Positions 1 through 64,000 of a DNA stretch of 64,000 bases are shown here, in pieces. The translations under genes and the position numbers were made by a program. How positions within the stretch are numbered: the first letter of the stretch is position 1; the number at the start of each line of letters is the position of its first letter. The notes below the pieces were generated by a model that saw nothing but the letters and a program-made list of their open reading frames with translations, made no database searches and was not told where the DNA came from. Source of the DNA: Octopus vulgaris (taxonomy: Eukaryota); contig OX597828.1 of the NCBI GenBank assembly GCA_951406725.2, positions 34,658,001 through 34,722,000 on the forward strand. Reading direction: 5' to 3'.

Positions 1-206
1 GGCCAAAGATTGAAATTATTATTATCGTTGTTGTTATTACATTTGAGAAAGTGCAGAGGATTTCAGAAGAATAGTAGTTTGTTTACAGGCAAACACAAAA
101 ACGTACACACATACGCATACACGAGTACACATACACACACACACACACACACACAAAACATACACATAGATTCGAACATAAGTTGAAAGCAGTCTTATAG
201 GCCACT

Positions 207-278
<72 letters not shown>

Positions 279-1388
279 AACACTGGAGGTGATAAATATA
301 AAAATTCTGTGAAATGTATTTATGTTGTCTGTTCGTTTATTGGTAAAGGTTATAAGGCAAATATTTCTTTCCTCACTGCCTCCCCCCCCCCAACCGACCA
401 AGTCTACAAGTGGAAGTGAAAGTGAAAGTAATACGAATATTTCGGAGATAAGTTGTAAGTTGTGGGGATGATAAAGATAGAAGAAGGAGAAGATGAAGAA
501 GAAGAAAGCTAAGAATAATTGTTTTCGCAGCCGTTAGACATAAATATATTGTGACATTGCAATTAGTCTTTTGTGACTTTCGGAATTCTGCGTTTTGGGT
601 TGTTTTACGATTGCAGAAATCGATTGTGTTTGCCTCCTAAACAGAACGGACAGAAATTCTTCTGATGATAAGAGAAATATATTTATTCTTGCCGAAAATA
701 ATTTTAGCAAATTCCTAGCTGGATGATGAAAATGACCGAAATCAAAAGAAAGAAAGAAAAAAAGTAAATAAGAACTGCTGCAAGTTATAAAATTTGTAAC
801 GTTTGTTACTACTATACGTTCAAGACCTGTCAATCTTATCATATTAGTAATATAGTTTAATAATTATAATTAAGTTTTTGTATAAAGAACCAAATTTTGT
901 ACTAACTTAATAACTTATTTTATTAACCTTTCTGACGAAAAATCTCTCTTCTTGCTCACATCTTGATGAAATTTATAAGCCACCGTTTTTATAGTAGCGA
1001 TAGTACCGTGTATTCTTAATATCTATATATTTCTTAACTCTTTAAATACTCAAATTTATAGACCGTGTTTTTGTAATGGAGAAAATAGTGACCTCTCTCG
1101 TCGTTTCGATGAATGAAATCTCAGCACAACATAGCTGAAACGACAATCACCCAAAGGTCGCCTGTGTGCAAGGTCAAAGCTGAAGACCTCCGGTAAGATC
1201 CTCTACTTAACCCCGTCACCTCCTTCCCTCCCATCACTGGATTAATGAAGAAAGTGTTATGATGTTGATGATAATGTTTTGTTTTACCAGCACGACGAAT
1301 AGAATTATAGTAGGCATGGTCATCTTAAAATCTGAAAAACCTCATCTGCCCTGGGTCCGGTGGCGTGCTAAAATGATGTTTTTATATA

Positions 1389-2203
1389 TTGGGCTGCCAA
1401 CAAAGTTGCCGGCCGGTTTTTTTTAAATGTTAGAATTTATTTCGTTTTAAAATTTTGGAATCTATTTTTTTTTTCGAGAATTCTATTTTTGAATCATTTT
1501 GGAATCTTTTTCTTTTCTATTTAATTTTAGTTAATTTTTGTTTATTTTCAGATCATTAAAATGGAATGTCAAGTTAAGAAAAACGAGCATTTTCGACACA
1601 TTCTCTTTGCTTTTAATCAAGGTTCTAAGGCCGCAAAAGCTGCTCGCGACATTTGTGCTGAGTATGGAGAGGGTGCCATAGCTGAAAGAACCGCTAGTTC
1701 AAAAATGGAAATTTTGACTTCAAAGACGCACCTCGTTCTGGCCGTCCAGTTGAGTTCGATGAAGAACGATTAAACCATCTTTAGCACAAAAGTTCTTGTC
1801 AAACGACAAGGAAACTGGCAGAGAAATTGGAATGCTCCCACATTGCTATAGAGAAGCATCTTCACTAGATGAGAAATGTTCAGCAGTATGGAGCATGGGT
1901 TCCGCACGCTTTAAGTGACAACAACAAAAATCAACGAGCCACAATCTCCGCTGGTTTGCTTGCTCGTCACCGTTCAACTCATAGAAACAAGCAACGATTT
2001 CTTTACCGAATCTTTATTGGTGACGAAAATTGGTGCCTGTACAACAATAAGAAGCAGCGTAAGGAATGGCTTAGCCCCGGTAAACAAGCGACACTGCGCG
2101 TGAAACAAGATCTTCATCCGCTTAAGAAGATGCTGTGCGTATGGTGGGACTGGGAAGGGATTATCCATTGCGAATTGCTTGAACAGAACCAAACGGCAAC
2201 TGT
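1389..2203 (+). mobile_element. Mariner (Tc1/mariner) DNA transposon, 5' half, truncated
   Basis: TA followed by a mariner-type TIR (ttgggctgccaacaaagttgccggccggttt) at about 1387-1420, then a transposase pseudogene. No right TIR; the element ends where a SINE fragment begins. Confidence 0.9.
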
Positions 2204-2206
2204 GTA
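1561..2206 (+). pseudogene. Mariner transposase pseudogene (frameshifted, C-terminally truncated)
   Basis: ORF 1561-1773 has an N-terminal HTH (HFRHILFAFNQGSKAAKAARDICAEYGEGAI). ORF 1869-2207 has the WVPHAL motif, GDENW (first catalytic D), LHPLKKMLCVWWD and GIIHCELL. The second and third catalytic D are missing. Confidence 0.92.
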
Positions 2207-2585
2207 GAAGCCCGTCGTATGTGTGTAAGCGTTTGTATGTGTGTGTGTGTATTCATATAACGCAACACACTCCTTATTTTTTACCTATATATATCTACAC
2301 ACACACAGACACACACATGCGTACATATATACATACATATATGCATGCATATATACATACGTGTATGTGTGTATAGATATATGTATTTGTGTCTATGTTT
2401 GTCCTCTCCAACGCTTGACAACCGACGTCAGTTTGCATATACTCCCGTAACTTAGCAGTTCGGCAAAAGTAACAGCTTAAATAAGTACTAGACTTGAATA
2501 AGCACCGAACCGTTCGAGTAAACTGTGAAAGGTGCTGCCCCACAGCACGGCCGCATTCCAATTATCGAAACCAGCAAAGGATAAA
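2196..2585 (+). mobile_element. SINE family B, degenerate 3' half with internal (TG)/(TA) tract
   Basis: Matches the full copies at 24762 and 42620 (gaagcccgtcgtat...cttgacaaccga...cttagcagttcggcaaaa...ataagtact...gctgccccacagcacggccgca). Confidence 0.8.
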
Positions 2586-3193
2586 AAAAAAATAAAAGGC
2601 AAAGTCGAACTCAATGGGGATATTTCTCCTGAATGTAAATACTTTAAGGCTTTTAGACAGGATCCCTGTCGCCTGTAAGACCCCCTAGATTAATTAAAGT
2701 ATTTATATTTAGCAAGGTATTGTATTTAATTATTGTATTGCTTAAATTATGATTTACGACCAGAAGAATCCGGCCATGCTTGGATTTCTTTCCCGTCTTT
2801 CTTCCCTTCTTTTCTTCAATCCTTTTTCCTTTCTTTCTTTCTTTCTTTCGTTATTTATTTACGCCTAAAATAAACACAATTACACGAAATTCACTGTATT
2901 TCGGATCAATTGCATTTGAAAGCTGTTAATACTCAGTCGGTGCGGTAAATTTCTGCAGATACACACGCGCACACACACATAACCACACAACCATACACCC
3001 ACGCAGACCCCTACTTACACACATGTATGTGTAGTGTGTACGTATATATGTGTTTGTATATTTACACATGTATGTGTAGTGTGTACGTATATATGTGTTT
3101 GTATATTTACACATGTATATAAATATATGCAATATACACACACACACATATATACATATACAAATATATACATACACACACACACACATACAC

Positions 3194-3237
<44 letters not shown>

Positions 3238-3742
3238 GTACATATGTATGTATGTATCACGCAGACAAGCACACATATATTCACATACATATACACACAC
3301 ATACAAACATACCTATACATACACTTTTATATATTAAGATTAGAACGAAGGTGGGAGAAAGTGAACGAGGAATACGATGAGGAATAATACAAACGCGGAT
3401 TGGGAATAAAGGAAGAAGAGGAGTGGTAGGGGAGATAATCAAAAGTAGACGTCGATAGCATGCTCCATTGCGGGTTTCCTTAACTGGATAGGTCGATGTG
3501 GTTGATATTCAATAAATGCGAAAACTTTTAAGTAATAAAACAAGCTTTTTTTTTTTTTTTTATTTTCTGCATCTTTTCCCAGATCTCTATAGCTTCGGAA
3601 AGATTTCTGACTGGACGAACCCTACCGTCTCCAGAAAGATAGATACTGGATGCTTTTGTGTGTGTGCCATATTATAATTAAAATTTGTCTTATAATAATA
3701 ACGATGGTGATAATAATAATAATAATAACGATATTAACAATA

Positions 3743-3792
<50 letters not shown>

Positions 3793-4217
3793 AACAATAA
3801 CAACAATCAGTGACTTCGTATAATCCCGTTTTTCAGAATGTTCAATTGGGATAGAAACACGTTCTCGTTTCTCTTCTTTAATCCTTTACTGAATTTATTT
3901 ATTCCATTAAAAGCCTTAATTTATGTTCTGTCTTATAATCTGATCGGATATCTTCTTTCTAACCATTGCTGAGAAATCAGGCACTGATTCTTCCCGGAAT
4001 CCGATTGCTGTCTTCCCGCTTGATAAATTAGTCTGATTAAAGAAATGGGTATTTTTTTTTTTGTTTTTTACTTTTATTTCATAGATTATTTTATTTTTAT
4101 TTTTAAATTTCTTTCTTTCATTGCGATACAGAAAATTAAATGAAAAAGATGAAGTCCCCATCCTTTTCGTAATCAACATTCTTGTTTGCAGACAAGTTGT
4201 TGCTTTTGTAGTTGTTA

Positions 4218-4251
<34 letters not shown>

Positions 4252-5504
4252 GCTGCTGCTGTTGTAGCTATTTTAAATAAGGCATTTACCTTTTTATTTT
4301 TTTTTCATTTAAATCCAATCAACAACTTAAATATTTGACAGCACTCTGCGATCTTTGATTTCTTTCTTTCTCAGCAGTTACAATGTGTAGCGCAGAGATA
4401 ACGTTTCGTAACTAGGGAAGATTTTATGCTCTCTTGTAATCCTTGCTTTAGTCGCATTTCTTCTCCGTGCAATTTTTCCTGGGGTTTTAAACTCTCTCCT
4501 TTTACTCTCACCTCTCTCTGTCACATACATACACACACGCACCTCTTTCGTGAATTCCTACACTATCTCTTCTACAGTCAAAAACATATTCAGATATACA
4601 ATGAAACACAAATTTATATAGACACATTGACTGTCTTCACTCTCATTCTCACTTTCAGTTTTGTATTTCCTTCCTCTCCTTCTCCACCCTCTGATGCATC
4701 TATACTTTATTACACATGCCTGCTTTCACTATATTCGACTTCCAATATTTTCAATCTCACCATTAGGGATCTATCCCTATTTTCTAATCACTCAAACTAG
4801 AGAGGTAATCTTCTCTTCATTTCTTACGCATCGTAGTCTTTATAACGTTTACTATGCCTCCGCAGGCGTTCACTCGTGTTGCGTTGTGTTGCGATGTTGC
4901 AATTTTGCAATGCATTATATTGCTTTGTTTCCTTGGGAAAGACACTTAGCTATAATTGTTTAAGTTTTCCTACCTGTGTAGGAAATACCATGGCAACATA
5001 AGATTCGTATGCTCAACTTGGTCACAGATCTCACACATTATAATAGTGAGAATGTGATGTGAAGACTGCTAAAATCATTCGTGAACAAGTGTGAAGAGAT
5101 ATTAATTCTATTCAACAATGTTGCGTGACATATCCATTCTGACAAACCCGGCTCGCCAGTTTCTCATCTTTTCGTCACCCGTGTTGTAATCGTCGAAATC
5201 TCACACTTTGCAATAATCACTATGTCAAATCCTTCAGCTTAGCTAGTGGGGGTGCCCCCTGAAAATGCTTATATAGGAGGGTTACTTTTTGATCTGCTCT
5301 ATAAGCCTATTTAGGTGCCGATGCGGGGTGAGGTGGGGCAAACACAATGGCTGCCCCAGTCGATACGCATTCTAGCGATACGCATTCCTAGAATGATGAC
5401 ATTTTGGAATTTTCCCTCTGTCCATATTTACGTTCAAGAAAGACATCAACTGGGTCCTTCTATTCTCTTTTTACTCGGAGGACTTGCTTGGAGGAAAACC
5501 ATAC

Positions 5505-5713
5505 TCTTTTTTTACTCTTTTTACTTGTTTCAGTCATTTGACTGCGACCATGCTGGAGCACCGCCTGTAGTCGAGCAACTCGACCCCGGGACTTATTCTT
5601 TGTAAGCCCAGTACTTATTTTATCGGTCTCTTTTGCCGAACCGCTAAGTGATGGGGACGTAAACACACCAGCATCGGTTGTCAAGCAATGCTAGGGGGAC
5701 AAACACACATACA
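5505..5713 (-). mobile_element. SINE family B, 3' half
   Basis: Near-identical to 30561-30760. Confidence 0.9.
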
Positions 5714-5728
5714 CATGGGTACATTCTT

Positions 5729-6137
5729 ATTTCTTTATTCCCCACTAGGGGCTAAACATAGAGGGGACAAACAAGGACAGACAAAGGGATTAAGTCAATT
5801 ACATCGACCCCAATGCGTAACTGGTACTTAATTTATCGACCCCGAAAGGATGAAAGGCAAAGTCGACCTCGGCGGAATTTGAACGTAACGGCAGACGAAA
5901 TACCTATTTCTTTATTACCCACAAGGAGCTAAACACAGAGAGGACAAACAAGGACAGACAAACGGATTAAGTCGATTATATCGACCCCAATGCGTAACTG
6001 GCACTTATTTTATCGACCCTGAAAGGATGAAAGGCAAAGTCGACCTCGGCGGAATTTGAACTCAGAACGTAGCGGCAGACGAAATACCGCTAAGCATTTC
6101 GCCCGGTGTGCTAACGTTTCTGCCAGCTCGCCGCCTT
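5729..6137 (-). mobile_element. SINE family A, tandem dimer with 15-bp TSD
   Basis: tRNA-like head (A box ctggcagaaacgttag, B box gagttcaaattcc), central gcctttcatcctttcggggtcgataaa domain (resembles the Meta/MESC SINE domain) and LINE-like tail. TSD catgggtacattctt at 5714-5728 and 6138-6152. Dimer junction at about 5903. Confidence 0.92.
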
Positions 6138-6861
6138 CATGGGTACATTCTTCCAGACAAAGCCAGTAAACAAACAACTACAACAACAAAACAAAGACGT
6201 TAAAAACCATATGAAATTTTCTAGCCATCTTAGGAGTACCGATGAAAGAAAAAACATAGTTTGTAGTTAATCTACATAAACTGCAAACATGTCACAGATG
6301 TTAAGGTGATTAATAATTATTCGCTAAAGAAAACTCATTCATATTATTAACAACACAGATAAAGTGGACAAAGAAGAATAATTGAACGCGAAATAAACAA
6401 ACAGCTAAAATCGCTTAATTAAATTTCTTAATTAATTAGATATGGAGGGTAAGGTTGTCTTCATGCTCTTCCAAGATCCTCCCATTCTTGTTGGACTGGT
6501 ATCGATGGTGATTTTCTTTATATCTTTCTTTTCCTTTTTTGACATACAACATCGATTTTCTGGAACATTTGTTCCAAAACATTTCCGGATTTCTGATTTT
6601 TTCAAACTAAGGGAGATCACTTTTGTCAACACACTCGTGATAAGGAAAATATCAAATTTACTTGAATTATTAAAAGAAATACACCAAGGTACATAATCAA
6701 ATTCGTGCGCAATATAAGATATTCCGGATCATCAGTGCCTGGAAAGTCGGTGTTGTATTGTATATACGAGTATAGACACAGGCGTGGCCATGTGCTAAGA
6801 AACTTACTTCGCAGCCTTATGGTTCCGGGTTCGATTCCAAATAGTGATCTGAACAACAACA

Positions 6862-7160
<299 letters not shown>

Positions 7161-7301
7161 TATATATATAGAATGGTTGTATACTGTCAATCTAACAAGA
7201 ACGTGACAGTAGGGGGTACATCACCGCTGTATAGCCCTAGGAAGCATCTATCGCCCCACCACCGTACATGTCTCTACGAGAGATTTAGAAATTCAATATG
7301 T

Positions 7302-7342
<41 letters not shown>

Positions 7343-7345
7343 ATA

Positions 7346-7377
<32 letters not shown>

Positions 7378-7385
7378 CGTATATA

Positions 7386-7437
<52 letters not shown>

Positions 7438-7438
<1 letters not shown>

Positions 7439-7950
7439 ACTAACAATATAGGATGAAGTCCCTTTCTCTACAGAAAAGGATTCCATCAAAAAGCGTGGCA
7501 GTATATTAAAAAAACCTTTACGGTTGATGGAATCCTTTTCTGTAGAGAAAGGGACTTCATCCTATATTGTTAGTAGTAAACTCACTGCTCGTTATAAGGG
7601 GAGCGGTAACCATTACAATATGTAGCGGCGACAGGTCAAACACGTTGTTCTGAGACTGACCAAGGAATTTTTATTTTTAGATATAAATGATGTACTTAAA
7701 TGTAGTTATGTTTTTAGCTTCTGCTTTTTCCATAATCGAAAGTGAGTATTTTATTTATATTCCCTCGTAAGCTCTACTGACGAAGAATATATCCTTTATG
7801 GGATTAATTCCGAAATTGATTCAATATAGAGATAACGAAATTTAAATTTTCTAAAGGTTAGTTGCCCGCTTTCAGTTCAATTTTCCTGTAACAAGTTGAT
7901 TATAAGTGGATAAATCAGTGTATTGGCTTTAGAATAACTTTCTTTAGCCC

Positions 7951-7955
<5 letters not shown>
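7438..7955 (+). mobile_element. Penelope-like insert in (TA)n with inverted end and hammerhead
   Basis: Perfect 52-bp inverted repeat (7438-7489 / 7524-7575), hammerhead at 7772-7831, (TA)n on both sides. Confidence 0.7.
7772..7831 (+). ncRNA. Type I hammerhead ribozyme with complete core
   Basis: ctcta-CTGACGA-agaatatatcc(tttatg)ggattaattcc-GAA-attga-t-tcaat-A-tagag. Stem I is ctcta/tagag, stem II is gaat..atcc/ggat..attc, stem III is attga/tcaat, and the cleavage triplet is AUA. Confidence 0.82.
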
Positions 7956-8023
<68 letters not shown>

Positions 8024-8677
8024 TACACACACACACTCATATATATATATACGGCAAGAAGAAAATGGAGGGGGTCCAGAGGTAGTATGCATCAACTGTT
8101 AGATATTATATTATGTCTATTTATTTATTTTAAACAATTATGAAAATATATATACATATGTAAAGATTGTGTATTACATACATAAGTACCGAATAGAAAA
8201 AGAAGAACAGTTTCTTACAGCCGTTTCACTTGTGTATTAATAATTAGGTATATTGCCAGCAGTATATTGGATAGATACTATCCCTTAGTTGGTTGGATTC
8301 ACAACCTCTAACCATCTTTGAAATATAATATAATATAATATAATATATATATATATATATAAACTATGAGGCCGATTAACAAGACGTGGCTGTTTCAGAA
8401 CTTCAATAACAAAGAAACCAAGCTCTGTATCTTTCCACTCACCATGGTGAGTCCGATGATTGTTAATTTACCTTTCCTCATTTTGAGGGCTCTTCAACAT
8501 GAAACCATATGCTAATAAGCTGGCTCTTATAAGACTCTACTTATATTATTATATAAATGATATACCCACTCTGTTACCTAACATATCAATGACTATTTAA
8601 TTTTTTACTTGAACAACTATTATACACACACACAAAAACACACACATACATATATGTATATATATATATATATATAT

Positions 8678-8732
<55 letters not shown>

Positions 8733-9361
8733 GTACGTATGTATATGTATATAGGTATATGTATATATCATATATATATTTATACGTACATACACACATA
8801 TATATGTGTGTGTATCGTGTGTGCGCGTGCGCGTGTGTAGTCAAACAATCTTAACATCTAAGAGATTTCTTTGCTTCTAATTAATCCAACTGTTTGTTTG
8901 TATTATTCGGAGAACAACGGGCTGTTTTCTTCATTCTCTCACACTTACATCCCGTTTCACTTGTGTTGTCTAAGATACAGTTTAATGCATTGAGAGAGAC
9001 ACTTAAATATCAATATATCATATATCAATAGCCAATAAGATGGAGCCATTTGTTTACTGCTTTCAGTCTTGGCAATTAGAACCCCCAGTCAAAAGGAAAT
9101 CGATTTTACAGTGACTTTTGTTTTCTGGTTTTGCGGTGTCTTTTGCACTGGAAGAAATTTATAAAAGCAGAGGGGAAAAAGAAAAAGAAAAAAAAGTTTT
9201 AAAAGAAGAGAAAAATATTAGAATTCCGAAATGATAGCTAAATGGGTGTATGGTAAAGATGTTCCCTTCGCAACCACGTAGTTTTATGTTCCATCTCACT
9301 GCGTGCCACCTCTTTTACCACAGCCCCGGGTCGGCCAGTTACCCCACCACATATATATATA

Positions 9362-9430
<69 letters not shown>

Positions 9431-9439
9431 TATATATAT

Positions 9440-9705
9440 AATAAAATATTAGGGAAGAAATCCAAACTTACAGGGAAAAATCAGATTTAGGATTGAATCC
9501 AATGTTATAGTAAAATATTATATTATATTAAATTAGAGATAAAACCACTATTAGGCAAATCATACAATGAAAAACTTAAGCCAATACATAAGATTAATTA
9601 ATTTATATTATTTTAAATATATATCAAAATTATTAAAAAAAGATAATTTTTTAATAATTTTGATATATATTTAAAATGCCTAATAGTGGTTTTATCTCTA
9701 ATTTA

Positions 9706-9712
<7 letters not shown>
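9440..9712. mobile_element. Foldback insert in (TA)n, probably a Penelope-like remnant
   Basis: Nested inverted repeats: 9522-9557 / 9677-9712 and 9611-9640 / 9647-9676. Flanked by (TA)n. Confidence 0.55.
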
Positions 9713-9754
<42 letters not shown>

Positions 9755-9759
<5 letters not shown>

Positions 9760-10060
9760 ATGGACTCTGCCTCCGTTAGACGGTGTGTGAAGGTTCGACA
9801 ATTTCTTACCAAGCAACCACACAAATGACTTGTTTATAATGATCGAATGTTTGTGTAGACATAGGCTTACTCCCTCTATCATATCGGCATTACCTGTACA
9901 GGCGCAACGGGTGCCACATGTCAGATGAGAAAATGATCGCAAAGCAACATGAAATGAATTGCTTTGCTCAAGAACACAACGCAACGTCCGGTCTGAAAAT
10001 CGAACCCACGATTTCGTAATCGTGAGAGCAACACCTTAACGACTTAGCCATGTGCTTTCA
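9755..10060 (-). mobile_element. tRNA-derived SINE (family D-like), degenerate
   Basis: Minus-strand head tggctaagtcgttaagg...gggttcgattttc, followed by gcgttgtgttcttgagcaa as in the copy at 42150-42423. Confidence 0.7.
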
Positions 10061-10073
10061 TATAACACACACG

Positions 10074-10114
<41 letters not shown>

Positions 10115-10169
10115 TCGTTTAGTGCTGAGTATCGAAAAGAATACTCACTACCACAGTGAGTACAGTTCT

Positions 10170-11012
10170 TTGTACTTTGTATTTTTGTTTGTCCTTCACC
10201 GCTCGACAACTGCCGTTGGCTTATTTGCGCCCCTGTAAAATAGCGGTTCGGCAAAAGATATTGATAAAGTACCAGGCATTATATACTACTCGGCGTAGAT
10301 TTGGGCCGTCATTGGCCTAGACTGTGGTCCACTATATTCTAATGACTGGTGCACCACTCTACAAGTCGGTGCTCCAACGTGGCCGCAGGCTAATGATTGC
10401 AACAAATAAAAGAGTAACTCAAAGACATGGCAGAATTGTTAGCACGCTGGGCGAAATGCTTAGCGGTATGTCGCTATGTTCTGAGTTCAACTCCCGCCGA
10501 GGACGATTTTACTCTTCACCCTTTCGGGATTGATAAATTAAGTACCAGTTGAACACTGGAGTCGATGTAATCGACTCATCCCAAGCTGCCCTTATAGCAA
10601 AAGTTTGAAATAATAATTATTATTGATATAACATCTCGCTATACTTGACTCATCAGAGCTTTGATCAAAAGCGTTCGGGCCTCGAGAATACCGCTTTTAT
10701 TTTATGCTTAAGACATCGTGGATGAATTTCGAACGTCATTTACTAATGTGCCTCTTCAGTGTTTTTATTTTTTGACGTACAGTAAGGTTTGAGGGATATT
10801 TGACCACTGTTTCTTGTAAGTCGAGCAACCACATAGAGGTGCTCATGTCGTTGCTGGTATTAATGTTATTGTTAAGGCAGCGAGCTGGCAGAATCGTTTG
10901 CAGCAGAGCAAGATGCTTAGCTGCATTTGGTCTGCCGCTACGTTCTGAGTTCAAATTCCGCTGAGGTCGACTTTGCCTTTCATCCTTCCGGGGCCGATAA
11001 AATAAGTACCAC
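10170..11012 (+). mobile_element. Cluster of degenerate SINEs (B 3' half 10170-10415; A 10425-10620; A 10875-11012)
   Basis: Homology to intact copies elsewhere in the window. Confidence 0.8.
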
Positions 11013-11034
11013 TTAAGCACGGTGATCAATATTA

Positions 11035-11716
11035 GTGGAGGTGGTAGTGATGGTGGTGGTGGTGGTGGTGGTGGTGTGGTTGATGGGAGTAGCGGTGTTG
11101 GTTATGATGTAGCGATTTTGATGTCGGTGCTTGTAGTGATGGTCATGTGGTAGTGGTTTGGGCGATAGTAAGAGCAGGGATGATAGTGGTGGAGGTTGCT
11201 TTGGTAACAGTGATAGTGGTGGTAGTGGTAGTGGTGGTGGTTGTGGTAGTAGTAGCTGTAGTTCTGTGGTGGTGCTCGTATTCAAGATTGTAGTGGTATT
11301 AATGACATCAGAATAACAGGATAACATCGAAGTAAAGTTGTTGTTTTTGTTGTTGTTGTTGTTGGTGGTGGTGTTGTTGTTGTTAGTGGTGGTGGTAGTG
11401 GTGGTGGTGATAGTGGTGGTAGTAGTGGTGGTGGTGGTGGTTCGGGAACGTGAACGAGCTGGGAAATCCAAACTGAGGTATAGGAATGTCCTACGGGATT
11501 CTAAGAAAGGAGACACAATACATGTGTGGTGGTGGTGGTGGTGGTGGTGGTGGTGGTGGTGGTGGTGGTGGTGGTGGTGTTGTTGGTGTTGGTGGTGGTG
11601 GTGGTGCTGGTGGTGGTGTTGTTGTTGGTGGTGGTGGTGTTGTTGTTGGTGGTGGTGGTGGTGGTGGTGGTGGTGGTGGTGGTGGTGGTGGTGGTGGTGG
11701 TGGTGGTGGTGGTGGT

Positions 11717-11747
<31 letters not shown>

Positions 11748-11765
11748 GCGGCGGCGGTGTTGGTG
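11035..11765. repeat. Compound (GGT)n/(GTT)n/(GGC)n microsatellite
   Basis: Direct reading; explains the poly-H, poly-W, poly-G and poly-V ORFs. Confidence 0.95.
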
Positions 11766-12223
11766 TGTGTACATTGAACGTTAAATGCTATATCGAAGAC
11801 CGTCGATCAACAAACGTAGAAAAACTCCCGGCCTCGAAGACTCGAGCTTAACATAATTAATGAGCTGTTACTAACACAGATTAAGACGTTCTTCTTCGCT
11901 TACAGCTTCCACTTGGCTCTTGGCAGAAATTCATTAACAGTTATTCCATTTTCCTTTTTTCTTATTTCTATTTGAAATTTGTTGTGACATTAAATATTTT
12001 AACATTTGTTGTTTGCTGGTAATTTTATTTTTACATACTATTGGCTGTTGTTGTTGTTGTTGTTGTTGTCACTGGTGTTCATCGTTGCGTCCTTTTCTTT
12101 CTTTCTTACTTCCTTGCTTCAATTTTTTTTCTCTTCTTCAGTGTTTTTATTTTTGTTTTTGTTTTTTTTTTGCAAGAATCCATAATGCTTCAGTTTAGAA
12201 ATCTACCCACTTCTCTCCCTCCC

Positions 12224-12266
<43 letters not shown>

Positions 12267-13225
12267 CTTTCACATTTTTTCACTCTTCCCTCAAGACATT
12301 GGGAAGCTTTAATGAGAAATGTGCTGGCTACTTTATTTAATTTAGTATAAACCAAGAAATAAATGTTAAGAATATATTGCCTGACATAAATAATACTGCT
12401 CGTTATCGCCATGGTTAAAGAAGAAAGCGAAAAAGAGAAAGAGAGAGAAAAAGAGAGGAGAGAGAGAGAGAGGTGGATGGAGGGAGATAGCAGCAGGGAT
12501 AATAAACTATCAGTGTTTAAACTAAGAGTCAATATCGATTGTTATAATCTCAAATGACCTAAAAACCTATGAATCTATCCTGCTATTCTTACAGGACTAC
12601 AGCGGATTCCGCTTCTCGATCATTCCTACGTCTATCCCGTATTTAACTTAGAAAAGAAGTAAACAAAAACAAAATGCAAACAGAAAGAACGAAGAAAAAA
12701 ATAGCTGCGAAAAGGAAAGTAACGAAAATAAAGAGCAATTGAAGAAGCAACGTTTTATTCTTGGTGTCGTCTGCCTCCATCGCTTTGTATCCAAGATTCT
12801 TTACAACACACAGAAATGGACTCCATATACAAATGGACGTGTATAGAAATTGTTGTTTAAACATTCAATGAAATGAAAACGTGTTGCGAACGACATTCTC
12901 TGATGTCCTTGTGCATTCAACATGTGCAAGTTGCGAAGATAGCGACCATGATATGATCTATGATTTTGAACTCCAGTGGTTGAATGTTGATCAAGGCATA
13001 AATATCATTTAAAATTCAATTAACGATAAATAAATGTCTTCATGACATTGCTCCAATTGCTGTTTCTGACATATTTCATAAGTGGCTCTCCCGTTTACTA
13101 ACAGTACATACATATATACATACATACATGCATACATACATACATACATACATACATACATACATACATACATACATACATACATACATACATACATACA
13201 TACATACATACATACACATACCCAT

Positions 13226-13258
<33 letters not shown>

Positions 13259-14516
13259 ATATGTACGGTATGATATATTACAGAATAATACAATATAATA
13301 TATAATATATAATGCATGATATAATATATATATGTTATAAAATAGTAATACATCTGATATATAATATGTAAATATAGCTATCTACCACTTTATCTATACA
13401 CATACATATATACATATATATGTACATACACAGACACAGACACACACACACACACAATCAGTGGTGTCTCCGGTCGAGTATAAATTTAGTAAAGAGAATG
13501 TATATTTTCAAGCTGATTTAATTTCTGCCAACACTGACCTCAAGTATGTAATGTCAGCCAATAACTCAGGCTCCTTTTATTGAGCCTGGTCGCAGTTCAT
13601 TTATTTGCGTTCAGTATCTGGTGGTCGTTTTAGAGGTGCCCTGTGTCCAAAAATATCATTCGTAGCAGACATTCTTCCGACATCGTTCACACGCACCTCA
13701 CTCGGGCTCAGAAGTTACAGCCCGAGTTGTTATCTATAATAGTAAAAATTAAAAGTAATTCAAATTCAATTTTTTCTTGAAACCATAAGTTTCTATATGG
13801 ATTAGGATTTAAATTTCAAGCTATGAAAAATTTCTGTTCAACAATATTCTTAAAGGAACGAAAAATTATCCAGCAACTCGGACTAATACGAACGAGCCTG
13901 GTAGGTTTAAAACACTAACTGGCATCTCTTGTCAAGAGTACAGGCGACAGTCTGATGCTAGTTGTACACTCTGATGTCGTTATTTGATTGCTGTTATTCT
14001 GTGCGTCTGTGTGTAAAGACCAGTTGTGTTTTACAGGGTTGCAGGAACAATAATGTTTCTATTTATTAGATCAGTGACTGTATATCACTTAGAAAATTAT
14101 ATATTTTCGAAAGGTGTTTAGCATCATCATCTCAGCGAAAGAGTTTTTTCTGTGCCGACGAATGGAAATAACCCTAAAGCCATGCAGTCCACAAATACTC
14201 CTTTGTGCTGGGTCGGGGCACTAAGCTCCCCTGTTCGAAAATATGAGGACACAGATCATGTGTAGTATTACCAGCTGGAGACGATGTCTCCTGGGGCTAA
14301 CAACAGTAGCATTCGTCCTAAACGGGGTTACCACATTAGGTTGGCAAATAATCGTTTTTTTATTTTTGCCCTTAACTTAGAAATGGAGAAATACATAATA
14401 CTAGATATAAAAAGATAAGCCATTCTTGGCTAAAAATATGGCGACAAAACATGAAATTCTTCGAGCAGGCATGTGTCTTGTGCGAAATCTGACACTGACG
14501 ACCTGGAGCCGCCTCT

Positions 14517-14571
<55 letters not shown>

Positions 14572-14574
<3 letters not shown>

Positions 14575-15008
14575 GTAGGTTAAAACTTTTTTCGAAAAAA
14601 TTTTATCAATGGCCAGCATATTAAAAAATACCTTTAAAGGTTAAATTATAAACAACTTATAAATTAGGGCAAACGAAAAAAATTTCTAATGCCAAATATG
14701 CCGAAAATTGGACATATTGTCCATTTACCATACAAATTTTTTCTCAGTACGCACGCTACTCGAAAAAAGGTCGACAGAAATCTCTAAAAAATTCCATTAT
14801 TACCATATCGGACTGATTTCAGGGTTAGTTCAAAAAGAACCCTTCCTTCGTCAGTGATACATGTGGCAAAGAAGTAAATGAGATACTTACTCATACCCAT
14901 GGGTATGAGTAAGTATCTATAAATTATATGGTAAATGGACAATATGTTCAATTTTCGGCATATTTGGCATCAGAAATTTTTTTAGTTTGCCCTTATTTAT
15001 AAGTTGTA
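14572..15008 (-). mobile_element. Penelope-like insert in (TA)n with inverted repeat and hammerhead
   Basis: About 80-bp inverted arms (14652-14732 / 14927-15007), a perfect 38-bp palindrome at 14881-14918, and a minus-strand hammerhead at 14805-14860. Confidence 0.7.
14805..14860 (-). ncRNA. Type I hammerhead ribozyme
   Basis: Minus strand reads gtatca-CTGACGA-aggaagggttctttttgaactaaccct-GAAA-tca-GTC-cgatat. Stem II is agggtt/aaccct, the cleavage triplet is GUC, and stem I is tatc/gata. Confidence 0.72.
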
Positions 15009-15029
15009 TATATATATATATATATATAT

Positions 15030-15395
15030 AATGAAGGGTGAAATTAATTAATTTGGAATAATTATCAATTACACCAAGTAGTCTTCGGCATGTAAAAGCC
15101 TCATTCGAGGAAAATTTAAGTAATACTAAGCAATAAAGGGTTTAGCAACGAATTGCCTTACCACATACCGAATTTAGAAATAGCAGTCAAAGAGTTATAG
15201 CTATTTCTTCTACTAAAAAGGGAGATCTCAGTAAAAAACAGGAAGATCTCAGTAAAAAACACAAGCCTTCCAATTGCTGTGTTTTTTACTGAGATCTCCC
15301 TTTTAGTAGAAGAAATAGCTATAACTCTTTGACTGCTATTTCTAAATTCGGTATGTGGTAAGGCAATTCGTTGCTAAACCCTTTATTGCTTAGTA

Positions 15396-15398
<3 letters not shown>
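15030..15398. mobile_element. Foldback Penelope-like insert in (TA)n
   Basis: About 116-bp near-perfect inverted arms (15124-15240 / 15280-15395). Same family as 17093-17457. Confidence 0.65.
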
Positions 15399-15460
<62 letters not shown>

Positions 15461-15503
15461 GTATATGTATATTTATATATATATATATATATATATATAC
15501 ACG

Positions 15504-15566
<63 letters not shown>

Positions 15567-15829
15567 TCACACATAGTATGGGTTCACTTAAGCATAGCGA
15601 TATTAATAACTCAATATACCCATATTTTGAAGTAAAGTGTCTGGCGAGTACCGAGGTTCTCCGAAATAAACAGGCATTTTATTATAATGGCTCTTAAGAA
15701 GCTAAAGGAGCTACAGGCTGTCACACAACCATTAAACTCTAACTGCACTTCTTAAAGCAGAAACTACAGTAAGCTGATGAAGGTCATTGCGTGAGACCTG
15801 TTCACTTGTCATTCACTATTGTTCATATA

Positions 15830-15872
<43 letters not shown>

Positions 15873-16288
15873 GATTCTGTTTGAAATAGCTACTTAAGTT
15901 GAGGCACCAAGTCTGTCCAGTATTGTCGCACAGCTCGAAGTCAAGTGAATAAAAAGCAAATAAGTAAGAAGGATGTCTAGGTATTAGTGCATTATGGCCG
16001 TTTCAAGCGGTTTCATTTTATCGATCAATACAAACATTACATCAATTTGAAATAAACTGCTCTCCTTGGACGCAAACGACCATATACATTTCCAACATAC
16101 AGGATACTCCATTATAGTTTTTTATCAAATTTTTCATCAGTGGTAGGAACTAGAATACATTGCTTCTTTTTGTTATTATTGTACCTGAATGAATTTCCTT
16201 AAATTCATTATATATATATATACACACACACATATATATATATATGTATGTGTGTGTGCGAGTATGTATGTATGTATATATGCAAGTA

Positions 16289-16329
<41 letters not shown>

Positions 16330-16429
16330 TGTCTGTGCATATATATATATATAACTTAGACGACAGTTTATTCATCGCACCCTATATGTGCGTGTGTTTG
16401 TGTGTGTGTGTGTAGATATATAGATATAT

Positions 16430-17515
<1,086 letters not shown>

Positions 17516-17519
17516 CTAC

Positions 17520-17735
17520 CGATGTTGGTGCCACGTAAAAAGCACCCTGTATACTCTTTAAAGTGCTTGGGTTTAGGAGGACATCCAGCAGTAGAAACTC
17601 TGCCAAAATAGAGGGTGTAACCTGGAGCGGACCACGGCCTTCTCAGCTCCTGTGAAAACGTTCAACTCATGCCAGCATGGAAAATGATCGTTAAATGATA
17701 ATGGCGATGATGATGGTGGTGATGTTGATGACGGA
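17520..17735 (+). mobile_element. SINE or LINE 3' fragment with RTE-like tail
   Basis: Ends in catgccagcatggaaaa...cgttaaatgat-(gat)n, resembling the tails of RTE-mobilised elements. Confidence 0.5.
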
Positions 17736-17736
17736 T

Positions 17737-17773
<37 letters not shown>

Positions 17774-20700
17774 GAAGTTAAAGGAGAACTGTTACCGATG
17801 CAGCGCTTTCGGTAATATGCTTCCTTGGACCAGGGCTGACCTGAAACTAAAATCCACCACCACCAACAATGAAACCAATGTTGCTGGTCCCCCATTTGAT
17901 ATTACTGTTATCAGTTAAACATTTATATATTTTTTGAAGGCAGAAAACTCTCATTTCTAGAAAGAAAGAAATGCGTTCCTTTAAATCGATATTTCGAGCA
18001 TTACTGGTCTTATACGGAAGTTGACATGTGACAAAACAAGATAACATGTCAATCTGTTACGCTCGAACAATTTATCTCGACTGTCTTTCGGCTATCAACT
18101 TTTTTTCAGCACCATGCGGTTTGTTGTTGCAGACGTTGTTGAGTCTCCTGTCAATATTGTTGAACATAGGAGAGATTATCATGATCCATGATGGATATAA
18201 TGTATTGTTAGTATAAAATTTTGCTGTTTAGCGTTGAACAAATGTTGTGAGCGTTCAGTTGCTTGTCCTTGAACTTTCTATACTCTTTTTCCTAGCAATG
18301 TTGTGAATGTTATAAACATGTTGTATGTGATTCGTCGATTATGTTGCTGAGTCTGTGGTGTGTTCCAGGATTTGTCGAAAACTAAGTAGAAGGAATTACT
18401 ACCTAATTTAGTGTTAAATCGTAGCACAAAATCCTCTCCCTTCATAGTCATAGCTGTGCCTAGTGTATAAGTGGAACCCCACTTTTTCTTTGCAATTACA
18501 ATGAAGCATAAAACTATGCGACTTATATGCAAGAAATACGGTAGTCACTCGTCAGAAATGCTTGATCATATACAGACTACTGGTCGCTTTTTGATTGGTG
18601 ACAATTAAATTGGCAAGCAAAGCGAGGGGTGTCAAGATCGCGTCGCAGAGTAGTCGCTGCGACTTTGTGTATAATATTTTATAACTGAACGAAACAGTAA
18701 AATGCTGTAGCATGTATTTTATATTGTGATGGCAAGGGCGAAACTATAAGTAACCTTCTGAACACAAAATAGTAAATACTAGACGATACCAAGTAATTGA
18801 GATGAATGATCGAGGATTGTGTATCAGTAGTATCATCCAACTGTGATGACTGCATCCGAGATAAGTTGGCGAGGTTTCAATCTGAACGACAAACAATGGT
18901 GTTGACATTTCCTCGTCTTTCGTCTGCTTTGGTGCAACTGCATAAAAATCAATTAAAATCGACAAACTCATCAGAACATTTGAGATTGCAAATGCTTGCG
19001 ATAGATTCATTAATGCAGGTCATTTGTTGGGTTTGTCTTGACGATGACGTCAGTAATTGCGAAGATGGCGGAACTGAAATCAGTTTGTGACCCGACAACA
19101 CATGAAAGGATGTCTTTCAAGTTACTGTCCGAGATGAAGTTTAGCAAAGTAGACACTCGCAAGTATTGGTCAAATGAGTCGTAGCTGAGTTTCCTTAATC
19201 ATATCTGGTTGTTGTGAAATTCCTCTTACCGCCTGAAGTGACAGTTCAGTGTAAAATCTAGAAGAGCCAAAATATCTTAAGTGGTACGAGCATGTGATTT
19301 GTCCATTGAATTTACCAAACGATTTATTCGCGTGAGATAAGGATAAAGCAACGCTTTCTTCAGGCTCATCTTACAAATCGATTTTAAAAGTTGAGGATTT
19401 CTAAGAATTTAAAACTTTTGACGCTTCGTATCAAAATAGTAAATTTCTGATTGTATTAATCTAATGATTCAGTGGCTTAATTCTTTTTAATATCCCTGTA
19501 TGAGCAAGACATTTAGCTGTGCAACTCCAAATTCCCATGTTCTAGAGTTGGTGGTGGTGATACGGTTTACAGTTAATCATTCCAATTCTTGACTATTTCT
19601 CAAGATTAATACTGATAATAAGAAAAACCATATTAAATGAACGACAATCTCATCATCTGATTACTTATCGATAAATCACTGAAACGGTCAGGCAGTGGTT
19701 TCAAGACCGAAGGACATGTCGTTAAACCCACACAAGCCACAGGGTATTGTAAACTCAATCTTGTGGAAATCATCTAGATAACTCAGATCTGCTGATAAAC
19801 ACATCGAAGCTGATTTTGATAAAACTTTGATAACACTTGAACATATGGCAAATATCTTTCGGATATAACTGCCATTTAAGAATATATTTCTCTCTATATG
19901 GTTTTCAATCTCTTGGATCCTTGTTATGAACTGCAAGGATGGATGACCAATTACTGGATGGTGGTTGAAAGCAATCCAGTTACATAATGCGTTCAAACTT
20001 TCGTTCAAAGTCCATTTGTCGTTCAGGGATGAGTTTGTATGAGTAAAAATTCAGTTCAGATCTAGTGTACGGCATTGTGAAGTACAGATGCGATGCTTGA
20101 TGCAGGTTTAATGGTTAATGGGAATTCAATGAGAATCTGTGGTTCTGCAATGTGCAGCGATCACTGCAAAGAGATTGTTGACATTTTCCCCGTGATATTC
20201 AGATTAATGGCATTATCTAACATGTAGCGATGGCCAAACACTGGCAGACAATTAATTATAGTTTATAGTAGTCTAAGGAATCAACGTTTATGACACAATG
20301 ATACGAGTGCAATCTGCATACACAAAAACTAGTAGAAGGTCCTAACTTAGTGTTGTGGATCATCTGTTGAAAGTTGTGACTGATCTTCAATAGATGGTTT
20401 TAAGATATAAACTTCTTTAAGGCAGTGTCGCATTGGTTGACGAAATGATACTGATCTTTGAGACTGTATCTAGGAGATAGAATTAAATATTTACCTTACA
20501 TTCGATAAATAAACAACGATACTGCAATGAGCAGTTTTGTTTCCAGAAAATAAGTGTGGGTGTTTGTGTATTTTAGCTTTGTTACCAATTTCGCTGCAAC
20601 AACGGAAAATTGATTGGAAGACAGAAAAACATTGAAAGTGTAACTGCTGCCATAGATAGAAAGGCAGGGAAGGACTGAACGAAGTGTAATTACAAATTGG

Positions 20701-21077
20701 AGAGCGATTCCGAGGTGAACTGTGTGAAAATAAATGCTGTAACACTTCGTTGGACAGTAATGTTTAGGTCGGCAAACTCTTGCTCGGCAAATTTGTATAA
20801 CTTGAATAAAAAAGCGACACAAAGAGTACAGTGAAACCGTAGTGAAGAATAACGAGAGACTGGCTGCAGCTGATGAGGAACGCAAGACGACGTGTACTTG
20901 TCTATGTCGATAGAAAATAGTAAACAGAAAGTAACTGGCTGAGAAAGAGAAAAGAAAAGAGAAATGAAGAGGAGCTGGCAAAAGTAAGGTGGAAGGAGAA
21001 CTTTGGAGAAGCGGAAGGATGAGAATAGGAATACTGAACAAAGAGGAAGTGTAGGGGTAGAAGAAAAAAAACATCAT

Positions 21078-21525
21078 TTAAACCTGCATGCGATATGGTT
21101 CCGAGTTTGAATATGAATAAAATAAATAACACCGCACAACGACAACCGCCATTTTCAACAGCAGACCCGGGGTTAAACAACAACAACGACATGATATTTG
21201 TCTGATCACACATTTCGACGATAACATTTAAAAGTAATACATATTGTAGGATGGTCAGCATAGATGGTTATCAGTAATAGCATTGATTATGGGTAAAATG
21301 GTACTGGCAGAAAATAGAGTTATTAGAGCGCAGGCTTAGCTGTGTGGTTAAGAAGTTCTGTATTACTTTTAAATGTTATCGTCGAAATGTGTGATCAAAC
21401 AAATATCATGTCGTTGTTGTTGTTGTTTAACCCCGGGCCTGCTGTTGAAAATGGCGGTTGTCGTTGTGCGGTGTTATTTATTTTATTCATATTCAAACTC
21501 GGAACCATATCGCATGCAGGTTTAA
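21078..21525. repeat. About 165-bp inverted duplication
   Basis: 21078-21241 is the near-perfect reverse complement of 21359-21525. The ORF track shows the same peptide on both strands. Confidence 0.95.
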
Positions 21526-21627
21526 GATGTTCTGTACGTGACAAATGTATATCCGAGTTCGATCCGTGTCACATTCAGTAAATGTTTTACAGAGTAACAT
21601 TCGGTTGATCAATATTTTAATGAGTAG

Positions 21628-22032
21628 AAAGGCGCCGAGCTGGCAGAAACGTTAGCACGCCGGGCGAAATGCTTAGCGATATTTCGTCTGCCGTTACGTT
21701 GTGAATTCAAATTCCGCCGAGGTCGACTTTGCCTTTCATCCTTTCGGAGTCGATTAAATAAGTACCAGTTACGCACTGGGGTCGATATAATCGACTTAAT
21801 CCGTTTGTCTGTCCTTGTTTGTCCTCTCTATGTTTAGCCCCTTGCGGATAGTAAAGAAATAGGCATTTCGTCTGTCTTTATGTTCTGAGTTCAAATTGCG
21901 CCGAGGTCGACTTTGCTTTTCATCCTTTCGGGGCTCGATAAATTAAGTACCAGTTTCGCACTAGGGTCGATCTAATCGACTGGTCCCCTTCCTAAAAATT
22001 TCGGGCCTTGTACCTAGTGTAGAAAAGATTAT
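21628..22032 (+). mobile_element. SINE family A dimer with two different tails
   Basis: Unit 1 ends in the LINE-like tail ...gtaaagaaata. It is followed by ggcatttcgtctg and unit 2, which has an alternative tail (aaaatttcgggccttgtacctagtgtagaaaagattatt). Confidence 0.9.
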
Positions 22033-22109
22033 TTTGTGAGTAAAGTTTGATAAACAGAACTGTGCAGATGCACGTAGTACGCACACACACACACACACAC
22101 ATACACACA

Positions 22110-22146
<37 letters not shown>

Positions 22147-22274
22147 ACACACACACACATACATACGTACATACATACACATAGGATAGACTTGTTTCGA
22201 TTTCCATCTACAAAATCCACTCATAAAGCCCGGGGTTATAAGTAATAAGCATATATTTCATACATATATTATAT

Positions 22275-22658
22275 ACTAGCAGTATCGCCCGGCGTTGCTC
22301 AGGTTTGTAAGGGAAATAACTATAAAGCATTTTTAGAGAGTTATAGCCAAAAAACAGCAAAAAAATGGAAAAAAATGATGGTAAATTTTTTTTTTAGTTA
22401 AAAAAGGTGGAGTTGCGTCCCCTAGACAGTTTGCGGTTTGTGTTTCTGATTCTCGACCCCATATCGAATTTATCGATTTTTTTCAGAACTGGGGGAACTT
22501 TTCAAAATTTTCGCTGCGTTAGTTTTGAATTATGACATTGGGCTATGTGTGTGTCAAGTTTCATCAGAATCGGTTGAAAGCCGTGGTCAGGGTGAGGGTA
22601 CGAGCAAACAGACACACAGTAACACGCACAGACAAACTGCCGTTTATATATAGAGAGA
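22275..22658 (-). mobile_element. Non-autonomous Helitron-like element
   Basis: Minus-strand ends are A|TC...CTAG|T, with a GC-rich subterminal hairpin (cctgagcaacgccggg), an internal acagac-type repeat and an aagtttcatcagaatcgg motif typical of short Lep1-like Helitrons. Confidence 0.72.
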
Positions 22659-22660
22659 TA

Positions 22661-23009
22661 CAGGCATATTTCAACTTACGACGTCTCGAGTTACGTCTCC
22701 CTCGATTTCACGTAGTACTTTTAAAAGGAATTTAATGAAAAAAAACTAAAATAAACACTTCAGTCGGCTTATCCGACTTTACGTCGACCTCAGCGAACAT
22801 ATTTAAAAGGATAATAAAAACAAAAACACCTAAAAATGAAATACTGAAGTGGAAAATCAAATAAAATACGTGAAAATATGTGCAAATCACATTTTACGGC
22901 AGATATTAAAGCAAATGAATTTTAAAATATAATTTTTCGTATAACATCGTTTTTTGAGTTTTGTCGCAATTCTTGGAAACAGTTACCGACATATGTTGAG
23001 GTATGTCTG
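22661..23009. mobile_element. Tigger/pogo-like MITE
   Basis: Left end TA-caggcatatttcaacttacg. The right end reverse-complements to cagacatacctcaacatatg (imperfect TIRs). Confidence 0.65.
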
Positions 23010-23839
23010 CATAGCTATGTGTGTGTGCATGTGTTTGTGTGCGTGCATGTGCGTACGTTCATGTGTGTGTGTGTTTCTATCATTTACCGTTTATCGGTGA
23101 ACGATATAAACATCGCGAAAAAGAAAGCTTTTGCCCTTTGAATATTTTTTTGCCTGATATTTGATATGAAATCGGTCTTTTGAACTAGTCTTATATTTTA
23201 GGAGAGTCCTAATTAGTAGTTATCATTAAACAATTACAAAAGAGCGCGTGGCTCATAAATATCACATGCTTCTCTTTAATTACAGTAATGCGTGCTTAGT
23301 TTTATAACTCATTATTAAGAAATGGCGGGTGCCGTTGTAAAGTATTAAATTTTCTCGGTGAACACAGAACCACGAGAAACGAATTATTTAACAACAGAAA
23401 AAAAAAAAAAGAGGGAGAAAAGGTTATTTCTTTCAAGAACAATATTCGGAAAGATATGTCCATCTCAAATGATCGTTTGTCCCAAAGAAGGAGCATAGAC
23501 GTAGTTGCTCGAGTGGCAAGTACTTACTTAGGGTCGGTCAAGATTCCTAGGACACATAGTGCCGAAGCTTAACCTGGTTTTCATAGCGCAGGAGTGAATG
23601 AGATAACATCACTCCTCACCACGCGAGTATGTTACAGGGTTAACTTCCCAGATATTGTTTAAACTCATTTAGAATTGCGTGGACTGAAGCACTCATTAAA
23701 TCAATTCATTTCACTCATGTAAAATGAATTGATTTAATCAAGTAAAAAACGTATCGCTCGGAACGGGGATCGAAGCGACGATTTTACGATCGCCAATGCA
23801 TCATCCTAAATACTAGGTCACGTGCCTTCATCAGCTAGT

Positions 23840-24056
23840 GATGATTTCGAATTTTGGTACAAGCCCAGCAGTTTCTGGGGAGAGGGAAGTCGATTACATT
23901 CACGCCAGTATTCACCAGGTTCTTGTTTTATCGACCTCAAAAAGATGAAAGGCAAAGTCGACCTCGGTAGAATTAGAATTCCAAACGTGAAGGCGGACGA
24001 AATACCGCTAAGCATTTCGTCCGGCGTGCTAACGTTTCTGCCAGCTTGCCGCCTTC
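23840..24056 (-). mobile_element. SINE family A, degenerate
   Basis: Homology to 27605-27838. Confidence 0.85.
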
Positions 24057-24628
24057 TCACCAGCTAGTGATAGCAACAATTTTTCATCAAAATCATACAC
24101 TACTGTCATAAAGAAAAAGGAAGGACAAAATTGACCAGGGCCTAAACAAGAACAGCAGCAACAACAACGACAAATAAAGCAATTTAAGAAGGTAACTTAG
24201 ACGCGGTTAATTGACTTGCTGGAAATAGCAGCCTAATCTCATTCGCATCCCGCCTTAATGTCGTAAATAAAAGAGATGCATATAAAGTGGTCAATGTTAG
24301 CCCTTTTCACCATAGGTCTGATCGAAGCACAAAAAGCTGGAAATAATAACATGAAAATATTTAGAAGTAAAGATTTGGGGTAAAAAAAAAAAAGGAAGTG
24401 TACCCGTAGGGATCGAATCCTGATCTCTCGTAAACATGAAAGTGTTCTACTATTGTGCCAAACGGATCGTTCGAATTTCTCCATTCATTTTAAAAGCTTG
24501 ATTCTTACCAGCAAGAACTGTATGTTATTAACGTCAGCAGAAAGTCTAAAGATAGAATAGCCAATTCCATGTAAGGGACTTATATTTTCTTTTTAGCTTC
24601 TTCAGGACCGTCTCTTGCTATTCAGAAA

Positions 24629-24706
24629 TTTTACCTGTATCTTCACCGGTTCATCAGGCAATTTATGACATGTCTGGTGACCTCATGAATATACAGGCGA
24701 AACGCC
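24629..24706. ncRNA. Divergent pair of decayed hammerhead motifs
   Basis: Minus 24657-24629 reads ctgatgaaccggtgaagatacaggtaaaa; plus 24674-24703 reads ctggtgacctcatgaatatacaggcgaaac. The two are homologous and each has one core substitution. Confidence 0.5.
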
Positions 24707-24761
24707 GAACAAGCATGAAAGAGACTCGGCCAAAAGAAAAAATATATATATACATATATAT

Positions 24762-25183
24762 AGGCGCAGGAGTGGCTGTGTGGTAAGTAGCTTGCTAACC
24801 AACCACATGGTTCCGGGTTCAGTCCCACTGCGTGGCATCTTGAGCAAGTGTCTCCTGCTATAGCCCCGGGCCGACCAATGCCTTGTGAGTGGATTTGATA
24901 GACGGAAACTGAAAGAAGCCTGTCGTATATATGTATATATATATATATATGTATGTGTGTTTGTTTGTGTGTCTGTGTTTGTCCCCCTGCTTGACAACGG
25001 ATGCTGGTGTGTTTATGTCCCCGTTACTTAGCGGTTCGGCAAAAGAGACCGATAGAATAAGTACTGGGCTTACAAAAAGAATAAGTCCCGGGGTCGATTT
25101 GCTCGACTAAAGGCGGTGCTCCAGCATGGCCGCAGTCAAATTACTGAAACAAGTAAAAGAGTAAAAGAGAGAAAAGAGAGAGT
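24762..25183 (+). mobile_element. SINE family B, full length
   Basis: tRNA-like head (tggctgtgtggtaag; gggttcagtccc), CORE-like cttgagcaagt segment, internal (TA)(TG) microsatellite and (gtaaaaga)n tail. Confidence 0.92.
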
Positions 25184-26315
25184 ATATGTGTGTATGTACG
25201 GTGTGACATGCCTCGGCAAAATTTCCGCTTACCAAATCCACTCACAAGGTAATTAATCGGCCCAGAGTGTCAATAAAAGACACTTAACCAAAAATGTCGA
25301 GTAGTGGGGACATGAATCCGAAACTGAGTCGCTGTGACGGGAACTAGTTGGCAACACAATGTCGAACCTTAACCCATTCATACCGATCGTCCGTTTAAAC
25401 TGAAAATTTATAAGGGTATAAAACAAATACTTGATAAAAATTGTGATTTGTGTATGATCTGTGTCAAAGAATGGAACATGTTCTTAACGCATATGCAGTC
25501 TGTGTCAAACAGACTTCACTGATTTTTTTCAGTTACTATTTAGGTCAAAATAATAGTATCTATGAAATTTCAGGCAATTTCATTCACTAGAAAAATTTCG
25601 GCACGAATCGGTTCAGAAAGCATTCCGGACGTTTTGCGTGAAGTAGTAAATGCACGTAGGCCATTGTTTAAAGATCTACACTCTCGATTGAGGTTTCGAT
25701 TCCCGGACATGGCAGTGCGTTGCGTCCTTCAGAAAAATACTTCATTTCCGTGTTGGTCCAAGCCACTCATCTACTAACAGTAACTCAAAAAACTGCAATG
25801 GTCAGGTTCTTCACAGGGTCAATATTGTTATGTCGACCACAACAAGTAACTATCAATATGAGCACCAGGACGCGAGAAAATATTTTACATTTTATTTTGT
25901 ATAAAGTAAAATTGTTCTTTTTTGCCCTTTCCATACTTGGCTTATCTTCTGCTACCAAATTCGGGAATATTAGGTATCTCTTCAAATATTTCCAAACTGA
26001 AGAGTATCGTCTTTGCGACATTTTCAGATTTATAACGCGATCCAATTTTGGTCACGACCCATAGACAGACAACCATTATTATGGCAAGGATAATTTCAGC
26101 AGCAAATAAATAATTCAGATTACATTTTCCTTTTCTTTTCTTTTTTATTTGTTGAGTAACTTCCTACCGACGGGCACAAGGAATTATAGTTGTACAGTTG
26201 CATGAATATATATACATACGCACATACGTGTGTGTGTGTCTGTGTGTGTTTGTGTGTGCATGCGTGCGTGTCTGCATGTATGTATGTAGATAACATCTCT
26301 GCATGCATATCTATG

Positions 26316-26388
<73 letters not shown>

Positions 26389-26440
26389 GTATATGAAATA
26401 TAAATACGCCTAAAATGCATACTTATATACAGGTATACTT

Positions 26441-26495
<55 letters not shown>

Positions 26496-26536
26496 TATAT
26501 AATTTATACATACATATACATACATACATACATACA

Positions 26537-26572
<36 letters not shown>

Positions 26573-26780
26573 TATATATGTATATACACACATATATATA
26601 TATATATACACACATATATATACGGATGTGTGTATATATATATAGAGAGAGAGAAAGATTCATACACATACATATACAAATATAAAAGTAAATATATATG
26701 CATACATACACACGCACGCACACATACAGACACACAGACGCATTCACATATAAGTGTATATGTATGTATATATATATATG

Positions 26781-26839
<59 letters not shown>

Positions 26840-26842
26840 GTA

Positions 26843-26876
<34 letters not shown>

Positions 26877-26905
26877 TGTATGTATATATATGTATATATA
26901 TATAA

Positions 26906-26944
<39 letters not shown>

Positions 26945-27131
26945 TACCAGTGGTTGACAAAACGGTCATATTTATTAATTTCTCTTGAAAAGGTCAGCAG
27001 CATTTTGTGAAACTAAGTCAGTTTTCAGTCTCTGAAAGCTAAACATACATACATACATGCATACACACACACGCATACACACGCACACATGTATATATAT
27101 ACATATATACACACATATATAATACGTATAC

Positions 27132-27188
<57 letters not shown>

Positions 27189-27604
27189 TATACATACATG
27201 CATGCATAGGGGAAGGGTAGAACAGGAATAAGTGGTGCCCAACGGTCACTAAGCGATATTAACATAATTAAAACCAATTAAGGTTTTCCTAGCAATCCCT
27301 TTGACCTACCTCGGTTAACACGTGCAAATAATATAGCGGGGTAAAAGTTCGAGGTACCTTGCCATGAACTTTCAAACTTACCCTACCCCTCTTCTGTTTT
27401 TCTCTTGCTATATGTGTTTGTTTAAATATGTGTGTATGTCTGTACGTACGTATGTATGCATGTATGTATGTCTGCATAAATGTATGTATGTATGTAGATT
27501 TGTGTGTATGTCGGTATGTATGTATAAACCTTTTGACAGCGAATTCTAAATTTAGGCAGAAGGCTCTGCCCTCACCGGCGAAACTTCGAGGTCACTATCA
27601 ATAA

Positions 27605-27838
27605 TAAGGGTGCGAGCAGGCAGAAACGTTAGCACGCCGGGCGAAATGCTTATCGGTATTTCGTCTGCCGTTACGTTCTGAGTTCAAATTCCGCCGAGGT
27701 CGACTTTGCCTTTCATCCTTTCGGGGTCGATAAATTAAGTACCAGTTACGCACTGGGGTCGATCTAATCGACTTAATCCGTTTGTCTGTCCTTGTTTGTC
27801 CCCTCTGCGTTTAGCCCCTTGTGGGTACTAAAGAAATA
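27605..27838 (+). mobile_element. SINE family A, full-length monomer with 11-bp TSD
   Basis: TSD actatcaataa at 27594-27604 and 27839-27849. Confidence 0.92.
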
Positions 27839-28272
27839 ACTATCAATAAAGTTTTAAAAGCATCTGAGTAATTGTGAACATGCAGCGAGCGTTGTTTTCT
27901 GTCAATGTTCAAATGCATTGTGTGTGTGTGTGTGTGTGTGAGTGTGTGTGTGTGTGTGTGCGTGCGTGTGTGTTTTATTGATTGTGTGCCAATTGCGTGT
28001 GTACATGTGTGAATGCATCAGTCATGGATTTTCTCGGACTATCAGCTCCTCCTCCTTCTCCTCCTGCTAAGACTTTTAACTCTTTCCGACGAGAGCCATG
28101 CTAGAAACGTTGTTTCCTTTGAGCGTCAATCTAAAGTATGCACTGTGTACGCTTGATTGACTTTTGTTGTTTTTTTCCCTGTTTTCATTATTTTGGTTTG
28201 CCGATATACACATACATACATACATACATACATACATACATACATACATACATACATACATACAAACACACT

Positions 28273-28324
<52 letters not shown>

Positions 28325-28326
<2 letters not shown>

Positions 28327-28925
28327 TAAGAGGGAACCACTATGTGGAAGCCCTTACGCTAGAAAGAGATCCGCTTAGGTCTTAACCACTAAGAATTGTT
28401 CTCCAGAAAATTTAGCACACCAGAAACGTAAGCGAGCAAGACAAATGAAAAATAACCACACAGACATATGTACAGTAAGGTCCATGATGGGAGAGTCCGA
28501 GAAGAATAAAATTCAAATGGTAATCCATGTGGAATAATGGTAAAGTGGATAAGGTACCAAATGTCTGAGAAGAAGTTAGGAGAGGATCCAAGAGGGGAGG
28601 AAATTCAATCAGGCAGGATTCTGTAATATATGATTCAAATCTACAGAAAACGAAGACAGATGGGGGAACCACAAGCAGGAAGGGCAAGCGGGAAGAATGG
28701 AAACGTCTTTGACGTTTCAAGATTACGCTCTTCCACAGAAAGGGATGAGAGGAAGGAAGTGGGGAGAGAGAGTGAGAGAAAAGAAATGCGTCGGGGTTAA
28801 CGGTTTCACTTGTGAAACCGTTATTCCTGACACAGCGTAGTCTCGCGACGTCAAAAAACTTTTCCATTTCGTCCAAACGTTAAACTAATACACCTGCTTG
28901 TTGCCCCTTCACTCGTCCTAGTGTC
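28325..28925. mobile_element. Degenerate Penelope-like remnant with inverted hammerhead-like motifs
   Basis: Minus strand about 28705-28742 reads ctgtggaagagcgtaatcttGAAACGTCaaaga; plus strand about 28826-28860 reads ctgacacagcgtagtctcgcgacgtcaaaa. Adjacent to (TA)n. Confidence 0.45.
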
Positions 28926-28968
28926 TTAACAGTTTTTCAAGCCGACACACACACACACACACACACAT

Positions 28969-28999
<31 letters not shown>

Positions 29000-29398
29000 C
29001 ACAATGGGCTACTTTCAGTTGCCGTCTACCAAAACCACTCACAATGTTTGTTCTGACCGGGGCTATTGTAGAAGACAGTTGACCAAGAGGCCAAGGGCTG
29101 AACTCGAAATCAAATGGTATAGTAAGAAGCTTCTTAACCACATAACAACACATGTACCCATGTATATATTCATGCATGTATGCGTGTTTACGGAGGCACG
29201 ACAGACCATTATCATACAGATGTTGAATAATTACAGAGGCGTGGATGCATGATCTTGGAAAATATACATGATGTGGTTAAAACTGAGCATAAAGGGAATT
29301 CGTTTTGGCTAGTATCAGTGTTTATTTTCATTTCATCGGGGATCGCTTTGTCATTTTCTTGACCACAGAGAAAGAGAGAGAAGAGAAGACAGAAAGGA

Positions 29399-29442
<44 letters not shown>

Positions 29443-30560
29443 GAGAAAGAAAATTCCAAATGCCAACCACATGAAATAGACAACTTCGTATTTAATGGAT
29501 TCGCTAGACACTCATTGATAACGACATATTGAAAAACAAACGTTTAGTTATTCATAAACATTAACACTTTATTAAAAACATTCCTGCGTCCTTCTTTTTG
29601 TATTTCACACGTGTTTCCGAACAGGAAACGATTAACAGAACTTTTGTTCCCCACATTACGACAGAATAGATGAATTCCTTTTCTAATTTTTTCTTCCTTT
29701 CGACTTTTTTTTCCCGAATCAACTCTCTATTATTTATTTCTTCTCGATATATTTACGAATATTTCATTCCTTACACAAAGTCACGCTGCTTCTTTTCTTC
29801 AATTGTTTGGAATCACAAGTAACTATTTAAGAAGCTTCAGCATTATCTTATAATCATTCTGTTTGTCTTTGCACTATTTAGACCGTCGGTAACGCTTTCA
29901 CGTTATTAGGGTAAAAGAGGGAGAGAGAAAAAGAAGTAGGGAGAACAAGCGGGAGAGAGAAGCGTCCATGACGTTAGGCAGAGGGAATTAGTTGAAAGGA
30001 AAGAGAGAAGAAAGGAAAAGGAGAGAGGAAAAGAGGGTAAGGTGAAGGGTGAGACAGAGGGAGAAAGGAAAAGAAAGAGAGAGAAAAAGACGTCCATGAT
30101 ATGAAACGGGGTAAACGTAATAATTTTAGCAGAAAGGTGATGTTCTGATGGTAAGATTAAAGAAAAGTAGAGAGGGAAAGAAGAGAGAGGAGGGAGAGAT
30201 AGTGGGGAGAGAAAGAGAAGGGGGAGAAAGAGCGGAGAGAAGGGAGAGAAAGAGTGGAGAGAAGGGAGAGGGGAATAGAGATGATGATGGTGGTGGTAGT
30301 GGTGGTGGTGGCGGCGGCGGCGGCGGCGACGGTGGTGGTGATTGGAAACTGAAAAGTGTATTTTTTAAAAATTGAACTAAGTTTGTTTTTTTATGTCACC
30401 TATCACTTAACGCATGCGTATAAATGCAATCCCGTGAACTATCCGCGCTTATTTATGTGGCAGATATATCCAATTTAACTAAAGGTTGTATCATATGTAT
30501 GGGCCTTTTTTCTGCTATGTGACGAGGCAGCTGTTCGCGATCCAACAAATATATATATAT

Positions 30561-30770
30561 ACTCTTTTACTCTTTTACTTGTTTCAGTCATTTGACTGCG
30601 GCCATGCTGGAGCACCGCCTTTAGTCGAGCAAATCGACCCCGGGACTTATTCTTTGTAAGCCCAGTACTTATTCTATCGGTCTCTTTTGCCGAACCGCTA
30701 AGTGACGGGGACGTAAACACAGCAGCATCGGTTGTCAAGCAATGCTAGGGGGACAAACACAGACACACAA

Positions 30771-30829
<59 letters not shown>

Positions 30830-30995
30830 TACGACAGGCTTCTTTCAGTTTCCGCCTAGCAAATCCACTCACAAGGCATTGGTCGGCCCGGGGCTATAGC
30901 AGAAGACATTTGTCCAAGTTGCCAAGCAGTGGGACTGAACCCGGAACCATGTGGTTGGTTAGCAAGCTACTTACCACACAGTCACTCCTGCGCCT
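30561..30995 (-). mobile_element. SINE family B, full length
   Basis: Reverse complement of the 24762-25183 family. Confidence 0.93.
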
Positions 30996-31575
30996 ATGTA
31001 TATGTTTATATATAAATATACGCCTGTACAAAATTGTATGTGCAATAAGGCATGCACAATATTTCCACCCTATTAGCATGATCCAGAGACAGACCGAGAA
31101 AAGGTATTTAGTACCAATATGCCAAAAGCTGGAAATATCTTCAACGCAAGCGCGAGCAAAAAAGAAGCTCCAAAATGTCTCATGCCATTCTCTGCATGTC
31201 CGGTTTTATATCAAAATTATCTTCTCCAAGACATATGCTCCAACTAAAACTGAGTGTTACCTCGTTTCCATTGCTCGTCTGGCAAGCTGAACACCAATCA
31301 GGAATGTCTGAGCGCCGGTGCTATCGCTAAACAGTCGTTGAGCCAACGCTGGTTGCAGCCGTCCTTTAGGGAGGTTGTGTTTTAAGTCCTACCAGGTTTC
31401 TAGCTGCCCTGCTCACCAGGATAGCCGGTCTAGTTACCGAATACTCGATCCTGCAACAGGTTGTACTAAGTTCCATGTTACCTGCAGCACATGAATACGC
31501 GTGCGCGCACACTCACACACACACGCACACACACACAAACACTCATATATGTCAATCTCACTCTCTCTCTCTCTC

Positions 31576-31715
<140 letters not shown>

Positions 31716-31781
31716 CAAACAGACAGACAGACAGAAAGACACTGACAGACAGATAGACGGACAGACAGACAGACAGACAGG

Positions 31782-31861
<80 letters not shown>

Positions 31862-32199
31862 GAGATAGATAGAAATTAGTTATACGAGTACTTATTTATC
31901 TCTTCGAAAAATGTTTTAAAAACATAAATAAAAAAAGAGAATGAAATCAAGCGAGCAAGCAAGGAAGAAAGAAAGAAGGAAAGAAAGAAAGAAAGTCAGA
32001 AAGAAAGAGAAAGAAAGAAAGAAAGAAAAATAAAGAAAGAATGAATCCAGCAAATGATGAAGGAAATACACAACGAAAGAAAATTGTATGTCGTAATGTT
32101 AATGCCATCCATCGCCGTCCTGTTATGTCATGGTAACACAGCTTCTGCTAACACAAAGATTACACCAGACATGTTTGCCGTTGTTATCATTATTATTAC

Positions 32200-32245
<46 letters not shown>

Positions 32246-32419
32246 ATTATTATCATTGTTGTTGTTGTTATTGTTATTATTATTATTATTATTATTGCAG
32301 TTGTCGTGGTTGTTGCTGTTGTTGTCACGGCTTAAACATGGTTGCTAAGCCACGTTGTTGTCTCACCTGTTTGTTAACATTGATGTCTCTTGCAAAGCGT
32401 TATTATAAATACAATACTA

Positions 32420-33532
<1,113 letters not shown>

Positions 33533-33814
33533 AGAATCATGTGATTTACAAAGTAAGTCAATTGATTGTGGAACCGAAAGAAGATGAAGGTCGAACACCG
33601 AAAAGTAAAAATAAATGAATAAATAATAACCAAATAAACAAAAGCTACTTTCATTACTATAATGAATGTATGTGTTATATAATCGATGCTCGTAAATAAG
33701 GAGAAGTATTTTTTTTCCTCTGTAACACAAGTCATTGTGATATTAATCAAACGCACATAAATAAACTGCTTTATAAAAGACAGCGTTCCATTGTTATAAC
33801 GTCCTGATAAAGAA

Positions 33815-34990
33815 CGATAGATTGGCCGAATCGTTAAATAGTTCGGGAGGAAAAAAGTGCCTTACGGTGTTTGTTCCGGTTTTTTTTTACGTTATGATTA
33901 TAAATCCCGTCGAGTTCAACTTTTCTTTTCATCCTTCCGATGTCAATAAAACAAAAACTGACTGTTCCATTCGCCTCAGACTTTCTTGGCTTGTATCTAT
34001 AATTATGATTAAGGGCGGAGATTAACAGAATTATTAGGACATCAGACAAAATATTTTATAGTATTTGTTCCTTCATTTTTTTTTTCACGTTTCAGTGTCG
34101 ATAAAATAAAATATCAGTCAAGTAGTGGAACCGATTTAATCGACTCCCGGAACGTTTAAAACCTTATGTCTATGTACGCCAATGTGAAAGGTTCTCTCGT
34201 GGTAAATAACGCAGTATTTTGTGTTCTGAGACAACATCTAATTTTACTGAGGGATAAACATTACCTACTGCTTCTATCTTTATTAATTCTTATAGTATTC
34301 ATGCAGGGGCGAGCTGGCAGGGTCGTCAGCACACCGGCAGGGTCGTCAGCACGCCGGACAAAATGCTTAGCAGCTTTGCTTCCAGCCCCATGTCCTGATT
34401 TCAAAGCTTGCGGAGATCACCTTTGCCTTCTGGTTCAATAAAACAAATACAGGTCGAACACTGGGGTCGATGTGATCGATAAGTCTTCTCCCTGCGCCTA
34501 TAGTAGGAAGAATTATTACATTTATCGTGCAGAAAACATCGATTCTTGTCTGATCATCATAGTTAAACATCATTAAGCCTAGTTATCGCATAGAAAGTGT
34601 AACATAGATGCTGTCAGCAGAACATTTAGTTTCAGCTGTAGACTATGAGGTTTAGAAGTTCATTTCGTAAGCACCTGGCTTCAGATTCAGCCCGACTGCA
34701 CAGCACCTTGGACAAGAGCCTTCTACTACAATTGCTGGATGACCAATAGCTTCGGACGCAAACTGTGTGGAAGCCCATCGTATGGGTTTGTTTTTATGTA
34801 TAGTACATATACTCGACAACTGGTGTTTGTCCATTGACATCCTCGTAGTTTAGCGGTTAAGCAAAAGAGACCTATAGTATAGGTACCAGTAAAACTATGT
34901 AGTGCAGATGATTTGTTTGACTAAACTCTTCACCTTGGTGCTCCAGTATGACATAGTCAAGCGATTGATAAAAAAGTAAAAGAATATTTA
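33815..34990 (+). mobile_element. Cluster of old SINE A and SINE B fragments
   Basis: Recognisable heads and central domains at about 33820, 34010, 34305 and 34660. Confidence 0.65.
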
Positions 34991-35689
34991 AAAGAATATT
35001 TGCCGTCATACAACAGCATATCAAAAAAGTATGGTGAAGGAAAAATTGATATAAATGAAATGAATAGTGCCAACGGTAACGACGCCTCCACCACTCCACC
35101 ACCACCACCACCACCACCACCACCACCACTACCACCACCACCACCACCAACAATGGCATTCCGTCTTTTGCAAACGTTGTGGAGAGAAAATGGCTACGCT
35201 TCTTGAACAAGCTCTAAGGAAATAAAAATGGAAGGAACATTCTGTCACTAAAAGCAGTACCACATTGCCGATCGGATTTATCTAGAAAAACTCGAGACGT
35301 TAGGCGACATATTTTTGCTTTGTAATTCAAGAAAAAAGCTTCTATATTTCTTCGAAAAGAAAATGGTCGATGCCGCTCCTCAGGAGGGGGGGGGGCTATA
35401 GCAGTGAATACCTGGAATCTAGGGGCAGGGTCTATGGAGGTGAATAAATGTTATCTTAGATAGAGAAACAGACAATGAGACAAATAAAATGTTTGCAACA
35501 CACGCTTGCCAACAGAATTCTTTTACAATCGATGTTGCTTCGGATGTTGGCCTATGGCTTGTTATCCAATTTGTGCAACAGCACCGATATAACACTAGTG
35601 GTGGAGATGGTGATGGGGTCATTTGTACCTGCTAATCCCTCCACTCAAAATTGCTAATCTTGTACCAGTAAACTATATTATTATTATTA

Positions 35690-36050
35690 ATTCGTTTATT
35701 AGCCACAAGGACTTACATGAAATTACATAAAGTGACATACAACATAAAAGACAAAAACGAGACGATACAATGGGTTTTACAATATATAAACAGTATATAT
35801 AACGATTACAAATTTAATAATTTAAAACTCCCAATAGGGGAGGCGCCTTAAGGACCTCGTGGAAAAATCCACAAAAGTCATACGTGCCTGAACAACAGAG
35901 CAAGAACCCTTCTCCTTCTGTATACAGGTGCACGCTCAGAATTAGTCCTTTCACACTGGCCATTCTTCCAACATTCACCCACCTTTCAACAAACTTGCCA
36001 CAAGGCAACACTTCCCTCTCCACCCTCAACTTCCTTTTCAAATGAAACTT
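35690..36050 (-). mobile_element. L1/Tx1-like LINE 3' end (ORF2 C-terminus and 3' UTR)
   Basis: KFHLKRKLRVEREVLPCGKFVERWVNVGRMASVKG, homologous to 37010-37140 and 50675-50720. Tail ccttgtggctaataaa. Confidence 0.8.
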
Positions 36051-36052
36051 AC

Positions 36053-36125
<73 letters not shown>

Positions 36126-36160
36126 ATTATTATTATTATCATTATTATTATTATTATTAA

Positions 36161-36211
<51 letters not shown>

Positions 36212-36254
36212 GGCTGATTGGTAGAATGGTAAAACTATCCGACAATATTTATTC

Positions 36255-37385
36255 CTGGCCCCACACCAACAATAGAATGTTCCAGTGCAAAGGCATCTGA
36301 CATATCTAAAACAACACCAGGTCCACCGACCACACCAATACTAGGGCAACCCCACCTCGCACCAAAAAGAAAGCACACACACACACACACAACAGTCAAC
36401 CACAGAGACTCCCATCAGGCCACCAACTGCACCAACAGAGTAACCTCGGTCTTATACGTTCTCACATCACTTTCCGATCGGCATTGGGATTGATTAGAGG
36501 GGGATGTGTAAATGTTCGTGGCCTAGGATCGCCCTGGAAGCAGCGGTGCCTTCTCAACGACCTTAGGTCACTATCTATGAATGTCACGGCTGTTAGCGAA
36601 ACCAGGATTCCTGACATACGTGATCTGGCCCCATTTTCGACGAATTTGAGATCTACGCATCTCTTTGTCAGCCTGAAATGTGGGTTGAGGTGGTAGCGCT
36701 GTTTATGAAAGGCCTGGATCTCGAGGTATGGATCTTGGGCCTTGCAAGTAAGTTAATGGTCCTGGATGTGAGTAGCAGCGAAGGTAGTGCTTTCAGACTA
36801 GTCACTGTGTAGTTCCCAACCGAAGCGGAGCAGCCAGATTTATTCAGATGTTTGGCGGTTTTCTTTGGAACATCTCGCTCTTTAGTTTTAGTGGGCGATT
36901 GGAACGTGTAGCAGTTTTCCTCTTTCTGATGGCTATAGTGAAAGAGGTAGTGTGGTGTACAAGATTGAAAGGACTGAAGACAGGTACTGTCCTCTTTGGC
37001 CAAACCCTCATCGACTTTTTCAAGTTTCACTTAAAAAGGAAAGTGAAAGTAGAGAGGAAAGTTCTGATCCCCCAATAGATTTATTGAAAGGTGGGTGAAT
37101 ATGGCGAGGTTGGCTCGTGTGAATGGGCCGACTCTGAACTTTCGCTTGTAAACCGGGGTAGTTGAGAAGAAGAAGAGAGGCGTCTGCTGAGGTGCAACTG
37201 ACTGGTCGGGATAACCAGGCTGTATGGGGTTCGCCTTTCGGGGAATTTTTACTGTTAAATTGTTTTTATATTTGTTTTTTTTTTTGTTACTTATTGTGTA
37301 CACGGCATTGTGCAACACCCCACCTGTCCCTTGTATTGTCCCTATTTGTTTTGTATTCGGCCCTTGTGGCCAATAAAACAAAGTA
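36255..37385 (+). mobile_element. Internally deleted L1/Tx1-like LINE (endonuclease start fused to ORF2 C-terminus)
   Basis: APE endonuclease N-terminus CVNVRGLG...VTAVSETR from 36484, a GDWN-like stretch at about 36893, then directly VKEVVWCTRLKG...FFKFHLKRKVKVER and the 3' tail ggcccttgtggccaataaaa. Confidence 0.82.
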
Positions 37386-37388
37386 CTA

Positions 37389-37446
<58 letters not shown>

Positions 37447-37719
37447 ATTATTATTATTATTATTGCTATCATTCTTATTGCCATCTCGCTGACTCAACTT
37501 TCTTTGCGTAAAAGAGTCCAATGTCAACGAAACCTTTCCTTCCTGTTCGGTCGATAAAATAACTACCAGTCACGTGTGGAGATCTATTCAGGATGCTACA
37601 CACATTATTCCATACAAATTTGATGGCTTTGTATCATTATGAGAAATCAATAGAACAGTTTGAAATCTAAGAGTGTTTAAAATAAAAAGAAAAAAATAAT
37701 ATAGCTTACGTAGGACATA

Positions 37720-37829
37720 TACGTGTGTGTGTGCATGTGTGTATATGTGTGTGTATGTTTGTATGTGTGCATGTGTCTATGTGTGTATGTATGTATGCAT
37801 GTATGCATGTATGTATGTATGTATGTATG

Positions 37830-37897
<68 letters not shown>

Positions 37898-38140
37898 TGT
37901 GTGTGTGCTTGTGGGAGTGCGTGTGTGTAAATAATATATATGTAAAATATATATATATACATACATACATACATATATATATATGCATACATATATATAC
38001 ATGCATATATATACATATGTATGTATACATATATAAACATATATATGTACACACATATATGTATATATATATATATGTATATTGTATATGTACATACTTG
38101 TATACATACATGCATACACACACAGACGCATATATATATT

Positions 38141-38198
<58 letters not shown>

Positions 38199-38246
38199 TA
38201 TATATGTATACATATTCATATAAACATATATATGTACATACATGTA

Positions 38247-38301
<55 letters not shown>

Positions 38302-39215
38302 ACATACATACATACATATATGCATAAATACAAGTGTATAATGTTAATGATAGGAAGCCTTGGAAATGGATTCAGACAATGGAAAATGGTTGTTGATAGA
38401 AAATAGCATTTATGGAATATTTCCTGTCTTGATATTTAAGACTGGCGGATATCAATGGAATGGTAGCGGAAGATTCGCAGAAGCAGTGCAGAACCAGACA
38501 TAAATGTATTTGTGGAAATTAGGCTACGACTCTTTTACTGGTTTCGGTTATTGGACTGCGGTCATGCTGGGGCACTGCCTAGGAATATTTTGGTCTTTCG
38601 AACCGATTCAGTATTTTTAATTACTTGCTGTACATATTCTATCAATCTCTATCTTGCTGAGCAGCTAGGTGAGGAGGACGTAAACAAATAGCTACCGGTT
38701 GTCAAGTTGTATTACGTAAAGAGCTGACAGTGACAGACAAACACTAACGGGTGTACACACACACGCATACACACAAACATGCGTTCATACATATATACAT
38801 ACGTGCATACATACATACTTACATACAAAAACATACACACATATACACATGCTTACACATACACACACATGCATATATACATACATATATATATATACAC
38901 ACACATACAAACACATGCATATATACATACATATATATATATAAATATGCATATATATATACTTATATATACATATATATACTTATATATACATATATAT
39001 ATACTTATATATGCATATATATATATATACTTATATATACATATATATACTTATATACGTATATATATATATATATACTTATATATGCATATATATATAC
39101 ACACATACATACATACATACATACATACATACATACATACATACATACATACATACATACATACATACATACATACATACATACATACATACATACATGC
39201 ATACACACACACATA
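37720..39215. repeat. Compound (TG)/(TA)/(TACA) microsatellites with split SINE B pieces
   Basis: Direct reading. SINE B halves at about 38530-38740 and 39220-39330 flank an expanded internal tract. Confidence 0.85.
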
Positions 39216-39615
39216 CATAATGGGCGTCAACCCAGTTTCCGCCAACCAAATCCATTCACAAAACATTGGTCGGCCCGGGACTATATAGTACAAAGCATTC
39301 GCTTAAGGTGCCAAGCACAAGACTAAATGCCAGATTGCTTCGAAATGTAACTTCACAAACAAGTCCTTGACATTCTAACTGCAAGACTTGTCAGGCATTC
39401 TTCGCCCCTTCGTTCTTTTGATATCAGAAACATAAGAACCAGTGAAGCATTCTTTTATTGATCTATCCAATCAACAGCTTCCCCCACCAAAAAAAAAATA
39501 TATGGCCTTCTGGTTCTGTGCTAAAAATCGACGTGAGATAATGTGCAATGTTGGATTTGAGAAAAGGGCCTGCTGACCTTAGTCCATATTTCCAGTATGC
39601 GATTTCAATTTTTAG

Positions 39616-39693
<78 letters not shown>

Positions 39694-40194
39694 CAGACAG
39701 GTTGGGTGTTATTTTGGGAATTTTTCTTACGTCTCACAAATCTATTGGAAAGGTATGAAAGTCATACAATCTAATTTTCTTTTCTTTATTAGGAGACTCT
39801 TATACTATGAGCCACTTTCAATTCAGATTTTCGGTATACAATCACTTTTTTCTTGCTAAATATGAACATTTATACGGTCTCTGTTTTCTGTGCAAAAGGC
39901 AAGGACCATATAAATATTTATATTATAAAACTGTTCTAAAATATAATGTTCGGATAAGATCAAATTATGCATACAGTTAAGATTTGATATTTAGAAGCCA
40001 GCTATTTACTAGTCTGTGAATGATTTAATAGATGTTGCAATACAGTTCATTTCGTCTGTAAAAGGGGCGAGAAGTGCTTGTCTTCCGAAGAGTGGCCAAC
40101 CAGCTCTGGAACGATAGAATTTTTTTTACTTGTCTGTGCAATTCTTGAACTACTGCATTCGCAACGATCTTTGATATAGAGAGTACATATCTGC

Positions 40195-40405
40195 TTTTAT
40201 GATAAGTACAAGGCCTGAAATTCGGAGGACAAGTGGATTATATCGACCCTTATTATGCGATTTGTGCTTTATTTTATCGACACCCGAAAGGATGAAAACA
40301 AAGTTGACCTCGATGGGATTTGAACTCAGGACGTAAAAACCATGAAGAAGTGCTGCCAAGCATTATATCCTACGCGCTAACGATTCTGCCAGCTGGCGCG
40401 TCTTA
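40195..40405 (-). mobile_element. SINE family A, degenerate
   Basis: Homology to intact copies. Confidence 0.8.
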
Positions 40406-40609
40406 AGGAGTGTACATAATAAAATCTAAGAAAAGGAACAAAGAAAGAGAGGAAAGGAAAGAAAGAAGAATGGAAGAAATGAATGAGAGGAAAAAGAAGG
40501 AAGGAAGGAAGGAAGATGGACGAGAGAGGATATAACTCCAAGTTAACATGATTGCGAAGCGAGTTCCATATAGCCAAACGATTATACATACACAGGCATA
40601 TGTATTATT

Positions 40610-40992
40610 GGATGGAAGCACTCCGTCGGTTACGACGACGAGGGTTCCGGTTGATCCGATCAACGGAACAGCCTGCTCGTGAAATTAACGTGTAAGTGGC
40701 TGAGCACTCCACAGACACGTGTACCCTTAACGTAGTTCTAGGGGATATTCGGCGTGACACAGAGAGTGACAAGGCCGGCCCTTTGAAATACAGGTACAAC
40801 AGAAACAGGAAGTAAGAGAAAGTTGTGGTGAAAGAGTACAGCAGGGATCACCACCATCCCTGCCGGAGCCTCATGGAGCTTTAGGTGTTTTCGCTCAATA
40901 AACACTCACAACGCCCGGTGTCTGGGAATCGAAACCGCGATCCTATGACCGCGAGTCCGCTACCCTAACCACTGGGCCATTGCGCCTCCACA
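40610..40992 (-). mobile_element. SINE family C, full length with 38-bp TSD
   Basis: Minus-strand head gtggaggcgcaaTGGCCCAGTGGttaggg...GGTTTCGATTCCcag. Exact 38-bp direct repeat at 40572-40609 and 40993-41030. Confidence 0.93.
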
Positions 40993-41026
40993 AGCCAAAC
41001 GATTATACATACACAGGCATATGTAT

Positions 41027-41105
<79 letters not shown>

Positions 41106-41274
41106 CACACACGCACACACACCTAAGTAAATATTCTCTTTGCAGAAATCTGTAAGAATGAGACTTTTCTTGATAGATGTGAATCAATGATTTCTAAAGG
41201 AGAATCGACAGCGCTTTTGAATGAAAGCAGACGATGCGCTGAAAACCTTGAAGGATGAAGAATCCTAGAGCTTT

Positions 41275-41690
41275 GTCTTTTCCTTGTTCCAGTCATTGGA
41301 CTGCAGCCAAGCTGGAGTAACGCCTTCGAGGATTTTAGTCAAACGAACCAAGGATGGCGCTTAAGATTTCGAGTATGGTACATATTCTGTTGGGCATTTT
41401 TGCTGAAACACTAATTTACGCGGGCTTAACCAAACCAACATCGGTTGATTAATCCAACATAAATTAGGTGAGGCACAAATACAAAAAAAAGACGAATACA
41501 CACACACACATATACACATACATACATACATACATACATACATACAACGGATTCCACATAGTTTCCGTCTGAAATTCACTCACAAAGCATAGGTCGACCC
41601 GGTATTTTAGTAGAAGACGCTCAAGGTGCCGGGCATAGGGGCCGAACCCGAAACCACATGGCTGCAAAGCAAACTTCTTAACCATATGTA
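41275..41690 (-). mobile_element. SINE family B, degenerate
   Basis: Homology to 30561-30995. Confidence 0.8.
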
Positions 41691-42149
41691 CAAGAGATTT
41701 TTCACACACACACACACACACACGCACGGACACGCAACTCCACCCCATCCCGACCCCACACAGACGTTTTCTATTCAAAGCATTTTTTATCCAATATTTA
41801 CATGCTTTTATTTATAACTTTATCTATTTCGAGATACATCGATGAAAATTTATTTCACGTTCTCCCAGAGTTTCTAAATTCATATGACGTGAATAACATA
41901 CAAATCCCCCTGCTAAGCACAAAGCTTCTAAAATGGATCGAGAAAATCGAAGGATTACTTTATACCAATAGTAGAGGGTTTGTGATGTTTGCAGAACTTC
42001 TGAGTTCGAGTCCTACGGACGGCTTCACAGTTTTCTACCTAAAGGGCGTATAACTTACTATTTACATGCTATTATTTATAGCTTCATCTGCTTCGAGCTC
42101 CACCGATGAATAGGAATTATACATACCACAGTATTGACCAGACTATCAG

Positions 42150-42423
42150 TTGTTGTTGTTATACATCGCTGGTCACAATACGCTTTGCATTGTTTTAGCT
42201 TTCGTATGATGCCACCTCGCTGGCTAGATGAGAAAGCCAACGCTCGCCCTGACCGGGAGGTTATTCTGACTCAGGGTGACCCGTTTACAGCTGAGTGGAC
42301 AGGAACAACGTGAAATGAAGTGTTTCTGTTCATGAACACAACGCACCGCCCTGTCGGGGTATCGAGCTCACGAACTTACGATCGTGAGTGCCACGCTCTA
42401 ACCACTAAGCCACATGCATTCAC
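42150..42423 (-). mobile_element. SINE family D (tRNA head, (AAC)n tail)
   Basis: Minus-strand head gtggcttagtggttagagcg...agctcgataccc, central tccactcagctgtaaacggg segment and aacaacaac tail. Confidence 0.8.
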
Positions 42424-42576
42424 TACATATATACACACGTACATACATATCCATCCCTACACACATACACACATATAGGTTATAGGTTAGAGCCAGGCGT
42501 TCTATATATAGAAGTATACACTTCGAAGTGATCAAGAAATTTGAACTTGAGCCGGTAATTGAGTAAATGTAACAGG

Positions 42577-42777
42577 AAGCAAGTTAGGCAAGTTGATTTA
42601 CTCAGAATATTAAACAACTGAGTGGCTGTGTGGTAAGTAGCTTGCTAACCAACCACATGGTTGCGGGTTCAGTCCCACTGTGTGGCATCTTGGGCAAGTG
42701 TCTTCTGCTATAGCCCCGGGCCGACCAGTGCATTGTGAGTGGATTTGGTAGACGGAAACTGAAAGAAGCCTGTCGTA

Positions 42778-42852
<75 letters not shown>

Positions 42853-43568
42853 TTGTGTGTCTGTGTTTGTTCCCCTAGCATTGCTTGACAACCGATGCTG
42901 GTGTGTTTACGTCCCCGTCACTTAGCGGTTCGGCAAAAAGAGACCGATAGAATAAGTACTGGGCTTACAAAAAGAATAAATCCCGGGGTCGAGTTGCTCG
43001 ACTAAAGGCGGTGCCCCAGCATGGCTGCAGTCAAATGACTGAAACGAGTAAAAGAGTAAAAGAGTAAAAGAGTAACTACAATTTTAAAAAATACCTGTGT
43101 AGAGATATAAAATACTCCGATTTACAGAATACAAATGATATCAGGAGGTAACTGAGTAGAGTTTTACAAGTCCAACAAGCTGTTTCTGGGGGTTTGGTGG
43201 CCCGAAATAATGATAGTTACTTGGATCCGTTATCAGATAACACCACCTCCGTCTTCAGGGGAGGATTTTACATTTCTGGTGTCGACAGGATGGATTACAT
43301 CTTTAAATTGCATCCTGTCAACACCTCAAATGTAAAATTCGCCCCTGAAGACGGAAGTGGTGTTATCTGATAATGGATCCGAGTAACTATCATTATTCCG
43401 GACCACCAAGCCACCAGAAACAGCTGTTAGACTTGTAAAACTCTACTCATTTAATTTCTGATATCATTTATATTCTGTAAGTCAGACTATTTTATAATCA
43501 TACACATGTACATTTTTTTCTATTAAATGTATTCAATATTCTGTGTAAATCGACCTGCCAGCTTGCTT
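42577..43568. mobile_element. Large decayed foldback (Penelope-like) element interrupted by SINE B
   Basis: 43107-43293 is the reverse complement of about 43311-43494, and 42580-42614 pairs with 43532-43567. CTGAAGA and GAAACAGCTGTT motifs occur in the right arm. Confidence 0.7.
42620..43073 (+). mobile_element. SINE family B, near full length
   Basis: High identity to 24762-25183. Confidence 0.93.
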
Positions 43569-43575
43569 CTCATTA

Positions 43576-43608
<33 letters not shown>

Positions 43609-44585
43609 ACACACACACATAATTGATAGATGTGAGTTTGTGTATAAGTTTATTCTTGTGCACAATGTTATATTGATGATAATATTCTGATGTTTTGGTA
43701 TTAGAAGCTCTCATTTGAAAGTGACTGAACAAATATTTTCACTGTTTGTTGTGATTGTCTGGCAGAAAGAAACCAAATTTATAATTTTGCAATTTACAAA
43801 AATGAAGAAAAAACAAAAAAAATTTTCGAAAATATTTTTTTGTGAATGGACGAATGGCGTTTACGATAACTGGTGAAGAATTACCGTCCATCAAGTATAA
43901 GATTTTGTTTTGTTGCATAAGAAATCGGGTGGAAGAATCATAAAAAAATAAACAAAGAAAACCTATAAACTCAGTGAAACCAAACGAAACTTAAAGGAAA
44001 CCCAAGAAAGGAGATTATGTGTCTTTATCGTTCATTGGTGCAATCTGAGATTAATTTTATAGCGAAAAGTCACTGACCGGGTTTTCGGTGATTGTCAATA
44101 GACTTGATTGAAAGGGAAGAATGACGAAAGAAAGAGACAGAGAGAGAGAGAGGAAAGAAAGAGAGAGGAAAGAAAGAGAGGGAAGAAGAAAAGGGAAGGA
44201 GAAAAGGATGAAGAGTGTGTTTGTCTGGTTGTGAAGGAGTTATTGATTCGTTTGTTATGATGGTGGTAACTAAATACAAGAACCGAAATATTTATAGCAA
44301 TACCGAAGAATATGGTTATATTTGTATATGGCTATGAAAAATTTTGCCGTAAATTCTGTTAATACTCCTGTTCCTGCACTTCCTCCTCCTCCTACTACTA
44401 CTACTACAAACCACCACCACTACAACTACTACTACAACTACTGCTGCTAATTCTCTTCACATGGTATATACGTGGGTCGTGGGCTGCTTTCTTTAATGTC
44501 TTCGAAGACACACTTTGAATGATTTCATAATGCAAGTGTCCTGTGTTCCGAAATATAAACCAGTAGGATTCCCTAGTTTTATCGC

Positions 44586-44655
<70 letters not shown>

Positions 44656-44689
44656 TCTATTTTGATGCCTAAAAGGATATTTCTTCATA

Positions 44690-44870
44690 ACATTTTTTTT
44701 TCATTCTGTTTATCGTATTCTCTTCCTTTAATTGTTTTGGATGTTGATGACTTTTCTTCTTGCTGTGTCCATAAGACTTCCTGTCTCGGCCTTTAAAGCT
44801 GTCCAGGCTAGACTGTCTCGATTCACACTATCCAGCTTGTTGATGTTCAGGATATCTCACAATTAAACAT
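44690..44870 (-). mobile_element. Possible decayed R4/Dong-like LINE fragment
   Basis: Minus strand gives AWTALKAETGSLM, resembling the LKxETE motif downstream of R4/Dong RT. It abuts a (TAA)n tract. Confidence 0.35.
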
Positions 44871-45399
44871 TCTTATTATCTATATCTAAGAACTAGATAT
44901 AACACTATGTACCAACTGTCACGCTAGTGATACAGCTAATACGGTACGCCAACATATTTTCCAGTGTAAATGTGTTATTCCCAACGACTTTTTCTTGTTA
45001 TTTTAATCTTTTTTTCTGGTTGTTTGTATTATTGTTTCACACGTAGACATTAACCTTTCTTCCTTTAAAAACAGAAAAGAAATTATATTGACATCATATA
45101 AATTTAGAAACTGCGATAGAACGTGAAATAATTATTGTTTTGAATGATGAAACTTGAAGCAAATAAATCTATAAATAGTCCTTTCTATTATTGGAACAAG
45201 GTCTGAAATTTGTGGGGAGGATGTCAGTCGATTGCAGCGACTCCAGCACTTGACTGGTATACATTTTTATCAACCCCGAAATGATGAAAGGTAAAGCCGG
45301 TCTTGGCAGAATTTGAACTCAAAACTCGGTGTGCTAACGGTTCTTTTCTAAGGCACAATGCCCGAAATTCTAAACATGTTAAGTAATACAAGTAATGAG

Positions 45400-46780
45400 T
45401 AATATGAGTATTTTTATCCATTTCGTAGAACTCGTAGTTCTTATATTTTTCAAAAAGTTCTGCAATCCTAGCGGCTGATTTTTTCGCTTTTGTTTCTCTT
45501 ATTAAATCTTCATTATTGCTGTATAACGCGACTATCCCGCTGTCTTCTGCTTCCTTCCTTACTATTTTTGGTTTGTCTCTTCGCAGTTTTTTTTTTTTTT
45601 TTGTTTTGGTCTTAGTTTGACCTATTTTTGTTGATTTGAGCTTTCCATTTTTCTCTTGTTGTTAGTTGCTTACTTTTCTTCTGTTTTCTCTCTCTCTCCT
45701 CCTTACCATCGGTTTCTTCCTCACTGTCTCTACAGTGTTTTTTTTTTATATAGCCCAGCTGACCACACTGGAAACATCGGGGCTTACGCCCCTCGACGAA
45801 TACGTTAACAAAATTCCTCCCGAATTTCTATTTTCTCCGGTAACTGATCTAAAATTGACTGTTCTGATTTATTAGGAGGTGAAACGTTTGACCGGTCCAA
45901 TAAGCCTTTTCTGTGACGGTAGTCTGAAGGAGTGTTATATTATCTTCCTTTTTTACCAGGACTGCTGCCATCAACCACATAGGGTCGACTTGAGGTGGGA
46001 TCCTTGGTATACGTATCTTTAACGTCCTCATTCCCATATATATTGGAATTAAAACAACCTCCTGCGTTTCTAAAGATTAAACTGAGTGCACATTTGTAGT
46101 TTCTATATCTTTTAGTTGTACTTCGATAGTACCAAACTTCTTTCCTCTGGCTAGGTATATGATATCCTGCCAGATGGGTTTCAAGCACTTCTCAACTTTC
46201 TCTTCGCTCACTCGATCAATTTTTTGTTTCTTTTAGACAGTAAAATTTAAAAATAATTGTTTTTCTTTTTTCTAACATTAATAGTTCTTCCGGGGGTTGA
46301 ACTTTCGCAACACCGTCCTCAATTCTTCTCATATCTTTGTACTTTATCAAGTCATATTTGTTTGTCGACAGCTGGCGGGTTCCACCTCCAGCCACCGACG
46401 CAAAACTTCTCTTTTGTTTATTTTCTTCTGTTTGAAGGCTTTTCACGTCAATATTCCTCTTTGCAACAGTACACAGTGATGGTTAGGGAAATTCATTTTC
46501 AGAAGAATCCGAAACATCGCCAAATATTAAGCTTTCAATCTTTTTTGCCTCCTTGTCGGTTGACCACTCTTCGCCAGACGAAGTTACACTTTTCGGCATC
46601 TTGCCAGCAATTAATGTTTCCCCCACAGGGGAAAACACACGATAGTTTTCGAACGGAGGCTATCACACAAGTAATTATAACAGGAACAATAATTATAACA
46701 GGAAATAACTCAAAAACAGTCGATAGAAACTTGCACTTACTTGCACTCCAATAATAATTACCAATAAATCCAAATTCACA
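45400..46780 (-). mobile_element. LINE ORF1 (gag-like, CCHC) element, decayed, no ORF2 seen
   Basis: ATG at 46599 (MPKSVTSSGEEWSTDKEAKKIESLIF), then SFASVAGG, GKKFGTIEV, IPPQVDPMWL, YWTGQT and VNVFVEGRKPRCFQCGQLG across frameshifts. Confidence 0.82.
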
Positions 46781-47217
46781 CAGACGAAATACCTATTTCT
46801 TTACTACCCAAAAAGGGCTAAACACAGAAGGGACAAACAAGGACAGACAAGCGTATTAAGTCGATTATATCGACCCCAGTGCGTAAATGCTACTTATTTA
46901 ATCGACCCCGAAAGGATGAAAGGCAAAGTCGACCTCGGCGGAATTTGAACTCAGAACGTAGCGGCAGACGACATACCTATTTCTATTTCTTTAATATCCA
47001 CAAGGGGCAAAACACAGAGAGGACAAACAAGGACAGACAAATGGATTAAGTCGATTACATCAACACCAGTGCATAACTGGTACTTAATTTATCGACCCCG
47101 AAAGGATAAAAGGCAAAGTCAACCTCGGTGGAATTTGAACTCAGAACGTAACGGCAGACGAAATACGGCTACGCATTTCGCCCGGCGTGCTAACGTTTCT
47201 GCCAGCTCGCCACCTTA
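46781..47217 (-). mobile_element. SINE family A tandem array directly 5' of the ORF1 element
   Basis: Two units, each tail joined to ggtat(t/g)tcgtctg (junctions at about 46793 and 46977). Confidence 0.92.
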
Positions 47218-48204
47218 AATAAAATTATAACTAATAGCGTGGAAATGATAGTCTAACATTTATACGCTATTTGTATCTATCTATTTCGAGTTTCACTATT
47301 ATAAAGAAGAATCATACTTTCTTTGTTTTTATGTAAGTATAGTTGACGATATTATTCATGTCATCTGAACAAATATTTCTTAAACATAAAATGTCTACAT
47401 CGTATTCTCTTTTCTCCGAAGGTAGAAAGTCGGCAAGCATTATTATGGAAATCGTATTCCAATGCCATCACCGCTGCAGTGTCGTAGAAAATATCTGCCA
47501 TTCAAGCGGAAAGGCGTAACAAATTTCTTTTCCCAAATGGGAAACACATATTTCAATTGAATTCGACCTCTTCTTTATTGATACAGGGTTAGCAAAATAA
47601 ACACAAATCTTACGATGAAGAAAACAAACATTGTAACAAGACAAATCAGGAGCTGCTTCAATACTCATGACTCAGCAATAAAATCGCCACCAAAAATAAT
47701 AATGGCTTTCTAAAACAAAGGAGACAAGACCACACTTTTGATGAGAGGGTATGGTTGAGTATACCCACACCAGAATTCGGCTGGCACATGTTTTATCGAT
47801 CCTGAAACAAGTAAACACAGTGCTCAATCTGAGAATTGATCCCTCGACATTATGATGGTGAGACGAACTTCCACTAACCAATAAGTCATGCATTTTCACA
47901 ATGGCTAAAAATAAACGGAAACAAATAAGACATGCGACAAAAACAAATCAAACAATATTTAATAAATGACAAATAGCAGACGGATGGGTTCTTGGTTTCA
48001 GGAGAGAATTGGATACAAATTCCTGGTAGTATTTATTCTGCTTCTTTATCTTTCGAATTCAAATCATACAGGACATTTTGTTTTTATTGCCTCCGCCAAA
48101 ACGGAAAGTACAATTCAAATCAGAAAGATATGACTGCAGTGGTTTCTCGGAATTTTGTCCGACGCTTTATCAACTCTGACAAGCCAATGCCTTTGTTTTA
48201 CGTT

Positions 48205-48381
48205 TAATATGTGGCAAGAAGTTTGTTTCCCAGCGACATGGTTCCGGGTTCAATTCTACTGCGTGTCACTTTGAGCTGATGCTTTCTGGTATTGCCTCAG
48301 GTCGACCAAAGCCTTGTGACTGCATTTGCTAGACGGGAACTGAAATAATCATATATATATATATATATGTGTGTGTGTATG

Positions 48382-48422
<41 letters not shown>

Positions 48423-48587
48423 TTGTATGTGTGTGTGTGTGTGTGTGTGTCTAATGCGTGTGTGCGCGTGTCTCGCCACCGCTTCATAACAGGTGTCGGT
48501 GTGTCTATGACCCTGTAATTTCAGCAAAAAGACCGTTAGAATAAGTACTACACTTCAATCATAATAATCGATTCTTTTCAATAATAA

Positions 48588-48637
<50 letters not shown>

Positions 48638-48725
48638 GGATTTTAATAGTTACGAGGGTTGATTAGTTCGACTAAAATTCTTCGAAGCAGTGCCCCAGCA
48701 TGGCCTCAGTCTAATGACATATGCG

Positions 48726-48775
<50 letters not shown>

Positions 48776-48930
48776 CTTATATGATTGGCTTTCGCATAGT
48801 TTCTATCAACGAAATTCACTCAAAAGATATTGGTCAGTCTATGGTTGTAGTAGAAGACACTTGCCTTAGAAGCGGCGCCGTGAGACTAAACACGAACCCA
48901 CGTGATCGCAAAGCGAGCTTCTTAAGCGCA
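48205..48930. mobile_element. Degenerate SINE B copies (plus 48205-48720; minus 48785-48930)
   Basis: Homology to intact copies. Confidence 0.75.
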
Positions 48931-49695
48931 CATCTCTGCAAATGGAGTGGACTTCAGTTGTTTCAGTCGACGCCTTTACATGTCGAACATTGCTTAGCCT
49001 CGTTCTGAACTAATGCTGTTTCATTTAACGCGGTTAAATGCTACAGCTTTCTATTTTTTGAAATACTTCAGCGTCTCTTATTCATCTTTTAATAGCTCAG
49101 ACTTTTTTGCTCTTTTTTTTTTGTATTGATAAAATTTTGATTTCATTTTTTAATCTTATACTTTTTATATTAACGGAAATTTTAAACGTCAGATTAAATT
49201 CTTTAAAATGTTCTGCTTTGACCTTCAACTTTGTGGATTCGAATCCTGCTGGATTTGATTTTTATTTTATTCCCGGATTTCCATCCAATCTAAATTATTG
49301 TTCCTTTTAATAAAGTTAAGAGTGTTAACTCACGGCAAAACATCAAGATGTTAGTTTAATTTTTCAATATCTTATAAATTTACATGGGAATTAAACCTTC
49401 TTGTGCTCTAGCTAGCTAGAAGATTATTTCTTGCTCGGAAGCGCTCATGTAAAGCCTTAATCCACCTTAGTTAGTTCATGCGGATAAATTTAGTGTATTA
49501 TCCGCTACTCTAATAATATTGCTGCGCCAGTGTTCACAGATTTTGTGCATTCGATTGGCACAAAAAAGTGTGATGTCATATGTTGCAACGAGATAATGCT
49601 TTCAAACGATGATTTGTAAGTAAATAAACATAAATTAAATAATTGCAAAAGTGAACGAAATATCAATAGAAATGATTGCAAATGATACTTTTGTA

Positions 49696-49948
49696 TTACA
49701 GAAATGTACTTGCATAGCAAGTGACCTGATCTGAGATCGTGTGCTGGAACGAAAACAATTGCAGCGTGGAAGGTGTTTATAAGCCATTTAAGAAACACAC
49801 AAAAACCGTTAGATTCATTTCAACATTTAAATTTAATTTGTCAAAATATTTTCGTCGCTTTAACAAATTAAATTTAAATGTTGAAGTGAATCTAACGGTT
49901 TTTGTGTGTTTCTTAAATGGCTTATAAACACCTTCCACGCTGCAATTG
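49696..49948 (-). mobile_element. Short Penelope-like insertion with inverted pLTR copy and 13-bp TSD
   Basis: 87-bp inverted arms (49755-49841 / 49863-49949, one mismatch). TSD tgatacttttgta at 49683-49695 and 49949-49961. The loop holds a hammerhead 3' half on the minus strand (cGAAAATATTTtgac). Confidence 0.78.
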
Positions 49949-50194
49949 TGATACTTTTGTAGTAATAATCAAATTCAATGAAAATACGGGAGAAAGTCAA
50001 AATTTTGATATACATTTCTAACAGAGGCCCAAACCATATATTTTACAAGAGAAGTTTCGTTGACGTAATCGTTCCTAATAGTTTAATAAGTTAATGATTT
50101 CTAGGACTCCATAAATATGACAGGCAACGTTGACCTCGGCAGGATTTGAAATCAGAACGTAAAGTTACAGAAGTGAATACTACTAAGCTACGAA

Positions 50195-50362
50195 TTCTTT
50201 TCTACTTTAGGCACAAGGCCCAAAATTTTGGGGGAGGTGGCCAGTCGAATAGATTGACCCTCAGTACGCAACTGGTACTCAATTTATCGACTCCGAAAGG
50301 AGGAAAGGAAAAGTCGACCTCGGCGGAATTTGAACTCAGAACGTAAAGACAGACGAAATACC
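50195..50362 (-). mobile_element. SINE family A body starting at the GGTATTTCGTC site
   Basis: Minus strand reads ggtatttcgtctgtctttacgttctgagttcaaattccgccgagg...; it carries the alternative tail. Confidence 0.9.
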
Positions 50363-51112
50363 AATTTCTTTATTGCCTACCGGGAGCCAAACATAGAAAT
50401 GAACAACTGATGGGATCAGTAAAGCGATATGATTTTACATATAATGTGACTTAAAAAATTTAAATACAATATTAAAAAATCGAATGGAATTAACAATACA
50501 AAGACAATACAAATGAAGAGATGATCAAGCAACGCTCCGACCCCACAAGCCCCGATCTACCGGTGGTACCTTTTTTTTTGTTCTTTTTTTTTCGTCTATT
50601 CACACGGTTCCTTGCATGCACAACACTCGTGCAAAATGCTTCCATCTCTTTTGGAACGTACACTCCGAGAGACATCACTTCTCCAGCCACAGCTTCCTTT
50701 TCAAATTAAAAGTAAAAAATGATCGTAAATTGTGTCCAGAGATAAAGTTGCCTGTCCTAATTCCTTTTATCCTAGTCTTCCATACTGCCTCTTTCGCTAT
50801 TGTTACAACCGTGAGAAAACAATTCTTACCTTCGTTCGTTAAAACTCCCGAAGGGTCAATTTTTATAATTGACTCAGTCGACAGTCGTACTCTTCCTTCG
50901 CCGGACAACAGGTGTTCAGCATAAGCCCACATTTCAGATATCTCCGGACACTGGACAATAGCATGAGGGACGGTTTCCCTGTCCCCTCCCCCTCGCATCT
51001 TGGACAGGTCGGAGACTGACGCTCACCGTGTCTTGCGAGCTTATCCCAAACGGGCAAGACATCTCTGTAGCATTGCCAGATTAAGGATTTTGGGAAGTTT
51101 CCAATGGAGGTA
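50363..51112 (-). mobile_element. L1/Tx1-like LINE 3' end (ORF2 zinc finger and 3' UTR), 5'-truncated
   Basis: LPVWDKLARHG...TCPRC...ETVPHAIVQCPEISEMW (C-terminal CCHC of L1/Tx1 ORF2), then AKEAVWKTRIKG and FNLKRK. Tail ggtaggcaataaagaaatt. Confidence 0.85.
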
Positions 51113-51313
51113 ATCGATTTGTTAAAATTGCCGAAATGCTCGAAATTTCAGACGAAATATCTTACAAACTATAGAATTTTCTCAATAAAGCCAAGAGAAA
51201 ATGATGTTTTATAAACACATTCTACCAGTATACGAAGTTTAAAACTTTTTTAGTTACCTAGAAATTATGTTACAAAGTGCCGTTCAAAAGGAAAAGATCC
51301 AAATTTTAATATA

Positions 51314-51347
<34 letters not shown>

Positions 51348-52099
51348 CACATTCGCACATATATATGCACATAATGCACGCATACACACATATACACACG
51401 TACCTACACACACACTAGCACAGGTTCGCACATATACCTCCAACACACAGTACACATACAGACACGTACACAATTACACACACATGGGCACAAACACACG
51501 CGCACACACGCACGTAAGCACACACACACATACACACCTATACATATACATACAATATATGCATACAAGCACACACACATATATACGCACACATAAATGT
51601 ACACACAACTACACGCACATACATACACACACGCAAATGAACCCACACATACCTCCCATACACTCACTCATACATACACGCACACAATTATACATACATG
51701 TATACACACATACGCACATACAAGCACACATACGCAAAGTAAAGCATGTTGTAAGCATAAATATTTAGCAACATTTAATATTCTAAACTTTAAAGTAAAA
51801 AAAAATTAATTTTTAAACGTAAAATCTTTAAAACTTTTTGAAAATACGTTCTGGATTAGATCCACTGAATACTTATACACAAATCTTTAATTATTTCTTT
51901 GGATAACAATATATCAGTAAAACAAATGGAAATTCGCATAGGCTATCATTTGCATGATTAGCTAAAAATTCACCTGTCAATCCTTTACATTTCTTATTTA
52001 ACCTGGTAAAATCCTCTTAGACTTTAGTGCGAAGTACGTTCGCTGCAGTGTCAAGACGTTATGTCTTTTGTGTGAAAAAAAAAAAATGTCGTAATGAGA

Positions 52100-53700
52100 A
52101 CGAATCGCGCGAGGCGCTTGCTGCTGCTTGCCGTTGTTTTTTTCTCATTTTAGGGGAAAGAAAAGATGTCGTCCCTCCGTCATGGATACCTATGCGAGGG
52201 TTGCTGCGACAAGAAGTGTCGCATCACTGGGTTTTAAAAAGAAAATGTTACAATTGATAAAGAAGAAATATAGAGATGTGAACAGTACGTGAGAAGGGAG
52301 GGAGAAAGCATCAAGCTGATCCCTCCAGCAGAAACAACAGAGGATAAGAACCTTAAAAAGATTATATATAAACTCAAGATACGAACACAAAGAAAATAGT
52401 ATGGATATCAGAAGAAATAGAAAAGTGTCTTGGAGATGTAATGGAAAGAGCAACATACGCCAGCAGAGGGAAAAGTTCGGTACGGTGGAGGTGAGGTTTG
52501 CCACAAGTGAAGAGGCGGCCTCGCTATCTACCGCTATCTTAAGAACAGAAAGGTTTACAATGTTACCCCTTTACAAAGGAAGAAGAAGCATAAGGATTAA
52601 GATTCCGAACATACCGCCGGAGATAAAAACGGAATGGCTGGTGACAGCGATTCTAGGTTCTACAAAAGACGAACCCGAACTTGGTACAGTTACCGAAACT
52701 AATATAGTGAACTGGAAGGGATTCAGTGTCGAGATGTGGCTTATGGCCACAACAGAAGACATAGAGAGAATCCCCTTCCAGATAGAAGTGGAAAATGAAC
52801 CAACGATAAACATTATTGTCGAAGGAAGGCGACCCAACTGTCATCTGTGCGGAACTAGAGGACATATAAGGACTGAGTGTCTATTATATGAATTTACACA
52901 AAGTAAAGAGACAACAGAAAAGGAATAAAAAGAGCAAAAGAAACAATAGCGACAAGACAAAGTTCAGAGAAAAAAAACAAGAAGGACAACAAGAAGAGAG
53001 AAATGGAAAAACCAAAGGAAGAGAGCAAAGGAGCTACCAGCCCCAAAAGTAGAAAAAGATCGAAGCCGAGGGAAGACTCAGCGGAAACAAAAGGTAATGA
53101 TACGTTTAAATTTTATGGAGCATTTGTAATATACAAAAGATCCTATGAAATAGAGAAAAAAGGATCGAGAATGAAGAGAGTAACAAGAGTAAGGATGGGA
53201 ACCAAGTATGACGAAGACGAGATTGGTGTTTTAGTCCCTGCGGACAGTTACGCCAATTTCATCGAGGTCGCCAGAAAGAAAATACAAGGAGATAAGAGGT
53301 GTCGGTTGATGGATCATCCACCTCCCGTAATGGATTATCAGGAGCTGAAAAGAAAAATAGAATATCTCTGAAATTTATGAAAAAGTGGAAAATGTTACGA
53401 AAAACTATGTTTGTGAAATTTAATTTTTTGAACTGTGAACTTCAATTGTAATTTTGTGAAATTGATATGTAATTTTGTAAAACTCAGTTATAATCTTTGA
53501 GAAAATCAATTACGGGAAAAGACAGACAAAATGTAACCACTCCACTTCGGGGTTCGAGTGAGCATTGCGCCTCATTATAATATCTTATAATTTATTCTTT
53601 TTTAATTTCTTCGTCTTTATTCATTCTCTTTTGTTATTTTATGTTCCCCAATTGTACTGTCCCCATCTATGTATAGTCCTTTATGGATAATAAATAAACC
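52100..53700 (+). mobile_element. ORF1-only LINE derivative with LINE-type 3' tail
   Basis: ATG at 52182 (MDTYARVAA), ORF 52401-52928 with a CCHC knuckle, ORF 53003-53371, then about 330 bp of UTR ending tgtccccatctatgtatagtcctttatggataataaataaa. Confidence 0.8.
52182..53371 (+). pseudogene. LINE ORF1p-like nucleic-acid-binding protein (RRM-like region and zinc knuckle), disrupted
   Basis: EKFGTVEVRF, IKIPNIPPEI and INIIVEGRRPNCHLCGTRGHIRTEC (Cx2Cx4Hx4C). Frameshifts near 52290-52400 and a stop at 52928. Confidence 0.85.
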
Positions 53701-55029
53701 TAGACTCAAAGAACGAAGTCCGTCAGATTCTGTCACTTATTCTTCGATACTCAAAAATTGAACTTTCACCAACTGAACTGGCGCCATGTAGTGCGTTACT
53801 GGATTTTACCTCGAGAAAGGAACTCTGAGGGCTGAATTTCGACTAAAGCTTTTCTGACTGAGGTATGGCGTAATACTTTCAATCGTTTCTTTTAATTTAT
53901 TTCCTAACTTCATAATACCCATTATATAGGTCAGGTGTTTATTCTTTATGCCTATAATCTTACATTTCATTTTTATGTCTATATTTTATCATGAAACTCT
54001 TAACATAAATATGTGAATATTCGTATGGAATAATACCTCATGCGCTACATTTGAATTTGCTTGTCTGAATGTTTTAAGACAAATATCTGAAATTTTTTAT
54101 CATATACCACATTTTATTAATCCTTAGCTCATACGGAGAAAAAAACAGTTGTACTATATACTTAAAATCTCATTTCTAAATTTTTTATGCCTAAGATATT
54201 TATTTTCTATTCTGGACTGAGGTAACTCGTCCAGAGGTTATAGAGAAAGAAATAGAAGAGTGCCATAGTTAACATGTGAAATTGGTTGAACGATATTTCG
54301 GCATCTAAGATATTTATTTTCTATTCTGGTTTTTATATATATCTCATTATTTCAATACTTTCTATTTGTATCAATTTATTTTAACCCAAACATAATACGA
54401 TCCTTGTACTAACGAAAGAACAAGCATGTCCTCTGGAACTTTTATCTTCCACCGGTGTTTGTAATAGATGGTGACATGTGCGATGGTTTTGCCATCATCT
54501 TATATTTTAGAGAAATTGGAAGCCCCGAATGTAAGCCACCACTTTATGCATAATTCAATAATTATAGTTCTCTATTTCCAACTGAAAATTCTTTTTCTTC
54601 TCGTTCAGCTACAGTTATAAGACGCATTCTTGTCTGTCACTTGACAAAGCTTTTTTTCTCCAGCATTCACCACTTCACCTCGTTATGGTTAAAGTCCTTA
54701 CCGATTTTTTTCACTGTCCCGTTTTGTTAGCAGCTTTGACGCTCCACGTATCTCAAATTTTATTTAATTTGCTTTGGGGGGAGCAATTGCTTTGACGAAG
54801 ACGCATCTTGTTACGATGCTTGCAATGCTAAATAGATAAAACTGCCAACAACTGAGAAAGGGTTGTTTTATATGTTGCCTTCTCTCTATAGTTCTCTATT
54901 TATAATTGAAATTCTTTCTTTCATCTCCTTCAGCGTCGAGTCGAGTTGTCTGTAATAGTGACACCAGTGCCATAGCGCTGACTGTGGACTGGTAGTGGTG
55001 AACAGTCACCGCAATGGCTCTCATTGGGG

Positions 55030-56522
55030 TAACGAACATTTATACAACCAATGTGAATAGACGTGACTTGCCTTTTTGATCGGGGCGTCCTGTGGAGAGG
55101 GACTCTCCACCTTTTCTTGACTTAGGGTCGGAGATGGCAAGCCTTCAAACATAAATTGGTGAAAATCCAGTCTCAATGTTGAGACCGATTTTCTATGTGT
55201 TAAACAACATGTACGTTTTTTCGTCCAATTCATAAAATTCGTAATTTGTGTATTTATCTGACAGTTCAATTAATCTAGTTGCTGATTTTTTTGGTTTTTA
55301 TTTCCCGCATTAAGTCTTCGTTTTTGCTGTGTAGTGCAGCTATTCCTCTGTTCGTCACCCCCTCCGCCTTCCTCGGTCTGTCTCTCTTGGCTTTTTTTTT
55401 TTGTCTCGACTCACTCTGCTTTTGCTGGTTCGAGCCTTCCATCTTCCTTTTGTTGTTTATTTTTCCTTCTATTTTTCTCTCTCTCTCTTTCTTCCTCTTC
55501 GCCGTCTGATTCATCTACACCTTCTTTACAATATTTTTTAATGTGACCCATTTGGCCGCACCGGAAACGTGGGGCTTACTCCCCTCAGCAAAAATATTTA
55601 TAACTTCCTCCCCTACTTCCACGATTTCTGGGATCTGTTCTAAATTTTTTTGGTCAGCCTGCAGTATGAGGTTAAGCGTTTGACCAGTCCAATAGGTATT
55701 CTCTGTGACGGTAGCCAGCAGGAGGTTAATATTATATTCCCTGTTTGCCGCCATCAATCACATAGGGTTTACTCCGGGTGGAATTCTTGATATTCTCACT
55801 TTTGATGTTCTCATTCCCATATAAATTGGGATTAACATTGTGTCTTCCGACTCTAAAGATTTTATAGTGTTTTTGTGCCGTTTCTGCATTCTTGAACCTC
55901 ATCACGATGGTTCCAAACTTCTTCCCTTTGGCTAGATACGTAATGCCCTGCCAGATGGGGTTTAGACATTTTTGCTCACATATCTTATCAATTTTACGAG
56001 CTTTTAAGCAGAATATCTTGAAAATAATATTTTTTTCCTCCGTTAATTCTTCTTCTGGTATTTCCACTTTTACTATTCCATCTTGTTCTGTTATCATATC
56101 TTTGTATTTTAGTAATTCATTTGTCAGTTGAAAGCTGTCGCGTTCCACTACCAGCTGCTGATACAAAACTTTTCCTTCATTAATTTTGGATGGTCCTTTC
56201 TTCTGTCTTTCTTTTGGTGTTCGTAACTCTTGGTAATGCCGGAAATTCGCTTTCCGACACACCAGAAACGTTATCAAAAATTAAGCTTTCTATTTTCTTT
56301 GCTTCTCGCTCAATCGATGATTCATCACCCGACGAAGAAGACAAACTTTTTGGCATATTACCGGCAATTAATGTTTTCCCCCACAGGGGAAAACCACAGA
56401 TAGCTTTCGAAAGAAAACTATACTACAATTTTTTTTCAACAATAAGTCCAACAATAGGCACAAGAGATATAACAACAGAAACTTACGAACACACTCCAAC
56501 AATAAATTTTCAATAACAGGCG
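55030..56522 (-). mobile_element. LINE ORF1 (CCHC) element, decayed, no ORF2 seen
   Basis: ATG at 56356 (MPKSLSSSSGDESSIEREAKKIESLIF), then GKKFGTIVMRF, YWTGQTLNL and INIFAEGSKP..FRCGQMGHIKKYC. Confidence 0.85.
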
Positions 56523-56755
56523 TACGAAATACCAATTTCTTTACTACCCACAAGGGGCTAAACACAGAGAGGACAGACAAACGGATTAAGTCGATTATAT
56601 CGACCCCAGTGTGTAACTGGTACGTAATTTATCGACCCCGAAAAGATGAATGGCAAAGTTGACCTCGGCGGAATTTGAACTCAGAACGTAACGGCAGCCG
56701 AAATACTGCTAAGCATTCCGGCTGGCCTGCTAACGATTCTGCCAGCTCGCCCACC
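56523..56755 (-). mobile_element. SINE family A directly 5' of the ORF1 element
   Basis: Tail ...gtagtaaagaaatt joined to ggtatttcgt, then ORF1 element 5' UTR. Confidence 0.9.
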
Positions 56756-57620
56756 TGACTAAGCAACAAATTGTCAATGTCGGTAGGACGTTGGACAGAA
56801 TGTCTCGTAGTATTTGTTCTGCGTTCAAATCTGGTCGAGGTCAATATTACTTATATGTTGTCAGGGTCGGTGGGTAAAAAGTAACAATACAGAGCGGTGC
56901 ATTCGCAGAATTGAAAGCATGTCAAACCGGATGCCTTACAGAATTTGTTCCGGTTCAGAGGTCAAGCCCAGCCATGCTCTTCTAAGGTGAAAGACAATAT
57001 ATCATCCGGCATCGTGGAGAACTTTAGCAAAAGCCCTAATGTTGCAAACTTTCAGTCTAGATCACTGGTTTGAGGACACTTCTCCCCACTTACTTCCAAC
57101 ATTTCTAGGGAGATTGTAAAGGGTCATGAGCACTGCCTTCTCTCCTCAGAAAAAGATAAAATAAACATATCCGTTAATCTTCCACATGTCACTCCTCAGA
57201 AATTTGAAACTCTTGAAAATTAGTTGAAAGAATCTTAAACTGGGAATGAATCTTCACAATTCAAAAGACAATAAACAGACATGGCCGCCATGTTTGACAG
57301 GTACACTAACTTTAATAAATAAGTAAATAAATAATGTAAATTGATGGTGTATTTTGAATTAATGATTGGCCGGTGGTCGAATGGCGGGATCAAATGAAAT
57401 TATAGTAAGGAATAATTATATACATGTTATTCGCTTTCAAAAATTGAAATTGTTTTATGATTTCGTCAGAGGAGGAAGTTGCAGCGCCTATTATCTTATA
57501 CAAGGGGTGGGAAAGAGGAGAAAATAGCACGATTCTTAGATTATCCTCAGACTGGGTACCTAGTTTAAATATCTACAACAAAGTGGACCTTGGTTAACAG
57601 AAAAAATCCTTTTGGCTCGT

Positions 57621-57853
57621 TTAACCCATTAAATCCCAGAGTACTTAAATTTTTTAATATTACTTTAAAATTTTTACAGGTGATTGAAAATAGGTTGAAA
57701 TGGGGAAAAAATGATTATCAAAACTCCTTTACTTCAAGTAGAAATGAAAATACTTGGTGTCCTATAAATAGAACACTGAGACAATGTGATATAGCTTATT
57801 TAAGGTTTTCATTTAGTGTCCTATTTATAGGACTGTGGGACTTAATAGGTTAA
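57621..57853. mobile_element. piggyBac-type MITE
   Basis: Left end TTAA-cccattaaatcccagagt. The right end reverse-complements to TTAA-cctattaagtcccacagt. Internal gtgtcctat..atag repeats. Confidence 0.8.
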
Positions 57854-58554
57854 GGTCAGTAATATCAGAACTGAACTAAAGGACAGGAAAGGCAGCCGGT
57901 TTAACGCGTAAATAAAATTAAGAAACGGTTATAATGTGAGATATTTTTCTCTGGGAATCGAAACTGCAATCCTATCACCACGAGTCCGCTGTCCTAACCA
58001 TGGCCATTGCGCCTCCACACTGTAAATGTAAATATTACATCAATCGAATCAATAAACAGCCGTTTAGATAAATAAATATTGGAAGACAGTTTAACCAATG
58101 GATCTGATATACAATTTAAAACAAATTGAAAATTTATTCTTTTAGATTGTGAAATAAATGTTTAATTTGTGCCAAAGGGAGTTATATAACTAGAATATAT
58201 ATTTAATACTCATAAACTTTTCTATTTCTAGTTATCTTTCTGGAACAAATTTTGAATATTTATTTGTTAATATTTGATTTGAAGATGAAATAAATTAATA
58301 TAAGCGTTGGTCGCTAATAATATTTTTGAAAGAAATGGCGTAAAAGGAAAATGATTATAAGCAAATCTCTGGCTACGATCGTCTGTACTGAAGGAATGAA
58401 TGAATGAAGATGAAAGCTTTTAGTAATATTAATGCTAATATTAATCATTCATTTTTGAACTTGCAAAGTCACAGAGAAAGACGAAAGAATAATTAGCTTC
58501 TTTATGAAGAGACGAACATAGCAAACTAACATTTTTATAATGTGTCCTTCATTA

Positions 58555-59093
58555 ACCTCTCGTGGATTTCAGTTGATCCGATAAACGGAACACCCTGCTC
58601 CTGAAATTAACGTGCAAGTGGCTGAGCATTCCACAGACACGTGTGCCCTTAATGTAGTTCTCGTCAAGATTCAGCGTGACACAGAGTGTGACAAGGCTGG
58701 CCCTTTGAAATAAAGGTACAAAAGAAACAAGAAGAAAGAGAGAAAGTTGTGGTGAAAGTCTACAGCGGGGTTTAACCATCCCTTGCCAGAGCTTCGTGGC
58801 GCTTTAGGTGTTTTCGCTCCAAAAATAACGTAGTTCTCGGGGAGATTCAGCATGACACAGTGTGACAAGGCTGGCCCTTTGAAATACAAATACAACGGGA
58901 ACAGAAAAAAAGAGTGAGAGAAAATTGTGGTGAAAGAGTACAGCAGGGTTCCCCACCACCCCTGCCGGAGCCTCGTGGAGCTTTAGGTGCTTTCGCTCAA
59001 TAAACACTCACAACGCGCCCGGTCTGAGAATCGAAACCGCGATCCTACGACCGCGAGTCCGCTGCCCTTACCACTGGGCCATTACACCTCCAC
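58555..59093 (-). mobile_element. SINE family C with about 180-bp internal tandem duplication
   Basis: Homologous to 40610-40992. The segment gtagttctc...gctttaggtg occurs twice (about 58654-58820 and 58830-59000). Confidence 0.88.
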
Positions 59094-59149
59094 CATTAAT
59101 TTCTAATGATCCTTGAAAATGAAATTTAAAAACAGAAAAGAGATTAATA

Positions 59150-59410
59150 GATTTCTTTATTGGCTACGCAGGGCTGAACACAGAAGGGACAAAATAGAAA
59201 GTTGAGCTTTTCTTTTGGGGAAGAAGGAAAAAAAGGGGAGGGGCGAATTCCGATCAAAAGGGATCGTAAAAGAAAAAAAAGTGGGGCCGATCAGTAGGGA
59301 TCGTGTATCACAGAAATGTCAATGTAAAAAGGGAAAACAGATTAGGTTTGTCCGTTGATAGAAAAGCCTACGGAAAAGACCACGGGAACTTTGGGCAATA
59401 GTGTCATGCA
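59150..59410 (-). mobile_element. L1/Tx1-like LINE 3' UTR fragment
   Basis: Minus-strand tail tgtcccttctgtgttcagccctgcgtagccaataaagaaat matches the LINE and SINE A tails. Confidence 0.7.
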
Positions 59411-59634
59411 AAAAGAAAACACATTACAGTATAATAATTTAGGCACAAGGGCAGCGGTTTTAGATGAGGGGCCAAACCTATCAGACCGTTCCCAGTTCTT
59501 GGATGTTATTCCATTTTATCGAATCCTCGAAGCATGAAAAGTGAAGTTCATCTCGGCGATATTTGAGTCCAGAAGAAATGCCGTTGAGCACTTTCTTCGA
59601 CTCACTAACGACTCTGCTAATACACCATGTTAAT

Positions 59635-59920
59635 AATAATCCTTTCTACTCTAGGCACAAGGCCTGAAACTTTTGGGAGGGGACAGTAGATTACATCAAC
59701 CCCAGTGTTCAACTGGTACTTATTTCATTGACCCCGAAAGGATGAAATACAAAGTTGATATCTGCGGAATTTGAACCCAGAACTTAAAAGGATTCGTTTA
59801 TAAAATGTTTATCGACAATTATTTTTATCATAATTGAATCGATGAGGCGGCAAGCTAGCAGAATCGTTAGCGCGCCACACAAAAATACTGATCGGCATTT
59901 CGCCTGTCTTTATGTTCTGA
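59635..59920. mobile_element. SINE A fragments
   Basis: Homology to intact copies (minus 59640-59790; plus head 59845-59920). Confidence 0.75.
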
Positions 59921-60471
59921 CAATGAGGAAACTGCGTGTTTTCGAAATTTATCTTCAATGTTATTAATATCGCATCTTATAATATTTAACTCATGTCCAG
60001 ACAGACATGAATCTCCACTCATAATGACGGAACTCTGTTGCCGATCCTGTCTTTCTACAAAGTCAATTTTGCGCTAATCGCATTTTTATCGTAGCATCAA
60101 AGAAAACAAAAGAATTAAGAATATTAGGCGAAATATCTAGCACTACTTCATGGGAAACGAAAAGGGCATAAAACTGAGCCTGAAATATGTAAAAAGTGAA
60201 AAAACGAAATTTGTGGAAGCAGAACTCTTTCAAAATCGTAGCCCCAGATGTATGAAACAGAATACTTAAAATCAATGATTTTCTTTCCCATGAGGTAAAG
60301 GCGCTTCGAGAAGATAGCATGGAATAAACAAGTAAAACAAGACCACTTCACTAATTAATGACCGTTACGTTAATGACTATTACATTAATGAGCATATATA
60401 CGGCCCCTAGTTCGTTAGTCATTTAATTTGTAATCACGCTGCCCGAACCGTATTATATCTCCTCGTTATTG

Positions 60472-60788
60472 TATTAGGTTGTTCCGAAAATAATGGCCGA
60501 TTTCAGAAAGATCAGGAAAACACAGAAACATAATTTCAGAAACATTGTGCCCAAGCTTGAACTCGTGCAAGAAAAATAAGCGAAGGTCCTTTTTTGTCGT
60601 GACCATAATTAAGGGACCCTATGCTTCAAGAATGTTTTCTGCCTGGAATAAGTAGAAAATGATTAAAGAGCATACATCAATTATTAAATATGTCGAAATT
60701 CACCTAAAATATAATTAAAATACTAAGATAAAATTGCGTTTCAAACCACAACACCTAGAGCGGCCATTATTTTCAGAACAATCTAATA
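60472..60788. mobile_element. Mariner-type MITE with TA TSD
   Basis: TA-ttaggttgttccgaaaataatggccg ... cggccattattttcagaacaatctaa-TA; 26-bp TIRs with 2 mismatches. Confidence 0.88.
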
Positions 60789-62289
60789 GTTACTACTACA
60801 ATCCAATACCCAGTCATGAGAAATACACTTTAAATGATTTTATTGGAAATATTTAATTCTGTTATAAACGTTCAATAAAATCGAAGTACGTGGTAATTTT
60901 ATTGTAAATATTTTTCAGAAAATCGATCAAGTTAAAAATTTCCTATTGCGGTATATCATTTTAAAATTAATATAAGTTAAATTGATTTCTAAAATCGACA
61001 CGAACAAGTTCTGATTTAGGGAAAGGGATATAGGCGATTAAATCGACTCCAGCACTTATGTTATCGACCTTGGGGATAACAAAAAGCAAAATCCACCCCG
61101 GCAGCATTTGATCTCGAAACGTAACTAACTTCTCCCCACCCAGCAGTAAATATTCTCTAAATTTTCAAATTTTGCCACAAGGCTAGCAATTTTGGAGAAG
61201 AGGATAAATCGATTAATTGACCCCAGTACGCAGCTGGTATTTCGTCCAGCGCGCTAACGATTCTGCCACCTCGCCGTCTTATTCTCTCATCTAATCACGA
61301 TGTAAAAACAGAAAAAATTACAATTTGAAGATTTTTTTTTATCGTAAATTCAATTCTGATTTGAATTGTCTTCGGGGAGGTTCTTCTAATCGATCCATTG
61401 CTAATTACGAACCTGTGATAGATTTTTGTTTTACTGTGATCTCTTATTTCAATTTGATTAAATGCTAAATTTGATTATTGAGTCTATATTTTGAATTTTT
61501 CTTCCTTTACATTTTTTCTTTTTTTTCTTTCTTCGTCCTTTCTTGTCTTGGTGTTTTGGCGTTTTGGGGTTAGTTATTTGTTAGGCAATTTCATCAACTC
61601 CTGTTCCGTCTTCGACTCCGACGGGAAATTACACCAGTCAGAGTTGCCGTCTGGTAAGCTTCGCTTGTCTAATTTGAGATGTTTTAGCGAGTTGTTGTTA
61701 TGCTGTACTAGGAGAAGGAAATAGGTTACTCCTGATCCTAACTCTACTAAAGACGATGGGGCTGATTCCCCTTGTGTAGGGAGCACTCTTAATCTTAGAA
61801 CTGTTACTTCTTGCCCTGCTCGTGTAGATATATACCATAGCAGACAGGTTAGGTGTCCGGTTGAGTGACTCCCAAAAGAAGTGTTTCCATGTCTAATGAT
61901 GATCAGGCCATCATTGGTGCTTGTGGTAATGGGAACCTGTTTCCATCTATGGCACTTTTTCGTTTTTTTTTTGTATTTTCTCTTTTCGTTGTTCAGTTAG
62001 GTTTGATCAGTTTCCCTTCCCACCTCGTACTTTCCACGTCCCTTTTCGAACACCATAGGACCTTCTCTGCTGGACTATTATAGAATCTACCAATATCTTT
62101 CTTTTCCCTACTAAAAACTGGCGGCGATCAATCCATGACATTTAAGCCGGCACTCTTGGAAGAAGTAAAGAAGTAATTCACCAAATCACATCAGGTAAAT
62201 ACACACAGTGACGAAGGAGACAAAGAAGAGATGCCATGACCTTTCGAAGAACAGTTTTCCTCCTCCCTGAAATTCCAACTATCAGAAGT

Positions 62290-62800
62290 AAAACCTAAGA
62301 AAATTTTCCTTTTTCTATATCCGTAAACTTCAATCTAGATTCCATTTTAATCATCTAAGCCACACATCCTGTTTGTGTCTGAAACACGAATCTTTCAGTG
62401 ATTACCACCGACCTGTCAATGCTGTCCAAGCTACACCCTCTCACATTATCCGCAAAGGTGAGGTCTACACTGACGTAAGCTCCGAACTCCCTGTCACTTA
62501 CCCTTCAATAAAATATCAACAATTATGGCTTCCAGCTCCTGTGGATCGAGATCTTTACTCCCTTAATCAATCAAATATATATGTGCCCTCCATTGCTAAA
62601 ATCCTAAAATCACTGGCGTCTCTTTGACGATATCTCTTCTTGCACTGGAGACGTGTCTATTACATCATCCCTTTCTGAATTTATCGTCTTTGGCGACTTA
62701 ATAATTCACAACTTCTTATAGTTCTCTCATTCATCCCAGCCCAATGATGGCGAAACAGAAGCTGAGTCTTTTGCAATCTTCGAATCTCTTCCTCATCTTG
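62290..62800 (+). pseudogene. Decayed LINE APE endonuclease (CR1/Jockey-like)
   Basis: SSKPHILFVSETRI at about 62351-62392 and SEFIVFGDL at about 62674-62701 match APE motifs; many disruptions. Confidence 0.6.
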
Positions 62801-63070
62801 TGTAATACGAGGCAGATTTTGAAACACTGGAGAAATATGTGATGTCAAACTAACCAGTAGGCCATAGAAACTGGTGAGTTTTGCTGTCGCGAGGTGTGAA
62901 ACAGTCAAAATGAAAGTGCTTTGACAATGTCGTAATGTCATGGCTGGTAGAAGCGAACAGGAAGTGAATAGATTAAAAACGATTGGCTAAACGTGTTGGG
63001 AGAAAGAGAGAGAGAGAGTGATGAGGAGTGTGATGAAAAGAGTGCAGTGTGAGGAAGGAGGAATGAGAGA

Positions 63071-63115
<45 letters not shown>

Positions 63116-63377
63116 TTGCTTTCATAAGTGGTAGTGTGAGGAAATAACAGTATAGATTAGGTCAAACCAATCGTTTCCAAGTGCGCAGTATTGGTTACGT
63201 AGGTGTACACACATACACACACATGTACGACATATAGTATACATATACACACACACACATATATATATATATACGCACACATATATATATATACATATAT
63301 ATATATATACACACACACACACATATATTTTACTACGTATATACATGTGAGTGTGAGTGTGTGCGTGCACGTATGTA

Positions 63378-63434
<57 letters not shown>

Positions 63435-63891
63435 TACGTGTGTGTGTGTGTGTGTGTATGTGTGTGTGTATCGCATCTAAGTCCATTAGAATGCGAATGT
63501 CTCCTTGAAGTAGTTTTTATAGTCGCAAAAACACGGAACCAACAGTCTGGCATCGATTCCCAATTATAGCTGATCAACTTCACTTACATCACAAATACCT
63601 CAGAGAAAAGGTGTACATTTCTATGCGGTCACCCGATATGCAAAATATAGCAGCCAAATATGTCTTGCGTGACAACTACCGCATTAAACAATTGTTCTTT
63701 GTCCTATACACAGTTGAAAAAGACGTGTTGGTCAGGGTCAGAGCGCTGTGCTACATGGTTAGCCTGGTTAAACAACTGTAATATGTGCATCACATAGTTT
63801 CAGTTTCACTTTTGACTATAATCTATCTATCTAGCACTCTGTATGTCAGTCTGTCTGCCTGTCTGTCTATCTATTATCTATATATATATAT

Positions 63892-64000
63892 AGGAAGGCA
63901 AAAAGTGGGACAAGAACGCAAAACATCCAGTTAGATGATACAAAAAAGGGACAAGAAAAAACAAGGACGGGTTATTCGGAGTTTTCTTTCCTCAGTCGAA
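63892..64000. mobile_element. Start of another insert in (TA)n, probably Penelope-like, running off the window
   Basis: Unique sequence begins abruptly after (TA)n, like the other inserts; incomplete in this window. Confidence 0.3.

Follow-up and report, generated by a model that had tools for sequence, protein, structure and literature searches.

A single site in the tRNA-like head of an octopus SINE is abutted by the 3' end of a LINE ORF2, by two ORF1-bearing LINE-like 5' ends and by five tails of the SINE itself (SINE A), all within the window, that is, the whole 64-kb stretch of DNA that was analyzed. We consider it probable that a LINE of the L1/Tx1 group prefers this site and that SINE A, which shares the tail of the LINE, inserts there in register. 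The data behind this targeting model are six junctions from one 64-kb window. The initial annotation had proposed that a SINE subfamily with a LINE tail inserts into its own family and grows head-to-tail, and this is supported: the same site also holds the 3' end of a LINE and the 5' ends of two LINE-like elements, which supply the missing link for a SINE carrying both the LINE tail and the LINE target; the LINE was traced to the level of the L1/Tx1 group.

The window has a GC content of 36% and harbors many microsatellites and repeats. The SINE A unit at 21629 (~232 nt) gave 23 BLAST matches in it. Seven units in the window bear tail A and are young (5-13% apart from one another), older SINE copies end in other tails, here called B and C, and the family as a whole displays at least three tail types on one head and body. 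The units first needed here are the following:

21629..21861, plus strand: SINE A unit with tRNA-like head, body and LINE-type tail A (BLAST and alignment).
21678..21690, plus strand: left copy of the 13-nt site in the head (GATATTTCGTCTG), on the 3' arm of a 12-13 bp hairpin.
21816..21861, plus strand: tail A of the same unit, ~46 nt, common to 3' ends of the L1/Tx1 group.
21862..22033, plus strand: headless SINE unit with tail B, beginning at the site (GGCATTTCGTCTG); presumed host.
21629-22033, plus strand: A-B dimer formed by these units, unit 1 with tail A and unit 2 with tail B.
23840-24055, minus strand: SINE with tail C and an A-like head, flanked by a 15-nt target site duplication (TSD).
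27606..27838, plus strand: full SINE A monomer, off target, with its TSD at 27594-27604 and 27839-27849.

The 21629 unit contains what we take, by eye and against the consensus, to be an A-box-like motif (~21641-21651) and, past the hairpin, a B-box-like motif; ARAGORN and Rfam gave 0 matches. The target site sits at the loop edge of the 12-13 bp hairpin, between the box-like motifs, so structure may matter; in whole-head folds this hairpin was not strongly unusual (z -0.2 to -2.3). Folds of the tail RNA were unremarkable (z +0.5 to -1.2) and therefore no tail stem-loop is claimed. A motif search of literature full text and of two of the three MetaSINE supplement files retrieved no relevant match to SINE A. 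Ohshima and Okada reportedly described three tRNA-derived octopus SINEs in 1994, OK, OR1 and OR2, with which SINE A, B and C could well be identical. An additional SINE copy at 61155-61281 (minus strand) carries an internal deletion that fuses the head to the late body, and the 5' arm of its hairpin is a perfect complement of the site.

At the junction, a tail ending in AAAGAAAT(A/T) is followed directly by GG(T/C)AT(T/G)TCGT, which is the SINE from nt 50 on. This arrangement occurs six times in the window against 0.01 expected and in 0/100 shuffles. Three junctions are insertions of SINE into SINE (at 21861, 5905 and 46978), two place a SINE beside an ORF1-bearing LINE-like 5' end, a stretch of the site (13 nt at 46793, 10 nt at 56533) separating tail A from a LINE-like 5' UTR and a degenerate ORF1, and one joins the LINE ORF2 3' end to a headless B unit (50363). 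All six lie at one nucleotide, the partners are heterologous in four of them, and no homology was detected between the tail end and head nt 49. The six junctions presumably arose independently. The site is abutted by five of the seven SINE A tails and by one of the five other A-like or LINE tails, the remaining two and four, respectively, being off target; thus, of 12 tails that are of type A or related to it, 6 terminate there, for which a generous random model gives P ~1e-15. Targeting is preferential and not specific, and inspection of the off-target sites by eye revealed no common motif. One G of the site's GG is altered in three of the four heads that lead a multimer or a LINE (~21678-21679, 47166-47167 and 56699-56700), while GG is intact in 6/6 junction-side copies (P 0.002-0.013, post hoc); the altered GG in leading heads could be a trace of inaccurate joining at the nick, or a sign that growth of the array has ceased.

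Apart from the A-B dimer, two A-A dimers were delimited:

5728..6137, minus strand: A-A dimer, junction 5905/5904.
46794..47216, minus strand: A-A dimer, unit 1 tail with an extra GAAATA.

Later dimer units had been described as headless and starting at GG(T/C)AT(T/G)TCGTCTG, and this is the case at all three loci; the start corresponds to nt 50 counted from 21629, so 49 nt are missing. The tail of unit 2 in the 21629 dimer is indeed unlike that of unit 1, tail B differing from the A majority at 20/45 aligned tail columns, and this dimer combines an A-like head with a B unit as 3' partner, so the head could derive either from the host or from the insert. A dimer had also been reported at 46781-47217; its dimer part stands (46794-47216), whereas the site occurs at this locus a third time, as a 13-nt copy followed by a LINE-like 5' UTR and ORF1.

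The LINE-like sequences of the window are listed below:

46781..46793, minus strand: 13-nt site copy, flanked by tail A and the first LINE-like 5' UTR; putative TSD.
45365..46780, minus strand: LINE-like 5' UTR and degenerate ORF1 with a CCHC knuckle; ORF2 and tail absent, lower end approximate, set by eye.
56534..56757, minus strand: SINE A unit, its head showing greater divergence than the body (alignment).
56524..56533, minus strand: 10-nt site copy, flanked by tail A and the second LINE-like 5' UTR; putative TSD.
55030..56523, minus strand: another LINE-like 5' UTR with a degenerate ORF1, sharing 66% identity with the element at 45365..46780; 3' part lost by truncation, lower end approximate.
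50363..51108, minus strand: 5'-truncated LINE with ORF2 C-terminus (zf-RVT region), 3' UTR and a tail ending at the site (database relatives and tail HMM).
50196..50362, minus strand: headless SINE unit with tail B, beginning at the site; its nearest relative is 21862-22033, 14% apart.
~52000/52320..53699, plus strand: ORF1-only element with an A-like tail, off target, linking the ORF1 family to the tail family.
59151..59193, minus strand: off-target tail of A-like type; coding sequence was not detected upstream of it.

The fragment at 50363-51108 encodes an ORF2 C-terminus (E-value = 7e-31 to the database relative P0106). Its long relatives carry reverse transcriptase (RT) and zf-RVT domains, with an APE domain as well in three of six; specifically, P0106 contains RVT_1 and zf-RVT, and P0108 contains Exo_endo_phos too. 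The best solved match of one ORF2 relative is L1 ORF2p (E-value = 1e-72), compared with R2 at 6e-29. These domains and the L1 ORF2p match place the LINE in the L1/Tx1 group. Long ORF2 relatives were found by exhaustive search (98), a word-indexed search having found none among 114 candidates. No solved structure was matched by the ORF2 C-terminal profile, and a Pfam scan at an E-value of 0.01, covering 82 of the 185 non-repetitive frames of at least 65 aa, gave no LINE domain, so the identity of the LINE is known solely through its database relatives. No RT domain was detected within the 64-kb window and no copy in it joins ORF1 to a detectable ORF2. ORF1-like frames with CCHC occur in the window and their relatives pass zf-CCHC; all seven relatives of one window ORF bear Octopus names, and one named relative of ORF2 is from Argonauta. 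A CCHC-type ORF1 is associated with Tx1, and together with the targeting of a repeat it makes Tx1 itself the likely identity of the LINE; the protein searches returned no named Tx1 reference. Visual inspection suggested an APE start motif past ORF1, near 55050; the ORF2 profile did not pick it up, and it was left uncounted.

The element ending at 53699 has ORF1 and no ORF2, the identity between its ORF1 and the one at 46780 is 31%, and its A-like tail ties the ORF1 elements, indirectly, to the tail family; by the same indirect route the ORF1-bearing 5' ends would belong with the ORF2 fragment. The element ending at 53699 resembles the half-L1 (HAL1-type) non-autonomous elements. Two further ORF2-bearing fragments of the L1/Tx1 group, at 35695-36050 (minus strand) and 36200-37382 (plus strand), lie in opposite orientations on either side of a single (AAT)n array. 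Both terminate in AAT/TTA repeats, and the latter has an endonuclease start fused to the ORF2 C-terminus by internal deletion. Their location suggests repeat targeting in this lineage, and they are likely to be microsatellite-preferring sister families. On the minus strand at 45181-47216, a composite of head, two A units, site and ORF1 runs into a 30-nt remnant of tail B (45342-45369) and then into an old B copy. A 14-nt repeat, imperfect at 2 positions, encloses the composite (1/400 random flanks were as good, the boundaries having been picked post hoc), which may represent a single old B host that received nested insertions and underwent a deletion.

SINE A and the LINE have ~45 nt of tail in common. 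When an HMM profile built from the seven A tails was run on the window, it recovered, beyond the A tails themselves, 59151-59193 (E-value = 7.6e-8), 50364-50399 (E-value = 7.1e-6) and 53658-53697 (E-value = 7.2e-5); 37357-37377 was marginal (E-value = 0.09, shuffle p 0.009-0.14) and the other six matches were weaker. Of the LINE tails to which tail A had previously been likened, those at 59150 and 53650 are thus significantly similar and that at 37330 is marginal. As to their being LINE tails, the one at 59150 lacks coding evidence of a LINE and the one at 53650 ends the ORF1-only element. The most informative tail, overlooked at that stage, is 50364-50399, which lies behind a real ORF2 C-terminus and at the target site. 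All four A tails tested matched it in pairwise comparisons with 2000 shuffles (p 0.0005-0.0095), whereas a B tail, the single one compared, showed no match to any of four LINE-like tails (p 0.23-0.97, with 0.97 against the 50364 tail). Dissimilarity between SINE tails and the LINE 3' end had been named beforehand as grounds for abandoning the proposal; what was found is a significant similarity of tail A to the tail that follows the LINE ORF2 C-terminus.

TSDs were examined at seven SINE loci and were clear at three (27605, 5729 and 24056), weak or post hoc at two and absent at two. The monomer at 27605 has an exact TSD of 11 nt (1/400 random flanks as good) and the dimer at 5729 a perfect one of 15 nt (5714-5728 and 6138-6152, matched by 0/400 random flanks). 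As initially noted, these two TSDs are unrelated, and hence targeting is only preferential. Around the whole 21629 dimer (plus strand), a candidate TSD of 11 nt with 2 mismatches (21616-21626 and 22032-22042) is weak, 14/400 random flanks being equally good. In length, the stretches of site that precede the LINE-like 5' ends (13 and 10 nt) agree with the off-target TSDs (11 and 15 nt), and we read them as putative TSDs, both LINE-like elements having lost their 3' ends.

According to the mechanism that we propose, the endonuclease would nick the bottom strand directly before GGTATTTCGTCTG and the top strand 10-13 nt further, and the LINE ORF2 would copy SINE A RNA by target-primed reverse transcription, often at the site and otherwise elsewhere with a TSD of 11-15 nt. 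A LINE inserting at the site would leave a short site copy at its own 5' end. In the case of the SINE, the cDNA end would presumably pair with the top-strand overhang or with a homologous head, and since the SINE A RNA itself holds the site, the 5' join would close in register, with no second head. The predicted product consists of one head, a new body and tail, and then the old body from the site onward. Every round would yield a fresh site, allowing arrays to grow, and the 3' partners could also be tail-B subfamilies or LINE ends. A LINE at the site would part the A and B boxes, and an in-register SINE would probably restore their spacing. One process (nick before GG, reverse transcription, second nick 10-13 nt downstream) could in this way produce all three junction types.

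Some details run against the targeting model. The left and right copies of the site show 2 differences in each of the loci 21629, 47217 and 56757, and the LINE at 50363-51108 has no SINE head upstream, though simple insertion predicts one. About 40 nt before the first coding match of this truncated LINE, a 13-nt near-copy of the site occurs at 51149-51161 (minus strand), which could be a TSD or chance; its flank has no second copy in the window for comparison. The head of the 56757 unit differs at 7/56 positions, compared with 5/160 in its body (p 0.015, the sole case among five A heads, uncorrected for multiple tests), and carries the AATCG variant seen in older B/C copies. An older head is what the targeting model expects of a host, and it points to nt 1-62 having possibly come from the host; that a single head of the five shows it counts against the model.

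A different origin of the junctions, at the RNA level, is unlikely in our judgment: SINE RNA would be cut in the loop of the head hairpin, leaving a headless RNA from nt 50, the RT would copy this RNA first and then switch to a tail-A or LINE RNA at its 3' end, and the resulting chimera would land at an unrelated site. The position of the junction at the loop edge of the hairpin, the perfect outer TSD of the 5729 dimer and the head missing upstream of the LINE at 51108 would all be accounted for, and 5' additions to SINEU-2 by template jump are described in the available part of PMC4494074. However, SINEU-2 junctions vary by up to 22 nt in the same portion of that paper while 6/6 lie at one nucleotide here, the hairpin is not strongly unusual by the fold scores given above, and an RNA-level origin leaves unexplained why 10 and 13 nt of the site precede the LINE-like 5' ends, unless the LINEs were already in the site.

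Slightly less credible still is that a few source loci made the junctions once and that read-through transcripts (A-A, A-B and LINE-B) then spread as units, so that targeting would be largely inherited. Four of the seven A units are without any run of at least 4 T, so Pol III could read through them, and the outer TSD of the 5729 dimer is in agreement with such spread. The two headless B units are mutual nearest relatives (0.14) and may consequently stem from one source and not from independent events. Nevertheless, the same nucleotide would still have to be hit in no fewer than three or four independent founding events, and the A-A dimers differ in variant order. Spread from source loci is better seen as an add-on to targeting than as its replacement.

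Unit divergence, calculated from a multiple alignment with row h_59920 left out, bears on the two remaining explanations. Tandem duplication or unequal crossing over at the DNA level, as in reptile SINE satellites or blood clam tandem SINEs, is very improbable. TRF does call the two A-A dimers tandem arrays (177 and 190 nt), such arrays have been described (PMC10702118 and PMC11481361, both in the parts available), and one diagnostic site, together with one hypervariable site, unites the two units of the 5729 dimer, which also counts against the targeting model. On the other hand, the units inside a dimer differ by 0.074 and 0.129 and those at different loci by 0.050-0.110, so neighboring units are not more alike than distant ones, as satellite-type local duplication would have them. 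The junction lacks homology between the tail end and head nt 49, the upstream units have complete tails, unlike the truncated inner tails of the clam arrays (available text), and the heterologous partners at 4/6 junctions, with LINE-to-B and A-to-LINE joins, disfavor duplication further. Simple slippage, which had been argued against from the start on account of the A-B dimer, fits poorly as well. Least probable of all is a single dimeric, Alu-like master as the source of all dimers, for which the common junction and one TSD-bounded dimer could be adduced: 3/9 informative sites define two variants among the A units, and these follow one another in opposite order in the 5729 dimer and in the 46794 dimer, the third of the three dimers examined is A-B, and LINE sequences occupy the same junction. 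Local duplication and a single dimeric master both fit poorly because of the divergence, the reversed order and the absence of junction homology.

Insertion of SINE A at a site preferred by its LINE partner belongs to a kind of system that is already known. In crocodilians, SINEU and Tx1-Mar have a common preferred site in Mariner-N4_AMi, tandem SINEU-3 copies sandwich a TSD and were read as sequential insertions, and the preference is graded, at 13-90% of copies (Kojima, 2015; PMC4494074, available portions). The two cases are alike in that a SINE and a LINE use one preferred site in a repeat, with tandem SINEs and a graded preference. They are unlike in that, according to those portions, the crocodilian target is a separate element, the heads are of U1/U2 type and no LINE was found with the 3' end of SINEU-1, whereas in octopus the passenger harbors the target within its tRNA-like head and has a tail in common with the LINE, and its later units lack the head and stay in register. 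From our comparison, what appears new is a passenger that holds both the target and the LINE's tail. Sequence-specific Tx1 elements include Tx1L in Tx1D, Keno in U2 and Kibi/Koshi in microsatellites (PMC4494074, same portions); these also are LINEs with a preferred multicopy site, related families having different repeat targets, although none of the targets listed there is a SINE. Tandem SINEs occur as reptile sSats, jerboa Dip multimers and blood clam arrays, for which recombination was suggested as the cause (PMC10702118, PMC11481361, parts available). They share the head-to-tail arrangement and, in the clam, later units without part of the head, but in those parts they appear as full-length tandems, or else their inner tails are truncated or their outer TSDs repeated, and there is no description of a LINE that uses the same junction.

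The octopus system resembles R2 in that a carried target sequence may steer the 5' join. In R2, a restriction-like endonuclease acts on rDNA and target sequence in the RNA can guide closure of the 5' junction. Target homology aids its integration into 28S (PMC4494074, available portions). Unlike R2, the relatives of the octopus LINE carry APE and are far nearer to L1 ORF2p, by the E-values given above. In O. vulgaris, SINEs make up ~11.6% of the genome and L1-Tx1 families are among those recently active (PMC13282606, in part). The available text of that 2026 annotation and of Marino 2022 (PMC8967140) covers SINE and L1-Tx1 abundance with no mention of targeting, and the literature searched, with Repbase and Dfam outside that search, yielded no description of a SINE-targeting Tx1 or a self-inserting SINE in octopus.

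Somewhat short of an even chance, in our estimation, is a wider closed loop. A Tx1-type LINE would use the abundant SINE head as a landing pad, and the tail-A SINE, carrying the target in its own RNA, would insert in register, keep one working Pol III promoter per array, turn rival subfamilies into tail-A sources and make new LINE targets with each jump, which could have helped to drive the SINE expansion of octopus. A self-targeting SINE, if true, would alter the counting, dating and consensus building of SINE copies, since its multimers would resemble dimeric families, and a SINE would join the list of Tx1-type targets. It would also offer a natural test of how RNA-carried sequence closes the 5' junction in APE-type retrotransposons, and an endonuclease with a defined 13-nt preference would be directly testable in vitro.

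Other mobile sequences were encountered in the window. A different SINE-like family is represented by dispersed copies at 58561-59093, 40639-40992 and 57950-58019, which are 85-87% identical, the first being arranged as two overlapping units. Finally, a Mariner-type transposase fragment (PF01359, E-value = 1.4e-16 in Pfam) is located at 1869-2204 on the plus strand.

Follow-up and report, generated by a model that had tools for sequence, protein, structure and literature searches.

LINEs and SINEs that share a preferred target inside another mobile element have been described in crocodilians, where Tx1-Mar LINEs and SINEU have a common preferred site in a Mariner DNA transposon; tandem SINEU copies sandwich a target-site duplication (TSD), and the preference is reported as partial, 13-90% by family, a LINE being counted as target-specific when >20% of its flanks are of one sequence type (Kojima, 2015, PMC4494074). 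Other site-specific LINEs treated in the cited sections of two papers are Tx1L, found in Tx1D of Xenopus, Keno, in U2 snRNA, and Kibi and Koshi, in microsatellites (PMC4494074, PMC4640811). For R2, "anneal" 5' junctions have been described: where the template includes target sequence from upstream, the junction is seamless and the shared part is not duplicated (PMC11331408). The genome of O. vulgaris is reported to contain 56 Mb of L1-Tx1 sequence in 80 families, 13 with recent activity, with SINEs making up 11.6% (PMC13282606); L1-Tx1 and the tRNA-CORE and tRNA-Deu SINE families are annotated in Octopus (PMC13282606, PMC8967140), and OR1 and OR2 SINEs are named in the octopus literature (PMC4824008, PMC4758252). 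The cited sections of these four papers make no mention of target sites, self-insertion or shared tails, and a search of published papers returned no description of a SINE-targeting Tx1 element or of a self-inserting octopus SINE.

Here we analyze 64,000 nucleotides of O. vulgaris DNA (hereafter the window; contig OX597828.1, positions 34,658,001 to 34,722,000), in which two LINE 5' remnants, E46 and E56, meet SINE sequence at a common junction (Table 1). We think it probable that a site-preferring LINE of L1/Tx1 type and its partner SINE, SINE A, both insert at position 47 of the SINE (GGTATTTCGT).

Table 1. Features at and around the LINE-SINE junctions, in window coordinates.
Feature	Coordinates	Strand	Description
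Possible SINE head, decayed	36212..36255	+	before L36; weak
Related LINE L36	36256..37385	+	internally deleted: endonuclease start 36505, ORF2 3' end, shared tail; then (TAT)n
Decayed B-type SINE body	37480..37646	+	resumes at about position 47 after L36 and (TAT)n
LINE 5' remnant E46	45365 (approx.)..46783	-	5'UTR and broken ORF1 (ATG 46599), CCHC knuckle; 3' part lost
GGTATTTCGT target motif before E46	46784..46793	-	SINE positions 47-56; possibly 3 bases longer (CTG)
SINE A unit 2	46794..46977	-	starts at SINE position 47; A-type tail
SINE A unit 1	46978..47216	-	head, body, A-type tail
Target SINE remainder	50195..50362	-	from position 47; B-type tail
Candidate TSD, 3' copy	50353..50372	-	same 20 bp as 56543-56524
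LINE 3' remnant L51	50363..51102	-	ORF2 C-terminus with zf-RVT-like motif, 3'UTR, SINE A-like tail
Non-LINE interior	51103..55031		3.9 kb; multi-copy repeat 54850-55031, ORF1-type element, CA-rich microsatellite
LINE 5' remnant E56	55032..56523	-	5'UTR, broken ORF1 (ATG 56356), spacer, first ORF2 endonuclease codons (55046-55032)
Candidate TSD, 5' copy TAAAGAAATTGGTATTTCGT	56524..56543	-	core GGTATTTCGT 56533-56524
SINE before E56	56534..56754	-	more diverged head and less diverged A-type body/tail
SINE A dimer	5728..6137	-	second unit begins at position 47 (5904)
SINE dimer	21629..22030	+	A-type unit, then B-type body from position 47 (21862)

On the minus strand, a SINE tail ending in AAAGAAATA is followed by GGTATTTCGT (46793-46784) and then by E46; similarly, a SINE tail ending in AAAGAAATT is followed by GGTATTTCGT (56533-56524) and then by E56, so that both LINE 5' ends come after a SINE tail and neither after a bare head. 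The initial annotation had placed both elements directly behind a SINE A tail plus this motif despite their divergence, and this holds: the two remnants, which belong to different LINE subfamilies, can be aligned from their first bases with 65.7% identity over 1372 columns (blastn; 121/161 in the 5'UTR and 786/1129 in ORF1 by global alignment), while the SINE units before them are closer to each other, with 155/174 bases identical (89%). The motif is not the end of the SINE, as had been thought, and instead lies at position 47 of its head. By simple arithmetic (four other tail+GGTATTTCG-type junctions, 128,000 strand positions), the chance of landing within 3 bp of such a site is ~2e-4 per element; the counts for this junction come from the 64-kb window and two to three loci outside it. 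Beyond the repeats, the 400 bp upstream of the two SINEs (207/371 identical) and the downstream flanks (206/353) agree only at the level of shuffled sequence (58 ± 2% and 58%, respectively), which supports the suggestion of independent insertions at one SINE site and excludes the old segmental duplication named there as the counter-case. Copying of one SINE-plus-LINE locus, or chance, therefore has a negligible probability even though the loci share a strand and are separated by 10 kb, and E56 has closer relatives elsewhere (82% amino acid identity; many contigs at 90-99%). The ORF1 of E46 is 51-56% identical in amino acids to its relative P0002, and the 3' side of E46 adjoins a decayed SINE body (45325-45219).

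E46 and E56 derive from the 5' part of a LINE with two ORFs and are not the ORF1-only elements they were first taken for. E56 ends ...CINVR, having reached endonuclease codons, and at least six contigs in three public DNA runs continue from there into ORF2, where their codons resemble the endonuclease start at 36505; in E56 and L36 this putative start is assigned by its motif. These outside copies come from a comparison of window positions 54850-56550, without most of the SINE and without E46, with 4 of 24 runs, the listing covering 32 of its 2578 pieces, whose ends are given without letters, and 24 of its 461 loose ends. Among the matches listed, all four contigs extending as far as the LINE 5' end run on to 56530-56534, which does not distinguish a head from a tail further upstream; with 26-33 letters different from the window, they probably stand for two to three other loci. 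None of the runs listed for the locus was an RNA run, a result that carries no information on expression. The E56 family thus has two ORFs, with a putative apurinic-type endonuclease opening ORF2. A further endonuclease reading of 55031-54900 was rejected, as outside copies show a different repeat there. A layout of ORF1, 3'UTR and tail is that of HAL1-type elements, and a separate element at 52 kb has it, its ORF1 passing directly into 3'UTR and tail without ORF2; for E56 this type is ruled out because its family has ORF2, and E46 breaks off before that point.

Several protein features bear on the clade. The CCHC knuckle passes the Pfam cut-off in the ORF1 relatives P0001, P0003, P0016 and P0094, there is no Pfam match in P0002, the closest relative, and the ESM Atlas neighbours of ORF1 are CCHC/RRM proteins; an ORF1 with an RRM-like region and a CCHC knuckle is not exclusive to Tx1. 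The ORF2 C-terminus of L51 resembles zf-RVT (PF13966, E=0.036, which misses the cut-off; a frameshift interrupts the motif), and its third match in the ESM Atlas is a zf-RVT cluster (49% of members) with a score of 0.92. Pfam gave no match for the 64-aa endonuclease piece at 36502, no reverse transcriptase (RT) domain was found in the window, and no longer relatives of the ORF2 C-terminal piece were found. We take the two-ORF octopus LINE to be likely of L1/Tx1 type, and SINE A and these LINEs probably belong to families already catalogued in Octopus. Searches with the LINE 5'UTR motif in public metagenome contigs, with the SINE tail in public metagenome and prokaryote genome contigs, and with the SINE body in viral contigs returned no match.

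The initial annotation proposed that the SINE might supply Pol III read-through transcription or travel with ORF1 as a composite, in which case SINE A plus GGTATTTCGT would be the LINE's own 5' end and promoter. A tail rather than a bare head before both window copies agrees with this, as does the motif in the other copies among the listed contigs, and SINE-like U1/U2 heads are present, according to the cited account, in some of the Tx1-Mar families of crocodilians (PMC4494074). We nevertheless consider a composite quite unlikely from the sequence at hand: the SINE parts are 89% alike vs 70-75% for the LINE parts, two SINE units precede E46 vs one before E56, the 56-kb SINE has a head and a body of unequal divergence, and SINE remainders follow LINE 3' ends. 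Runs of 4-5 T terminate Pol III transcripts, and since such runs lie on the sense strand ahead of both start codons (46716, 46635; 56417, 56393), read-through into ORF1 is unlikely; the T runs also count against a composite.

The SINE itself appears to insert at the same position. All four SINE bodies that directly follow a tail start at the same profile position, and a second head is never present in the arrays of the window; because two of the four carry the other, B-type tail, tandem duplication is disfavoured as the origin of the arrays. The tails are shared between SINE and LINE: the L51 tail is 77% identical to the SINE A tail over 48 bp, and related tails occur on L36, L35 and the 52-kb element. 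In a census with a tail profile derived from the same 12 tails that were counted, six run directly into position 47 (five of seven SINE A units, and L51), a seventh (L36) reaches it after a (TAT)n run, and five are off site (5728, 27838, 59151, 53698, 35690), which indicates that the preference is partial or confined to some subfamilies. As a small and non-random sample, position 47 is occupied by 2/2 5' ends of the E46/E56 ORF1 group and by 1/5 non-SINE-A tails directly, plus one after (TAT)n.

Position 47 lies at the border of the loop and 3' arm of an 8-bp hairpin, between an A-box-like TGGCAGAA and a B-box-like GAGTTCAAATTCC in the SINE head, both candidate boxes picked out by eye against the box consensus. 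ARAGORN predicted no tRNA gene for the SINE, Rfam gave no tRNA match over 45000-57500 and, like ARAGORN, no structured-RNA family for the SINE, and the head folds no better than its shuffles (z -0.29); inspection by eye for a self-cleaving ribozyme gave no fit to the HDV or hammerhead layout at position 47. The junction at a hairpin loop and the lack of a second head in any array would suit an account without DNA target preference, in which RT stalls, or SINE RNA is cut, at the hairpin and jumps between SINE and LINE RNA templates build the arrays in single events; such jumps are described for these elements in work cited in PMC4494074. This account leaves unexplained both GGTATTTCGT before the LINE 5' end and its repeat behind the LINE 3' end. 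Moreover, the B-type bodies are more diverged (17/117 and 12/113 differences) than the A units preceding them (6/164 and 8/174), which, though partly a subfamily difference, fits a pre-existing genomic target. We regard template jumping as unlikely.

Insertion into a genomic target is most visible at the LINE 3' end. L51, on the same strand as E46 and E56, ends at 50363 and runs into GGTATTTCGT and the rest of a SINE. The motif before E56 had been proposed as the 5' copy of a TSD, and a matching 3' copy does appear behind this end (50362-50353), within an exact 20-bp repeat (56543-56524 and 50372-50353); since the shared tail would account for ten of the 20 bases, only one base of the candidate TSD is private. 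E56 and L51 are, in our moderately confident reading, two ends of one insertion that lost its ORF2 interior; against this, they could not be tied together by subfamily and are separated by 3.9 kb of non-LINE sequence (51103-55031), with no long terminal inverted repeat found to bound it and, by inspection, no transposase-like long ORF outside the 52-kb element. The 3' end of E46 is absent from the window. The SINE before E56 differs from the SINE A consensus at 9/56 head and 6/164 body positions (Fisher p=0.0035; 5/40 and 4/142 with CpG excluded, p=0.026), a contrast that comes from a single copy among five A-type units with heads; at 24 kb the contrast runs the other way, and at 21.6 kb the head is A-like despite a B-type founder. 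The more diverged head suggests an order of events at 56 kb in which an older B-type SINE received the LINE first and the SINE A copy came later.

At a second locus, L36 provides the only case of head, LINE and body in the window. The decayed SINE-like head reported before this LINE at 36255 is weak, its local alignment being at background level (1683/4302 windows score as high; with an ungapped profile it takes rank 279 of 127,904), and the SINE body behind the LINE (37483-37589) is supported, its score of 60 being reached by 0/500 shuffles. The SINE bodies that resume from position 47 behind the LINE at both 3' ends, 50363 and 37385, imply that the LINE itself occupies the site, and they tell against the notion that only SINE A targets GGTATTTCG, the first bases of the LINE being the motif by chance and SINEs landing later before randomly placed LINEs. 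SINE A copies, 87-95% alike, are indeed younger than the LINE subfamilies, and the listed outside contigs show the motif and not what precedes it; we judge this notion very improbable all the same.

For the preferred reading, a site shared by LINE and SINE, we propose the following course of events. The LINE endonuclease would nick just before GGTATTTCGT, target-primed reverse transcription would set the 3' tail against GGTATTTCGT, and a staggered second cut would duplicate 10-20 bp. SINE A, which has its 3' tail in common with the LINE, is likely served by this machinery too and would therefore land in other SINE heads, that is, in copies of itself; because its cDNA contains the target sequence, it could anneal in register with the upstream target and leave a head, a unit and another unit with no second head. 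The target site would outlive each insertion, so that SINE and LINE copies would stack, and a whole SINE, GGTATTTCGT and a LINE would result regardless of insertion order. More tentatively, and with somewhat less than even confidence, we suggest a closed loop in which a lineage of octopus LINEs has as its target the promoter region of the SINE family that it mobilises, the SINE amplifies into itself and forms arrays kept in register, and every LINE that inserts separates the A box of a SINE promoter from its B box; the SINE would have acquired the LINE's tail yet kept the LINE's target in its head, making the parasite the landing pad.

That a LINE can home to another mobile element is established in principle, and TE-targeting Tx1 elements are known; if the proposal is true, the partner SINE's own head would be a new target class for site-specific LINEs. 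It would also predict clustered and nested insertions, an endonuclease with a defined site in very many copies, and chimeric SINEs with head and body of unequal age, a hazard for dating bursts and counting families, and it would explain head-plus-repeated-unit SINE arrays in a genome reported to be ~12% SINE (PMC13282606). As with Tx1-Mar and SINEU in the published account, the octopus LINE and its partner SINE would share, partially, a preferred site in an abundant mobile element, with a TSD sandwiched by tandem SINE copies; unlike that pair, whose target is Mariner, the octopus elements would target the SINE's own head, so that SINE insertions would fuse in register with it, and the octopus SINE shares the LINE's 3' tail. 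Tx1L, Keno, Kibi and Koshi resemble the octopus LINE in an apurinic-type endonuclease and a multicopy target, and differ from it in having, as described in the cited sections, no SINE target (PMC4494074, PMC4640811). The seamless R2 junction resembles the proposed formation of SINE dimers, where annealing would be an analogous step, while R2 itself differs in its restriction-like endonuclease and its 28S rDNA target, as described in the cited part of that work (PMC11331408).

Two LINE 5' remnants on the minus strand, at 46 kb (E46) and 56 kb (E56), each start right behind a SINE tail followed by GGTATTTCGT (46793-46784 and 56533-56524), the arrangement that the initial annotation had described for these two ORF1 elements. 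As it had also stated, the two are diverged in DNA: they can be aligned from their first bases through ORF1 at 65.7% identity (blastn), and because their in-frame segments are 76-86% (E56) and 51-56% (E46) identical to the Octopus protein P0002, they represent different subfamilies. Stops and frameshifts break ORF1 in both copies. The ORF1-like pieces match Octopus proteins (XP_036361568.1, 63%; CAI9726939.1, which is P0002, 82%), with remoter relatives in O. bimaculoides, O. sinensis and Argonauta, and the DNA of the window is animal-type and rich in microsatellites. Four Octopus gene models matching this ORF1 (P0002, P0009, P0032 and P0045), with names such as 'EPM2A-interacting 1-like' and 'ABC transporter F family member 4-like', look like mis-annotated LINE ORF1; P0045 begins with translated SINE sequence.

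The outer flanks of the two loci are unrelated (207/371 matching upstream and 206/353 downstream, against a baseline of 58+/-2% from shuffles of the upstream flank). The proposal that SINE and ORF1 move together as a composite element is quite improbable, because the preceding SINE units match at 155/174 positions vs 121/161 in the LINE 5'UTR and 786/1129 in ORF1 (global alignment), because the number of SINE units differs between E46 and E56, and because SINE bodies lie behind LINE ends at the 3' junctions. Pol III read-through into ORF1, the other suggestion made for this arrangement, is also unlikely, since T4-T5 runs lie ahead of both start codons, and T runs end Pol III transcripts.

Coordinates of LINE, SINE and other repeat features in the window
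Feature	Position (strand)	Remarks
E46, LINE 5' remnant	46783-45365 (-)	
E56, LINE 5' remnant	56523-55032 (-)	
L51, LINE 3' remnant	51102-50363 (-)	ORF2 C-terminus and 3'UTR
L36, related LINE	36256-37385 (+)	(TAT)n on both sides
Related LINE 3' end	35685-36050 (-)	inside (ATT)n run, tail to tail with another repeat; off SINE site
ORF1-type element, 52 kb	52040-53700 (+)	ORF end 53371, then 3'UTR and shared tail at 53698; off SINE site
SINE with B-type tail	21862-22030 (+); 50362-50195 (-); 40403-40190 (-); 45325-45180 (-)	tail unrelated to A
SINE copy, 24 kb	24055-23886 (-)	
SINE head joined at 5' hairpin arm to body end	61280-61205 (-)	internal deletion of ~90 bp
Decayed SINE pieces	56780-56972 (+); 59845-59920 (+)	opposite orientation, adjoining SINE copies (56754, 59788)
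Multi-copy repeat	54850-55031	adjoins 3' break of E56
Near-perfect palindrome	49760-49945	~180 bp, MITE-like; Rfam miRNA matches below threshold

The shared motif GGTATTTCGT corresponds to positions 47-56 of the SINE consensus, and a centroid fold places it in an 8-bp hairpin, as the final base of the loop plus the 3' arm, although the complete head does not fold better than shuffled sequence; it is flanked on either side by motifs resembling A and B boxes. All four SINE bodies directly behind a tail begin at position 47 (5904, 21862, 46977 and 50362). One head and body type carries two tails, A and B. Since the B tail is present on the bodies at 21862 and 50362, these arrays did not arise by tandem copying of a single unit. 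This second, unrelated tail suggests a second partner LINE.

Among the 12 tails in the window, from which the census profile was itself built, six pass directly into position 47 (five of the seven SINE A units, those with the A-type tail, and L51), and five lie off the site (5728, 27838, 59151, 53698 and 35690). The remaining tail, that of L36, reaches position 47 after a (TAT)n run, where a decayed B-type body aligns from 37483 onwards (score 60, 0/500 shuffles). At the other end of L36, the decayed head reported before about 36255 is weak: its profile rank is 279 of 127,904, at roughly the predicted register, and its local alignment score is at background. Of the 26 records listed from public DNA runs, four extend as far as the 5' end of the LINE, and each of these runs on to 56530-56534, with 26-33 letters differing from the window; two of them resemble one locus. 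In a listing that gives 32 of 2578 pieces, without letters, these four records thus probably represent two or three outside loci, covered as far as the motif.

We consider it probable that a site-preferring LINE and its partner SINE A insert at GGTATTTCGT and that their copies stack. A site-preferring endonuclease would nick in front of GGTATTTCGT, target-primed reverse transcription would join the tail to the motif, and a second cut would lead to a duplication of 10-20 bp. SINE A, with its tail in common with the LINE, would be taken to this site as well; its cDNA includes the target and can anneal with the upstream target, so that no second head would remain. Since the site would survive each insertion, copies could stack. 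For R2 templates with upstream rDNA, annealing at an upstream target has been demonstrated (PMC11331408). Template jumping without a DNA target would account for the SINE dimers but leaves the motif on both sides of the LINE ends unaccounted for, and we regard it as unlikely.

The tail preceding 50362, not recognised in the initial annotation, is a LINE tail and not a SINE tail: the tail at the end of L51 has 77% similarity to the SINE A tail, and behind it come GGTATTTCGT and the body of a B-type SINE. Moreover, TAAAGAAATTGGTATTTCGT occurs exactly at 56543-56524 and again at 50372-50353, with a T in both copies where the six other SINE A tails of the window end in A. E56 is without a 3' end and the 5' boundary of L51 without a SINE head, and the two lie on the same strand in the right order. 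It is probable that E56 and L51 form opposite ends of a single insertion, although 10 of the 20 repeated bases derive from the tail that LINE and SINE share, and they are separated by 3.9 kb of unrelated sequence for which no replacement mechanism was recognised. Two separate insertions would instead give the window one further independent use of the site. At the multi-copy repeat next to E56, contigs of all four public runs step back by 48 bases and carry 22 extra letters, and individual contigs of runs X5 and X6 link 54934 with the SINE junction at 56528.

Compared with the SINE A consensus, the SINE in front of E56 has 9/56 differences in its head and 6/164 in its body (p=0.0035; with CpG left out, 5/40 and 4/142, p=0.026), a contrast found in one among five headed A-type copies, and its head is the AGAATCG variant that older copies have. 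Such a pattern would be expected if E56 had entered an older B-type SINE and a copy of SINE A had later fused with it in register. At 21.6 kb the head is A-like, and the 24-kb copy shows the opposite of the 56-kb pattern, with a diverged body (27/112 differences) behind an A-like head (2/56), so other causes may also conserve or exchange SINE heads.

E56 ends immediately past the codons CINVR. When four public DNA runs were compared with 54850-56550 (536-831 contigs per run), six contigs from three runs departed from the window at 55032-55034, and hand translation of their ends gave GLMSSWKQG-like codons, near the GLGSPWKQR found after CVNVR in the LINE at 36505. Since these ends resemble an endonuclease start, the family, judged by its codons, is a two-ORF LINE of which the window copies are 5' remnants. 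The single CCHC knuckle of the ORF1 relatives, the endonuclease-type start and, where ORF2 ends, a weak match to zf-RVT (E=0.036; also an Atlas lead) point to a putative place in the L1/Tx1 group. In L36 the endonuclease start is joined to the ORF2 3' end within ~450 bp, a large internal deletion. With the related 3' end at 35685-36050 lying inside an (ATT)n run, relatives may prefer microsatellites. The 52-kb element (36% amino acid identity to P0002, 63% to XP_036361568.1) has no ORF2, an ORF1-only layout that we take to be HAL1-like.

L1-Tx1 families have been catalogued in O. vulgaris (PMC13282606), in the consulted portions of which we found no statement on their targets. We found no description in the literature of such a SINE-head-targeting LINE, which Repbase or Dfam family reports could already record. 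According to the parts of PMC4494074 consulted, Tx1-clade LINEs home to other mobile elements, as Tx1L does to Tx1D and Tx1-Mar, with SINEU, to Mariner-N4_AMi, where tandem SINEU-3 copies flank the TSD, and some Tx1 families have SINE-like heads. The octopus case resembles these pairs as a LINE homing to a mobile element, which is known; unlike Tx1L and Tx1-Mar as described there, its apparent target is the head of a SINE with the LINE's own tail, and the use of a partner SINE's head is the feature that would be new here.

Follow-up and report, generated by a model that had tools for sequence, protein, structure and literature searches.

A LINE with L1/Tx1-group features at one fixed site of an abundant SINE in the Octopus vulgaris genome

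Introduction

Site-specific LINEs known so far target rRNA, snRNA, microsatellites and DNA transposons. R2, with its restriction-like endonuclease and single ORF, differs from the octopus LINE described here, which has an N-terminal APE domain and two ORFs. The likeness to R2 lies in the element RNA, since target sequence on it (28S rRNA flanks) is said in the available text of Kojima's paper to strengthen site-specific integration (Kojima, 2015; PMC4494074). The same text gives transposons, snRNA, 5S rRNA, satellites and microsatellites as Tx1 targets and states that co-transcription with the target can strengthen targeting (PMC4494074). Tx1L in Tx1D of Xenopus and Keno in U2 snRNA genes, as described there, resemble the octopus element in being APE-type LINEs at a fixed site of a multicopy element (PMC4494074). 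They differ in target, a piggyBac-type transposon in one case and an RNA gene in the other, whereas the octopus element enters a retroposon that is itself likely LINE-dependent.

The closest known system appears, by analogy with what the available text describes, to be that of the crocodilian Tx1-Mar LINEs and their SINEU partners, which have a common Mariner target (Kojima, 2015; PMC4494074). In both systems a LINE and a SINE prefer one common target that is itself a dispersed repeat, the preference of the SINE is weaker than that of the LINE or variable, SINEs are inserted in tandem, truncated copies exclude hitchhiking, and some elements have target-derived 5' extensions. The crocodilian target is a Mariner DNA transposon entered in two broad regions, whereas insertion in octopus is at a single nucleotide position in a tRNA-like SINE. 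A further difference is that the target family in octopus is likely also a passenger, which would close the loop, and that SINE and LINE have a common 3' tail.

SINE multimers and SINE-derived satellites have been attributed, in the text available, to unequal recombination or to full-length multimers (Vassetzky, 2023; PMC10702118). The octopus arrays described below are likewise tandem SINE-derived units of similar length, but they are one-headed and every junction lies at the LINE target site. OR1 and OR2 are described in the accessible parts of two papers as tRNA-derived octopus SINEs (PMC4824008, PMC4758252). A 2026 repeat annotation of O. vulgaris reports recently active L1-Tx1 families, and the word "target" is absent from the portion available (PMC13282606). 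Among the papers searched, in the parts available, there is no report of a SINE-targeting LINE or a self-targeting SINE; Repbase, Dfam and SINEBase lie outside that search, and prior annotation there is possible.

The focal junction and its neighbours

The window is a 64,000-nt stretch of O. vulgaris contig OX597828.1. SINE positions are given in the frame of the monomer at 27605..27838, and the features to which the text refers are as follows.

50363..51104, minus strand: LINE 3' fragment of an older subfamily, 88-91% identical to full-length copies
50350..50362, minus strand: downstream copy of the target motif, SINE position ~51-63
50193..50362, minus strand: host SINE part downstream of the insertion, a body with the second tail type (A2)
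51104..51300, no strand assigned: inverted-repeat arm of an unrelated MITE-like element adjoining the LINE fragment; both arms present in copy L080, 92-93%
55032..56522, minus strand: LINE 5' UTR, ORF1 and ORF1/ORF2 junction, older subfamily
56521..56533, minus strand: target motif directly upstream of that LINE 5' end
56534..56751, minus strand: SINE head and one unit with a LINE-like (A1) tail, upstream of the same LINE 5' end
45408..46780, minus strand: sister LINE 5' UTR and ORF1, 66-68% to the focal family, starting at the identical target motif
46781..47217, minus strand: SINE head, two A1 units and target motif (junctions 46977 and 46793)
5728..6137, minus strand: SINE dimer, head and two A1 units (junction 5904), with a 14-15 nt target-site duplication around it
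21629..22028, plus strand: SINE dimer, head, A1 unit and A2-tailed body (junction 21862)
27605..27838, plus strand: monomeric A1 SINE with an ordinary 11-12 nt target-site duplication

On the minus strand, the LINE 3' end passes into SINE sequence at 50363|50362, between the A- and B-box-like motifs, just as the initial annotation had claimed. The fragment at 50363..51104 comprises a frameshifted ORF2 C-terminus (the zf-RVT region, assigned from an intact relative), a 3' UTR and a tail without poly(A). A look-alike of the target motif at 51149-51161 was considered as the focal 5' target-site duplication and rejected; it is part of the separate MITE-like inverted-repeat arm, where its occurrence appears to be a coincidence.

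The 18-nt junction motif has 8 matches in the window at up to 3 mismatches, against 0.11 expected. The annotation counted six junctions of LINE tail and SINE in the 64 kb. All six exist, but only that at 50362 involves the LINE tail; the other five (5904, 21862, 46793, 46977 and 56533) follow the SINE's own 3' tail. The 60-170 nt upstream of these five have 85-95% identity to the SINE and 49-56% to the LINE; for the final 45 nt the figures are 76-91% (SINE) and 60-76% (LINE). The likeness to the LINE junction comes from the A1 SINE tail, which is 60-76% identical to the last 45 nt of the LINE. At two of them, 46793 and 56533, a LINE 5' end (5' UTR and ORF1) comes after the motif in place of SINE body. 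The fragments at 55032..56522 and 50363-51104 may be two halves of one insertion split by later events, since they share a strand and stand in the correct order.

Several related elements lie nearby. A LINE ORF1 40% identical to the focal ORF1 runs antisense at about 52100-53300 (plus strand), between the two halves, and a related ORF2 fragment found by tblastn at 36502-37066 (plus strand) has an internal deletion that joins the EN start to the C-terminal part. A third type of 5' UTR and ORF1, found at 45408-46780 and in copy L059, begins at the identical motif. The 5' end of the LINE family thus appears to have been exchanged, or to have diverged, at least twice with the target unchanged.

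Anatomy and class of the LINE

Searching the genome (2.8 Gb, 227 contigs) at the DNA level gave 2307 LINE candidates, 40 of which were scored. A 31-nt pattern from the LINE tail, flank excluded, has 68 exact matches in the genome; the LINE sample consists of 7.5 kb around 63 of these matches plus 11 further copies and leans to young, well-matching copies.

Full-length copies are about 5.36 kb. A separate ORF1 of about 510 aa lies upstream of ORF2; it has no Pfam match, and a CCHC knuckle is present in 3 of the 4 copies examined. ORF2, of 1134 aa, has Exo_endo_phos (an N-terminal APE endonuclease), RVT_1 and a C-terminal zf-RVT above the Pfam cut-off, and its complete frame with catalytic motifs is present in three copies. 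The best PDB match for ORF2 is human L1 ORF2p (residues 5-867, E 8e-64), and the closest named protein among the homologues listed is from Argonauta hians (61%). The 5' truncations are variable, and full-length copies have the target motif at both sides. The element therefore has the features of the L1/Tx1 group: the ORF2 domains, a separate ORF1, 5' truncations and target-site duplications.

Target preference in the Tx1 clade is set at >20% of flanks in the available text of PMC4494074; the octopus value is 70/74. A search by homologue name found no named Tx1 relative among 120 listed homologues or 10 clusters. Named homologues among the matches listed come from argonaut, sea cucumber, fish and lancelet, hosts that would fit Tx1-clade membership without proving it; the placement itself is suggested by anatomy.

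Copies L003, L010, L022 and L035 have large internal LINE deletions with differing breakpoints and both ends kept, and L045 and L046 (G000:C3, 153.11 Mb) represent a whole LINE-in-SINE locus tandemly duplicated about 6.45 kb apart.

One fixed site in the SINE

The LINE inserts at one fixed site of an abundant SINE. Of about 80 loci in the sample, a script parsed 74 distinct 3' ends and dropped copies with deleted tails, such as L017 and L025, whose 3' sides by eye also run into SINE. Seventy of the 74 enter a SINE body at the motif, at SINE position 52. The remaining four comprise one that enters the 5' end of another LINE via the motif, one with the motif and then unrelated DNA, and two off-target copies with 16-nt duplications that start G(G/A)TATT. 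A sister tail pattern that differs by a few bases served as control and has the motif next in 1 of 31 matches, which may not all be LINEs. The 5' ends agree, with target sequence (the SINE head) directly upstream in 41 of 42 young full-length copies and before 19 of 21 matches to the old-type 5' pattern. The annotation's claim of a single SINE site, and the target enrichment that it proposed to look for in genome-wide 3' flanks, are both borne out. The annotation further proposed that the abundant SINE may act as a safe harbour for the LINE.

Insertion into older and varied hosts

A single ancestral LINE-in-SINE chimera, amplified as a unit, might produce the same junction everywhere, an outcome that the annotation named as fatal to its reading. 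It would account for the one head variant common to nearly all young copies and for the two private flank changes that L116 and L129 have in common, but several features of the sample contradict it. In 30 clean copies (10 of the 40 were omitted for large indels or older subfamily, and the contrast recurs in all 40), divergence from the majority is 0.64% within the LINE, 7.4% in host head 6-38 and 1.25% in head 39-62; downstream it is 2.6% at +1..13 and 4.9% at +14..119. Host SINEs diverged by 5-7% around a LINE diverged by about 0.6% do not derive from one amplified chimera, and they show at least three tail types.

The 32 copies without a young-type 5' end add a truncation series: 10 are truncated at differing points and joined straight to a SINE head or tail. 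Six of the other 22 are old-type copies preceded by SINE, 2 are unresolved, and 14 have unrelated DNA upstream. These 14, mostly older, and 3 others look like products of later disruption; in the 11 of the 17 that could be resolved, with an array end found, no convincing duplication surrounds the truncated LINE plus SINE. L116 and L129 were considered as sister copies, a pairing left unsupported because their LINE sequences are not each other's closest relatives. The age contrast and the truncation series refute the single-chimera reading, to which we give almost no credence.

SINE-head sequence inherited with the LINE

Head 39-62 is nearly as young as the LINE itself, and about 20 nt of SINE head (positions ~46-63) are evidently inherited with the LINE. 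One head variant occurs in 40 of 41 young hosts, compared with about 4 in 10 exact free heads (by eye, in the first 100 of 31,227 rows). A second, private head variant has 8 pattern matches in the genome, and all 8 precede a LINE 5' end; it occurs in 0 of 31 free SINEs with the same first part of the pattern (p=1.6e-8). Further upstream the 8 hosts are unlike one another, and where the 3' end can be seen (4 of the 8) it has the normal motif. By eye, the young head variant is combined with an A2-type body in three hosts, a pairing found in 0 of 22 free A2/A3 SINEs. The simplest reading of these patterns is that a SINE-head 5' leader on the RNA replaces the host copy during second-strand joining.

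These observations bear on what fixes the site. The annotation credited the preference of the endonuclease; the fixed site stands, but the explanation is incomplete, as target-derived sequence is inherited with the LINE. If the endonuclease alone fixed the site, the low divergence of head 39-62 would reflect a long recognition sequence. Such an account is in keeping with the off-target copies that still start G(G/A)TATT, with the young subfamily's concentration in one head variant and with the leaning of truncated young copies to that variant (6 of 8, p=0.056), a figure that may hint at some endonuclease preference beyond RNA homology. However, recognition cannot create a variant that is absent from free SINEs and precedes 8 independent LINE copies, and it leaves the pairing of the young head with A2-type bodies unexplained. 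The inherited leader contradicts the endonuclease as a complete account, which we regard as improbable; it is probably not the sole determinant, and RNA-DNA homology likely helps it.

The opposite extreme, a nearly non-specific endonuclease with RNA-DNA homology alone directing integration into SINEs, would draw on the inherited leader, on the sister with a similar tail that inserts at varied sites, and on duplications around SINEs inserted off-site, several of which have a downstream copy shifted towards GGTATTT. The truncated copy L088, with G upstream and the subfamily's C downstream, and these shifted duplications fit a model in which the RNA past the tail base-pairs with the primer. Against homology alone, the young zone extends no more than about 13 nt downstream, which places the nicks close to the junction and not all along the homologous SINE body. 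So short a zone implies a local nick to which the endonuclease likely contributes, and homology as the only guide seems very unlikely. A joint contribution of endonuclease and RNA homology is the reading preferred here.

The SINE, its tails and its arrays

The SINE is about 234 nt long, short, non-coding and dispersed, with variable target-site duplications and a LINE-like tail; its head has 31,227 exact matches in the genome. A- and B-box-like motifs are visible by eye in the head, ARAGORN predicts 0 genes in the window, and one SINE copy queried against Rfam has 0 matches. A1 is the commonest subfamily, and its tail pattern has 94,834 genome matches. The A1 tail is 67% identical to that of the focal LINE, with similar hairpins predicted, and by eye it is closer to the sister-LINE tail. 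The partner could be the focal LINE or its sister, whose nearer tail is not SINE-targeted; A1 is likely mobilised by this LINE group, through the same or sister machinery.

A1 tails frequently run into the LINE's target site. Among the first 100 of the 94,834 matches, by eye, 53 run on into site 52; of the remaining 47, 22 have GG next, versus about 3% expected from base composition. In the sampled DNA, which is LINE-enriched, 61 of 149 A1 tails continue into site 52 and 79 end off-site, compared with 0 of 27 other tails at site 52; this tally was made separately from the array parser, which is designed to stop at any non-A1 tail. At off-site insertions, the duplication frequently starts with GGT that was already present in the target. 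Genome-wide, 24,463 exact junctions join a SINE tail to site 52.

Arrays L201-L204 (G000:C1, 3.63-4.68 Mb) are SINE-derived and contain 5 to at least 10 units of 184-187 bp. In these four long arrays the inner units are near-identical (mostly 0-3 differences) and the last unit is different; the first two units of L202 differ by 5-13. The inner units of L202 look chimeric between insert and host. Given the near-identity of inner units, a large number of the 24,463 junctions do not represent insertions of their own, and the combination with a different last unit indicates that one insertion can be followed by local expansion.

It is also conceivable that, although the LINE is target-specific, most of the SINE-on-SINE junctions go back to a small number of dimers that were copied in one piece, through read-through or DNA-level duplication, and moved by a non-specific sister LINE. 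The homogeneity of the long arrays, the SINE tail nearer to that of the non-targeting sister and the off-site position of about half of the A1 tails would all suit this alternative. The last units speak against it: they vary in type, are unlike the inner units in all four long arrays, and are more diverged than the first in 16 of 26 arrays, with the reverse in 8 (Wilcoxon p=0.0075, a comparison confounded by subfamily). Off-site targets that themselves start GGT are a further difficulty. Whole-dimer amplification is consequently a serious but rather unlikely explanation, and repeated insertion of A1 at site 52 with later local expansion is preferred.

A second fixed junction lies at SINE position ~18, the start of the A-box-like motif, and accounts for 9 of the 149 A1 tails and one sister-LINE tail (copies L106:5150, L167, L174, L003, L010 and L200).

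A possible LINE-SINE loop

The 5.4-kb APE/RT LINE probably reaches SINE position 52 by target-primed reverse transcription, guided by a nick at GTATTT together with SINE-derived RNA flanks, a proposal that we hold with good though incomplete confidence. The endonuclease would nick the SINE at the GTATTT motif and start target-primed reverse transcription, with SINE-derived sequence at both ends of the LINE RNA assisting site choice. The RNA would start in the SINE head and run past the tail into the target, because every donor sits inside a SINE. Its read-through 3' extension may pair with the nicked strand and prime synthesis, and cDNA of the 5' leader could then pair with the host head, taking the place of the final 20-25 nt there.

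For the SINE, the A1 subfamily probably took its tail from this LINE group and would insert at relaxed GGT(A/T) sites, with position 52 of other SINE copies a frequent landing point. Such landings of SINE into SINE could create one-headed tandem arrays that expand locally. The most abundant SINE form ends in a LINE-like tail and occurs joined to site 52 of other copies of itself, so the parasite likely multiplies the LINE's landing site. In the fullest version of this proposal, LINE and SINE form a self-sustaining loop in which SINE-guided homing brings the LINE to one SINE site, while the same machinery moves the SINE into itself and into new sites, building landing pads and seeding tens of thousands of 184-bp tandem arrays. 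We advance the loop tentatively, as somewhat short of an even prospect.

That this is a real target-specific LINE with a new kind of target, a SINE, is well supported; the self-targeting partner SINE and the RNA-borne target flanks go beyond the first reading of the locus and are proposed from sequence comparison. The target is here a SINE likely reliant on the same machinery, with tens of thousands of junctions. The loop, if true, would mean that RNA homology steers an L1-like enzyme in nature, and the system suggests how a dispersed SINE could give rise to satellite-like arrays. Young full-frame copies and a non-targeting sister tail occur in one genome, which makes the respective shares of endonuclease and RNA-DNA pairing testable. 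In practical terms, repeat annotation of the O. vulgaris genome will split or miscount the LINE/SINE composites.

Other repeats in the window

Long near-perfect inverted repeats, MITE-like or fold-back, lie at 49755-49949, 43086-43518 and 21078-21525. Another abundant dispersed repeat family of about 200 bp, with copies 90-95% identical, is found at 5514-5715, 24966-25162, 30569-30769 and 42854-43064.
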